DNA from: Squalus acanthias
Taxonomy: Eukaryota
Length of the DNA stretch: 64,000 nucleotides
Direction of reading: 5' to 3'
Assembly: GCA_030390025.1 (NCBI GenBank)
Contig: CM059432.1
Span: forward strand, 56,112,001 to 56,176,000
A program made the position numbers and the translations under genes. Numbering within the stretch: the stretch's first letter is position 1; each line of letters begins with the position of its first letter. Below are positions 1-64,000 of the stretch, one piece after another. Below the pieces are notes generated by a model. The model had not been told where the DNA came from and did no database searches. It worked only from the letters and a program-made list of their open reading frames with translations.

Positions 1-394
1 TAGAGAAAATTGCTGATGAAGTAAATGGCATATTGGAGCTCGGTGACTTGTACTATGTAGTGGTCACAGGCCTTCAATGCTGTTACAGGCAATGTTCACA
101 AGGGAATTTCCATTATAAATGTTTACATCGCAATTTTACATTGTAAATGTTGACATAAAACATTGCTCAAAAATCATGGCAAGAGGATGTAAGGTTTGTG
201 GGCTGGAAGTTCACAACATATGTATGACTTTTAATATACTAACAGATTTCCAGTGTCAATTCTCAATGGTGTGAATTACTTGAAATACAGAAATCATCAC
301 ATACTTCTTTGCCATTGTTCATGATTCGCTATCCATTCGATATTGAAAAGAGAGTTGCAGCCTTGTCTGAATAGCTGCTGATCTAATGTGATTG

Positions 395-1120
395 AGAGAT
401 AGAATCATACAGCATAGAAGGAAGCCATTCGGCCCATCGTGCCTGTGCTGGCTCTTTGGAAGAGCTATCCTATTAGTCTCACACCACTGCTCTTTCCCCA
501 TAGCCCTACAATTTATCCCCTTCAAGTATTTATCCAATTCCCTTGTGAAAGTTACTGTTGAATCTGCTTCCACCACCCTTTCAGGCAGTGCATTCCAGAT
601 CATAACTTACTGCATTAAAACATTCTCCTCATCTCTCCTCTGGTTCTTTTGTCAATTAACCTTAAATCTGTTCCATCTTACCAACCCTCCTGCCAGTTTC
701 TCCCTATATAGGCTACCGAAACACCTCAGAATTTTGAACACCTCTATTAAATCTCCCCTTAACCTTCTCTTTTTAAGGAGAACAACCCCAGCTTCTGCAG
801 TCTGTCTACATAACTGAACTACCTCATCTCTGGTACCATTCTCGTAAATCTCCTCTACACTCTCACCAAGTTCTTGACATCCTTCCTAAAGTGTGGTGTC
901 CAGAATTGGACACAATAATCCAGCTGAGGCCCAACCAGTGATTTATAAAGGTTGAGCGTAACTTCTTTGCTTTTGTACTCTGTGCCTCTATTTATAAAGT
1001 CAACTGTCCTGCCGCCTTCAAAGATTTGTGTACGTAAACCCCCAGATCTCTCTGTTACTGCACCCCCATTAAAATTGTACCATTTAGTTTATGTTGCCTC
1101 TCCTCATTCTTCCTACCAAA
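395..1120 (-). mobile_element. CR1 LINE 3' fragment, decayed
   Basis: WNALPERVVEADS...FTRELDKYL ORF2 C-terminus and CR1 3' tail. Confidence 0.85.
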
Positions 1121-3143
1121 ATTTATCTCAGATGTCATTATCCATTTTCTATTTTTTCAGTATAACTTCAAAAGGAGTTGCAATCCTATTTCTGCGGGTA
1201 AGCCTCTCGAAGGCAGTCTACATTAAGTGTCAACTTTACAGACAGGAATTCTTTTGATTTAGTTTGAGCCACCCCAGTAAGGAAACTAGGCCATATTGAA
1301 GCTATAGCAAGTAATCTTCTGTTTAAAATCCATGTTTAGAAAGAAAGCAAGTGTTATCTTAATTATTTAATATATCAAGAAGGGCAGTGGAGTGTATGAT
1401 TCACTGTTTTATATCGTATGCTATTCATTCATTCATTTTGTTTAAATAAAACCATTTGTTGGTTCAGAGCCTGAAGAGCCTCTGGTATATTCAGTCTGTT
1501 TTACAAAGAGAGAATCATGGACTGGCACATGATGCTTTCCAGTAGCCAGTGTACAGAGTAAGGTTCTCTGTTATGAACCTGGATCTTGCTATTGCCTAAC
1601 TAAATATTGGGCAGAAAAGGGTGCACTCCAGGTCAAAGGGGATACAAGATCCACTTGCGGGAGCAGTTGATGATCCTGTAACCTGAGAAAATATTAGTAT
1701 AAGAATCCAAAAATGTGTTTATAGTTTGAATTTCTTGGCTTGTGTGGTTCAGTTTCTTGCATGGAAAGTTGCAATCTAGCTTTAATTTTAATTTGCAGAA
1801 TTCCTTGAAATGGAATCCCTTATTGTAGATCAGCCATTTTTGATTCAGTTTTTTTCACCAGGTAGCCCATATGATTCACCTGGAGTTTGTACCAAATGTT
1901 GTTCCCCACTTTAGTTGGACCAGTCAAAAATGGAGCGATGTTTGCAGAAAACTAAGTTACTGTGTGTTTCATACGAAGCAATTTTGTAAAGCACAATAGT
2001 TGTTCTTTCCTGTAGTGCAACAATCCTAGGCAAACTAGTAACCAAGCAGTGTTTGTCCAAGTGGATGGTTGAGTGCATTTTGTATTGCTACCATCTTGAA
2101 GGGAAGAAACCAAGGGGCATGTTAGAGGTTACAGTTGCGTCCTGGGTATCTCTCAATCAAGTTCTAATTGATACTGTCTGTGAATCTACCTTTTAGATTT
2201 GAGTGCTGCACAGATCTGTTTTGACCGCTGATGTTGTGGCTCCTCTGCTGGAGTCTCCCCTACTAATTGTACTACTTTGCTGTACTCCTACAGTATGTGG
2301 GTGGTTAATGAACAAAGGTAGACCACCTTCCTTTTTAGGGAAAGCAGCAGTTTACAGATGATATGGATCGTCCACATACTACAAATTCATCCACCAGTCC
2401 CCTCAGACCATGCAGCAGTATTTTGAGTAAAAGATTAGTATTTAGTTTCAGTTTCGCATCAGGTCAAAACTAAGTAGCGCAACAGTACAGGCCCTGGGGC
2501 TTTACACAGTAGGCTAGGAAGAGACCGTGTGAGATGCTGCCTGTCTGCAGTCTAATGATGGCATTTTATATGGATGCAAGGGAATGCCAGAACCAACTAA
2601 CTAACCTACGGTGTGTAGAGGATGCATATCATATGCATAATGAAGACCCTAACAGATTTTTCCTATTTTTTGATTCTGTGTGATGCTTTGAAACCTGTTT
2701 ATGTTGACCTCAGTTTTGGCTTGATATTAGAATATAACAATGGTTTACTGTGATAAACAACTTGGTGAACCAGCTTGCCCTTTTTCCTGGAGTAACAGTT
2801 ATGACCATGCTTGGACACTTGAAATGACACTCAAGCTGGACATACTGAACAAGCCAGAAAGCTGGTGCAGGAATTGGTATTTTACTTGATTTTTAAGAAC
2901 CGATGGTATAGAAATAAAGTTATAAATGAATGATTGTTTACACTTCATGGTATGTGGATATATAGCATTTTTAAAAACAGTATTGTAAATTTTTTTTGTT
3001 AGTTCTAGGACTCTCTACTTCCAAGCCTAAACTACTATCTGCAACCTGGCTGACTAGGTTTTCGCATGCCTCTTAAAAATATTGGTCTGAGTTGACTGCT
3101 GCTAACATGTGTCTTCACACAGCACTGAGTGCAGCTGAGATAA

Positions 3144-3233
3144 CATAGAAACATAGAAACTAGGAGCAGGAGTAGGCCATTCAATACGATCATGGCTGAT
3201 CATCCAAATCCAGTACCCTGTCCCTGCTTTCTC
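3144..3233 (-). mobile_element. CR1 3' tail (~90 bp) joined to a SINE
   Basis: Matches the 3' end of the young CR1 at ~21980-22105, with TTCTATGT tail repeats. Confidence 0.8.
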
Positions 3234-3518
3234 ACACAGAATCCCCATCGAGCCTGCACCGACACATATCCCACCCTATCCCCGTAACCCCACATATTTA
3301 ATCCCCCCCTAACACTAAGGGTCAATTTGTCATAGCCAAATCAACCTAACCCGCACATTTTTGGACTGTGGGAGGAAACCGGAGCACCCGGAGGAAACCC
3401 ACGCAGACACGGGGAGAATGTGCAAACTCCACACAGACAGTCACCCGAAGCCAGATTCGAACCCGGGTCCCTGGCGCTGTGAGGCACCAGTGCTAACCAC
3501 TATGCCACCGTGTTGCCC
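3234..3518 (-). mobile_element. tRNA-derived V-SINE (HE1-like)
   Basis: tRNA-like head with A box and GGTTCGAATC B box on -; V-domain read on + as GGAGGAAACCGGAGCACCCGGAGGAAACCCACGCAGACACGGGGAGAATGTGCAAACTCC. Confidence 0.88.
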
Positions 3519-3600
3519 ACTTGACAGTGTGGGAATTAAAGTTGTTATGCATGCTGTGTAAGAACTTAATATTAAACTAATACTGTGTTTATTTTAACAG

Positions 3601-3708
3601 ATTTAGGCTCAAATAACAGTGGATACTATGATCTAATGGCCGTGCTCACGCATCAAGGCAGGTCGAGTTCATCTGGTCATTATGTAGCTTGGGTTAGAAG
3701 AAAATCAG
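3601..3708 (+). CDS. USP14: USP14 penultimate coding exon (His box)
   Basis: AG at 3599-3600, GT at 3709-3710; 108 bp encoding (D)LGSNNSGYYDLMAVLTHQGRSSSSGHYVAWVRRKS, the USP14/Ubp6 His box; phase matches the next exon. Confidence 0.97.
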
Positions 3709-5156
3709 GTAATGTTTCTTGTTTTATACACTCATTTTGCATTGACCAACTAATAAAACAAAGGAACTTTCAGTAAGTCAGTCAGAAACGATTTTATTTT
3801 TCACTATGCAGAGTAGTAACATTTTGGAACTATCCCGTGGAGTGGTTGGGTGTGGGTCCACCCGCTCAGTTTCCTATTTAAGTTGCGTCTGTGAGGAGAA
3901 CTGGTGAGCAGAGTTCCGGTAGCTTTTTTTGGATCCGTTTTCTTTCCAAATAGACGTTGAGGGTCAAAACATGGGACACGCAGGTCAGCGCAAGGCAGCA
4001 GCAGGTTTTTTTTGTTGAAAATGTGGAATGAGGAGCTCTTTACCCAGTATCCATAGCGGCAGAGAAACTGCTCTATCTCTGGGATTGAATGGTTGCACGG
4101 CTCTATCGCAGGGATCGATCGCTTTCTCTGCCGTTATGGATGCTGGATAAAGAACTCCCCTTTTGACAAAAGCCATTTCTTTCACAAAACCCGCTGCTGC
4201 CTCTCACTGACCTGCATGTACTGACCTCACCAGCCTTCTGAATCAAGGAAAGCATGTGCGACAGCGCGAGGGGCCGTCCATTCCTGCCTCGACGCCATGT
4301 TCATACACTTTCAGTAGCTGCTGGCAGCTCCTCTTTCCCCTGACCCTGCCATCGTCTTCTTTCCCTCGGCTTCTAATGGTGGATCCGCTACTTTGAGGAA
4401 CTTTGGCTTTGTGGTGTGAAGGTGGCTGGCTGTCCTGGGTGTCTCTGCTGCTCTATAGAGTGATGGACAGGCCTGAGAGTCCCAGCTATCAGTCAGTCTT
4501 CCTACAGACTCACTGCTCAAGCAGAAAACTGCAATTTCACTCCTACACATAATGTGACCTGCTGTGTTTTCCCTCCCAGATGTTCTCAATCCGTTCTTAG
4601 ACTTGCCTTTGGAAGCTTCAATATACCGGCACAATGTGTCGTCATGTTTCCCCCTTTTTTTTGTCCTGTGACTTCCCTAATGCCGCTAAGTAGAACTGAG
4701 AAACGCAGTTCATTACTGAAGTTGCACTCTGCTCCAAGTGAAAGCGGTTTGAAATTAAATGGGAATGTAGATGGCAAAACTGTTAAGTAAACAGCGCTGA
4801 ACGCTGGTGTGTGGGAGGGGGATTCTGGAATACAAGTTGCATTGTACTCCTAATGCAGAAATGTAACAATGAATACTTCAACATTTAATCTTGAGAACTT
4901 CTTTGCAACATGGCAATGTATTGTTCCACTGTGGGTAGGAGGAGGAATTTAACAATGCAATCATCTACTCTCTTGGACCCAAATTGATTGCAGCTTTGTA
5001 GCAGTGGTTTGTACACCTGAAAATTGTAATCCCAGAAAGGACAGTGTTGTGTAGTGTAATATATAAAGCCTTCAGTTTTCTTGTGGCTTGTGCTTGCGAA
5101 GTAAAAATTGGCCCCAAACGGACAAGGAAATGATCAAGATCAAGCAAGGTAGCTAC

Positions 5157-5366
5157 ATAAAAACAGAAAATGCTGGAAATACTCAGCAGGTCAGGCAGCA
5201 TCTGTGGAGAGAGAAACAGAGTTAACGTTTCAGGTCAATGACCCATCGACCTGAAACATTAACTCTGTTTCTCTCTCCACAGATGCTGCCTGACCTGCTG
5301 AGTATTTCCAGCATTTTCTGTTTTTATTTCAGATTTCCAGCATCCGCAGTATTTTGGTTTTGTATT
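5157..5366. mobile_element. Penelope-like element remnant (inverted terminal-repeat palindrome)
   Basis: 84-bp inverted arms 5157-5240/5244-5327; 11-bp TSD AAGGTAGCTAC at 5146-5156 and 5367-5377; same family as 20437-20539. Confidence 0.8.
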
Positions 5367-5564
5367 AAGGTAGCTACGTAGTTAGCTGATCTCAGCCAGG
5401 GCAACAGTAAGAGTACAGCAATTGAACGAGGCCTATTGTTACTGGAGGGTGGAGGAGTGTAAAAATTGCCCTGGTTGCTGCTCCTTATCACTATCCGATG
5501 ACCCCTATTAGAAAGTGAACATGTGTGTAAACATCAGCCCAGCTATGATGTCTCCTTATTATTG

Positions 5565-5753
5565 CACAACACCAGGTTATAGTCCAACAGTTTTATTTGA
5601 AATCACAAGCTTTCGGAGCGGCTGCTCCTTCGTCAGGTGAAAGGAGCAGCCGCTCCAAAAGCTTGTGATTTCAAATAAAACTGTTGGACTATAACCTGGT
5701 GTTGTGCGACTTCTCACTTTTGTCCACCCCAGTCCAACACCGGCATCTCCGCA
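5565..5753. mobile_element. Second Penelope-like remnant (different family), palindromic
   Basis: 67-bp inverted arms 5564-5630/5641-5707; 12-bp TSD TCCTTATTATTG at 5553-5564 and 5754-5765. Confidence 0.8.
5603..5640 (-). ncRNA. Minimal type I hammerhead ribozyme motif
   Basis: Minus strand UCAC-CUGACGA-A-GGAGC(AGCC)GCUCC-GAAA-GC-UU-GUGA: stem I, core, 5-bp stem II, palindromic AGCU in place of stem III. Confidence 0.75.
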
Positions 5754-6082
5754 TCCTTATTATTGAATAGCCCATAGCCATTCATTGTCCACATTCGTAT
5801 ATAAATAATGGCCCAAGTGCTAGAAGACTGCCATGCCTATGGAACTAATCTGGAGCACAAGGCAGCATCTTCAGGAAGGAGAAGAGAAAACTGCTGGTTA
5901 AGAAAGGACAGTTTTTATATTACATTAATTATTATAAAAAGAGGGTACAATTTACCTTTGCCTCCCCCCTCCCCTCCTAACATGAATCCTCAGTTATATC
6001 ACATTGTGTAACTGGGCTGGTGTTGGAGCAACACTTCCCACTGCATACTGAGCAGATATATGCTGCAGATTGGACTGCTGGA

Positions 6083-7056
6083 CTAGGAACAGGAGTAGGC
6101 CATTCAGCCCCTTGAGCCTGTTCCACCGTTCAGTGAGATCATGGCTGATCTGTATCTTAACTTTATCTACCCACCTTGGCTCCATATCTTTTAATACCCT
6201 TGGCTAGCAAAAATATATCTCTCTCAGATTTAAAATTATTAATTGAGCTAGCATCAACTGCTTTTTGCAGGAGAGAGTTCCACACTTCTACCACCCTTTG
6301 CATGAAGAAGTGTTTCATAACTTCTCTCCTGAATGGCCTAGCTCTAATTTTACGGTTATGTTCCCTTGTCCCAGACTCCCCCACCAGTGGAAAAAGGTTT
6401 CTCTCTGTACCCTATCAATTCCTTTCAAAATCCAAAAAACCTCCATCAAATCAACCCTTAACCTTCTATATTCCACAGAACACCAGGCTAGTTTATGTAA
6501 TTTCTCCTCACAATCTAACCCTTGGAGCCTTGGTAGCATTCTGGTGAATCCGTGCTGCACTCCTTCCAAGGCCAATATATTGTTTCTAAGTGCCCAGAAC
6601 TGTACACAGTACTCCAGATGTGGTCTAACCAGGGCTTTGTATACCTGTAGCAAAACTTACTCCCCTTTATATTCTAGCCCTCTAGTTATAATGGCTAACA
6701 ATCTATTAGCCTTTTTGATTATTTTTGTACCGGGCTACTACATTTTAATGATCTGTGTACATAGACCCCATAATCTCTTTGGACCGCCACTGTTCCTAGC
6801 GTTTCACCATTTAAATAATACTCTGATTTATCCTTCTTTGGTCCAAAATGGATGAGCTCATACTTGCCTCCATTGAAATCCATCTGCCACAGTTTTGTTC
6901 ACTCACTCAATCAATCAATGTCTCTTCATAATTTTATGCTCCTGCCTACACTACTTACTATACCACCAATCTTTGTATCATTGGCAAACTTGGATATATG
7001 GCTCTCTGTTGTGTTATCTGTCATTAATAAATATAGTGAATAGTTGAGGCCCCAGG
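6083..7056 (-). mobile_element. CR1 LINE 3' fragment
   Basis: LVRPHLEYCVQFWA and RVVEVWNSL motifs with frameshifts; CR1 tail. Confidence 0.9.
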
Positions 7057-7952
7057 AATATTTGAGGACTATTTTAACTAATACATAAAATACTCCTGCT
7101 AGATGAGTGAAAGTATAAATTCATGAAAATCAATGTACCAGTTTATGTGGGAAGAAAAAAACCTGCCACCAAATGAAATTTGAGTGTTCAATAGAGAAGG
7201 ACCTACTTTCCTGGCTCCACATGCTGTTAGGATGTGATCGCCACAAAACTGTGTGCAATTGAGAATTGGCTTTTGGCAATTTATCCCAGTATCTTTTTAC
7301 CTGAAGATTGAACATGTTTTTTGAGGATGTGCATCTTGCTCCCAGATCTTCATCAGCACCTCTTCTGGTTGGCTGCTGAGAAGTGAGGTTCTGTCGAAGG
7401 AGGGCATTTCCGACTGCTTTTTCTTCCCTTGCTCACACGCTTCTCCCTTGCAGGGAGGTGTCACATCCTTCCACAAATACAGCTTAGAAGTAAGTGGTGT
7501 AGGGTGTAGAACCCATGACCTTCCCACTCTTAAATGACAGCCCTTGAATATTTTTTATTTTAAAATCACTTGAACAATTCCTGCTTATTTAAAAAGTTAA
7601 TACTGGAAGGAAGCTTTTGTTCCTTTCAAGTATCAATTTCATTCAACATTGATAATAGTTCCAAACCACCTGTGGTCTTTGGCAGCCTTTGCTTTGCTGC
7701 TGGTATCTTTGTTCATGAATGTTTTTATATCTGTGCATGTTTAATTTGTGTAGGTGTGCAGTAGAGCTGTCGCAAAATTTTGAAGTCTTGCCTGTTGCAA
7801 CTGTGTTCCAAGCTAAACTGAAAGCTTTGAAGTAAATTTAGAATATCAGTTTGCGCAACCTACACACATGTATATTGCAACAAAAGTTTGTATGTCATGA
7901 GTACTTAAATGTGGAGATTTTCATTTCTCATTTTTATTTAATTGTTTTTTAG

Positions 7953-8104
7953 ATGAGTGGATCAAATTCGACGATGATAAAGTCAGTGTTGTGGCACCTG
8001 AAGATATTCTGAAGTTGTCTGGTGGTGGTGACTGGCACATAGCCTATGTTCTATTGTATGGGCCTCGTAGACTAGAAGTAATTGAAGATGAAGCCCCGCA
8101 GTGA
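7953..8104 (+). CDS. USP14: USP14 terminal coding exon
   Basis: Pyrimidine tract and AG at 7951-7952; (D)EWIKFDDDKVSVVAPEDILKLSGGGDWHIAYVLLYGPRRLEVIEDEAPQ then TGA at 8102-8104. Confidence 0.97.
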
Positions 8105-9072
8105 TGTCATAGTTGAGCACGACCACCTTCATTTTCCTTATCCTGCATGGCTATATTACTGTTGTATGATGCCTTCACTTTCTGTAGCTTACCTTACTCA
8201 GAGGTAAGACTGTAAAGGGAAGGTGTTGCCTCAACTGTGACCCTGGTACTGCTTCACATCATCTACCAAACCTTTCAAAAACAAATCAGGCATTAGTTGA
8301 GGAAGACCTGTGGATTTGATCTGTTCTTAATTCTGACATTTCTCACTATGGAATAATAATTAAAAAAAAGCAAGTGATCCATAATTCTTCTGTTTTGTTC
8401 CTTTTATGTTAAATGTGGTTTTCAGTCACGTGGTTAATGGTGACTGGTTATGTGATGCTGTACAAGAGAGGAACAGAAAGTTAATACTGTGTTGAATGGG
8501 ATTTCTTTTCATTCTTTGACTAATTACATATTGGAAATTAAAAATACAATGTAAACTACATTGTAAATACAAGCCAAGTTCTAATATTTTTTTCCATTAT
8601 TGTATTGCTGCTCCAGCCAAAACCAGTTTGCCTAAAACCACATTTTGTTGTATAATGTAAATTCATAAAACTTTTCTGTTTCACAAAGTTTGTGGTTTAA
8701 CTTTATTATATGAACAAGAATTGTTGAAAAATAACCTAATTGTCACTCTGAACCTAAGTATGTGATTGATTCATCACCTGATAATTTGTTATTTAGGCAT
8801 TGGATTTGAATCCACCCACAGTGCTGAGTTCCTGAGCTCAGGTGGGGGAAATTAAGTGGGGGCCTCATGTTTTTTTATAGGAAGGGAGAGTCAGTCGGCA
8901 GCCACTTTGTGCACTGCCTGGCGGTCAGTTCATAGCCTGGGTACGTAGCTGGACCAGGTTGCCTGTACTCCAACAGTTGATGTGTGGTCCGGAGTCCACA
9001 CAGTGGAACAGAATGCTGCCCTCTACACCTTTTTTTAATTTATAGAAAACGTGCAATTTCATTTCAACTTTG

Positions 9073-9078
9073 AATAAA
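9073..9078 (+). promoter_or_regulatory. Candidate USP14 polyadenylation signal
   Basis: AATAAA ~970 nt after the stop, at the end of an AT-rich 3' UTR; ATTAAA variants lie upstream. Confidence 0.5.
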
Positions 9079-9338
9079 TTACTCCTTATACAGTATAATA
9101 TCAGAGATCAGAAAGGCCATACAGACCATAAAAATAACCTAATATGGTGGTTGTCCAACATGTGATTAGAAACAATGGAGGTCCAAATACTGACCACTTT
9201 GAGACTCTATTCAGCACCATCACTGGCAGAGGGAGGATAAGCAGCAATGGAGATGGGGTGACTGCAGGGTGTTTGGACATTTTCATTTCCCTTTCCTTTT
9301 ATTAAGTTAACTGTTGCTTGCTCATTACATGCACACAC

Positions 9339-9376
9339 GTGTGTATATATATATATATATATACAATTACACATAT

Positions 9377-9410
<34 letters not shown>
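9339..9410. repeat. Compound (TA)n/(CA)n microsatellite
   Basis: Directly visible dinucleotide runs. Confidence 0.95.
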
Positions 9411-10020
9411 GTCCCCAAGCAGCCAGCCTCTCTCTGTACAGTGGCAAAGAATGGAAAGACAAAGGATTGGTGCAAGATGAGAGCATGTGGCAGCTGCCAG
9501 GAAAGTGGGCACAAACTTGCATGATGCACTGTTGGTGATCTCACACATTTACACATTAATGGAATGGAAGCCCTTGTGATTCATGAAGGCAACAGGCTTA
9601 TCTGCAGGAATTTGCATGGCAATGTGGGTGCAATCAATGACACCCTGGACTTGGGGAAAGCCTGTAATATGTGTGAATCCCAGAGCCTTATCCTGCTGTT
9701 TCCATTTCTTCATGGAGAACATGATGAATGGTTTACTTTAGTAAACATGGCATCAGTCATCTGCTTAATGCAAGCATGAACTGCAGATTGATGATATGGT
9801 ATTGCCTCTTGCAGCCTGCAAGGAGCTGGAGGCCAAGAAGTTGAGGGCTACAGTAATTTTGACTAACTGGCAACTGGTTGCTGGTGATATTGTAGGAGGT
9901 GTCCTAGGTCTTTGACGACCACTCTGGAGAAGTGCAGCCTCCTTATATACTGCTCCTCTGACTAATGCAGGTATGTAATTCTGGGTTTATAGGCCTATAC
10001 ACCCTGTTGGGAGGGTAAGG
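9408..10020 (-). pseudogene. Fossil PIF/Harbinger (HARBI1-like, DDE_Tnp_4) transposase
   Basis: Minus-strand pieces across frameshifts and stops: PYPPNRVYRP, SEEQYIRRLHFSRVVVKDLGHLLQ, VKITVALNFLASSSLQAARG, GFPQVQGVIDCTHIAMQIPADKPVAFMNHKGFHSINV* (9662-9549), VCAHFPGSCH, RGWLLGD. Confidence 0.85.
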
Positions 10021-10224
10021 ATTTCTGAGAGCTCTCCTCTGGGGTCTCCCTGCAGCTGCAGTTTCATGTGGTCCTTCCACCTTTTATTGTTTTTTCTCTT
10101 CCTTCTCTAATCAGAATGGAATAGCCAAAACAATTCCCTAATCTTTGTCTCTGTCATTCCGTTCTTACTGAAAAAGAAGGTTGGTAGGCAGATAAAATTG
10201 CACCCAGTGTTCTAAGTATAGGAA

Positions 10225-10750
10225 AGTGCGGGACTAGAAAAAGCTCTGCATCTGGCCAGCCCCAAAAGCAAATACCACTCAATACTCCAAATGAGGTCTG
10301 GCCATCGCTTCATAAAGTGCAGTGGCATTTATATTTTATACCTTTTATGATGGAGCCCACCGTCTCATTATTCTTTTTGTACCTGTGAACTAGTTTTTAA
10401 CCATTTATGTAAATCCCTCTGTTCATCTTACACACCTTATTCTCATTTGCCAATCTTGTGTCCACTGTATTCTAACTCACTTTGTTCATTAAATTACATC
10501 TCCCATTCTTTCATCTACTCAATCTATGTACCTTTGCTATTTTCTGTTTTCCCTTTTGCAAGTCACTGTACCTTCTAGATTCATCTGTAAACTTGACTCT
10601 TTTCCCAAATTCATGTTATACATAGAATGAAAAGTTTGAGCCTATGCACTTAACCTGGGAGGATTTGTCGCTGCCTGCCAATCCAGGAATGTCCCTTTTA
10701 TCTCAACACTTTATCTTCTTACTGCAAAGAATTTACTATCTATGCAACAG
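10225..10750 (-). mobile_element. Highly decayed CR1 fragment
   Basis: Remnants such as CAATACTCCAAATGAGGTCTGGCCA resembling the antisense CR1 ORF2 copies elsewhere in the window. Confidence 0.5.
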
Positions 10751-10754
10751 GGTT

Positions 10755-11130
10755 ACAATTTTTTTAAACTTTTATATTAATGGAGAAGTTGACACTCCAC
10801 AAATATAAAAAATTAGTTTTTCAGGGCTATAACATTTGAGTACCAGTCAATATGCTGTTACACCTATTCCAACAAGTCTCAACATTTAATGGGGTATTTA
10901 ACAGTGATATTACTGTGGAATCATGTTTTCGTCAGTTTCACTGATTGCCGGCAATCATTCAGTTTGTCTCTTTTGGGGTGGGGGGTGCGCGGGGACCACA
11001 GCGCAGCTAGTGTTGGAGCAATGAATGAATGACCGCAACTTCAGGATTTCTGCGTTTAGATGCGCATGCGCTAACTCCTGAAGTTGCCATCCGTTTCAGT
11101 GGGGTTATAATGGCGAACGCTGTTATTTTC
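10755..11130. mobile_element. Truncated MITE-like fragment
   Basis: Hairpin GCAACTTCAGGA...TCCTGAAGTTGC at ~11035-11087, similar to the hairpin in the 26482-27230 MITE; termini not found. Confidence 0.5.
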
Positions 11131-12340
11131 GGGTTGGCAGGGTGTAACTAGTAGGGTAGCACAAGAATCAGTGCTTGGGCCTCAGCTATTTACAATCTAG
11201 AGTGTACTGTGTCCAAGTTTGCTGCTGATACAAAACTAGGTAGGAAAGTAAGTTGTGAGGAGGTGCAGAGAGGCTGCAAAGGGATATAGACAGGTTAAGT
11301 GAGTGGGCAAGAACATGGCAGATGGAATATAATGTGGAGAAATGGGAAATTACCCACTTTGGTAGGAAAAATAGAAAAGCAGAATATTCTTGAAATAGTG
11401 AGAGATTGGAAAGTGTTGGTATTCAGAAGGACCTGGGTGTCCTTGTACATAATCAGAGAAACTTAACCTGCAGTTACAGCAAGCAATTAGGAAAGCAAAT
11501 GGTATGTTAGCCTTTATTACAAAGGAATTGGAGTGCAAGAGTAAAGAAGTCTTACTGCAATTATATAGGGCCTTAGTGAGACCACACCTGGAGTGCTGTG
11601 TACAGCTTTGGTGGTCTTACCTAAGGAAGGATATACTTACCGTACAGGAACTGCAACAAAGGATCACAAGACTGATTCCTGGGATGGGGGAATTGTCCTG
11701 TGAGGAGAGATTGAGTAGACGAGGCCTAAATTCCCTAGAGTTTAGAAGAATGAAAGGCGATCTCATTTAAATGTAAACATTTTCAGGAGCGAAATTAGCA
11801 AACACTTCTACACACACAGGGTGGTAGAAATTTGGAATTCTCTTCCGCGAACAGCAATTCATGCTAGATCAATTAATTTAAAATCTGAGATTGATAGCTT
11901 TTTGTTAGCCAAAGCTATTAAGGGATATGGGCCAAAGGCGGGTATATGGAGTTAGGTTGCTGATCAGCCATTATCTCATTGAATAGCGGAACAGGCTCAA
12001 AGGGCTCAATGGCCTACTCCTGTTCCTATGTTAAGAGCTTGACAGGGTAGATGCTGGGAGGATGTTTCCCTTGGCTGGGGAGTGTAGAACAAGAGTTCAC
12101 AGTCTCAGAATAAGGGGTCGGCCATTTAGGACTGAGATGAGGAGAAATGTCTTCACTCAAAGGGTTGTGAATCTTTGGAATTCTCTACCCCAGAGGGCTG
12201 TGGATGCTCAGTCATTGAGTATATTCAAGACAGAGATCAATAGATTTTTGGATACTAAGGGAACCAAGGGACATGGGGATAGTGCAGGAAGGTGGAGTTG
12301 AGTCGAATGGCCTGCTCCTGCTCATATTTCTTAAGTTCTG
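11131..12340 (+). mobile_element. CR1 3' fragment with a nested CR1 tail (~11784-12030)
   Basis: LVRPHLECCVQLW and GRPFRTEMRRN motifs; a second CR1 3' end interrupts the first. Confidence 0.88.
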
Positions 12341-14511
12341 TTGGGACAGGTTCCACTTAAACCAGGCTGGGACCAGTGTCCTGGTGAATTGAATTACTAG
12401 GGCTGCAGATGGAGCTTTAAATTAAAAAGGGGGAGGGTTCAGGTAAATCTAAAGAGAAAAATTAAGGCCATAGAGCAGTGTAGTGATTTGGGTAAAGATA
12501 AGCAGAATGTGACAGGAAGGGACAGAGAGGTTGACAGTAATAGTGCATCAGCGAATATGGTCAAATCAGGGGAAAATGGAAGAAGATAAAAGAAAGGCAC
12601 ATTATCTGAATGCACGAAACATTCGTAATGAGATAGATGAATTAATGGCAGAGATAAATGGGTTTGATCTAATCACCATTACAGAGACGTGGTTGTAAGG
12701 TGACTATGGTTGGTAACTAAATATTCTAGAGTACTTGATGTTTTGAAGAGACAAAATTGAAAAGGCGGGGTACCCCTCCTAATAAAGGATGACGTAAGGA
12801 CAGTAGTGAGGAAGGATCTTTGCTCGGAAGAGCAGGCAGTAGAATCAGTATAGGTGGAGATGAGAAGTAACGAGGGGCAGAAAACACAGGGCCTATAAAC
12901 TACTCGCACCAAACAGTAGCTTTACAGTTGGAGAGGGTATTAATCAAGAAATAAGAGGAGCTTGTAACAAAGGTAATGCAATAATCGTGGGGGACTTTAA
13001 TCTTCAAATAGACAGGACAAATCAAGTTGGCAAAAGTAGTTTGGAGGACAAGTTCATCGAATGCATTCAAGACAGTATCCTAGAACAATACGTCGTGGAA
13101 CCAACCAAAGAAGAAGCTATTTTAGATCTTGTCTTGTGTAATGAGACTGGGTTAATTAGTAATCTCAAAGTAAGGGCTCTTCTGGGGAAGAGTGATCATA
13201 ACATGATAGACTTTCACATTAAGCCGAGAGTGATGTACTTAAATCAAAAACTAGTGTCTTAAACAGAAATAAAGCCAATTACATAAGTATGAGGGGCGAG
13301 TTGGCTAAGTTAGATTGGGAAATTTAAAGGGTATGGCGATAGATAAGCAATGGCGAACATTTAAAGAAATACATTCCATTGAGAAATAAAAACTCCACAG
13401 GAAAAGTGATCCATCCATGGCTAACTTAGGAGGTTATGGATTGTATTAGATTAAAAGAGGTTTACAATGTTGCCACAGAGTAGTAAGCCTGAGGATGGGG
13501 AGAGTTTTAGAAACCAGCAAAGAATGACCAAAATATTGATAGAGAAAATAGAATGAGAGTAAACTAGCAAGAAATATAAAAACAGATTGTAATTGCTTCT
13601 ACAAGTATGTGAAAAGGACAAGAGTTGCAAAAGTAAACGTGGGTCCCTTAGAGGCCAAGACAGGAGAAATTATAATGGAGAATAAGGAACTGGCAGAAAT
13701 ATTAAACAAATATTTTGTATGGCTTCACAGTAGAAGACACACAAAACATACCAGAAATAATGGGGACCCAAGGGTCTAATGAGAGTGAGAAACTTAAAGT
13801 AATTATTAGTAAAGAAAAGGTATTGGAGAAATGAATGGGACTAAAAGCCAGCAAATCCCCAGATCCGATAGTCTCCATCCAAGGGTTCTAAAAGAGGTGG
13901 TGCAGAGGTAGTGTCTGCATTGGTTGTGATCTTCCAAAATTTTCTAGATTCTGGAATGGTCCCAGTGGATTGGAAGGTAGCAAATGTAACACCACTATTC
14001 ACAAAAGAGGGTGAGAGAAAGCAGGGAACTACACATCAGTTAGCCTAACATCAGTCGTCGGGAAAATGCTGGAATCCATTATTAAGGAAGTGGTAACAGG
14101 CCACTTAGAACATCATAGTATGATTAGGCCGAGTCAACATGGTTTTATGAACAGGAAATCATGTTTGACAAATCTATTGAGTTTTTTGATGATGTAACCA
14201 GCAGGGTAGATAAAGGGAAACCCGTGGCATTCGATAAGGTGCCACACAAAAGGCTGTTTGTTATACAAGATAAGAGCTCATGGGGTTGGGGTAATATATT
14301 AGCATGGATAGAGGATTGGTTAATGGACAGAAGAGAGAGTAGCGACAAATGGGTCATTTTCCGGTTGTCAGGCTGTAACTAGTGGGGTGCCACAAGGATG
14401 TGCTGGGCCCTCAGCTATTTACAAACCAAATTACTGACTTAGATGAAGGGACCAAGTATAATGTATCCAAGTTTGCTGACGATACAAAGCAAGCTGTGAG
14501 GAGGACACAAT

Positions 14512-15362
14512 GGGGGAAAAATTCAGTTGGTTGCGCCTCCCGTTAGCACCTTAAGAGGGCGCTAATAGGGTGCAAAGCATCTAGCGCCCAGGCGCGGCGA
14601 AGTTAGCGCCGCTCGCGAAATTAACTAGAGATTTTGTGGCGGCGCTAAACACTACCGCCACGATCTCCTGCGCCGGCAGATCATGACGTCACTCGAGTGC
14701 GCAGCGCCCCGGAGCGGATATTGAGTGGCGCCCCCTGCCTTACGCTAGCAACGACAGGTTGAGGGAGCGTTCTGCAGTCATGAAGGGAAAGGGGGAGCGC
14801 TATTTAAAGGTGACCGCTTCCTGCCTTTTATTGTTGGTGCCATTTTTGAACTACGCATTCTGAGAGGGAGAGACTTCTGGAGAGATTCAACGTTGTGTGA
14901 AGGAGTTTTGGGTACTGAGCAGCACTTTGCAGGTTCATTTTGATTTGCCATTCCTTGTATCAATTTAGCAGAGACGGTGGGGGTTGTACTCTGAGCTCTT
15001 TGCCTGGTACTCTCCATTGTTCTTTCCAGCACATTTGATGTGCAGGTCTCTCCAGGCCGAGATTCAAGGCTGCAATGAGCAGGATGTGGATGGAAAGCAA
15101 GATTAACCATCCCCTTTAAGAACTGGCCCGTGCCATTGTGTGTGTGTTCCATTGCTGACTGACATTACACGAGCTTCGCCAGCGCCTCGCTCCTCGGCCT
15201 TTGCGCCTTAAGACAGGTGTGAAGCGCCTGATATAGCGCTGCAATCACCTCCGGGGCGATAAAAGTCAAGTTTGCAGCCAGTGGCGATAATTAGCCAGGC
15301 GCTAATCTTTGCGCCCGGCCGATAATTGCGCCCCAAATGGGGCGATACTGAATTTCTCCCCC
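14512..15362. mobile_element. Non-autonomous PIF/Harbinger MITE, family A, copy 1
   Basis: 16-bp TIR GGGGGAAAAATTCAGT / ACTGAATTTCTCCCCC; 3-bp TSD AAT; splits the CR1 host cleanly; near-identical copy at 62502-63416. Confidence 0.9.
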
Positions 15363-15622
15363 AATGAGTCTGCAAAGAGATATAGACTGGCTAAATAAGT
15401 GGATAAGGTGGCTGATGGAGTATAATGTGGGGAAAGTGAGGTTATTCACTTTTGTTGGAAGAATAGAAAAACAGAATATTTTTTAAATGGTGAGAAACCA
15501 TTAAATGTTGTTCAGAGGAATTAGGGTGTCCTTGTACACAAAACACAAGGTTAACATGCAGGTACAGCAAGCACTTAGGAAGGCAAATGGTATGTTGGCC
15601 TTTATTGCAAGGGGGTTGGAAG

Positions 15623-16093
15623 TGTTGATACATGAAGTATCAGTCAGAGAGGGAGAGTTACCCTAGCCTAGCAACATCTGTTCAAGATTCAGGTAAGGCC
15701 TTGGGGCTAAAAACTTGGCAGTCCTGCCAATGTTAGTCACAAGGACACTCCATTACGTGATTACTGAAGGCTTTTTAGATGTGCATAGGTTGGAAAAAAA
15801 TGTAGATTTGTGTGCGTAAGGATTGAAGGACTCTGCAGTAGCCAGAGACTACAATATAAGGCAATGCCAGTTGTAGTTTGATAAGAAGTCTATAAGTATA
15901 AGCTTTTTCTTTGTTCAAGCACCACAAGGAGCATATGCCTATGTTCAAGCATGTTCTGTGACAATACTCCACTTGTAAATTGCTTTGTATGATGGAGAAC
16001 AATACTCTGCTTGTGGATGCTTTTAATGCGGAGGTTTAATAATAAAATGATTATAACCATAAGACTGAATTAGTTACTACTCAAGTGAACAAC
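15623..16093 (+). mobile_element. Probable solo LTR
   Basis: TGTTG...CAAC termini, GAAG on both flanks, internal TATAA-rich box (~15890) and AATAAA (~16041); interrupts CR1 ORF2. Confidence 0.55.
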
Positions 16094-17119
16094 GAAGGTT
16101 GCTTTTAATAACTGCAATTGTAGAGGGGTTTGGTCAGACCACACCTAAAGTAGTGTGTACAGTTTTGGTCTCTGTACCCAAGGAAGGATATACTTGCCTT
16201 AGAGGTGGTGCAATGAAGGTTCACTAAATTGATTCCTGGGATGAGAAGGTTGTCCTATGTGGAGAGATTGAGTAGAATGAGACTATACTCACAGGAGTTT
16301 AGAAAAATGAGAGGGGATCTCATTGAAACATACAAGATTCTTAGAGGGCTTGACAGGTTAGATTCTCAGAGGTTGTTTCCCCAGGCTGGAGAGTCTAGAA
16401 CTAAGGGGCATAGTCTCAGAATAAGGGGTCGGCTATTTAGGACTGAGATGAGGAGAAATTTCTTCACTTAGCGGGTTGTGAATCTTTGGAAATCTCTACC
16501 TCAGTGGGCTGTGGATGCTCAGTCGTTGAGTATATTCAAGGCTGAGACTGACATTTTCAGACTCTCAGAGAACCAGGGGATTAGGCAGGAAAATGGAGTT
16601 GAGGTTGAAGATCAGCTATGATCTTATTGAATAGCGGAGCAGGCTTGAGGGAATTACTTTTCTCCTGACAGGAATATCCTATATATACACATGGAGGTTA
16701 AATTAATGAGGTACAAAAGACTTTCTTTTTAAATCACACACTGCAATTCAGTCAAATAGAAAAGGCATCACTGTGTTGCTAAACATTTTACCAGGCTATC
16801 ATTTCAATAAAGTATCCCAGGTGTTCAAACTGGTCAAAGGTATTTCCCATACCTCAAAAAAAAGTGCTTGTTGAGGACTTCCATCTTTAAAAAAAAAACT
16901 CCTTTCAAGAAAATGAAGACTGTTACAGAACAGCAGTTGTCAACAGACAGACCGGTTCTGCTCTCCTCTTCTCATTAGTTAGATGTGCTCCACGTTCATA
17001 GAATTAGACCACTCAATACAATTCATAAAATATGCAGAAGACTGTAAACAGTGTTTCTGAAAGGCAGTGTTGTGAAAATTAAGTCATTGGAGCAGTAAGG
17101 AATCTGCATTGACACAATG

Positions 17120-17510
17120 CTGTACCACATAGTCAAGATATTCCAAAACACTTCACAACCAATGGACAACCTTTGAAATGTAGTCAGTTTATGTAAGCAA
17201 ACAGCACGATGTGCACAGCAAGTTCCCGCAAACAGCAAATGAATGGATGAACAGGTAATCTGGTTTTGGTTGAGGAAGGAATGTTGACCAAGGCATCAGG
17301 AAAAGTCCCTGGTCTTCAAATTGTGCCATGGGAACAGGTAAACAGGGCCTTGATTTAGCATCGCATCCAAATGCTCGAACCCCCAACAATACAGCACTCC
17401 CTCAGTACTACACAGAAATGTCAACCTAGATTATGTGCTCAAGTCCACAATGGGGCTTAAACCCACAACCTGCTGACTCAACAAGATAGGAACTGACCCA
17501 AGCTGACAGT
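17120..17510 (-). mobile_element. Deu-domain SINE (SacSINE1/AmnSINE1-like)
   Basis: CAGCACTCCCTCAGTACT...CCTAGATTATGTGCTCAAGTC and the TGTGCACAGCAAG core, shared with 25440-25820 and 60545-60915. Confidence 0.75.
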
Positions 17511-17904
17511 ATTGTAAATGAATGCAAAAAGAGGGGGAAATTAAAAAAAAAAGAAAAAGAGAACAGAAAAGCTAAGATAAATGCTAATGAAAGAAAAGCA
17601 AGAAGATTGTGTGGATTCTTTGTGACATGTATACAATATATGGGGATAAGTAACTATATATCGGACAATGGAAGAGGAACAAAAAGTTTCCTCAAAACAC
17701 ATAGGTCAATTATTGATAATTCTTTCATTCCCTCAAAATGCATTTCCTTCAGTAAATCTCATGTAAACATTTAATTTTCTTTTGCTTAACCTTGTTGAAA
17801 CAGACAATAGTACATTAATCACCCCAATGCAGTTATCTCAAAATCAAATATATTCTGGAATTTAATTAATGCAAATTACTCCACTGGAAGGCAGCGCCCT
17901 TGTT

Positions 17905-18467
17905 ACATAAGGAATAGGCCACTTGGCCCCTTGAGCCTGCTCCGCCATTCAATAAGATCATGGCTGATCTTGGGCTCAAAGCCACTTCCCTGCCCGCTCC
18001 CCATAACCCTTCACTCCCTTATCTTGTAAAAATCTGTCTATCTCCACCTTAAATTTAATGACCCCGCCTCCACAGCTCTCTGGGACAGAGAATTCCACAG
18101 ATTTACGACCCTCAGAGAAGAAATTCCTCCTCATCTCAGTTCTAAAACTATGCCCCCGTGTTCTAGATTTCCCCACGAGGGGAAACATCCTCTCTGCATC
18201 TACCTTGTCGAGCCCCCTCAGTATCTTATGTTTCAATAAGATCACCTCTCATTCTTCTAAATTCCAATGAGCATAGGCCCAACCTGCTCAACCTTTCTTC
18301 ATAAGTCAACCCCTTCATCTCCGGAATCAACCACGTGAATCGTCTCTGAACTGCCTCCAATGCAAGTATATCCTTCCTTAAATAAGACCAAAACTGTACG
18401 CAGTGCTCAAGGTGTGGTCTCACCAATACCCTGTACAGTTGTAGCAGGACTTCCCTGCTTTTATACT
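17905..18467 (-). mobile_element. CR1 3' fragment
   Basis: VRPHLEHCVQFWS and ERMFPLVGKSRTRGHS; same subfamily as 44938-47960. Confidence 0.9.
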
Positions 18468-18802
18468 TCAGTCAGAAGATTTACAGGAAAATTTAGTAGG
18501 CAGCATAGTAGTGACTGGTACTTCTTGATCTTGAGAGCTGATCATCTCAAATTGAGATAGCCCATCCCCTACAATGCAGTTTACTATATGGAAAGCAAGC
18601 ACTGTGCTGAAAAGATTCAAGAGGTAGGCAGATTGGCTCTGTACAGAAAGGACTTCCAACGAAGGAAGTGAATGGACAGGGAGCTCAGAGAATGGATGAA
18701 GGGCAAAATAAAACTGTTGATCGTACTTGCAGAACCACATAGTCTATAATTTTCATTAAAATGCTTTAAATTAAATATACAGCATATTTTTGATAAGAAT
18801 TG

Positions 18803-18808
18803 TTTATT
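18803..18808 (-). promoter_or_regulatory. Candidate THOC1 polyadenylation signal
   Basis: TTTATT on + (AATAAA on -) ~990 nt after the THOC1 stop. Confidence 0.45.
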
Positions 18809-19795
18809 GAACGGTCACATATAATTCAGAAACGAGTTGAAATTGTGGCGGCGTGCTGACACAGCATGGTGAGTCAGGTTTCACATCTGCAACCCCCAGA
18901 TACTGGAATTCTTCATCTCAGTTGTTGTCATGGGAAACTCTGAAGCAGACATGTCCATATCATCACAGGAATGGAGGGAAAAATCAAAAGGAAAGTTGTT
19001 CTGCCAGTCTACTCTTGTGCACCTCTTAGTGGATTGTTTCAGAGTGGAACTGATGGAGGTTATCCATCTGCTTTAGTCAGGGATGATGTATGGCATATGG
19101 AAACTCAAAAGAGGTGGCACCAGTGTGAGAGATGCAAATGTCACTCCACAACACTGAGTGGTGGCCCATGGAAAACTGGGAGAGGGGTAAAAAGACTGAA
19201 TCAATAGAAAGGATAAAAAGCTGAATTGATTCAAAAATGATACCTTTTATCATCACAGTAAACCTCCAAGCTAGAGGTTTGACACGCTGACAAAAGAACA
19301 TTGGTTCAGAAATAAACAAAGGTTGTTCAGCCTATTTCTCCATAATCAGGAATATTGAACGGCTGGTCTTATTTGCTTATATACATGCTGTTATCTTCAA
19401 CTGAGAAGGTAGAAACCACGGATATTGACATCTGTCTACTAATCAAATTGAATACAAATGTACGCCAAAATATTGATGTTACACTAAAACATGGCAGTCA
19501 GCCACCTTGAACTTTAATGAAGCAATTCCATTTTCAAAATTAACATCTGCAACAGTGAGAATAAACACCGTGTCAAGTTTTGCTCGTCAACTTAAAACCC
19601 GTTTAGTAACAGAGATGACTAGCAACTGCTGGCGGAAGAATAGTAAACTAACAAATCCCCATATCACAGAAACTGGGGTTTATAAAAAAGTCATCTCTTG
19701 TAAAATTAACCACTTCCTTTTACTTAAAATAGAGCAGTAAAAAAGAAAAACTACTAGTTCAATTTGTACACTTGTTTAGTTTTTCCAGTCATTGA

Positions 19796-20088
19796 CTAGC
19801 TGATACTATCAGCCTCATTTGTCAGGATTTCTGCAAGTTCAGTTAAACCAGCATCAATCAGTACAGACAAAAAATTCTCCACTGTAGCTTGCGGTCCCTC
19901 CCGATCATGCCAAGCAACCAGCAGCAGCTTAGCACGCATCTTCACATCCTCACTATCGGATTCAATTCCACGGATGTCAGACTCCTTCATTTCAAAGTGT
20001 GGTGCCAATACTTTCCACTGTTCTCCAAGCTTGTTGGCAAGTATATCTATCTGTTCACCTGTTACAAGCTTAGTCTGCACGTCAGGAC
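19796..20088 (-). CDS. THOC1: THOC1 terminal coding exon (death domain)
   Basis: Acceptor AG (CT at 20089-20090); (S)PDVQTKLVTGEQIDILANKLGEQWKVLAPHFEMKESDIRGIESDSEDVKMRAKLLLVAWHDREG...ADSIS*, matching the THOC1/p84N5 C-terminal death domain. Confidence 0.97.
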
Positions 20089-20436
20089 CTAAAAATAATA
20101 AAACAAATTAAATGTCACTTTCAGACATTCAATACCCAATTCATACCGTCAAGTTAAGCATTTATCAAGTATTGAGTAATAAGAACATAAGAAATAGGAG
20201 CAGGAGTAGGAAAAGTAGGGAACTTATAATGGGGAACAAAGAAATGTCAGACCAATTAAATACATATTTTGGTTCTGTCTTCACAAAGGAGGACACAAAT
20301 AACCTCCCAGAGATGTCGGGGAACATAGGGTCTGATGAAAGGGAGGAACTGAAAGAAATCAGTATTTGTAGGGAAATGGTGTTGGGGAAATTGAGGGGAT
20401 TGAAGGCCGATAAATCCCCAGGGCCTGATAATCTAC

Positions 20437-20539
20437 CAGTTCTGATGAAAGGTCATCGACCTGAAACGTTAACTCTCTTTCTCTCTCCACGGATGCTGCC
20501 TGGCCTGCTGAGTTTTTCCAGCGTTTTCTGTTGTTATTT
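20437..20539 (+). mobile_element. Penelope-like terminal fragment inserted in CR1
   Basis: 12-bp TSD CTGATAATCTAC at 20425-20436 and 20540-20551; homologous to 5244-5330. Confidence 0.85.
20438..20474 (+). ncRNA. Minimal type I hammerhead ribozyme motif
   Basis: AGUU-CUGAUGA-A-AGGUC(AUC)GACCU-GAAA-CG-UU-AACU: stem I, core, 5-bp stem II, palindromic ACGU. Confidence 0.75.
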
Positions 20540-22105
20540 CTGATAATCTACATCCTAGGGTACTTAAGGAAGTGGCCCTAGAAATAGTAGATGCATTGCT
20601 GATCATCTTCCAGATTCCATCGAATGTTGGAACAGTACCCATGGATTGGAGGGTAGCTAATGTTACCCCACTATTCAAAAAGGGTGGTAGAGAGAAAACG
20701 GGGAATTACAGACCGGTAAGCCTGACATCGGTAGTGGGGAAAATGCTAGAGTCCATTATAAAAGATATAATAGCTGAGCACTTGAAAAACAGTAACAGGA
20801 TCGGACAAAGTCAACATGGATTTACAAAAGGTAAATCATGCTTGACTAATCTACTGGAATTTTTTGAGGATGTAACTGGTAAAATAGATAAGGGAGAACC
20901 AGTGGATGTGGTGTATTTGGACTTCCAAAAGGCTTTTGATAAGGTCCCGCATAAGAGATTAGCGTGTAAAGTTAAGGCACACGGGATTGGGGGCAAGGTA
21001 TTGACTTGGATAGAGAACTGGTTGGCAGACAGAAAGCAAAGAGTTGCAATAAACGGGTCTTTTTCCGAGTGGCAGGCAGTGACTAGTGGGGTACCGCAGG
21101 GATCGGTCCTTGGACCCCAGCTATTCACAATATATATTAATGATCTAGACAAGGGAACTAGATGTAATATCTCCAAGTTTGCAGACGACACAAAACTGGG
21201 TGGGCGTGTATGCTGCGAGGAGGATGCCGAGAAACTCCAGGATGATTTGGACAGGTTGGGTGATTGGGCAGATGCAATATAACGTGGATAAATGCGAGGT
21301 TATCCACTTTGGTGTCAAAAACAGAAAGGCAGATTATTATCTGAATGGCAATAGATTGGGAGAAGGGGAAGTGCAACGAGACCTGGGTGTCCTTGTGCAC
21401 CAGTCGCTGAAGGTAAGCATGCAGGTGCAGCAGGCGGTTAAGAAGGCAAATGGTATGTTGGCCTTCATAGCGAGAGGGTTCGAGTACAGGAACAAGGATG
21501 TCTTGCTGCAGTTGTACAGGGCCTTGGTGAGACCACACCTTGAGTATTGTGTGCAGTTTTGGTCGCCTTATCTGAGGAAGGATGTTCTTGCCATGGAAGG
21601 AGTTCAGCGCAGATTCACAAGGCTGATACCTGGGATGGCAGGAATGACGTATGAAGAGAGATTGGGTCGATTGGGCTTATACTCGCTGGAGTTTAGAAGA
21701 ATGAGAGGGGATCTCATTGAAACTTATAAAATTCTGACAGGACAGGACAAACTAGATGCAGGAAGGATGTTCCCGATGGTCGGGGAGTCCAGAACCAGGG
21801 GTCACAGTCTAAGGATAAGGGGTAAGCCATTTAGGACAGAAATGAGGAGGAATTTCTTCACCCAGAGAGTGGTGAACCTGTGGAATTCTCTGCCACAGAA
21901 GGCAGTAGAGGCCAATTCATTAAATAGATTCAAGAAGGAGTTGGATATATTTCTTAAGGCTAAAGGGATCAAGGGATATGGGGAGAAAGCAGGGACAGGG
22001 TACTGAATTTGGATGATCAGCCATGATCGCATTGAATGGCGGAGCAGGCTAGAGGGGCCGAATGGCCTACTCCTGCTCCTATCTTCTATGATTCTATGAT
22101 TCTAT

Positions 22106-23705
22106 AATTGGCCCGTCGAGCCTGCTCCACCATTCAATAAGATCATGGCTGATCTTCTACCTCATCTCCACTTTCCTGCACTATCCCCATATCCCTTGAT
22201 TCCCTTAATATTCAAAAATCTATTGATCTCTGTCTTGAATATACTCAACGACTGAGCCTCCACAGCCCTCTGGGGTAGAGAATTCCAAAGATTCACTACC
22301 CTCAGTGAAGAAATTTCTCATCTCAGTCCTAAATAGCTGACCCCTTATTCTGAGACTGTGACCCCTGGTTCTCGACTCCCCAGCCAGGAGAAACATCCTC
22401 CCTGCATCTACCCTGTCAAGTCCTGTAAGAATTTTGTATGTTTCAATGAGATCACCTCTCATTCTTCTAAACTCTAGAAAATATAGGCCTCGTCTACTCA
22501 ATCTCTCCTCATAGGACAATCCCCCATCCCAGGAATCAGTCTGGTGAACCTTCGTTGCACTCCCTCTATGGCAAGTATATCCTTCCTTAGGTAAGGAGAC
22601 CAAAACTATACACAATACTCCAGGTGTGGTCTCACCAGGGCCCTATATAATTGCAGTCAGATGTCTTTACTCTTATACTCAAATCCTCTTGCAATAAAGG
22701 CCAACATACCATTTGCTTTCCTAATTGCTGGCTGTACCTACATGTTAACTTTCAGTGATTCATGTACAAGGACACCCAGGTCCCTCTGAACACCAACATT
22801 TCCCAATCTCTCACCATTTAAAAAATACTCTGCTTTTCTATTTTTCCTACCAAAGTGGATTACTTCACATTTTTCCACATTATATTCCATTTGCCATGTT
22901 CTTGCCCACTCACTTAGCCTGTCTATATCCTCTTGAAGCCTCCTTGCATCTTCCTCACAACTTACATTCCCACCCAGCTTTGTATCAGTAGCAAATTTGG
23001 ATAGATTACATTTGGTCCCCTCATCCAAATCATTGATGTAGATTGTGAATAGCTGAGGCCCAAGCACTGATCCTTGCGGTACCCCACTAGTTACAGCCTG
23101 CCAACCCGAAAATGACCTGTTTATTCCTACTCTCTGTTTTCTGTCCGTTAACCAATCCTCAATCCATGCTAGTATATTACCCCAATCCCATGAGCCCTAA
23201 TTTTGTTTAATAACCTCTTGTGTGGCACCTTATCGAATGACTTCTGAAAATCCAAATGCACCACATCCACTGGTTCCCCCTTATCTATTCTGCTAGTTAC
23301 AACCTCAAAAAACTCCAACAGATTTGTCAAACACGATTTACCTTTCATAAATCCATGTCGACTCTGCCCAATCCTATTATTATTTTCTAAGTGCCCTGTT
23401 ACCACGTCCTTAATAATAGATTCTAGCATTTTCCCTACTACTGATGTCAGGCTAGCTGGTCTGTAGTTCTCAGTTTTCTCTCTCCCTCCTTTCTTAAATA
23501 GTGGGGTTACATTTGCTACCTTCCAATCCGCGGGAACCGTTCTAGAATCTATGGAATTTTGGAAAATGACAACCAATGCATCCACTATCTCTATAGCCAC
23601 CTCTTTTAAAACCCTAGGATGTAGGCCATCAGGTCCAGGAGATTTCTTGGCTTTCAGTCCCATTAATTTCTCCAGTACTATTTTTTTTTACTAATACTAA
23701 TTTCT
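22106..23705 (-). mobile_element. CR1 LINE whose extreme 3' tail is displaced to 20181-20209
   Basis: RT motifs in ORFs 23169-23663 and 22738-23067; AAGAACATAAGAAATAGGAGCAGGAGTAGG at 20181 continues into TTGGCCCGTCGAGCCTGC at ~22108. Confidence 0.9.
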
Positions 23706-24214
23706 TTGGACAAAAACATAATCCAGATCTACTAGTTAGTTGAGAATAAAACATTAGGCTCCAATTCATAATGTTCTCAAAGAAAATTACCATAAAAATC
23801 AACACTTTATGTTGTTAGTTATCATACAGGAATAATATGAATGAAAATAAATCCTCCCTTAAGTCGATCCCCCTGCCATCCAAAAATGATAGGATAGGCA
23901 TGTAACCTGCTCCCAGGTTATGATGTTCCACAACTGGCAACTGGAACGATGCAAGCAGCCCCAAATTACCCAGTGTATTTCTTTTTCTTGCCGTGAAAAA
24001 CTGCCTGGCCCCACTCGGCATTTCGCCACTGAGTGAGAAAGGTCATTCACTGATATTTCATTTGGTCTATTTTCCTTTCCTAGTTTGTCTCTCCTCCAAC
24101 CAATATACCCCTCTCCTCCACTATGGGCAATAGGTGTAAATCCACACCCCACCATTTCATGGCAGAATAAAATGAAGCATTAACATGCTGGACTATCCTT
24201 ACTGGAATGGATTA

Positions 24215-24330
24215 TAGAAAGAAAGCCTGCATTTATATTGCACCTTGCACAACCTCGGGACATCCCAAAGTGCTTTACAGCCAATGAAGTACTTTTAAAG
24301 TGCAGCCACTGTTGTAATGTAGGAAAACTA
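24215..24330 (-). mobile_element. Deu-SINE 3' fragment
   Basis: GCATTTATATTGCACCTT...CATCCCAAAGTGCTTTACAGCCAATGAAGTAC, similar to the 3' part of the 25440 copy. Confidence 0.6.
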
Positions 24331-25439
24331 TTTCATCCAACTTCACGTGCTTCAGGGCTATATTTTCTTCCGTTTGCTAATTTTAACTTTACACTAAAAT
24401 GAGAAAACAGAGGTAAGCACAGCCCCATCAATTATTGACCTTTGGGAATTTTATTATAACATTATACAAAGAGTCACATTTAGACACTGCATTTTTTTAA
24501 GTGATATTTTTAGAGCAGAATTTGGTATTTTCTTTCATCATATTTCTCATCAGAAATTCAACACATTTTCTGCTATTAGCTGCTCAACTTCAGATAAGAT
24601 TTCTTCAATAGCAGTTTATTTTGAGATCACACCACAAATTACCACCATTCCGAAGGCGGAACTTGTGGCAACAGGCTAGGCCTCGACCATTGCTCCTTTA
24701 AAACCCACTGCTAGAAGGTACAACAAAAGCTACCCAGGCAAGTTCCTCTTTTTATACACTTCCTGTTAGGAAGTATCTGACATTGCTGAGATTGGGAACT
24801 CAAAGTACAAAGCTATGTGCTATAATTCCCTGGCACTGCAAGTTGAAGCTGTGAAACGATGTGCCATCATATTGTCAGACAACACTAAATCTTACTTTAA
24901 AAAAAAAGCAAGGGGCGGGTGGGGATCAGGACCATTCCACTGTCCTTCTGTATTTCATGATTGACTTGGAGGTAGGACATGGTGTAAATGAACATAATTA
25001 AAGGGCTTTCAAATAAAGGTTTGTCAGTTATAAACAATTCTAAAATTACATCTGGAGCTGCATCTACAAGTCTCAGCAACTGGTGGTTCGATGCAACAGC
25101 TTCGTAAGTCAGTGATTTTCAAAGTCTGGCCAGAAGCTTCCTCGGTATTAGTGGATATGACATAGGTCAGCAATGATGTAAGTGCAATACTGGTCTGTAC
25201 AGCAGGCTAATGGGCATACCAAGATATCAAGATCAGAGCTAACAGCTAGGGCTACCACATCCTCAACCTCATCAGCTCTCGTGGCCTCTCTGTATCTGAA
25301 GTCTCCATCACTAACCAGGCAATCTTTGACCACTTCCTCGTCTTCTTTACCACCTATGAAACCCCCTCCAATCCCAATAATCTCATCATCCAGTCATGAT
25401 AAAAGTTCTCCCCCAGTTCCCTCTCAAAGAAAAAAAACA

Positions 25440-25820
25440 ACTTCCCAAACCGCTTCACAGCCAATAAAGTACTATCGAAGTGTAGTCACAGTTGTAATGT
25501 AGGGAAATGCAGCAGCCAATTTGTGCATAACGTCCCACAAACAGCAATGAGATAAATGACCAGATAATCCATTTGTGTTGTTGGTTGAGGGATAAATATA
25601 AGCCAGGACATCAGGAAAACTCCCTTGCGCTTCTTTTAATAATGCCAATGGATCTTTTGCATCCACCTGTGAGGGCAGATGGTGCCTCGGTTTAACATCT
25701 CATCCGAAAGTCGGCACCTCCAACAGTGCAGCACCCCCTCAGTACTGCAGTAAAATGCCAGCCTAGATTACTTGTTCAAGTCTTGGAATTGGTATCGACC
25801 ACTGACCCAAGACTGACACC
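25440..25820 (-). mobile_element. Deu-domain SINE
   Basis: GGATCTTTTGCATCCACCTG...GGTTTAACATCTCATCCGAAAG...CAGTGCAGCACCCCCTCAGTACTGCA. Confidence 0.8.
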
Positions 25821-26481
25821 AGTCATGTACAAATTCCAAACTCTCTTGCCTTTGGCCCTCCTTCCGTCACAATATCTTCGCTGCCATTGACATGCTGAAC
25901 CACTGCCTTGCCTCTTGTTCCCAGCAAATCAGTCGCCCAGCCCTGTTGCTCCCAGGTGTAGCCCCCTAATTCTCCTTCCTGAAGTTAGAAAGGCGCAAAT
26001 TCAAGCATATCTGGCTCACAACTGGCCCATTAATCGATCAACAGATCTGGTTTGACGATGTTAATCTCCTCAGCCTATTAGTCCAGGATCATTCTGCAAG
26101 TACAACCCTCCTTAAGCCCCTCTACTCTTGTCCCTCACTTCAATCTCAAGACTAGTCTCAACCCTGCTTCCTCCTGCCCCCCAACCTCCAGCCAGTCTCC
26201 CACCCACTCTAGCCATTTTTTTTCAGTTTCTTGTCCATTTCGTCCTTTGTGCTTACCAAGATCATCATCGCCATAATATCCCTCGTTTCCCCACCCACAA
26301 CTCAACTCCCCTTCTTAGCTCCCCCGTCATCAATGGGTCCCTTTCCTCAGGCACTGTCTCTCTCCCATCAAAATTGATGTTACCCTGCCTTTCTCAAAAA
26401 ATCCACCTCAATCTATTCACTCTCTCCAACTACCACATAAGCTCCAACCGCCTATTCCTTTCCATGGTTCTCAAACATATT

Positions 26482-27230
26482 GGCCTAGATTTTGTGGTTG
26501 GTATGGCGGTGTACTCTGAGTAGACCGCCATACCTCCTTTCAAATCCACCGCAAGTTCGGGATTTCCGCATGCATGAAATCCCGAACTTGCAGTCCGTCA
26601 ACGGACGCGTTGACAGGCTACCTGCGCAGGCCACGAGAAAGCAGTTGCTGGCGCAGAGTTGGGCTATTTGCCCACCGACTGGCCAGCAATTGCACACGGA
26701 ATTGTTACCATTGATGCAAACAGGTACAGGGCCTGTTTGCATCAGCGTAAGGGGATACCTCAGACATGATTGAAACATTTTCATATCGGAAATTATACAC
26801 ATACACTGTATCAAATGAGTTTCTGCAAATATTGGCCCGAATTAGAGTTTTAATGATGTTTAAAATTATCAAAAATCTAATTTTTAGTGAGGTTGGTGGA
26901 ATGAAGCTAATTACGAATTAAATTCCAATTCTGTAAATTGTAATTAGATCAGATTTCAGGATTCCATTACATCTCATTACGGGATTCCCTTCGGAAATGA
27001 TTAAACTCAAATTCTGCTTTGTGATTGGAGGACCAGGCCTACGTGATCCCAGGCACGCTTCCGCACTGCCTGGCTCTGTGGGCCATTACGCTGTCCTCTG
27101 CCTCTCATCCTCAGACCGCAAGTTTTCGCAGCCTCGCCGCCATCAGGTTTGTGTGCAATTCTTTCGTGGGTTGGAGGCGTACTATGGAGGTGTACTTTGG
27201 AGGTGCGCCTCCGACCGCAATTTTTAGCCC
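26482..27230. mobile_element. Harbinger-type MITE, family B
   Basis: Imperfect TIR GGCCTAGATTTTGTGGT / ACCGCAATTTTTAGCCC; 3-bp TSD ATT; L2 host rejoins; subterminal hairpins. Confidence 0.8.
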
Positions 27231-27371
27231 ATTGTTGCCTTCCAGCTTTGTGTACGTCTCCCGAAAACCCCTCTTTAAATGCTATGGATAGCACTGAAAC
27301 AGCCCAACCGAAGTTACCAATTACATCTTCTGTGACTGTGGAACATTATCTTCCTCGATTTTTTTCCGCAG

Positions 27372-27733
27372 CATAGAAACATATAGAAACATAGAAGATA
27401 GGAGTAGGCCATTCGGCCCCTCGAGCCTGTTCCGCCATTTAATGAGATCATGGCTGATCATCCAAATTCAGTACCCTGTTCCTGCTTTCTCCCCATATCC
27501 CTTGATCCCTTTAGCCTTAAGAAATATATCTAACTCCTTCTTGAATATATTTAATGAATTGGCCTCGACTGCCTTGTGTGGTAGAGAATTCCACAGGTTC
27601 ACCACTCTCTGGGTGAAGAAATTCCTCCTCATCTCAGTCCTAAATGGCTTACCCCTTATCCTTAGACTGTGACCCCTGGTTCTGGACTCCCCCACCATTG
27701 GGAACATCCTTCCTGCATCTAGTCTGTCTAGCA
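27372..27733 (-). mobile_element. Young CR1 3' fragment
   Basis: Near-identical to 21750-22100. Confidence 0.92.
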
Positions 27734-29769
27734 TTTGATATAGTTTACTATGCCATCCTCCTCTGCCAGCCAGATCCATGCAACTGCCTGGCATGGCTCC
27801 ATTCCTACGTATCCTACAAATGTAGCCAGTGCACCTCCAGCAATGGCTTCTCTTCCCCTCCCCCACACTATCATCTCCAGATCTATCCTTCACCCCTCCT
27901 TTTCATTATATACATGCTGTTCCTTGGCATCATCATCGCAGGCAACTGCCTCTGCTGGTAAAACTGCTTGTCTGACATTAGGCCTCAACAGTGTCACAAC
28001 TTTCCCCTGTTCAACATCACCAAGACCAAGCCAATGTCTTCCGTCCCAGCCAGAAACTCCACTCCCTTGCCGCCAACTCCATCCCCATGGACCACTTTCT
28101 CAGGCTGGACCAGACCATTTGTAATCTTGGCATCCTGTTTGTCCTTGAGCTGAACTTCAAACCCTACAATCTATCTCTGCAATCTCCCCCAGTCCTATAT
28201 TCACTTGAATGCTCCATTCCTCAGATTATGCCCCATCTGCGCCCCACCATTGGTGGCAAAACCTTAAGCCGCCTCAGTCCTACTCTCTGGAATTCCTTCT
28301 CTCACCCTAACCACGACCTCTCTCTCCACCTTTAAAATACTCCCCAAAAACTCATCTCTTCAACCTAGCTTTTGGTTATCTTCCTAATCTCTCCTCTTGG
28401 CATCCATTTTCCTTATACCAATTTGAAAGGGCCTCGGGACCTTTCTTTATGTTAAAAGTGCTATATAAATGCAATTTGTTGTTGCTGGCAGCAGTTTGAA
28501 GGCACCCAGGGAAACCCTCGCTGACAGCATTAGTGATTGGTACTTTAGGTTATAGGGTCCCATATAGTATAAAAAGGGCATCAGTGTTTTAGAGTGGGGG
28601 TGGGGGTGTGAAGCTGCATTGGAAACTTGGGGAGTCTTTCATTCTTCTACAGTTTGTCGCATTACTAATATATGTGAACTATATATGTGTGAACAATAAA
28701 TGTGAACTAAACATTTATAGTTTATACTTCATTTAAAAAGGAAAACTCCAGACACAGCATACTCCTCCATTATCGAATCCCTAGAACCAATTCATGATTA
28801 AACATCTCATCTGAACCAGATTCAATGCCCTTTTATATTGAAGGAAAACTACCGACAGTAGATGCACAGGACTCCCGTCACCTATTACACACTTTAAATA
28901 TAAAGGAGCCAACTTTGGGAGATACAATATCAGGAATCTAGATTTTTGAGAGACTTGTGAGATGCTATCAAGTCTTTACTTACAACTAAAGGCATGGAGC
29001 CAGATTCCCTCCCAATTACCTATAGGAATTGCCTCTAATGGGTCTAAATAAATAGGGCAGTGTGATACATGAAGGTCACAGGTCTCCATTTGAGCGCTGG
29101 TCCCTGGGACCCCATGTAACAATGCAAAAGTGCCTTCAAAGCGGATGTTTCTACCTACCTGATAGCAACCATTAACTGCTTGGGAGAAGTCGTTAGCAGC
29201 CTTTTGTCACCAGACGATGATGTCAGGTAGCCTGCTGTTGTTGGCTGAAATACACGGGAAACTAGAAATGTCAACATTGGAGGTTTTCTTTTAAAAAAAT
29301 TAAAATTTCATAATATATTTTTATAGTTCTTATTAAACAGAAGTGGAGCATCTGTTTCAGTCACATTTGTTATTTCCAGAATGAATGTTATGAATTTTCC
29401 TAGTGTTTTATTAGCCTTCAATTCCTAATTCTTGAGTGAATCAGTGTAAATATCATGATTCATCATGCTGCTACTCTCTTCCTCAAGGCTCATCATTGTT
29501 ATGCGTGGATAAGTGCTGTGGTTTAGCACTGCTAGTCAAGTATCAAACTTGCACCACAACCTACGCATGGAGAATAGACTGATTCTTGTAAAATATCTAA
29601 CACTTCTTATATTCTTAATGGTAAAATGGAATCTCAAACCAGAACAGTGGTCTCACTCCAGAACATACATGAACAATAGTCACCAACAGCAATGATTCTG
29701 AAATTGGTGCCAGTGCAATTATGCCTTTTAATATGTGGCATAATTTAAGACAAAATAGCAGCCATTTCA

Positions 29770-30140
29770 TGTGTTTTCACCTCATGGGGAGCCTGCCAGA
29801 GAAAGAAATCCCTACAACTAAGCAGCATCTAGGAGATTTGCCCATTTTTAAATGTGTTTTTTATCCCAGCAGAGCCCAGAGCCGTCACTAATACACAGAA
29901 AATTGATTATAAAAAACCCATTTAACTTGTACGAGGAGTGATTTGCTTGTACTGCAGAGCAAGCTCCACCTACACTTGTCAGTGGCAACAATTTTTCCCA
30001 TTGACCAATCACAACAGTGAATTTTCTGGGCTCTGTTGAGAGAAATAACATTTACAAAATTCACAAATATCCGAGGTTCCCATGTACTTTTCAGCCAGTG
30101 GCAGACTACCCGACGTTTGTCATCATGCGGTGACAAAATA
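29770..30140. repeat. Long degenerate palindrome (ancient MITE-like)
   Basis: Inner arms CAGCAGAGCCCAGA (29867-29880) / TCTGGGCTCTGTTG (30025-30038); complementarity continues outward. Confidence 0.65.
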
Positions 30141-30621
30141 TTGCTCACAACGTTCTCTAAGCAATTAGTGGCTGCTACCAAATAGGCGAGACATCCGCTC
30201 AAACATTCAAAATTAAATAATCAAATTGAATGTTCTCTAGGAACTAGCAAAGGTGCTTTGAGGATGAAGTATGCTGTTTTGAGCTTGGAGCTTTCCTTTA
30301 ATGTTTCTTATTACCCTTATCTTTGAATACTACCCTTCTATTTCTTAGTTTCTCACCAATGCTACCAACTCAGGTCAGCAACTGGAAAAAAAAATGAACT
30401 CCTGCTTTTTTTTTCTTTCATAGATCAGCTTATTTTTCTGAATACAGTTATGGGTAAGGCAGACTGCTCTTGCCTTTTTCTTTACTGAGGAAAGGTGTCG
30501 GGGGAGGTTGAAGACATAACTATATTGCAGATCTGCTATCATAATGTTGAAAAATTAGTACATTATTAGGTAGCTCTGAATCTTCAATATATTTCATATA
30601 AAAGCTACATTTCAGACTTAC

Positions 30622-30706
30622 TTTCATTGCTTTCCTTTAGCAATGCATCATCATTGTCTTCTTCCTCATCTTCATCATCTGCCGTCTTTATCTCTTCAGA
30701 GGGAGG
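30622..30706 (-). CDS. THOC1: THOC1 exon (acidic linker)
   Basis: 85 bp, AG/GTAAG; PPSEEIKTADDEDEEEDNDDALLKESNE(S). Confidence 0.95.
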
Positions 30707-31319
30707 CTGGAAGCAGTCACAAAAGTGATTAATGGTTCTGCAGTTCAAGTTTTAAAGACTCCTTTCTCCCAGGGAGTTTCACTTTAAATCCTGTCCATCA
30801 TAAATAACTAAACGCAACTACTTTAACAGTCACATGCCCAACGTGACCGTGGGAATTTTAGGTAAGAATATAAAAATTGGACTACTTAAATTGCACACAT
30901 TTATGTAAAGGCTACAAAATCAACATGCATGACATATTGTAGCCACTTGCACTTTTTAGTGGTCCACTGGCTGCATATGGAATGCCTTAGAAAAGAGAAA
31001 ATTTCAAGATTTTGAAAAATGAGCTATTTTAAAATGGTAAAGGTCTTAACTTATCAAATCTATTTACAGCTCTCTTACCCAAACGGACCGTTAAGAAGAT
31101 GAAGGAAAACTTCTACAGCTAACAGGGATAATATGCTACTCAGAGACCTACTGCTCCTGCCCCACCCTCACTGCCATGGGGAGAAGTTTTAGGAAAAGTT
31201 GCATGGGGTGGGGGGCACACCAACTTTGGAGGCGCTGTTCCAGAATTTGACTGGCAATTTCCAATGTAGCTTCATGGGGAATTACTGGTATAACTGGGGT
31301 GAATTTTGTTACAGTCTTT

Positions 31320-33560
31320 TACTCCACAATCTGAACTTTCTACATCTCCCTCTTCTTTTCTATCTGGCTCCAAAGCTGTTTCTAGGATTGCAGCACGCAA
31401 CTGACCTGGTTATCCACTGCCAGATATTACTCGACTATCTCAAAAAATATTACACTTTTCTTTCCTCACCCAAATCTTCCAACCACTCTAGGATTATCCT
31501 GGAGGACAAGGACACCATGTTTCTTTTCTCAAGGACCTTCCCTGACTATTCCTCTGCTCCCTCCATTTCCATCAAGAACACCAAATGTGAGGATCTCATA
31601 AGATATTTTTCTCTCCAAGATTGCAACAATATGCTTAATCCCTCAGCTGCTGCCTCCTCCACTTTACTCCTCACAGCCTTCTCCACCACCACACCTCCGC
31701 CCTACATCACTCCACAGTTTCTCCCTCATCGCCTCCAAGTTCATAATGAGATCCACTTCCTGCACTTGACCTTCATCCAACTCAAATCACAAAAGTACCC
31801 ATCTATCATCACTGGGTACCCTTCTTCTGTCTCCGTTCACCCAGCGTGCATCATTAATCCCTCTCCTCAAAAAACTTCACTTGGTCCTTCTTTCCTCTCC
31901 AACTACCTCCCCTTTCTCTTTAAATTCTTTGAACATATCGTTGAGACCCATCTCCATACCCAAAATCCTATCACTACCGCTTTGAATCCCTTCAATCTCA
32001 TTTCCATCCTGTCTACACCACCTCATCCAAGCCATCAATGAAATCTTATGTCACTGTGATCATCATGCGCTATCCTACTTCATCCTCCTTGACTTTCCTG
32101 TGACATTTAACCACTCCATTCTTCTCTACCATCTCGCCACTGCCATGGCATGGTTCCATTCCTACCTGCCCTAATACAGCCAGAACATCCCCTATAATGG
32201 CATTCATCCCACTCCTGTAAGTTTAGATCCAAAAGGTGTACCCACGATCCCCTTTTTTTCCTGCTCCTTGGTGATATCATTCATAAGCCTGGGGGTCAGC
32301 TTTCACATGTATGCTGGGCGTTTTTTTTTCTCTTCCGGCACCATTCGTGACTTTTTGAGCTGATATCAAGTCCTGGATAAGCAAGAACTTCCTTTGACTC
32401 AACTGTGGTAAAACTGAAGTCATTGCTTTCAGCTCCAGCCTGAAACTCCACACCTTAGTACAGGAAACTCTTTATTAACCGGCACCGACGGGACCGGCGT
32501 GGTGCCGGTTAATCAAAAAGTCCGGATAACGGAGAGTTATATCTCCCAACGTACGAGAGCCCCGTACACACTGACATGCGCCTGCATTCGGAGCTCCGTC
32601 TCCCCGGGGACCGCCAGCTGACCATCTGTCGTGTCGCTGCCTACCCGGGCTGCATATTCCCCTCCCAATCTACATGCTCCGATACAAGGCAAACGCCTCG
32701 GGGTTTTTTTTAAAGTTATTTTTAAAGGAGAGATGAAGGAAAACCCCGGTTACCTACTCAAGAATTTTGCCGGTTAAGAGAGATTTCCGGTTATTTGGGT
32801 GCCGGTTAAAAGAGAGTTTCCTGTACTTGACTCTCTCCTTGTCTTTGGTAGATTCCTCAGGTTGAACCGACAGTATGCAGTCCTGTTCGACTCTCAGCAG
32901 TTCTTCAAACCCCACATTCTTGTCATCATCAAGACCACTATCAATTTCCACCTCCACAACATCACCAGTGTCTGCCCCGACCTCATCCTCACTGCTGCAA
33001 AAATGCTCATCTATGCCTTTGTCACCTTCAGACTCAAATACACTAATGCTCTTCTTGCCAGCGTCCTGAGTTCTACCCTTTATAATGTGCAACTCACCCA
33101 AAATTCTGTTAGCTGCACCCACTATCACACTTAGTCCCGACTGCTGTGCTCACCAACCTTCACTGGACTTCTACCCATGTATGCATCAATTTCAAAACCC
33201 TGGTCCTTGTCTATAAATCCATCCTTAGTCTTGTCCCTCCCTACCTCAACAACCACATTCAGACCTCGGCTCCTGCATGCACCCCTCTGCTCTTCCAATT
33301 CTAGTCTCATTTGCATCCTTTCTTTGCTGCACTCCACTTTCAACTGCAGGGCTTTCAGCCATTTGGCACACATTTGAACATTCTACCTAGGCCCCTCTGC
33401 CTTGATACTTTTCTACCCTCCTCAAAACCTACCTCTTCAATTTTGACTTTGGCCACCTCCCCTAATCCTTCTTTCTGTATTTCACGGTCTCCAGTTAATT
33501 TCTGCCTTTGGTGAAGAGCTTTGGAACATTTTATGTTAAAGGCATTAAAGAAAAGCAAGT
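31320..33560 (+). mobile_element. Decayed L2 LINE
   Basis: SNYLPFLFKFFEHIV remnant, AAAACTGAAGTCATTG, L2-like 3' end. Confidence 0.7.
32461..32823. mobile_element. Tc1/mariner-pogo (Tigger-like) MITE
   Basis: 26-bp TIR CAGGAAACTCTTTATTAACCGGCACC (24/26 match); TA TSD at 32459-32460 and 32824-32825. Confidence 0.88.
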
Positions 33561-33904
33561 TGCTTCTTCCCGCATGGTTTACTGAACTATATGGTTGCGA
33601 TGTATTGAGTAAAGGCTTGTTTTTCAGTTTTTCACTACACGTTGCTTGTTTTTAATCCAACTTAGTACTACAGTACATTGAAAGTTAACAAAAGGTATAC
33701 AACAGGGACTGCCTATAGCAGGGATGTTCAGTGGACTCTATTCCTCACAATGATGGTTCACTAACGAACATGGAGGTGTGATGACTCAGAATATTATATT
33801 TTAAATTAATTCATTCTTCAGATACCTTTCAAGCTTTCAAAATAGGGCACTGCACTTTTATGCTTCTGAATTTAGTCATGAACTTGAGGCAGACAGATAC
33901 TCAC

Positions 33905-34052
33905 AGGAAGTTCCTTAGCCAATTTGATAACCATGTTGTCTAGATACTCAGGCAAGCTCTTGAACTGCTGATTAGTTGGCTGGAAGAAGTGTGGACTTCT
34001 TCGTGCTAGCAGCCTCAAAGCCCTCCAGCCATAATTGGAATTGTTTACCACC
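33905..34052 (-). CDS. THOC1: THOC1 exon
   Basis: 148 bp, AG/GTGAG; (K)[49 protein letters not shown]. Confidence 0.97.
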
Positions 34053-34170
34053 CTGCGTTATTGAAATAAAAAGCGCTGTTGTCAGAATGTGAACAGATTC
34101 CTGATAATCATAATTTCATGGACAGTTAACAAATTTACATCTGTAAGTTTGTGAAATCACAATAACTTAC

Positions 34171-34254
34171 TTGTATTCTTCTTCAACCATGTTCTCTGGA
34201 TCAGCTTGCTCAATAGCTTCTTCAAAAAACTCTTCTAGAGTGGGCATAAACTCT
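34171..34254 (-). CDS. THOC1: THOC1 exon
   Basis: 84 bp, AG/GTAAG; (R)[27 protein letters not shown](K). Confidence 0.97.
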
Positions 34255-35607
34255 CTGCAATCGCAAGTATTAATTTATTAGAAAGGAATGTATCCATGTA
34301 AATCACATTAAACTAAAGATCAAAACACAATTAAACTGTGATCAGCATGGCAGTCAGATGCAAAATGCCCATTTGCAAAACAGAATGGACTTCACTGGGA
34401 CATTTCTTGAAACGTGAATCTACTGTCGGTCAATTCTCCGCTAACCTACTAGGCACGGGTATATCCAGTTAGATCACAATAGTTTAATCTTTTGCAGGTA
34501 AACTGATATGTTTCTGATCTACCAGCAAGCTAGCCAGGACAGGTGTTGGAGCTCCACGGAAGTTGTACTTCCTGTTACTTGCTCTCATGTCTGAAGTTCA
34601 TGGCTGTCGAGGTGAGTAGGCAATGAGAGGAAAAAGATTTACTTTATCAAAATTAGAAAATGGAGACAAAGGCCAAAAAATAATTAAAAGCACACTCAAC
34701 CACTACCTTCTATAAATGTACACAGTGGAAGATGATCCTCACATGGTTGGGGGGGGGGGGGGGGGTGGAAAGAGGGTGAAAGGGGAAGGTCAATGGCTAG
34801 ATAAATAGTCATAAATGTGACTGAGTATCTGCACATATATGCCATTGTTCCAGTGTTACCACCAGAATCCAAATCAGCATTGTAGTATAAACAATATAGA
34901 TTAAGCACAACAGTAACCAGATAATATGGCAGAACCGCTTCCATTTGAAGATGTTCTGCAAGATAACAGTTCTAACTGCTGACTGAATTATGTTATGAAA
35001 AATTAGCCTGGGCATTCTCAACATGAAACTTAGAGAACTCATTAAAGCCAAGTATCAGCTTTTCAAAGAAATGGCATATTGCTGGGCAGTTTTTAACAGT
35101 CATAATATAGGGCTTTTATAGATCTCAGAACAAAGTTGCTTGAAGTTTTTTTAAAATCTAATTATTCACTTCCCACCAAGTATTTCTCATATTAGGTCTT
35201 CGGTGCCAACTTGTGACCAAAAGGACAGATAAAAATCTGTTTCCAGCATCTCCTAATAAAGCAGTGTACCAGAGGGAGGCGTGCATAGAGGAATTACGTC
35301 AATCCTCTTTTCCAACTTTCATCACTGTCCTTAGTAGGAAGTAGCATTTTGCTACTTCACATCTCCCAGTTAGGGCTGGAAATTCACTCAGCTGGAAACC
35401 TCAAATTCAGAACAGAATCCTACCTCTTCATGTCGCAGCATGTCAATGCACTAACACACTGTGCCACCGGTCCACAAATATGCAGATAGGTTCCTGACTT
35501 GTATAAAGGCAGTATTAATACTAATTGCTATCTGTGAATTCTTTAAGTGTAGCCAAACATTCAGATCCTTTGAAAAAGGTCTCATTATGTTAAGATGCAT
35601 TTCTCAC

Positions 35608-35673
35608 CTGCTCTCGGACTTACAGGCCTCCATGTTGTCAGGGCAGAGATTCCAAAGCCGTGTCAGTTCTTCA
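35608..35673 (-). CDS. THOC1: THOC1 exon
   Basis: 66 bp, AG/GTGAG; (N)[21 protein letters not shown](R). Confidence 0.96.
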
Positions 35674-35787
35674 CTGCAGGCAACAAAAAGACTCCATATT
35701 AGGTATGTGAAGTACAACGACAATGTCATTTACACAAGCTTGTCTTTTAATTTTTTAAGTTTAGGCACCATTAAATGAGATTAATTT

Positions 35788-36274
35788 GCCAGTTAGCTGG
35801 TCAGTCTATTGTACAGATTGAGCCAGTTAGCTGATCAATCTATTGTACAGATTGAGCCAGTTAGCTGGTCAGTCTATTGTACAAATTGCGCCAGTTAGCT
35901 GGTCAATCTATTGTACAGACTGCGCCAGTTAGCTGGTCAATCTATTGTACAGATTGCGCCAGTTAGCTGGTCAATCTATTGTACAGACTGCGCCAGTTAG
36001 CTGATCAATCTATTGTACAGATTGAGCCAGTTAGCTGGTCAGTCTATTGTACAGATTGAGCCAGTTAGCTGGTCAGTCTATTGTACAGATTGAGCCAGTT
36101 AGCTGGTCAGTCTATTGTACAGATTGAGCCAGTTAGCTGGTCAATCTATTGTACAGATTGAGCCAGTTAGCTGGTCAATCTATTGTACAGATTGTGCCAG
36201 TTCGCTGGTCAAACTATTGTACAGATTGTGCCAGTTCGCTGGTCAAACTATTGTACAGATTGTGCCAGTTCGCT
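35788..36274. repeat. 34-bp minisatellite, ~14.3 copies
   Basis: Unit GCCAGTTAGCTGGTCARTCTATTGTACAGATTGA with exact 34-bp period. Confidence 0.97.
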
Positions 36275-37670
36275 AGCCGCAAAAATATCTTAAGTTCACT
36301 GGTACACCAGTCAAACCTGGAGGTCACAAAAATCTCCATGAAGCTGTGAGCCTTACACTCTATTTTACAGTACTTGCCTCCAATTTTTTTTTTACAGTCA
36401 TATGGTGATCCTTAACCGCCTTACTCTTCTAGCATGGCATTGAAGAGACATAGTCCCGTAACTGAGAACTATAAACATTTTAAAAATCACATCAAATGGA
36501 CTGTGTCACAGTAAGTCGTCAACTATTTATCAGAGCTCTAGAACCTGAGCTTGAATCTGGCCTGGGATGAAGGTTTGAATGCTTCACTCTGCCAGCTATA
36601 AGGGTCCTACATTAAGTGTGTGTTGGGCACTGTCAAACCAGCTCCTAATGTGTGTGGGCCCAGAGCACAAAACTGCCCTGTTTTAGCACTAATTAGCTTT
36701 CTAATTCAGAGAAACTACTGGATGTCAGGTGTGGCGGGTGGAATACATCACACTAGTCTAGCAGGGGAGCGGAGGCACATTGTTAGGCCAGAGAGATTTA
36801 CTCTGTATCCATGCTATATCTGGCCTCAATGCCAAAAATGGAAACCCCAGAGTGCCAATCTCTACTACTGATATCCCTCACTTTAATCAGCACAAAAAGT
36901 GTTTTAAACATTTTAAAGGAAATATTATGAAAGGGGAAGCAAGGTTTTTTAAGAGGAAACTAATATGGATCATTCAATGGGCTAAGTCTCCTAACCATGT
37001 CTCTCATTATTAGGGGAATCCAAGATGAAATCAAGAGGGAAGAAAAACTACCTCAAACCTTGTACACCCATCTCCAGGGAGACTGAGCTGAGATCACAGT
37101 CTAACTGCAACCCGTTTAAAGTTCTTTTCAAAGATTGTGACTGAAACTAAATGCCACAGTCACCCATTAAAGAACCTGGTATGCTTCCTAACCTAGAAAT
37201 TCCAGTCTCAAAATCCATCAACTTGATATCTACAAAATTAAACACCGTCCGTCAATCAAAACATTTTGTTGAAGCTGAAATTAACAGGATACGGTTTCTA
37301 TAATTTTATCCTGAAAAATCAAAGTTGTATCCAAAATTAAGTGGGAAAGTAATTTTTGAGTTTATGTGAATCAGTTAAATTGGAGGCAGAGGACATGCAC
37401 AATTATTTAAGGTTAGATTTTTATAATACCATATTGACTAAACTATTCACATGCTTTACTGAGCTCAGTTATTCTGATCTGGCTTTTTGTAACTTATATG
37501 CTTAATGAAAACACTATTCTTGGGTAGCAGACACGTACTCAAGTACTCATAACATGTTTATATTGACCTGCCTAATTCTAGTATTGGCAGTGCTTGAACA
37601 TGATCCATACTGCAGCAACTATCTGCCCCCTGCCCCGCCAACTCTGCTTCAAAATTGCATTTGTACTCAC

Positions 37671-37766
37671 TTTCCCATCAAGACCTTCTTGCTTGGCCCT
37701 TTTCCAAAGAAATCTTCAGGAGCAGGTCGTTTTCTTGCAGGCTTTGGAACTTTGGATTCGGGTGGT
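37671..37766 (-). CDS. THOC1: THOC1 exon (basic, NLS-like RKR)
   Basis: 96 bp, AAG acceptor/GTGAG donor; (R)PPESKVPKPARKRPAPEDFFGKGPSKKVLMG(N). Confidence 0.93.
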
Positions 37767-38373
37767 CTTTAAAAATCAAATTTAACTAATCATCAAAGTG
37801 AACTTATGATTCTGGTGTGTGTGTGTTAGAGAGATAAAGTTTAGAACATTAGCACAGTCTCAAACATGCAGCAAATTTTAAGAATTATCATTTTTGAAAC
37901 ATGTTTAATAATTGAATCCCATTAACCATCAAGTCAGACTTAACTACAGAATATCAGGTAGTTCCTAGTTTATGCTTCAATTATGTCAATTTCATTTCTC
38001 ATTTTTCTCAACATAGTACAAACAAAACATACTTGAAACCAGAAAACATCAGCTACAGATATTCAGTCAGCACTATTTGATAAGAACTGCTTGTTTGAAA
38101 TTCATTAAAAAAAACCTTCATGGCAAGACTACTTACGAACTTTTAAAGCAGAAAATAGAAGTAATCTTCTGACAGAAACCAGATGGTACAGCATATTAGT
38201 TTACCTGCTGTGCCATGGAATGTTAAGAAGAAAGTGAGTTACACCAGACATACAGGATAGGATGCCTGCTTGCCCTTATAATCAATTAATTATACAAGAT
38301 ACCTGAAGTAGGAGGTGGAGAGAAAGGTGATTACAGGGATGTAAAAAGTGACATGAAATCTTGAAAAATATAC

Positions 38374-38444
38374 CTTTCTTTAACAAAACTTGGACAACCT
38401 TCATTTTTCCATGCAATCCAGTTTTCTTCACTGTGTAATATATG
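38374..38444 (-). CDS. THOC1: THOC1 exon
   Basis: 71 bp, AG/GT; HILHSEENWIAWKNEGCPSFVKE(R). Confidence 0.96.
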
Positions 38445-38624
38445 CTGTAATCAAATATGAGTACATAAGCTCTTATTACAGGTTAGATCAGATCAATTTG
38501 CTTTCAGCCTCTACATAAATGTGAATCAAAAATCATTTAAAAAGTGGCTTTGCAGCACACCCAATGGCTTAGTGGGCAAATGCATTGTTGAATATAATAA
38601 TGAGTCAAACAGACTAGGAACATC

Positions 38625-38848
38625 ATCATCTTCAAGTCAAACACCATCCTGACTTGGACATATATCACTGTTCCTTCACTATCACTGGGTCAAAATCCTG
38701 GAACAATTAACAGCGGCGTGGGAGCACCTTCACCACATGGACTGCAATGGTTCAAGAAGAAGGACCACCACCTTCTCAAGGGCAACTAGGGATGGCCAAA
38801 AATTGCAGGCCTTGCTCGTGGTGCGCACATCCTAACAATGAATTTATT
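38625..38848 (+). mobile_element. 3' fragment of the CR1-group family at 41943, inserted in an old SINE
   Basis: CACCATCCTGACTTGG...GGTTCAAGAAG...CACCTTCTCAAGGGCAACTAGG matches 42957-43160. Confidence 0.85.
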
Positions 38849-39081
38849 CAGTTTGTGTACAGTTAGTTGATCTCTGCTAGAACAGCAGCATGGCATTACA
38901 ATTGGCATCAGTGCTCCTGGATAAGGTGAAGGAGGGGAAAAGGAGAGGAAAAAATTAGCCAGAGTAGCCATTCCTGTGCGTGCTAAAAGAAATGGTAGCT
39001 TTGGTGTGGTCATTTATTTACAATCCATTTACAATTGGCAGATTTAATTCAGAAATTCAATACAAAAATAATTTAACGTAC

Positions 39082-39132
39082 CTCTACCATGCTAGAAAAT
39101 TTTTCTCCGTCAGGTGGTGTCTCTTTGAATAA
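39082..39132 (-). CDS. THOC1: THOC1 exon
   Basis: 51 bp, AG/GTACG; LFKETPPDGEKFSSMVE. Confidence 0.94.
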
Positions 39133-40318
39133 CTACATAAGTAAATGATGAACAAAATTGTTAAAAGGACATTTTTAGCTCAATAATTCTGCGCTTATGC
39201 TTAACATTGTTTGATATAATTAATCTGGTCAAGATTAAGGTAGTATTTCCATGAAAATACACAATCAAGAATTGAAATTGATATTTTTTTCAAGAACATG
39301 CTGCAAATTACTTCTCAAAATTTAATTTAGTGGTTCAATTTCATTAATTATATAAAATAATTTACCAAGAAATGATCAAAAATAGGATTTGTGGGTATTC
39401 ATAGACCAAAGAAAAGAACTAAAAGGAACAAAGAGATGCAGATTGATACTGCAGCACATTTTCTGTGCTCTATGCTTTTCGAATTTTAAGATTTCATGAC
39501 CAACTAGTTCATCTCTGTGTACTTCTGTTAATATTGATAAAGAAATGTTGCAGCCTAAATTTCAAAATTTACTGAATGTAATGCAATTAGTATGAAAACA
39601 AACAAAAAGCAAATTCCAGCCACTGGGATGCTGAATTAGAAGTGAACTCTTAATACTAGTAAAAACACCATTCAGCCAGCAATTTCCAATTACATCTATG
39701 CACACACACCCTCTAGTGGGCTAAATGCATGTGCATAATTACAGAGATAAAGATGACCAATACTGCAATTTCCCAACGAGGCAAAGGCTCCAGAGCCCCG
39801 CAATACTTTACAGATTTCAACATGAGCACACCTCTCTGGAACTCTTCCTCAACTCCCAAACAGTCTCTTGTGCACAAATCCATCCTGTGCACCAAGCTCA
39901 CCTCCATGATCAAAGACAGGAGAGAAAACTTGAAGGAAGCCTAGGGACAAGACTGTTCTATTTATGGGTATTCGCTCACCTTCTGACCCTGGATAATTTT
40001 GGGCTCTCATAGTTTGGATCACTCACATGGACAAGTCGCAGCACCCCAAACTTTCAAGCGTATTTATCCTGGACTTGAGATCTAGGTAAGCTTCGAAAAA
40101 TCCAGTTACAGTGAACTTCAGAACTCTGTATCAAACTTAATTTGATGAGTGTTACAAGTGCCCCACGAAACAAAGAGCAAGCCATATCTGCTCTTAGCTA
40201 TTGGACATACCCTACATCTCCATAAGATCTTACTCCAGTCTTTGAAAAAAACAGAAGTGTTTGTTTTAAGTGAATTTATTTTACAAAAAAAGAACAAGCG
40301 CACAATAAGTCATATAAT

Positions 40319-40923
40319 GGCCCGTATTTTCCGATCGCAGGCCTCCCGTGGGCGGAGGCCTGCAATCTGGAAAAATCTACGCCCTTACCGGAGGGCTCCC
40401 GAGACGCACACGCTTCCGCTCCAAACTCCAAGTGTGCAGGGCCCACGTATCCCAGAGGCGCATGTAGTTCGCAGCGTCCCTGGGATCACGTGGGCCACGG
40501 GGAGCCAATCAAAGAAGGGAATCTCCCTTCATACACTTGACAGGAAGACCTGTCAAATATATGAATGGAGATCACCCCAAAAACATAGTAAAACTTTAAA
40601 TAATTTTTTTTTTTAAATAACATTTTTAAAATGACTTGAAATTACAATAAAATTTAATTTTTTGAAAAAAATAATTAAAGTATTTTACAGGGCTAAAAAT
40701 AAATTTACCTTCTTGTAAAGTATTTTTAAATGATAAATCAGTGAAAAAAATTTTTTAAACTTTTTTTCCAACTCTTATCCTGGTAAAGGCAGGCGCTTTT
40801 ATCAGGCGTAAGAATTGTAAGGGTTGACAGATGTGCTGTGCATGCCTGATACCGACATTTCCGATGTCCCTACGGGTGGGTACACAGCGCATACCCACCC
40901 ATAGGGATCGGAATATCTGGGCC
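40319..40923. mobile_element. Harbinger-type MITE, family C
   Basis: TIR GGCCCGTATTTTCCGATC / GATCGGAATATCTGGGCC; 3-bp TSD AAT; AT-rich core; subterminal hairpins at both ends. Confidence 0.85.
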
Positions 40924-41399
40924 AATATAGTTATATATTTACATATAGACATCTTTCCAGCTAACTTGAGTGGAAAAAGTAATAAAAAGATCACAACTTT
41001 AAGAGCCAAGCTAATCCTTTGTAAATAACTTTGACATAATATCGTTTCTTTCCTAGAATTACTACTGTGGGAGCCTAAACTGCATCTTGGAAATTCAAAC
41101 TCATTTATCTCATCTTCAGGAGTTTCAAACTGATCGGTTTCTCCTCCAAGGTTTTCAAACTGTTCCTAACTTGAACAAAGTTTTTTCTATAACCCAGAAC
41201 CTGAATTTGAATTATCCAACCACTCAGATTTAGAAAGGAACTGTCATGCATCAACTTTTTAAAAAATCACAGCACTCTCTCCAGCCCATACCTAAAAATA
41301 CTTGCAACACTAATCAAATAAAGTTTGGTACAGGGCTCTGAACTTTACTGTAACTGGATTTAAAGGAAATTACAAAAAGACCTCATGTTTGTCAGAGAC

Positions 41400-41900
41400 C
41401 GAGGCCACCCACGAAGAGAGGAGTGGCAAGTTGTGTAGAGTCAGATCTTCAAAACTATCACCAGCAGCAAAAGGCGAACTCAAGATGCCCCACACAAGCT
41501 CCAAAAATGTCATTCCTCATCAGACAACTACTAAGGGTCTACAGCCAGAAGGCAGCTACTGACGTATTCTAGTAATGCTCCGCACCAGCCATTTTGGACA
41601 GCAGTGCGGCAGATCATTAGGGACATAACCAGCCTTGCAATCCCAGAGGACCCAGCTCAGCAATGCAGGGCCTGCCCAGTAGAGTGTAATGCTTTCCACA
41701 ATAAGCAGGCTAGCAGAGATCGCACTTCAAGCTGCAGAAAGATGAAATTGTTTCCTGTGCTGCCCTGTGCCCTCCCCAAGCACATGGGACACATAACAAT
41801 CTGAGCAAGTGATGTTCAGCCACTGCCTGGAAGTGGAGAAATACCAAGCAGTCTGCAGTCAATTCTTGGATGTTTATTCAACACAAAATTCCCCCCTTTC
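41400..41900 (+). mobile_element. Possible very old L1/Tx1-clade ORF2 3' remnant
   Basis: WTAVRQIIRDITSLAIPEDP resembles the region after the L1 cysteine-rich motif; heavily decayed. Confidence 0.35.
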
Positions 41901-41942
41901 CTCGGACATCAATTCACCCACTGACCACAAAGGACTTTTGAC

Positions 41943-43172
41943 ATTATAGCCTTGGTCCAAACATGGACAAAGGAGCTGAATTCCAGAGGTGAGGTGAGAG
42001 TGACTGCCCTTGACATCAAGGCAGCATTTGACCGAGTCTGGCATCAAGGAGCCCTAATAAAACTGAAGTCAATAGGAATCGGGGGGAAAACGCTCCACTG
42101 GCTGGAGTCATACCTAGCACAAAGGAAGATGGTTGTGGTGGTTGAAGGTCAATCATCACAGCCCCAGGACATCGCTGCAGGAGTTCCTCAGGGCAGAGTC
42201 CTAGGCCCAACCATCTTCAGCTGCTTCATCAATGACCTTCCCTCCAACATAAGGTCAGAAATGGGGATGTTCGCTGATGACTGCACAGTGTTCAGCGCCA
42301 CTCACACCTCCTCAGATAATGAAGCAGTCCATGCCCGCATGCAACAAAACCTGGACGACGTTCAGGCTTGGGCTGATAAGTGGCAGGTAACATTTGTCCC
42401 ACAGAAATGCCAGGCAATGACTATCTCCAACAAGCAAGAGTCTAACCACCTCCCCATGACATTCAATGACATTACCATCGCCGAATCCCCCACCATCAAC
42501 ATCCTGGGCGTCACCATTGACCAGAAACTTAATTGGACAAGCCACATAAATACTGTGGCAACAAGAGCAGGTCAGAGGCTAGGTATTCTGCGGCGACTGT
42601 CTCACCTCCTGACTCCCCAAAGCCTTCCCACCATCTACAAGGCACAAGTAAGGAGTGTGATGGAATACTCTCCACTTGCCTGGATGAGTGCAGCTCCAAC
42701 AACACTCAAGAAGCTCGACACCATCCAAGACAAATCAGCCCGCTTGATTGGCATCCCATCCACCACCTTAAACATTCACTCCCTCCACCACCGGCGTACT
42801 GTGGCTGCAGTGTGTACCATCTACAAGATGCACTGCAGCAACTCGCCAAGGCTTCTTCGGCAGCACCTCCCAAACCCGCGACCTCTTCCACCTAGAAGGA
42901 CAAGGGCAGCAGGCGCATGGGAACACCATCATCTACAAGTTCCCCTCCAAGTCGCACACCATCCTGACTTAGAAGTATATCGCCGATCCTTCATCGTCGC
43001 TGGGTCAAAATCCTGGAACTCTCTACCGAACAGCACTGTGGGAGTACCTTCACCACATGGACTGCAGCGGTTCAAGAAGGCAGCTCACCACCACCTTCTC
43101 AAGGGCAATTAGGAATGGGCAATAAGTGCTGGCCTTGCCAGCAACGCCCAGATCTCATAGGCGAATAAACAA
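41943..43172 (+). mobile_element. Young 5'-truncated CR1-group LINE with open RT ORF
   Basis: 386-aa ORF 41952-43112 (LDIKAAFDRVWH, GVPQG, FADD, ends HHHLLKGN); 14-bp TSD AAAGGACTTTTGAC at 41929-41942 and 43173-43186. Confidence 0.93.
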
Positions 43173-43790
43173 AAAGGACTTTTGACCCCAACTGACACCA
43201 CCACTTGTGTGTAGGCATTCGCCATCCCCAGTTCTAACAAATCCCCAGAACCCAAGGCCAAACAAGCTGCTTCAACCCCTTGAACTGTACTGCTCCCGGT
43301 AGAATCACACCAAGAGACCTGGATATATGAACACACTCCTCCCGCAAGCTCCACGCAATCAAAATATGCAATGACTTCATAAAAACATATATGTGAAAGT
43401 ACTTCTTTTAATATGCAATTATAAATTGAAGAAAAAAAAAATCTACAAAACATGTGAGTAATGCGCAAGAGTCTGCGGAGGAGGTTTATCAAAATGCATT
43501 TATTCCTGGGATAATTTACTGCACTAGGACGATTTTTTGGTCAGCAGGATCACCTTGCTTAAAAGTTTCAAATCAAAACAGAGAAACCAACATGTAAAGT
43601 TTCTACTTGTCTAATATCAAGTGCACTTTCCCTAACTTTCATAAGCCCAGAAAATATAGGTGTAGAGCAGGAAGACATTGATTACCTAGTGTGCAACTAG
43701 GACTTGGCACAAGTCAATGTTTTTCAAAATGTTGCATTGGAGGACAAACTTAACTTTACTGAAAATAATTTGAGGCCAAATAATAATATA

Positions 43791-44115
43791 CAGTGGAATC
43801 TCAATTATCCACAATTAATGGATGGGAACCCACCATGGATAAATGAAATTAGTGGATAATAAGTGGAGTTGCAGTTCAGTGCTGGCAAGCGATCTAGCCA
43901 AAAAACCCGATTCAAAGTAGCAGCCTAGCAGCTAAAAACCCAGAGAAAGGCACCACCCAATCTGAACCCCTGGTCGGACCCGAGGTGCACCTGGAAGTTT
44001 AACTGAATTACGCACGAGACCCAACCCAAACTTTCAGCCTAGCAGCTTAAAGATATGAGTTTACCCAAAACTCTGACTGCCACCTGCCAGGTTTGAGATA
44101 ATTGGGGCTGAACTA
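43791..44115. mobile_element. Degenerate Tigger/pogo-like MITE
   Basis: TA-CAGTGGAATCTCAATTATCC left end; degenerate right end AGATAATTGGGGCTGAACTA-TA (about 13/20 match). Confidence 0.5.
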
Positions 44116-44417
44116 TAGTACTAATCAGATCGTTCCTATTTGCAAAAGCGATACAAATGCAGATGTTGAGAACAGGAGGAAAAGTCCTGAAGCAAGATCA
44201 AATGCGAGTGATACATCAAGGTTTTAATAAGGGGGAGTTACATGGCGCTAGGAAATCTCTTACAATTTCCCTATTAGAATGCACAACTTAACCATTTAAT
44301 GTGGGGACTAATGCAAAAACCAGGTTGTGTTTAGTTTTTAATTTTACAAAAAATACAATTTGTGGGAAAATTAATGATGTTACAGTACAACTTAGCAATT
44401 ACTTATTTTCTACCAAC

Positions 44418-44484
44418 CTGATAAACTGCTTTGGTGGTATCTTCAATCCAGAGAGACTGTTCATCAGTCAACACACAGTAGGAG
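44418..44484 (-). CDS. THOC1: THOC1 exon
   Basis: 67 bp, AG/GTTGG; (S)SYCVLTDEQSLWIEDTTKAVYQ. Confidence 0.95.
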
Positions 44485-44937
44485 CTGTGAAGCAGAATTA
44501 CATCAGATCACACTTTATTTATTGCTGTTTTTAATAGCTGTGGATACCGGTAAGATATTTGGACACTGCTCATTATTTGTGGTCTCCATGCTCAAGATGA
44601 ACACTAGCATCCTCCACAACAAGCTTGAGCATCTTCCTCACCACCATTAAACTAATTTAATTTCCCACTGCATAATTCAATCTAAATCTGGATCCTTCAG
44701 GTACACCTCCAATCTTGAAATACATCTCTGTACTTATAAAGCTCCTAAAATATTAACCAAAGCCTCAGCTATCTTCCCTATAGCCTTGAAGACTATCTGC
44801 TACAAGTATCCTATAAACAATTACTGCTTTGCGTCTCTTCATATTGATGTAACTATACTTAATACTTAACTTCCAACACCTCCCCAGCACATATACTAAT
44901 GATCAGAGTTGAAAAAGGGCATCCCTAGTTGGAGGGA

Positions 44938-47900
44938 TAAGAACATAATAGTAGCAGGAATAGGCCACTTGGCCCCTCGAGCCTGCTCCGCCATTCAATA
45001 AGATCATGGCTGATCTTGGGCTCAAAGTCACTTCCCCACCCGCTCCCCATAACCCTTCACTCCCTTATCTTGCAAAAATTTGTCTATCTCCACCTTAAAT
45101 GTATTTAATGACCCAGCCTCCACAACTCTCAGGGGCAGAGAAATCCACAGATTTACGACCCTCTGAGAGAAGAAATTCCTCCTCATTTCAGTTCTAAAAG
45201 GGCGACCCTTTATTCTAAAACTGTGCCCCCGTGTTCTAGATTTCCCCACAAGGGGAAACATCCTCTCTGCATCTACCTTGTCGTGCCCCCTCAGTATCTT
45301 TTATGTTTCATAAGATCACCTCTCATTCTTCTAAATTCCAATGAGTATAGGCCCAGCCTGCTCAACCTTTCCTCATAAGTCAACCCCCTCATCTCTGGAA
45401 TTAACCGAGTGAATCGTCTCTGAACTTTCTCCAATGCAAGTATATCCTTCCTTAAATAAGGAGACCAAAACTGTATGCAGTACTCAAGGTGTGGTCTCAC
45501 CAATACCCTGTACAGTTGTAGCAGGACTTCCCTGCTTTTATACTCCAACCCCTTTGAAATAAAGGCCAACATTCCATTTGCCTTTTTGATTACTTGCTGT
45601 ACCTGCATGCTAACCTTTTGTGTTTCATGCACAAGGACCCCCAGGTCCCTCTGAACTGTAGCATTTTGTAATCTCTCTCCATTTAAATAATAATTGGCTT
45701 TTTTATTTTTCCTGCCAAAGTGAATAACCTCACACTTTCCCACATTATACTCCATCTGCCAAATGTTTGCCCACTCACTTAGCCTGTCAATATCCCTTTG
45801 CAGGTTCTTTGAGTCCTCTGCACAACTTGCTTTCCCACCCATCTTTGTATCATCTGCAAACTTGGCTACATTACACTCGGTCCCTTCATCCAAGTCATTA
45901 ATGTAGATTGTAAATAGTTGAGGCCCCAGGACCGATCCCTGTGGCACCCCATTAGTTACCGTTTGCCAACCGGAAAATGACCCATTTATCCCGACTTTCT
46001 GCTTTCTGTTAGTTAGCCAATTCTCCATCCATGCTAATATATTACCCCCAATTCCGTGAGCTCTTATCTTATGCAGTAACCTTTTATGTGGCACCTTATC
46101 GAATGCCTTCTGGAAATCCAAATACACCACATCCACTGGCTCACCTTTGTCCACCCTGCTCGTTACCTCCTCAAAGAACTCCAGCAAGTTTGTTAAACAT
46201 GATTTCCCTTTCATAAAACCATGCTGACTCTGCTTGACTGCATTATGGTTTTCCAAATGCCCTGCTACTGCTTCCTTAATGAAGGACTCCAGCATTTTCC
46301 CAACAACAGATGTTAGGCTAACTGGTCTATAGTTTTCTGCTTTCTGTCTCCCTCCTTTCTTAAATACGGGTGTTACATTTGCGGTTTTCCAATCCGCTGG
46401 GACCTCTCCAGAATCCAGGGAATTTTGGTATATTGCAACCAATGCATCCACTATCTCTGCAGCCACTTCTTTTCAGACCCTGGGATGCAGGCCATCTGGT
46501 CCAGGGGACTTGTCATCTTTTAGTCCCATTATTTTACCAAGTACTATTTCCTTAGTGATAGTCTTTAGTTCCCCCCTCCCTGTGGCCCCTTGATTATCCA
46601 TTATTGGGATGTTGTTAGTGTCTTGTACTGTGAAGACAGATACAAAATATTTGTTCAGAGTCTCTGCCATTTCCCTGTTTCCCATTATTAATTCCCCAGT
46701 CTCATCCTCTAAGGGACCAACGTTTACTTTAGCTACCCTCTTCCTTTTTATATACCTGTAGAAGCTCTTACTATCTGTTTTGATGTTTCTTGCCAGTTTA
46801 CTCTCATAATTCATCTTCTCTTTCTTCATTTTTTTTAGTCATTCTTTGCTGGTTTTTAAAAATTTCCAATCCGCTGGTCTCCCACCAATCTTGGCAACAT
46901 TGTATGCCTTCGTTTTCAATTTGATACCATCCTTTACTTCCTCAGTTAGCCACGGATGGTGCTCCCTTCTTTTAAAATCTTTCTTTCTTACTGGAATATA
47001 TTTTTGTTGAGAGTTATGAAATATCTCCTTAAATGTCCGCCACTGCATTTCAACTGTCTCACCCTTTAATTTATTTTTCCAGTCCACTTTAGCCAGTTCT
47101 GCCCTCATGCCACTGTAATTGCCTTTGTTTAAGATCAGGACACTGGTTTGAGATACAACTTTCTCACCCTCCAACTGAATTTGAAATTCAACCATGCTAT
47201 GATCACTCTTTCCTAGAGGATCCTTACTAGGAGATCATTTATTAATTCTGTCTCATTACATAGTACCAGATCCAAGATAGCCTACTCCCTGGTTGGTTCC
47301 ATTACATACTGTTCTAGGAAACCATCCCGGATACAATCTATGAACTCCTCCTCAAGGCTACCATGGCCAATTTGATTTGTCCAATCAATATGGAGGTTAA
47401 AATTGCCCATGATTATTACCGTACCTTTTTTACAGGCCTCCATTATTTGTTGATTTATACTCTGTCCAACAGTATTGCTACTGTTCGGGGGCCTGTAGAC
47501 TACGCCCACCAGAGACTTTTTCCCTTTATTATTTTTTATCTCCACCCAAACCAATTCTAGATCTTGAACTTTTGAGCCAATATCACTTCTCACCACTGCA
47601 CTGATCCCATCCTTTACCAACAAAGCCACCCCACCTCCCTTTCCTTTCTGTCTATCCTTCCGAATTGTCAAATACCCTGGAACATTCAGTTCCCAGCCCT
47701 GATCACCTTGCAACCACGTCTCTGCAATGGCGATCAGATCATACCCATTTGTATCTATTTGTGCCGTCAACTCATCTATCTTGTTACGAATGCTGCGTGC
47801 ATTCAGATATAGAGCTTTTAACTTTGTCATTTTACCATTCCTCCTTGCTTTGGCCCCATTTTCTGTTACTCTTATTTTTAAACATTCTGTCCCTTCCTGT

Positions 47901-47960
47901 CACACTCTGGTTATTATTTCCCCCATCTCTATCCTGCTCTATTGCTTTCTCATTTCCTTT
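44938..47960 (-). mobile_element. CR1 LINE, near-complete ORF2 (APE+RT) with frameshifts
   Basis: ORFs 47282-47830 (YLNARSIRNK, ETWL, YRPP), 46839-47195, 46473-46829, 45291-46466 (RT). Confidence 0.95.
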
Positions 47961-48249
47961 TTAAATTCCCGCTCACCTGGATGTGGCACAAAATGTAGGT
48001 TTTAGTGCACAATAGAGTAGATCTAAGTAGACTGGGCCCCATGAACAGCAATAAGGGAGATGAAACAGGGACCAGGCACTACCAGATAGGGAAGGAAAAG
48101 TAAACTGAAGACAGAATTACATCAAACCTCTTTCACACACCTACTGGAGATAAAGTGAATAGAAAGCAAAACTGGTAGAGGATCATGCATGACATAGAGA
48201 GATCAACTTGGGGGGAAAAAAAAATTTAAAAAGAGGAAGCCATACTAAG

Positions 48250-48600
48250 GCTTCCTCAATGGTTCAGCTATTCAATGAGTAGCTGAGCCATACAGACCAA
48301 CAAGCTCACAGATGTGATTCCTGGTCAAGAGTTAGCTGATTTCAGCTGAGCAGTGCCTCTTGGATTAGTAAGAGGTAAGTTGGCCAGGACTTCCACTCCT
48401 AATCACTATTCAGCAATTGTGCTTGAAGTGCGTGTAGGTGTATGTCAGCTGAGGACAGGATCAGGCTCAACTGCGACGCCTCCTGCAGTGAAATAGCCTA
48501 CCAATATTCACTACAAGAAGTCACAATGAATAACTGCCATTTAGGCAAAGTGCAACCTGTGCCCTTGGAGCACCAGATAGGAGAAAATACTTTCCAGAGG
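48250..48600 (+). mobile_element. Ancient SINE-like repeat (unassigned)
   Basis: GAGTTAGCTGATTTCAGC...GAGGACAGGATCAGGCTC...AATAGCCTACC, similar to 5378-5850. Confidence 0.55.
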
Positions 48601-48737
48601 AGAGAGAAAAAGACTGACAAAGACTAATTGATGAAGAAAATTGAGGTCACAGTTGATCATGAATCGCTTACTTTAGTTTAAATAAAGCAGCTTTAAAATT
48701 ATTTCCCTCAAGGAAATAGCTGATTCACGATATTATC

Positions 48738-49029
48738 AAGAACATAAGAATTAGGAGCAGGAGTAGGCCATATGGCCCTTCGAGCCTTGCTCTGCTATTC
48801 AATAAGATCATGGCCGAGCTTTTACATCAACTCCACTTTCCCGCCCGATCTCCATATCCCTCGATTCCCCTAGAGTCCAATAATCTATCTGTCTCAGCCT
48901 TGAATATACTCAACGATTCAGCATCCACAGCCCTTTGGGGTAGAGAATTCCAAAGATTCACAACCCTCTGAGTGAAAAAATTAATCCACACTTAAGTCTT
49001 AAATGGCCGACCCCTTATCCTGAGACCAC
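48738..49029 (-). mobile_element. CR1 3' fragment
   Basis: AAGAACATAAGAATTAGGAGCAGGAGTAGGCC tail and antisense ORF2 C-terminus. Confidence 0.88.
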
Positions 49030-49285
49030 GGGCTCGATTTTAATTCCTGAGGTGGGTTGGAGTCGGGTTGCATGGTGGGCGGGTTCGGGAGCCGCTTCTG
49101 GCGGGAACAGCCGCAGAGTTGCAATTTTTATTAAAGTACCTTGTTAATTTCATGGAGGTGCACTGGCCGGTCCAATGAGTGGGATCGGGTCGGCTGGCCG
49201 CCTCTGATGACGTCATAATAGCAGCTGCTTTTAAAGCTGCCATCCTGCTTACTGCCTTCTCGCCCTCCCTTGCCTCCCATCCCAG
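49030..49285. mobile_element. Truncated Harbinger-type MITE related to family D
   Basis: Begins GGGCTCGATTTT (compare GGGCTGGATTTT at 52317); GGAGTCGGGTT motif; TGACGTCA; other end not found. Confidence 0.6.
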
Positions 49286-49473
49286 GAGTTATGTCTTTGG
49301 TATGTTGATTTTTCTATTGTTCTATACATGTGATCAATGCTTGATCTGATGAACCTAGAAGCATTTTCAAATCTACCACTAAACTTAATACAGTAATGGT
49401 CCATCCTTAACTGCAGACGTTAAGACTGTGTAACCTCAACTGAAATATACTCATTATTTTCAGACAACGTTAC

Positions 49474-49574
49474 CTTTTAAATTTGACCTGACCCTTCAGG
49501 TACTGAAACAATATCAAATACTGTAAAAGGATATGCCGTCTAAAGTTGCTGTCGTTCAGTTGTAGGTCCATCAG
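49474..49574 (-). CDS. THOC1: THOC1 exon
   Basis: 101 bp, AG/GTAAC; LMDLQLNDSNFRRHILLQYLILFQYLKGQVKFK(S). Confidence 0.97.
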
Positions 49575-50412
49575 CTAGCAATAAAAAAAAAATAAAGTCA
49601 GGACTTACAAGTGAAATTTTATGAACTCAAGTATGGCATGTGTGTTTTGGCAATCTTTCACTCCATTACAGTAGCCGTTGGAAAATATAGGTTGGGGGGG
49701 GGGGGGGGCGGCGGGGGGGAGAAAGAGTGGGCTGTAGACATCAATTGGCATACTGCATATTTAGTCCACTGCCATGGATGTGAATAACTGGAATAAAAAA
49801 GAGCATTCTGATCTGCAGTGTGAAACATTGGTACAGTAATGTGGAACTGAAAATACGTTTTAATTAAATCCATTTTTTAGGCATTTTGATACAAAGATAA
49901 ATTGATAGAAACTGTCAATATTGGCCAGAACATGCAGTGATATATTGCTACATGCTCATCCATGGGCTGCAAAAACTATTCTACTCCTAACTAAGCTATA
50001 TTAACCATTCACCAAAGAGGCTGCTGTAACAATAATACAGATTTCTGTATTCTACCTCATACAGTTTCGAAATAAGTAGAACTAAAAATGGAAGTTGTCT
50101 TTCCTTACCTAAATATAAAATTAAGATCAGAGGTGAATCAGAAACAGGACCAGGCCAGGTGGACCTGGAAGGAGTCGGCAGCAGAGGCGGCGGTACAAAT
50201 CCGGCGAATTCCAAAAGAACAGCAAAATCAAGGAGTGACGTTACAGAAAAGCAGGTAGGTGATCGGTGGGTGAGTACTGGCGTCTTTTTTCTCTAACTTA
50301 ACTAGATAAACTAATTAAGTTTATCCTAATATAGACTGGGACAGTAATAGTGTAAAGGGCAGAGAGGGGGAAGAATTTCTGAAGTGTGTTCAGGAGAACT
50401 TTCTTGATCAGT

Positions 50413-50570
50413 CCAAAGATGTGCGGGTTAGGTTGATTTGGCTATGATAAATTGACCCTTAGTGTTAGGGGGATTAAATACGTGGGGTTACGGGGATAGG
50501 GTGGGATATGTGTCGGTGCAGGCTCGATGGGCCGAAATGGCCTCTATCTGCATTGTGGGGATTCTGTGAT
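50413..50570 (+). mobile_element. 5'-truncated HE1-like V-SINE
   Basis: Reverse complement of 3234-3365; CR1 host reads through when removed. Confidence 0.85.
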
Positions 50571-52316
50571 ACGTTACCGGCCCAACGAGGAAGGAGGCAT
50601 TGCTGGATCTGGTTCTGGGGAATGAGGTGGGTCAAGTGGAGAAAGTATCAGTAGGGGAACATTTAGGGAACAGTGATCATAGTATCATAAGGTTTAGATT
50701 AGCTATGGAAAAGGACAGGGAGCAATCTAGAGTAAAATACTTAATTGGAGGAAGGCAAATTTCAGTGGGTTAAGAACGGATCTGGCCCTGGTAAACTGGA
50801 ATCAAAGATTGGCAGGCAAAACTGTAATCAAATAATGGGCTGCATCTAAAGAGGAGATGGTTCGGGTACAGTTGAGGTACATTCCCACAAGGGGGAAAGG
50901 TAGGGCAACTAAAGCCAGAGCTCCCTGGATGATGAAAGAGATAGAGACTAAGATGAAGCAGAAAAACAGCACATATGACAGATATCAGGTTGAGAATACA
51001 AGTGAGAATCAGGCTGAATATAGAAAGTTCAGAGGGGAAGTGAAAAAGAAAATAAGAGGGGCAAAGAGAGTATGAGAATTGATTGGCAGCTAACATAAAA
51101 GGGAATTTAAAAGTCTTCTATAGGCATATAAATAGTAAACGCGCAGTAAGAGGAGGGGTGGAGCCGATTAGGAACCAAAAAGGGGGCAGAGGGCATGACT
51201 GAAATACTAAATAAGTACTTTGCATCTGTTTTCACCAAGGAAGAGGATGCTGCCAAAGTCATAGTGAAAGAGGAGGTAGTGGAGATACTGGATAATATAA
51301 AAATTGATAAAGGGGAGGTATTAGAAAGGCCGTCTATACTTAAAGTTGATAAGTCACCAGGACCGGATGGGATGCATCCTAGGGTGCTGAGGGAGGTTAA
51401 GGAGGAAATCGCGAGGTACTGGCCATAATCTTCCAATCTTCCTTAGATACGTGGGTGGTGCCAGAGGACTGGAGAATTGCAAATGTTACACCCTTGTTCA
51501 AAAAAGGGTGTAAGGATAAACCTGGCAACTACAGGCCAGTCAGTTTAACCTCGGTAGAAGGGAAGCTTTTAGAAACGATAATCAGGGACAAAGTTAACAG
51601 TCACTTGGATAAGTGTGGATTAATTAAGGAAAGCCAGCATAGATTTGCTTCAGGCAAATCATGTTTAATAAACTTGATTGAGTTTTTTGATGTGGTAACA
51701 GAAAGGGTTGAAGGCGGCAATGCGGTTGCCGTGGTGTATATAAATTTCCAAAAGGCGTTTGATAAAGTGCCACATAATAGGCTTGCCAGCAAAGTTGAAG
51801 CCCATGGAATAAAAGGGACAGTGGCAGCATGAATACAAAATTGGCTAAGTGACAGGAAACAGAGAGTAGTGGTGAACGGTTGTTTTTCGGAATGCAGGAA
51901 GGTATACAGTGGTATTCCCCAGGTGTCGGTACGAGGACCACTGCTTTTCTTGATATATATTAATGATTTAGACTTGGGTATACAGGGCACAATTTCAAAA
52001 TTTAGAGATGACACAAAACTTGGAAGTATAGTGAACAGTGAGGAGGATAGTGATAGACTTCAAGAGGACATAGACAGGCTGGTGAAATGGGCAGGCACGT
52101 AGCAGATGAAATTTAACGCAGAAAAGTGAGAAGTGATGCATTTTGGTGGGAAGAACGAGGAGATGCAATATAAACTAAATGGTACAATTCTAAAGGGGGG
52201 TGCATGAACAGAGAGACCTGGGGGTATATGTGCACAAATCGTTGAAGGTAGCAGGGCAGGTTGAGAAAGCGGTTAAAAAAGCATACGGGATACTGGGCTT
52301 CATAAATAGAGATATA

Positions 52317-53053
52317 GGGCTGGATTTTGAATGACCCATGGAGTCGGGTTTGGAGGCGTGTGGGGGGTTAAATTTGCGGGGTCGGGGTTTCCGACCCTAT
52401 CCCGACTCCATCCCGCCTCCACGCAATTTTGACATAATCAGTCGCGGGGTTCCCGATTCCGTCCCGCCTCCAAGAGGCGGGAGAGGCCATTAAAGCCCTT
52501 AACAAGCTCTAAATTGGCTCTGTAATGCCATTTTGAAATGCTGTAGCTAGTTTAACCCTCTTCTGACGTGAAGCACGCCTGGTGTGAAACACTCCAGTGA
52601 AACCTGGCGGGAGCACAAGTGGATAGCTGACTATCGGCTGCAAGTCCACTATTACAACGGAGATGTGATGAAGTAGCATTAGGTCTGAACATTGCCTCTG
52701 ATGCTGCTGCATTGAATGTCTTCAGAGACTGCCTGGGAGGACTTACTTAGCAAAAAAATTCTCTCTCTCTCTCTCTCCTCCCCCATTTGTCATCCAGGTC
52801 CACTCACATCAAAAGCCAGGCAAGTCCTCTCTCACCAACAGTCTCTGAGACTAGGCAGTCAGTAATGATGACATCATCAGAGGCGACTTTCAGACTGAAA
52901 ACACTAATTAGTTCATGGGTTCCCACATGCTCCAACTCAATTGCCCAATTAAGTGAAAATTGCATCAGGCACCCACATTAATCTGGAGTCGGGGGGGAAA
53001 CACGAAATGCGGATTACACGACCCCAACCCGACCCCAAGACAAAATCCAGCCC
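52317..53053. mobile_element. Harbinger-type MITE, family D
   Basis: Perfect 13-bp TIR GGGCTGGATTTTG / CAAAATCCAGCCC; 3-bp TSD ATA; CR1 host rejoins. Confidence 0.9.
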
Positions 53054-54439
53054 ATAGAGTACAAAAGCAAGGAAGTTATGAACCGCCTTTATAAAACATT
53101 GGTTTGGCCTCAACTGGAGTATTTTGTCCAATTCTGGGCACCGCACTTTAGGAAGGATGTGAAGGCCTTAGAGAGGGTGCAGAAAAGATTTACGAGAATC
53201 ATTCCAGGGATGAGGGACTTCAGTTACGTGGATAGATTGGAGAAGTTGGGGTTGTTGTTCTTAGAGCAGAGAAGGTTGAGAGGAGATTTGATAGAGGTAT
53301 TCAAAATCACGAGGGGTCTAGACAGAGAAACTGTTCCCATTGGCAGAAGGGTCAAGAACCAGAGGACACAGATTTAAGGTGATTAGCAAAAGAACCAAAG
53401 GCAACATGAGGAAAAACTTTTTTACGCAGCGAATTGTTGGGATCTGGAATGCACTGCCTGAAAGGGTGGTGGAGGCAGACTCAATTGTGGCTTTCAAAAG
53501 GGAATTGGATAAGTATCTGAAGGAAAAAAATTTGCAGGGCTACGGGGAAAGGGTGGGGGAGTGGGACTAGCTGAAATGCTCTTGCAGCGAGCCGGCATGG
53601 GCTCGACGAGCCGAATGGCCTCCTTCTGTGCTGTAACCATTCTATGATTGATTGATCATGAAATTAGTCAAGATATGGGGGCTTTGTTCCAGGTGCTAAT
53701 TAAATTGTACTTGGCTATGGTTATTAACAAGTACTTGGAAACTAGACCACATATGAGCAACTGCTCACCATCATTTCATTCAATCTTACACCATTGTGCC
53801 TTTAATCAGAGATAATAGCCAAGTCTGAAATCAGAGGCTTTGGCACAAATTATATATTGAGGAGCTCTCCTATGGCTTTGGTGTTGGCTGTAGATTTAAA
53901 CTCCATGGACTGAAGTTTGCATTGTTCACATACACCAGTACATTGTGCAAGTTCACAAAAGTCTTGTCACTTATCCAATGGTGTAACAAATCTATTGTAA
54001 AAAAAAACATTTTATGCCTACATGGACTGATTCTAATTTTGTTTTTAAATACTGTGCTGATTCTGTACCTTGCTGCACCAGTTTGCTGCTGTGCTTGAAT
54101 TAACCTGTAAATAAATCTGACCAAGTAGTTTTAGCCGATATGTGATGGTCTGTCACTGCACATTTTCCACCTTTTGAGAGACAGGAGAACATCACAGATA
54201 TCCTACAAAATCTCTAGTATATTATATATTGTAATTGGTAAGTGTATTAATCGTGGGCATGCTATTCTATACACAATGCGTATAAAATTTTGTATCATAG
54301 GAAACTCAGTCTGCTTATGGAAGCCACGAGAAAAGGAAGTAGAGATAAAAGCCATCGGTTGCGAGTACATTTCATATCCAAATGAATAGTAAATCCAATA
54401 ACCAAAAAACATTTTGTGAAGAACTACAAAAAAAATTAC

Positions 54440-54574
54440 CTTTTCACTGGTCAAGAATTTAGCAAAGTACACATGTTCCTCCCCTGGAGGTTTTAATTCT
54501 TCCTGCTTCTTCTTTGAAGCCTGCATATCATCTAGTTTGTAGCTTCTGAAAACATCCAACACTTCATCTGAATG
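54440..54574 (-). CDS. THOC1: THOC1 exon
   Basis: 135 bp, AG/GTAAT; HSDEVLDVFRSYKLDDMQASKKKQEELKPPGEEHVYFAKFLTSEK. Confidence 0.97.
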
Positions 54575-55349
54575 CTGTAAAATAAATTTACATAAGTGGG
54601 TTAAAACAAAGACCGTCAGATTATACGGGATCATGAACATTTTACAAACATAAAAAGAGGCACTTTACTCCATTATGTAGACTCATCATAGGTTGTATGC
54701 TGAAATTAATTAACAAAAGACAAACTGAATAGGACACATTTAAATCATCAGTTTTGAATGTTCTGTATGTCACTGCACAATTTAACACCATCATCTATTT
54801 TTAATTTGTACCAACTTATGTATGTCCTGGTCAAGCAGGGGTCAACCCTTAATTCTAAATCTGAAAATCATAATTCAGTACCCTGTGAACTTATCAATAT
54901 TTTAACAACTGTCCAACAACTGAAGTATCCTCAGCCTGGCTATTACATGTAGTAATATGTCGCAGGGAGGCATTTAATCATTGGGGTGATCGGGTGGCTA
55001 ATTCACAGCAGCAATACTGATTGACATTCATGAATTAGATCAGCTGTTATCATCGAGCACAGCTGCTTTTCCATTAGGGTCTTTTGCACCACTGTAAACC
55101 TGGCAGATTTTCCTAGACACCAGCCTTAAAATCAGTATGCTTATTGTAGCTGGCAATTGTGCAAGACCCAAGCTTCAGGAACAGTTGGGGCAAATATCTC
55201 AGTGACACCAAGTATACAATTACAGGACCTCTGGGAATTGTAACAATCTAACACTGTCCCTTGGTGAGTAAGGATTTTTTTAAAAACACAAGCGTAACTG
55301 AAGAGCTTTTTGGAGATACAGTTGCATCATGTTAATGAATGGATTTTAC

Positions 55350-55458
55350 CTTCAAAAATGTTTTCCAAGAAATCTTCTCATAACATTGTAATGGATTTCT
55401 GAAAAAGTCCTGGAGTGACCAAAACTTCCGGTATAGGTTGTAATCAATAGGAACAGAG
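55350..55458 (-). CDS. THOC1: THOC1 exon
   Basis: 109 bp, AG/GTAAA; (C)SVPIDYNLYRKFWSLQDFFRNPLQCYEKISWKTFLK. Confidence 0.97.
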
Positions 55459-56019
55459 CTATTTAAAACAAAAAAAAACAATGTAAACATTGACAGTAAA
55501 CTATTAAACTGGGGTTTTGTAAGTGACAAGAGTGGAATACTATTTAGGATATGCAAGCCTGTGAAGCAGTTAACAAAAACTCGATCACTTGATTCAATTG
55601 TGACAGCCAGCAGCCAATTTGAAATGGGCTTATAAGCATTAAGAAATAAAGATACCTATAAAGAATGAAACACAATAGCCTATAAAGCAAAATACATAAA
55701 GATGGAGTTAATTGTTACATATTTAAGATAATTTCCATAACCCTAAGAGCAACAGTTCAGTTGTCTCATCATATCCTTGGAATTCAGCAGATTTTCATTA
55801 CAATAATTTTTTTTGCCCTAAAGGCACATTGACAATATTCGGTCTATATTTTTATGAATATACTTCAAGTTTCTAGCTACTATAGTGGAAGTTGGTAAAA
55901 AAATTGTTTAGGACCACATACAGTCCAGTGCTTGCTTGTTTACTAGGAATGATTGAATGAAGGAAATATTTTGCTTTCTATGAAACATTCTTGCTAATGT
56001 TAAAATGTTTCACTGAAAA

Positions 56020-56830
56020 TCAGCAAAGTTATGTTAAACTTGCAGAGAACCTTGGTTAAACCACACTTGGCGTACTGTACAGTTCAGGTCTCCGTATTAT
56101 AAAAGGATATAGAGGCACTGGAGAAAGTGCAAACAAGATTTACAAGGATGATACCAGAACTGAGAGGTTATTACTATCAGGAAAGATTGAATAGGCTGGG
56201 ACTCTTTTCACTAGAAAAGGTCTGGAACTCACTGCCTGAAAGGATGGTTGAAGCAGAAACCCTCATTGCATTTAAAAGGTACTTGTCTATGCACTTGAAG
56301 TGCCGTAACCTACAGGGCTACGGACCAAGAGCTGGAAAGTGGGATTAGGCTGGATAGCTCTTTTTTCAGCAGGCACAGACACGATGGGCCGAATGGCCTC
56401 CTTTTGTGCCGTAAATTTCAATGATTCCATATGACTGAGGGATGACCTAATAGAGGTCTTTAAAATTATTAAGGGATTTGATAAGGTAGATGTAGAGAAG
56501 ATGTTTCCACTTGTGGGGCAGCCCAAAACTAGGGGCCATAAATATAAGATAGTCACCAAGAAATCTAATAAAGAATTCAGGAGAAACTTCCTTACCCAGA
56601 GAGTGGTTAGAATGTGGAACTCACTACCACAAGGAGTAGTTGAGGCGAATAGCATAGATGCTTTTAAGGGGAAGCTAGATATGTGCATGAGGGAGAAAGG
56701 AATAGAGGAATATGCAGATAGGGTTAGATGAAGTAGGGTGGGAGGAGGTTCGTGTGGAGCATTAACACCAGTACGGACCAGTTAGGCCGAATGGCTTGTT
56801 TCTGTGCTGTATATTCTATGTAATTCTATG
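56020..56830 (+). mobile_element. CR1 3' fragment with a nested CR1 tail (~56219-56430)
   Basis: RFTRMIPELRG and RVVRMWNSLPQ motifs; two distinct CR1 tails. Confidence 0.88.
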
Positions 56831-56949
56831 TTTACATTCAACAACAACTTTTATACAAATTAAGTTTAAACACACATGCACTAAGTTAGGCCCGAGTATG
56901 GTTTGTTTCTGCAGTTCTCCGAGGTTAATAAAAAGTTAGAGTTCTGTAC

Positions 56950-57023
56950 CAAGTTGTAGGAGGCTCCTCATCACCCGTCTCTCCTTCTTCAACTTCCATT
57001 CCATCTTCTCTATCTTCTGTGTG
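56950..57023 (-). CDS. THOC1: THOC1 exon
   Basis: 74 bp, AG/GTACA; HTEDREDGMEVEEGETGDEEPPTT(C). Confidence 0.96.
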
Positions 57024-57132
57024 CTGCAAATTCTCAAAATATATCAAAATTATTAAAAATCACACAAATATATAACAATATTCTGAGTGGTATACAGCTC
57101 AATAGGGGTTTCTCACCCCAGTTAACACTCAC

Positions 57133-57215
57133 CTTCAGCCCCAGGGTACTATCCTGTTCATTAGTGTTAAACACAGTGACATTTTCCAAGTTAAACTGGC
57201 TTTGCAAATTGAGCC
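57133..57215 (-). CDS. THOC1: THOC1 exon (most 5' exon found in the window; gene continues beyond 64000)
   Basis: 83 bp, AG/GTGAG; (G)LNLQSQFNLENVTVFNTNEQDSTLGLK. Confidence 0.96.
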
Positions 57216-58009
57216 CTGAAATAAAACACACAGATCAAAGGCTTACAACAATAAACTAGATCAGTGATGCTGAACCTTTGACACTTGTGGCTACTTCTTG
57301 TGGCACAGCTCTAAAATATTTTTTTTCATAACATGTTGATTGTGTGGAGACGACCAGGTAAAGCACCGACTAGGGTGGGGGTGAAAATAGTGTTAATGGA
57401 GCAGAGAGAATCACACCAACTGTGTCTAGTTTTTATTCTCAGATCAAAAGGACTTAATGTTGTTTCCTTCTCCCCCCGGCCCCCCCCCACTCCTTGATAT
57501 TGAGAGGCCAACATTTAGATTGCCGGAGGAGTTGTCATAATATCAGTAGCACCCAGAGCATGCAAAAAGCAAAGAACATCCACGTACAAGCAGCAAGGTA
57601 CATAAGAGTTACAATTTAAAAAGGTAGGAACATGCTTGAGTACAAAAAGACTAAGGAGCTAAGAGAATCTAATAAGAGTGAAAAGTCAAAAGAAGTTAAT
57701 ACAAAAGTAAATGGAATGGAATAGTTAGAAGAAAAACACAGTAAAGTAAAAGGAGAGAAGCTGTATTGAGCACAACGGAGTAAGAGAAACCAAGCAAAAA
57801 TTTAAAAAAGACTATTCTTGAACAGGGCGGGGGGGGGAAAGAGAGAATGAAATAGGAATCCAACAAAGACAAAAAGGAAGGGAAGGCCAAAAATGCTGAA
57901 GAAAAAACAGCCTGGTCTTTTAAAAAAAGCTAACTGCTGAAAACAAGGAGGAGCGGTGATAACTGCAGACGGAAATTGAACCAACTTAAAAGTGAAAGCA
58001 ACAGTCTAT

Positions 58010-60050
58010 GTGTATTATATAGGATATACGGCACAGAAACAGGCCATTCGGCCCAACCAGTCTATGCCGGCATTTATGTTCCACTCGAGCCTCCTCCCAT
58101 CTTTCCTCATCTAACTCTATCAGCATAACCCTCTATTTCCTTCTCCCTCATATGCTTGTCTAGCCTCCCCTTAAATGCATCTATACTATTCGCTTCAACC
58201 ACTCCCTGTGGTAGTGAGTTCCACATTCTCACCACTCTGGGTAAAGAAGTTTCTTCTGAATTCCCTATTTAATTTCTTGGTGACTTATATTGATGGCCTC
58301 TAGTTTTGCTCTTCCCCACAAGTGGAAACACTCTCCCCGTGTCTGCTCTATCGAAATCTTTCATAATTTTAAAGACCTCTGTTAGGTCACCCCTCAGCCT
58401 TCTCTTTTCAAGAGAAAAGAGACCCAGCCTGTTCATCCTTTCCTCATAGCTACAACCTCGCATTTCTGGTATCATCCTTGTAAATCTTTTTTGCACCCTC
58501 TCCAGTGCCTCTATATCCTTTTTATAATATGGCGACCAGAATTATAGCAGTACTCCAAGTGTAGTCTAACCAAGGTTCGATACAAGTTTAGCATAACTTC
58601 ACTACTTTTCAATTCTATCCCTCTAGAAATAAACCCTAGTGCTTGCTTTGCCTTTTTTATAGCCTTATTAACCTGTGTTGCTACTTTTAGTGATTTGTAC
58701 TCCAAGATCCCTTTGCTCTTCTACCTCATTTAGATTCTTATATTCCGAGTAATATGTGACCTCCTTATTTTTCTTACCAAAATGTAATACCTCACATTTA
58801 TCTGTGTTGAAATTCACTTGCCAATTATATGCCCATTCTGCAAGTTTATTAACGTCTTCTTGTAATTTGTTGCAGTCCTCTTCACTATTGACTATTCCAA
58901 CCCCCCAAAAAAAAATTTGGGGTCATCTGCAGATTTAAAAATTGTGTTTGATTCCAAAGTCTAAATCGTTAATATAAATTGTAAACAACATTGGTCCCAG
59001 CACTGATCCTTGTGGGACCTCACTTTCTACCTTCTGCCACTTTGAATAGCTACCCTTTACCCCTACTCTCTGCTTTGTCTTGAAGCCAGCTAGCTATTCA
59101 TTCTGCTACTTGTCCCCTAACTCCACATTCTCTGACCCTATTCATTAGTCTATTATGTAGTACCTTATCAAAGGCCTTTTGAAAATCTAGATAAATTACA
59201 TCTACAACATTACCCTTGTCTACTCTCTCTGTTACCTCTTCAAAGAATTCAATGAGGTTAGTCAAGCAAGACTTTCCCTGGTAAATACTGAAGCAAAGTA
59301 ATTCTTTAATAGTTCTGCTATTTTGCTATCACTGCCTGTGATTTTATCATGACCGTTCCTTAGTGGCCCTATTCCCATCCTGACTTTCCTTTTTTTATTT
59401 ATGTCCCTGTAGAATATTTTACTATTTTGTTTTATGTTTCTTGATAATTTAATTTCATAGTTCCTCATTGCTTTCCTAATTGGTTTTTTTTGGCTTCTCT
59501 CCTAATCTCTTTGTATTCTCTCTTGTCATGCTCTCCCCTGCTGTCCATGTACTTAGTGTATGCCTCTTTCCTTACCTTCAATTTTTCCCATATGTCTTTA
59601 TTCATCCATGATGTCTCATAGTGTTTAGCTTGTTCTTGTAGTTTTTTAGTGGAATATATTTTTCCTGGACTCTACTGAACATCATTTTAAATGTTTCCCA
59701 TTGCTGTTCTACAGCATTGTTTGGCAATATTGCTGTCCATTTTATTTTCCCAAGTTCTATTCTCAGCCCTTCAAAATCAGCTTTTCTCCAATCTATTACC
59801 CTGGTCTTCATCATACTTGTGTCCTTCTCAATTATTATCTTAAAGCGTATTATATTATGGTCACTATTGCCTACTTTTACTTCTCTTATCTGCTCTGGTT
59901 CATTCCAGATCTAGTAGCAAATCCTCCTTTGTCAGGCTTCTTACATATTGGGTTAGAAAGGAGTCCTGTACACATTGCAGGACCTCAATTCCATTATCCC
60001 CTTTACCTACCTCTTCTGTCTAATTAATTTCAGGGTAGTTGAAATCCGGC
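58010..60050 (-). mobile_element. Decayed CR1 with an internal deletion near 59280
   Basis: ORF2 remnants 58269-58705, 59262-59468, 59602-59814. Confidence 0.88.
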
Positions 60051-60544
60051 AGGTATGTGCACAGAACAAGAACTAACATTTAAAATTGTAAGACTTTGAC
60101 AGCTATCTTTGAGACTAAAGCAGCAAAGTTATTTAGAGCAGGGAGAGAGATTGCTTGAGTGTCTGGAGTGGTAAGATATACGTGGAATGTGTAACACCCA
60201 AGATCAGTTAACATACTCCTTATTCTGCCATTATGTTTAAAGATTATAATACATTTTGAGCTGCATTCTCTACTAATAAACAAAGTGCTGAGTGCAAACA
60301 GGAAGAATGGATCTTGCAATAATGACATTTGTAATGAACACACGCACTCTTTATGAACTGGAACAAAAAAAGATACAAACTGTTAATTATCAATATTAAA
60401 ATTAAGTTCAGATCCCTGCTAAAAGATCCTATTTGTTCTTAACAGAAACCAATTAGATAAACAATAAGAATGATAGCTGTAGAAATTAAAATAGTTGAAT
60501 TACTATTTTTTCTCTATTTGTTGCATTTAAAGTTTTAATTTCGA

Positions 60545-60915
60545 TCAGTTGGTGGCACCCCCACACCTCAAGTCAGAAGGCTCACACTCCACACCAACAA
60601 CTGAGCATATAAACTTGGCTGGCACTTCAGTACAGACCGAAGAAGTGCTGCATTGCAGAGATACCATCTTTCAGATGAGATATTAAAACGATAGCCTGCC
60701 TGCCTGTCTGCCTGCTTTGGTAGATGCGCTTGGCCCTAGCCAAAACTGCTTCCTCACCACCAAAGTATAGACTTCCTTTTTGCTGTTTATGGAACCTGGT
60801 TGTGCACAAACTGGCTGCCATGTTTACCTACATAATAACAGTGATTATACTTCAAAAGTAATTCATCGTCTAAGTGCTTGGGATGCTCTGAGGACATCAT
60901 AAGGCACATTATAAA
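60545..60915 (+). mobile_element. Deu-domain SINE
   Basis: CTTTCAGATGAGATATTAAA...TGTGCACAAACTGGCTGCCATGTTT...AAGTGCTTGGGATG. Confidence 0.7.
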
Positions 60916-61194
60916 TTCATGTTCTCTCAGTAATAAAATCTAGTGAACCTACCGTCTTGCTGCTCACTTTACATCAGATGATCTTTTTATAAGGACCAAT
61001 TATACAATGAAAAGCATGTTGCTTAATTCTGCTGCTAAAGTGCAGGTATATTTTCCTTTAAGGCTACAAGATGTAATTGCTCTGCATTCTTGAAATGAAT
61101 GCTCAGGCTGCAGATGAGAGAGAACACTGGCTGCTTTTGTGGGAAGGTCAATTAAGAAGCTGTAGACATTTTCGCTCGATTTGCATTACATGAT

Positions 61195-64000
61195 AACATA
61201 AGAAATAGGAGCAGGCCCTTTGAGCCTGCTCTGCCATTCAATGACATCATGGCTGATCTTCTGCCTCAACTCCATTCACCGGCCCTATCGCCATATCCCT
61301 TGATTCCCTTACTAGTCAGAAATCTATCAACTTCCGTTTTGAATATACCCAATGACTGAGCCTCCACAGCCCTCTGGGGTAGAGAATTCCAAAGATTCAC
61401 CACCCTCTGTGTGAAGAAATTTCTTCTCATCTCAGTCCTGAATGGCCTACCCTTTATCTTGAGGCTGTGGCCCCTGGTTCTAGACTCCCCAGCTAAGGGA
61501 AACATTCTCCCAGCATCCATCCTATCAAGCCCTGTAATAATTTTGTATGCTTCAATGAGATCCCCTCTCATTCTTCTGAATTCAAGGGAATACAGGCCTA
61601 GTTTACTCAATCTCTTCTCATACGACAGTCCCGCCATCCCAGGAATCAATCTCATGAACCTTCGTTGCACTCCGAATATGGCAAGTATATCCTTCCTTGG
61701 GTAAGGAGACCAAAATTGTACACAATACTCCAGGTGTGGACTCACCAAAGGCCCTATATAATTGGAGTAAGACTTCTTTACTCTTGTACTCAAATCCTCT
61801 TGTAATGAAGGCCAGCATACCATTTGCCTTCCTAATGGCTTGCTGCACCTGCACATTCACTTTCAGTGACTCATGTACAAAGACACCCAGGTCCCTTTGA
61901 GCATCTGCATTCCCCAATCTTTCACCATTTAGGAAATACTCTGCCTTTCTGTTTTTTCTACCAAGTGGATAACTTCACATTTATCCACATTATATTCCAT
62001 CTGCCATGTTCTCGCCCACTCACTGAGCCTGTCGAGATCCCCTTGAAGCCTCTTCACATCCTCTTCACAACTGACACTGCCACCTAGCTTTGTATCATCA
62101 GCAAATTTGGAAATGTTACATTTAGTCCGCTCATCCAAATCATTGATATAGATTGTGAATAGCTGGGGCCCAAGCACCGATCCTTGCTGTACCCCACTAG
62201 TCACAGCCTGCCATCCTGAAAAAGACCCGTTTATCCCTACTCTTTGTTTTCTGTCTGTTAACCAATTCTCAATCCATGCTAGTATATTACCCCCAATTCC
62301 ATGTGCCCTAATCCTGTTCACCAACCTCTTGTGTGGGACCTTATCGAAGGCCTTCTGAAAATCCAGATACACCACATCTACCAGTTCCCCCCTGTCTACT
62401 CCACTAGTTACATCCTCAAAGAACTCCAATAGGTTTGTCAAACAGGATTTCCCTTTCATAAATCCATGTTGACTCTGCCCAATCTTACTATTAGTTTCTA
62501 AGGGGGAAAAATTCAGTTGGTTGCGCCTCCCGTTAGCGCCTTAAGAGGGCGCTAATGGGGCGCAAAGCATCGAGCGCCCAGGCGCAGCGAAGCTTGCGCC
62601 CAGGCGCAGCGAAGCTTGCGCCGCTCGCGAAATTAACTAGACATTTTGCGGCGGCGCTAAACACTACCGCCACGATCTCCTGCGCCGGCAGATCATGACG
62701 TCACTCGAGTGCGCAACGCCCCGGTATCGCCCCGGAGTGGATATTGAGTGGCGCCCCCTGCCTTACCGCCTGACGCTAGCAACGACAGGTTGAGGGGAGC
62801 GTTCTGCAGTCATGAAGGGAAAGGGGGAGCGCTATTTAAAGGTGACCGCTTCCTGCCTTTTATTGTTGGTGCCATTTTTGAACTACGCATTCTGAGAGAG
62901 AGAGGGAGAGACTTCTGGAGAGATTCAACGTTGTGTGAAGTAGTTTTGGGTACTGAGCAGCACTTTGCAGGTTCATTTTGATTTGCCATTCCTTGTATCG
63001 ATTTAGCAGAGACTGTGGGGGCTGCACTCTGAGCTCTTGGCCTGGTACTCTCCATTGTTCTTTCCAGCACATTTGATGTGCAAGTCTCTCCAGGCTGAGA
63101 TTCAAGGCTGCAATGAGCAGGATGTGGATGGAAAGCAAGATTAACCATCCCCTTTAAGAACTGGCCCGTGCCATTGTGTGTGTGTTCCATTGCTGACTGA
63201 CATTACATGAGCTTCGCCAGCGCTCTGAGGTAGCGCCTCGCTCCTCGGCCTTTGCGCCTTAAGACAGGTGTGAAGCGCCTGATATAGCGCTGCAATCACC
63301 TCCAGGGGCGATAAAAGTCAAGTTTGCAGTCGGTGGCGATAATTAGCGCCAGGCGCTAATCTTTGCGCCCGGCCGATAATTGCGCCCCAAATGGGGCGAT
63401 ACTGAATTTCTCCCCCTAAGTGTCCAGTTATTGCATCCTCTATAATAGATTCCAGCATTTTCCCAACTACTGATGTGAGGCTAACAGGTCTGTAGTTCCC
63501 CGTTTTCTCTCTCCCTCCTTTCTTAAATAGCGGGGTTACATTTGCTATCCTCCAAGCTGCAGGAACCGTTCCAGAATCTATCGAATTTTGGAAGATGACA
63601 ACCAATGCGTCCACTATCCCAATGGCCACCTCTTTCAAAACCCTAGGATGTAGGTCATCCGGTCCTTGGGATTTATCGACTTTTAGTCCCATTAAATTTG
63701 CTAGTACTGGTTTGTTTACTAATAATAATTTCTTTAAGTTCCTTATTCTCGCCACACCCTTGGTTTTCTCGTATTTCTGGGAGGTTTTTTGTGTCTTCCT
63801 CCATGAAGACAGAAACAAAGTATTTATTTAATTTCTCAGCCATTTCCTCATTCCCCATTATAAATTCTCCCGTCTCTGACTGTAAAGGACCTACGTTTAC
63901 CTTTGCCAGTCTTTTCCTTTTCACATACCTAGAGAAGCTTTTACAATCCGTTTTTATATTTTTCGTTAGTTTGTGCTCATATTCCATTTTCCCTTTCTAT
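61195..64000 (-). mobile_element. CR1 LINE, runs off the window, interrupted by MITE family A
   Basis: RT ORFs 61929-62459, 63318-63818, 63673-63987. Confidence 0.93.
62502..63416. mobile_element. Non-autonomous PIF/Harbinger MITE, family A, copy 2
   Basis: Same 16-bp TIR as 14512-15362; TAA TSD at 62499-62501 and 63417-63419. Confidence 0.92.

Follow-up and report, generated by a model that had tools for sequence, protein, structure and literature searches.

The hammerhead ribozyme motif lying antisense to USP14 in Squalus acanthias belongs to a 191-bp head-to-head stump, specific to the lineage, of a Penelope-like retrotransposon (PLE) that is abundant and young and, by its linker, of Neptune type. 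The best explanation of the findings as a whole, to which a probability of about 0.8 is given, is that the hammerhead is a passenger in a stump made by RNA priming at both target strands, with the two resulting ends united either by end-joining or by bridging from a nearby copy. The DNA analysed is a stretch of 64,000 nucleotides (contig CM059432.1, positions 56,112,001 to 56,176,000 of the forward strand), here called the window, and coordinates are positions within it.

The hammerhead alone adds little, as thousands of such motifs are known in PLE-bearing animals. The family matters for the question of how PLE head-to-head ends arise, which can be approached by counting here, as a single chromosome-scale assembly contains young stumps by the tens of thousands, all rich in markers.

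The hammerhead and the insertion that carries it

The minus strand from 5640 to 5603 reads, in order, UCAC, CUGACGA, A, GGAGC, AGCC, GCUCC, GAAA, GC, UU and GUGA, exactly as an earlier note on this DNA had it, and the class proposed there, a minimal type I hammerhead of a Penelope-like element, is borne out by core, stems and palindrome. The core CUGANGA and GAAA-NN-UH is present with stem I (UCAC/GUGA), stem II (GGAGC/GCUCC), an extra A, and the palindromic tetranucleotide AGCU in place of helix III; cleavage is predicted after CUU, between 5607 and 5606. Identification of the intact motif (5603-5640, minus strand) rests on sequence pattern, folding and family covariation. Folded in isolation, it forms stems I and II with pair probabilities of 0.65-1.0, and its folding energy by itself is unremarkable (z of -1.6 to -1.8). 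The broken sense-strand twin was likewise described correctly, with CUGACG missing and A for G at 5657 in the plus-strand segment 5641-5668. The motif does lie within the span 5603..5668 that had been given for it, which is merely the centre of the larger insertion at 5565-5755.

The search with hammerhead models that had been proposed as a check gave a divided answer. Rfam returned no hammerhead in the window at the gathering score nor any among 34 weak matches, an outcome to be expected where helix III is missing, and the exact intact pattern was found 25,086 times in the 3.7-Gb genome with no match for a reversed control, so the motif is not a product of chance. Among 315 family motifs the palindrome is AGCU in 294 and ACGU in 17, position 17 is U in 304, and the extra A after position 9 occurs in every motif type tabulated. 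The proposed check for covariation was positive, with double changes in 8 of 11 pairs and 99% of cells paired, in a set of 10 hand-picked sequences from two families whose selecting descriptor itself demands pairing. Stems and palindrome covary across subfamilies and in a second family, and the source elements therefore keep a real hammerhead.

The insertion consists of two head-to-head pLTR ends, a one-sided tail of 38 nt and a 12-bp target duplication. The left duplication, TCCTTATTATTG, occupies 5553-5564 on the plus strand, shares its last base with the element and is delimited by contigs of the empty site; the right one, again TCCTTATTATTG, lies at 5754-5765 (plus strand), its first two bases being shared with the tail. 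An inverted, tail-less pLTR arm (5565-5641, minus strand) begins at roughly +3 of the predicted pLTR transcript. It meets the tailed arm (5641-5717, plus strand), which is 5'-truncated inside the hammerhead core, at a centre junction (5631-5641, strandless) comprising a 10-nt spacer and a 1-nt overlap at 5641. The Penelope "tail" follows at 5718-5755 (plus strand) and ends just before the ATG of the element's ORF. Segments 5564-5630 and 5641-5707, separated by the 10-nt spacer, are 99% complementary, and the sole difference between these 67-bp arms is a G-to-A change at the CpG position 5657. What had been called a disabled twin is thus a 5' truncation plus one CpG change. Classification as a MITE was rejected: copies have no fixed size or centre (10th to 90th percentile of inner length, 67-243 nt), the one-sided tail makes their termini asymmetric, and the sequence is continuous with a PLE ORF.

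Other repeats occur in the window. A second head-to-head PLE stump, of another family, lies 200 bp upstream in the same USP14 intron (5146-5377), with 84-bp arms at 5157-5240 and 5244-5327, a one-sided extension, a duplicated AAGGTAGCTAC, and hammerhead cores truncated on both arms. That intron also holds an imperfect nested inverted repeat at 3976-4219 (34-bp and 67-bp arms), by inspection unrelated to both PLE families. Further away are an intact second-family hammerhead within a LINE fragment (20438-20474, plus strand; stem I AGUU/AACU, palindrome ACGU) and a tandem array of a 34-bp unit at 35788-36274 (14.3 copies, 95% matches).

The source element and the probable passenger in USP14

A 35-mer taken from the arm matches the genome exactly at 30,718 places. 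Longer copies reach, on the upstream side, a GIY-YIG-type domain that has a C-X4-C-XX-C linker, and in four copies the sequence continues downstream past the tail to an ATG and an ORF. One copy, L195, is near full length, with an inverted tail-less pLTR, a pLTR, an ORF of about 880 codons interrupted by one stop and one frameshift, and a pLTR with tail. Motifs in its translation give the order of the full element as pLTR, ATG, reverse transcriptase (RT), zinc-finger linker, GIY-YIG and pLTR, so that L195 shows what marks an endonuclease-bearing PLE: pLTRs around one ORF with an RT plus a GIY-YIG domain at the C terminus. The C-terminal part of L195 matches shark proteins carrying PF00078 and PF26215; direct Pfam and NCBIfam scans of two ORF fragments gave no relevant family, and no intact ORF was seen among the family copies examined. 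The linker between RT and endonuclease, CHGNLCKTC in L195 and CHGKLCKTC in L032, has the CX2-5CxxC form, and by the definition available from PMC8557442 this sequence places the element as Neptune-type. Marks of PLE insertion, namely an inverted 5'-truncated copy, a tail at one end and a target duplication, are found in the window copy, and the tail pattern holds in 65 of 65 further pairs.

USP14 as host gene, with the intact motif antisense to it, was correctly named in the earlier note. Positions 7952-8065 match solved USP14 with E 4e-20; the last coding exon up to the stop codon is placed at 7953-8104 (plus strand; sequence and USP14 match) and the second-last coding exon at 3601-3708 (plus strand; sequence and motif search). 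These exons join in frame, which places the element in the last USP14 intron. In three of four read sets (organisms B, C and D) a single contig joins both flanks without the element; the fourth set, from the organism with most shared words, gave no contig across the site. In B and C about 11 of 400 flank bases are different, and the insertion is therefore young. Conservation at the orthologous site, by which a domesticated intronic hammerhead is recognized, is absent, the site being empty in three relatives. Nor is the copy special in its sequence, as it is one among more than 25,000 near-identical ones.

Predicted folding argues against activity of this copy in place. In a 301-nt antisense read-through RNA, all nine hammerhead stem pairs have a probability of 0.000000, and likewise in an RNA stopped just past the motif; forcing the hammerhead fold inside the read-through would cost a predicted 43.6 kcal/mol, and the 67-bp hairpin of the arms is predicted at -127.1 kcal/mol. 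With the ribozyme predicted to be buried in so long a hairpin, an effect on USP14 is unlikely, and the window's hammerhead is likely a passenger, inert for the gene. Minimal PLE hammerheads cleave not at all as monomers and at a low level as dimers in the experiments excerpted from PMC4209133, and protein-assisted hammerhead cleavage has been found dispensable for insertion (PMC11167929).

The state of the motif was tallied in 64 head-to-head pairs (sampled as described below): both arms are intact in 23, only the tail-less arm in 16, only the tailed arm in 17, and neither in 8. One-armed loss thus occurs in 33 of 64 pairs, and one intact and one broken motif, as in the window, is routine. Of the 64 tailed arms, 4 start near the cut site (+36/+37), two of which are siblings, and beyond these there is no peak. 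It had been implied that the antisense hammerhead was kept to act on a USP14 antisense transcript and that selection disabled the sense copy, and the intact antisense motif, the two lesions in its sense counterpart and the covarying family motif do accord with this. It is nonetheless highly improbable: the insertion is young and absent in three relatives, the ribozyme fold is predicted to be inaccessible, cleavage by minimal PLE hammerheads is poor and does not occur in monomers (PMC4209133, as excerpted), and neither arm is preferred in core loss (tail-less arm 17/64, tailed arm 16/64).

Formation of head-to-head stumps and their shared centres

The sampled pairs all come from a single 13.5-Mb stretch of one chromosome (C1, 0.2-13.5 Mb), where 106 anchor groups comprised 65 head-to-head pairs, 36 single anchors and 5 others; 64 pairs were used after one duplicate was dropped. 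The tail is on exactly one arm in all 65 pairs, and the longest flank match is 12-13 bp in 39 of 62. The pLTR has a TCACTT initiator with a TATA box 30 nt ahead of it, and the A of this initiator precedes the hammerhead core by 7 nt. Tailed arms end exactly at this A, the predicted +1, in 13 of 64 pairs, the highest single count, and within one base of it in 19 of 64. Such a peak agrees with reverse transcription running to the end of a short pLTR transcript; the additional G that copying of a cap should leave was only weakly seen, in 14 of 21 arms.

Comparison of the two arms within pairs was also informative. Among pairs whose loops are of standard form, the indel type of loop II is discordant in 16 of 48, or in 15 of 47 once a duplicate is left out. 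Arm disagreement grows toward the centre, and outer-arm mismatch is 2.1% (39/1856). The outer marker AAA(A/G/C)CT is discordant in only 7 of 58 pairs, against 53% expected for independent templates. Since the outer marker agrees far beyond expectation, two freely drawn RNAs are too simple a source, and same-source RNAs or later homogenization are needed to explain the agreement; taken with loop II discordance, the arms are therefore neither simple mutual copies nor free draws from the family. Fold-back self-priming on one template (PMC3846280, in the text available) would make the inverted arm, with whole stumps occasionally hopping locally. To its credit are the window arms, identical bar one CpG change, the outer markers concordant in 51 of 58 pairs, and sibling pairs that are 97-99% identical over the element. 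Fold-back should give identical arms, however, but about a third differ by subfamily indels, and these discordant arms argue against its plain form; the peak of arm starts falls on the predicted sense start site and not on an antisense feature, and a tail moved to the other arm, as in two sibling pairs described below (L047/L049 and L238/L239), would need an extra template switch under whole-unit copying. This account is consequently regarded as unlikely.

Strand-specific editing was considered and rejected, as a G-to-A excess on tailed arms in 30 BLAST-ranked copies was gone in the pattern-selected sample and so reflects selection toward the query. Separately, the centres of L044, L067, L107 and L131 contain short repeated fill-ins, which we take to be of the kind made in polymerase theta end-joining, and one contains a 109-nt piece of another repeat. 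The long arm of L060 carries a short patch of another subfamily's stem II/loop and is otherwise identical to its sibling L056, which suggests short conversion tracts or template switches. Target duplication GAGTATATTCAA is common to independent insertions with different centres at one LINE site (L047, L090, L117, also L016 and L077), a sign that the endonuclease has a sequence preference. In L091 (1000-3150), about 2.1 kb hold three distinct head-to-head stumps belonging to two subfamilies.

The preferred mechanism, priming by both target strands, may be set out as follows. The element's protein would cut the two strands about 12 bp apart, and each 3' end would prime reverse transcription at either of two internal sites of the pLTR transcript, one giving a tail and the other none. 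Both cDNAs would extend toward the transcript's 5' end; TATA box and initiator set this end just upstream of the hammerhead, which is why most arms are only 80-130 nt. Being of the same polarity, the cDNA ends could not anneal and would therefore be trimmed and joined otherwise: usually by end-joining with microhomology, the step that would have removed CUGACG from the window copy, and in a minority by a bridge copied from the centre of a nearby genomic head-to-head copy. The change G5657A would be later CpG decay.

The bridging step derives from centre junctions shared by neighbours. Four idiosyncratic junctions were found solely in neighbouring copies 0.1-1.4 Mb apart with unrelated flanks. 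Three of these, each seen twice in the C1 sample, were searched genome-wide. Two of them have 2 copies each, lying 104 kb apart in one case and 0.91 Mb apart in the other; the remaining one has 3, of which two form a segmental duplicate situated 0.53 Mb from the third. In all three sets flanks and target duplications are unrelated. If 10,000 two-copy families were placed randomly, 0.13 would be expected to lie wholly in this 0.36% of the genome, and three or more such local families would have a probability of 3.5e-4. Genome-wide secondary masters behind the repeated junctions were rejected on the totals of just 2, 2 and 3 copies. An unbiased test used two whole junction classes with 41 and 73 matches, of which 91 were left after removal of 18 on unplaced contigs, 3 known and 2 duplicates. 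Two same-junction pairs less than 1.5 Mb apart were found among them, on C19 (1.40 Mb; a junction that no other copy has) and on C13 (0.88 Mb; junction also present twice on C10). With roughly 47-57 same-breakpoint pairs, counted by eye, 0.08-0.10 would be expected (P about 0.004); the C13 pair by itself is not significant. The rate of local sharing is modest, at 4/91 in the unbiased classes, and 6/64 for idiosyncratic junctions in the C1 sample.

Simple microhomology junctions behave differently from these, their 49, 13 and 5 copies being dispersed over many chromosomes. The 49- and 13-copy junctions each include one close pair (1.2 or 6.4 kb apart), and four further close pairs of the 49-copy junction, 0.9-2.5 Mb apart and with outer markers differing in three, count neither way. 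The window's own junction has four dispersed look-alikes elsewhere, and no local sibling in the 244 kb around it. Excluded as segmental duplicates were the close pairs L060/L061 and L041/L109 and those on C29, C5, C10 (44.4 Mb) and C62; L010/L245, 50 kb apart, were rejected as sharers because their junctions differ.

In two sibling pairs, that on C19 (L238/L239, at 24.77 and 26.17 Mb) and the 104-kb pair on C1 (L047/L049, at 2.94 and 3.04 Mb), the tails are on opposite arms, and the outer marker of the C19 pair is A/A in L238 and G/G in L239. Siblings that differ in tail arm or outer marker have a common centre but ends of other origin. Post-insertion gene conversion, in which a break at the palindrome's centre would be mended off a copy nearby to give shared junctions and discordant arms, predicts these signs too: sharing restricted to neighbours, a tail on either arm and a common inner part. 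The unlike outer markers of L238 and L239, and the difference of L148 and L149 at two tail markers, resemble conversion, for which neighbouring Alus offer a precedent (PMC8230782, in part). However, conversion among Alus is reported there over about 10 kb, against 0.1-1.4 Mb here, and the natural donor after insertion would be the sister chromatid, whereas at insertion no allelic donor would carry the element. Later conversion is a serious contender at somewhat under even odds. Bridging at insertion is put forward in an equally tentative way: in PLE integration both target strands would be RNA-primed, and the cell could copy the centre of a head-to-head unit that lies elsewhere on the chromosome, within about 1.5 Mb.

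Relation to known systems and meaning

Hammerhead and stump layout are of already known kinds. The motif resembles the metazoan PLE hammerheads excerpted from PMC4209133 in lacking helix III, in the extra base between 9 and 10.1, in G10.1-C11.1, in the palindromic 15.2-16.2, in a short helix I, in thousands of dispersed copies, and in pairs on opposite strands 100-700 bp apart. The 25,086 exact copies exceed the 4,000-9,000 given there for coelacanth and frog; sharks are unnamed in the excerpted text, and U at position 17 (304/315 motifs) sets the present family apart. The stump is like a typical Penelope insertion as described in the available parts of PMC3846280 and PMC8557442, with a head-to-head inverted pLTR, one end bearing a tail of 30-40 nt, a pLTR that contains TATA and a TCACT initiator, and the Neptune CX2-5CxxC linker; L195 has the same layout. 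In those parts the inversion is ascribed to self-priming or left open, and neither discordant arms nor neighbour-shared junctions appear. Animal non-LTR retrozymes, as far as the excerpt of bioRxiv 10.64898/2026.07.22.740005 extends, are similarly PLE-derived, non-coding and hammerhead-bearing, and are reported in one cartilaginous fish. Retrozymes are head-to-tail tandems of monomers between hammerheads, whereas the insertion studied here is a single head-to-head pair, with no tandem array at its site, of a family whose centre varies by copy.

For the anole PLE Poseidon it was shown in vitro that both strands are cut and extended, that two internal start sites bound the tail, and that the hammerhead is unneeded (PMC11167929), as in the mechanism proposed here. 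Poseidon belongs to a different clade, its ORF starting inside the hammerhead rather than about 95 nt past it as here, and the joining of two cDNA ends is not addressed for it. Preferential sharing of sequence by neighbours is known from Alu conversion, but here, unlike in the available part of PMC8230782, a whole rearrangement junction is common over 0.1-1.4 Mb. No description of PLE junctions shared between neighbours turned up in the literature searched, which took in few subscription papers and neither Repbase nor supplements.

Junctions confined to neighbours are unexpected for an element that moves via RNA. If the sharing arises at insertion, host homology repair would be part of PLE integration; if it arises later, repeat conversion would reach a hundred times farther than reported for Alu. 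Should the tentative account of bridging be true, insertion would be in part RNA-templated and in part templated by neighbouring chromosomal DNA, and local junction lineages would record the range of homology search in the shark germ line.

Follow-up and report, generated by a model that had tools for sequence, protein, structure and literature searches.

The hammerhead motif at 20438..20474 (plus strand) of the window, the 64,000-nucleotide stretch of Squalus acanthias DNA analysed here, opens a 103-bp stub of a Penelope-like element (PLE) that is Neptune-type by its protein linker. The stub is probably a run-off copy made by reverse transcriptase (RT), primed about 100 nt into an uncut PLE transcript and ending at the RNA 5′ end, near the first base of the hammerhead. 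The motif is ordinary for its class, which has been published along with the insertion layout and the tail. Numbers that bear on the in vivo role of the PLE hammerhead are brought here: a young, intact and very high-copy family bounds cleaved RNA as at most a rare template, and the 5′ ends of copies pile up at the front edge of the motif in two families whose proteins are only 32% identical.

The stub and its hammerhead

The insert (20437..20539, plus strand) holds the pseudo-LTR (pLTR) and ORF start of its parent and is flanked by a perfect 12-bp target-site duplication of CR1 sequence (left copy 20425..20436, right copy 20540..20551, both plus strand). Genome-wide, 12,731 uninterrupted CR1 sites (a pattern count) carry the 12-mer once, so the duplication is real. 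The motif, its predicted cut after 20470, the 103-bp insert and the duplication were thus all found as originally predicted. Below, positions are counted from C3 of the hammerhead core, at window 20442, as 0. The predicted cut then falls between +28 and +29, and the insert runs from −5 (or −6, by microhomology) to +97.

The motif is a minimal type I hammerhead, in agreement with the consensus in the available part of the supplement to PMC4209133. It comprises a 4-bp helix I (20438-20441/20471-20474), the C3–A9 core (20442-20448), one extra A, a 5-bp helix II with a 3-nt loop (20450-20462), a G12–A15.1 box and a palindromic 15.2/16.2. The bare core pattern occurs eight times in the window against 6.1 expected, which is no excess over chance. 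When a descriptor required both helices, the window gave exactly two motifs, and 100 simulated windows matched to it in dinucleotide composition gave none. An Rfam search gave no match at the window motif (E ≤ 1), and the window copy has A10.1-U11.1 in place of the usual G10.1-C11.1 pair.

Minimal hammerheads have been published from Penelope repeats, with inactive monomers and weak dimers (PMC4209133, in the part available). Those of metazoan PLEs described there share with the shark motif the core, the extra base after A9, the absence of helix III, the palindromic 15.2/16.2 and the short helix I, as well as a U-rich upstream flank, here seen in the parent; they also occur mostly solo or as opposite-strand pairs from truncated PLEs. 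The 5-bp helix II is listed as a difference, and the published consensus has G10.1-C11.1 (>80%, not universal), in contrast to the A-U or G-U of the shark family. A10.1-U11.1 has precedents in the D. willistoni and Latimeria(2) rows, and the rows consulted in that supplement include no cartilaginous fish. The original prediction had read the structure common to the two window motifs as conservation; conservation at the RNA level is supported, but the shared structure is the published minimal-hammerhead consensus and not a discovery.

Folding predictions assigned helix II a probability of 0.7–0.8, while helix I was weak (up to 0.3). A dimer with an intermolecular helix III can be drawn (−9.7 kcal/mol), although the predicted minimum is another fold (−19.3 kcal/mol). 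By analogy with the published monomers, a single copy of the motif is expected to be inactive.

The parent element and variation of the motif

The insert is identical (103/103) to both terminal repeats of an intact 3.2-kb element at locus L172 (G000:C6:47841501-47851500, minus strand). This element is a tandem, with two hammerheads 3.2 kb apart flanking a frame that stays open for 1004 codons (stop to stop). Read from its translation, the protein contains an RT, a CX4CXXC linker, a C-terminal GIY-YIG domain and a CCHH motif. In Pfam searches of the family protein, RVT_1 (E = 4e-5) and GIY-YIG (E = 4e-4) both scored just under the curated cut-offs. The predicted Penelope-like origin is borne out by this identity to an RT and GIY-YIG element, and the parent that was to be searched for is the L172 copy. 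The hammerhead sits in the pLTR of this PLE family, hereafter family 1.

Copies of family 1 are very numerous. Counted as exact sequence patterns, a 33-base stretch of the motif occurs 5,520 times in the genome and a 46-base stretch downstream of the cut 16,558 times. Longer copies extend upstream into the GIY-YIG and RT coding region, with 318 exact matches reaching the RT N-terminus, and lengths form a continuum up to the full coding element. Further near-intact copies, inverted or tandem, were found at L173 and L174, and five other long copies have 97.8–99.7% identity. L172 and L174 (G000:C6:161482001-161492000) both hold intact tandem elements with the 1004-codon frame and are apparently the active masters of the family. 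At L083-L085 (G000:C1 near 6.99-7.13 Mb), one truncated copy has been amplified at least five times within a host tandem repeat.

The parent frame runs through the motif. Its first codons lie at 20445..20539 (plus strand) in the stub, with one ATG in the ribozyme core, 26 nt before the cut, and a second, in-frame ATG at 20493 (+51). Since the intact copy at L174 has ACG in place of the core ATG, the ATG at +51 is judged from sequence to be the likelier translation start.

In its single ORF with RT, linker and C-terminal GIY-YIG with CCHH, its partial tandems, its inverted 5′-truncated copies and its tail, given as 30–40 bp in the published elements, family 1 resembles the Neptune-clade EN+ PLEs described in the available part of PMC8557442. 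A CX2-5CXXC linker with CCHH is there the mark of Neptune and Nematis, the Nematis linker being reduced. We therefore refer to the parent as Neptune-type by its CX4CXXC linker and CCHH, a clade label taken from motifs and not from a tree.

A second motif in the window (5603-5640) lies in a head-to-head stub (5564..5740), both arms of which start at the 5′ edge of the motif. It belongs to a second Neptune-type family (family 2; 44,150 exact anchor matches in the genome), whose protein is 32% identical to that of family 1 over 330 aa; the two motifs thus come from different families, as had been proposed. An older head-to-head inverted stub of family 1 is also present in the window (5157..5329), with both arms starting inside helix II (+9 and +12) and the tail on the right arm.

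Variation within family 1 was surveyed in 127 motifs from a relaxed scan that allowed one mismatch and itself required most pairs. The first core box was exact in 109 and the extra A after A9 present in 126. At 10.1-11.1, A-U was found in 94, G-U in 32, A-A in one and G-C in none; A10.1-U11.1 is found in the youngest subfamilies and G-U in older ones. Recurrent variants fell at tolerant sites, namely N7, loop II, N17 and the A-U to G-U change at 10.1-11.1, and variation at N7, the loop, N17 and 10.1 was seen again in 89 copies aligned on a downstream anchor. Three of four such changes alter the encoded residue, and third codon positions in the core and stems are fixed. N17 is C in 8 of the 127 copies, so the predicted site is not fixed as UU. 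A U4-to-C core variant occurs in both families (6/127 and 7/90).

No recurrent two-sided compensatory change was seen within family 1. In family 2, helix I shows a compensatory change (C-G 65, U-A 16, U-G 9 of 90), G10.1-C11.1 is kept and loop II ranges from 3 to 9 nt. Conservation of the motif at the RNA level is supported by this change and by the placing of variants at tolerant sites. The 3′ flank of family 1 is, however, conserved as much as the core, in an alignment biased by its anchor. Scored along their length, two older copies had a motif 89–97% identical to the parent against 54–76% for the 3′ UTR, and a third had a decayed motif. The motif is probably kept by selection on the master elements.

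Ends of copies and the proposed origin of the stub

The 3′ ends of 206 family 1 copies fall into two classes about 35 nt apart, with 120 at +88..+107, 84 at +123..+140 and two between; the window copy (+97) belongs to the main class. By analogy with other PLEs, these classes would be two RT start sites together with the PLE tail. In the Anolis carolinensis Poseidon element PAc (Frangieh et al. 2024, PMC11167929, in the part available), two RT start sites likewise define the tail, uncut RNA is the main template and no RNA ends at the cut. The hammerhead of PAc also lies at the pLTR-ORF junction, with a cut 26 nt after an ATG; cleavage occurs only with protein and is not needed for insertion. 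The shark family differs from PAc in its Neptune-type linker, its target duplications of 8–17 bp and its 5′-end pile-up at the motif, of which the available part of PMC11167929 makes no mention.

The 5′ ends were mapped in 101 family 1 copies picked by the downstream anchor alone, or 97 after four satellite-borne duplicates were dropped. Thirty-one of the 97, the window copy among them, end at −10..+8. The end rate there is 0.022 per nt, compared with 0.001–0.002 upstream, 0.003 at +21..+36 and 0.001–0.005 elsewhere (ratio 11); arms of inverted pairs were counted separately, which leaves the rates sound and makes P values for the pile-up too small. Many of these ends directly adjoin the target duplication, so the pile-up is not an artefact of subfamily divergence. 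Family 2 gave a matching picture, with 32 of 100 ends at −10..+8 and a mode of eight copies at −7.

Sequences around the pile-up suggest a promoter. YYANWYY is the initiator consensus, and an initiator-like motif lies at 20436..20442 (plus strand); its A, the first base of helix I, is the putative RNA start of the parent. An A/T box lies near −34, about 30 nt above that base, in nearly all of 55 distinct upstream regions (judged by eye). In family 2, the −7 mode falls on the A of an initiator-like motif, and a TATA box some 31 nt above it, at about −38, recurs in most of the 30 upstream regions listed. A pile-up on an initiator-like motif some 30 nt below a TATA-like box makes run-off of the first 100–135 nt likely, and on these sequence features the RNA of the element likely begins at the front edge of the motif. 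In family 1, −5, −4 and −2 are about equally frequent as 5′ ends, and the −5/−6 ends, including that of the window copy, lie upstream of the proposed +1. A TATA box and initiator have been proposed in a rotifer pLTR (PMC3846280). The D. virilis promoter counts against this reading, being TATA-less and starting about 120 nt upstream of its motif (PMC2377424; PMC4209133, in the part available).

The main rival is that RT, copying a long read-through RNA, stalls on or drops off the ribozyme where it is folded or bound by protein, which would make the stub an ordinary 5′-truncated 3′ end. The spread of ends over −10..+20, helix II included, is consistent with this, as are the predicted formation of helix II (probability 0.7–0.8) and the roughly 60% of copies that extend past the motif, which imply that long templates are used. 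A stall should occur at the 3′ foot of helix II (+21), however, where ends are rare. The modes instead precede every paired region (−7 in family 2) and shift with the initiator-like A from family to family, and the end rate in the sampled copies falls sharply upstream of −10. We regard stalling as unlikely, though still the strongest competitor of a run-off at the RNA 5′ end.

If that RNA end arose by splicing-related processing, an acceptor should lie just upstream of the motif, as in D. virilis, where an intron runs up to helix I. The sequence upstream of the family 1 motif can be read just as well as branch point, pyrimidine tract and acceptor: the tract and a near-invariant acceptor-like triplet at −5..−3 are seen in 55 upstream regions, and many ends fall at −2. 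The letters of the initiator-like motif in the parent likewise resemble a splice acceptor. The copies that begin at −2 have no upstream exon in common, however, and those at −5/−4 retain the would-be intron end. No GT..AG joint was found in contigs of four runs, which are guessed to be RNA and whose contigs show presence only. Family 2 has no acceptor-like sequence at the site and yet shows the same pile-up, and processing of this kind is improbable.

Genome-wide patterns requiring non-element letters just upstream counted 817 junctions at −4, the first base of helix I, against 37 at the cut (+29) and 23 at a control position (+27); the filters pass unequal shares (an estimated ~0.38 vs 0.19) and the −4 pattern admits more subfamilies, which brings the corrected ratio of −4 to cut to roughly tenfold or more. 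Of 30 junctions inspected at −4, 21 were plain and nine inverted. At +29, 15 of the 30 inspected were inverted and 5 were plain ends, the remaining 10 being small internal indels; 7 of 20 inspected at the control were plain. Plain ends at the cut are therefore in no excess over the control among these genome-wide junctions. Given 817 junctions at the first base of helix I against 37 at the cut, the template is mostly uncut RNA, and cleaved RNA is at most a rare one.

In 11 of the 15 inverted +29 junctions (L217, L219, L221-L223, L225, L230, L238, L239, L245 and L246), the two arms start exactly at the predicted cut and at the 5′ strand of helix I, respectively, with four complementary bases common to both. 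These may be cleavage fossils or joins through 4-base microhomology. A cap-derived G was considered at copies starting at −4, as 45 of the 100 listed rows have a G just before helix I (hand count). It was not taken as evidence: of ten such copies flanked by duplications, two have extra letters ending in G and eight are explained by microhomology.

We propose that the run-off copy in the window arose as follows. The GIY-YIG nuclease would make a 12-nt staggered cut at the target. Target-primed RT would begin inside the uncut RNA, at a site about 100 or 135 nt from its start, here presumably the proximal of the two (by analogy to PMC11167929, in the part available), and run off at the 5′ end. 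That end would be set by a TATA/initiator promoter in the repeat, and the cDNA end would be joined through 0–3 nt of microhomology. For the hammerhead to cut, it would be predicted to need a dimer or the help of protein.

A broader reading, which we hold tentatively and at slightly less than even odds, makes the hammerhead a cap-proximal switch. In these vertebrate PLEs, the mRNA would start at the first bases of the ribozyme, and internal priming 100–135 nt downstream would yield dead solo stubs, about one-third of insertions; only tandem read-through would give full-length progeny. If the front edge is the RNA start, then promoter, ribozyme and internal priming are joined in one testable model, and insertion ends become a fossil map of transcription start. 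This scheme as a whole would also explain why PLEs require tandems and why minimal hammerheads occur solo by the thousands in animal genomes. The intact 3.2-kb tandem element could serve directly in assays of cleavage and RT. A literature search, with most subscription papers, Repbase and Dfam outside its coverage, found no description of a shark or Neptune hammerhead or of 5′ ends that lie at the motif.

The very large number of copies, their fairly even size class of 100/135 bp and their target duplications could suggest a retrozyme-like or SINE-like mini-element, able to cleave itself, form circles and spread as one unit, or to act on THOC1. This is highly improbable given lengths that continue up to the full coding element, a stub without the upstream box, tandems limited to 3.2-kb and partial ones among the loci examined, ends that do not lie at the cut and a motif antisense to THOC1. 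Metazoan non-LTR retrozymes (bioRxiv 10.64898/2026.07.22.740005, in the part available) likewise carry a type I hammerhead from a PLE pLTR. They are non-coding tandem arrays with a hammerhead in each unit, whereas the shark stub has a single motif and a coding PLE as its parent; the retrozyme-like element suggested earlier is thus not indicated.

Genomic setting of the window copy

The insert lies in an intron of THOC1, upstream of the death-domain exon (19796..20107, minus strand); other THOC1 exons lie further upstream, near 49467 and 55350 of the window. THOC1 is on the minus strand and the motif is antisense to it, so the orientation of the motif was correctly predicted. The position is incidental, however: the THOC1 pre-mRNA cannot fold the motif because it carries the reverse complement, and the window motif has no bearing on THOC1. 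With its upstream promoter box lost, alone as a copy and antisense to THOC1, the stub is most likely inert.

The host of the insert is a 5′-truncated CR1-like LINE with an RT domain (20184..22010, approximate boundaries, plus strand), which is interrupted by the insert and has a split reading frame. It has 92–97.5% identity to 10 other copies and is only moderately young. The original prediction of recent movement holds, though a young CR1 host is not the best ground for it; with CR1 at 92–97.5%, recency rests mainly on the 103/103 identity to the parent and the 5,520 exact copies.

A target preference for the window CR1 site was considered and discarded, as no other of the 206 copies lies there. 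The homologous CR1 stretch holds 9 of the 206 against a background of 11%, and CR1 as a whole is not a preferred target. Within ~20 bp of one CR1 position, ~950–970 bases downstream of the window insertion point, lie four family 1 insertions that arose independently (L001, L004, L047 and L131). The THOC1 intron also holds a 76%-identical inverted repeat, made up of two CR1 copies that meet at their tails (window 20540-23632).
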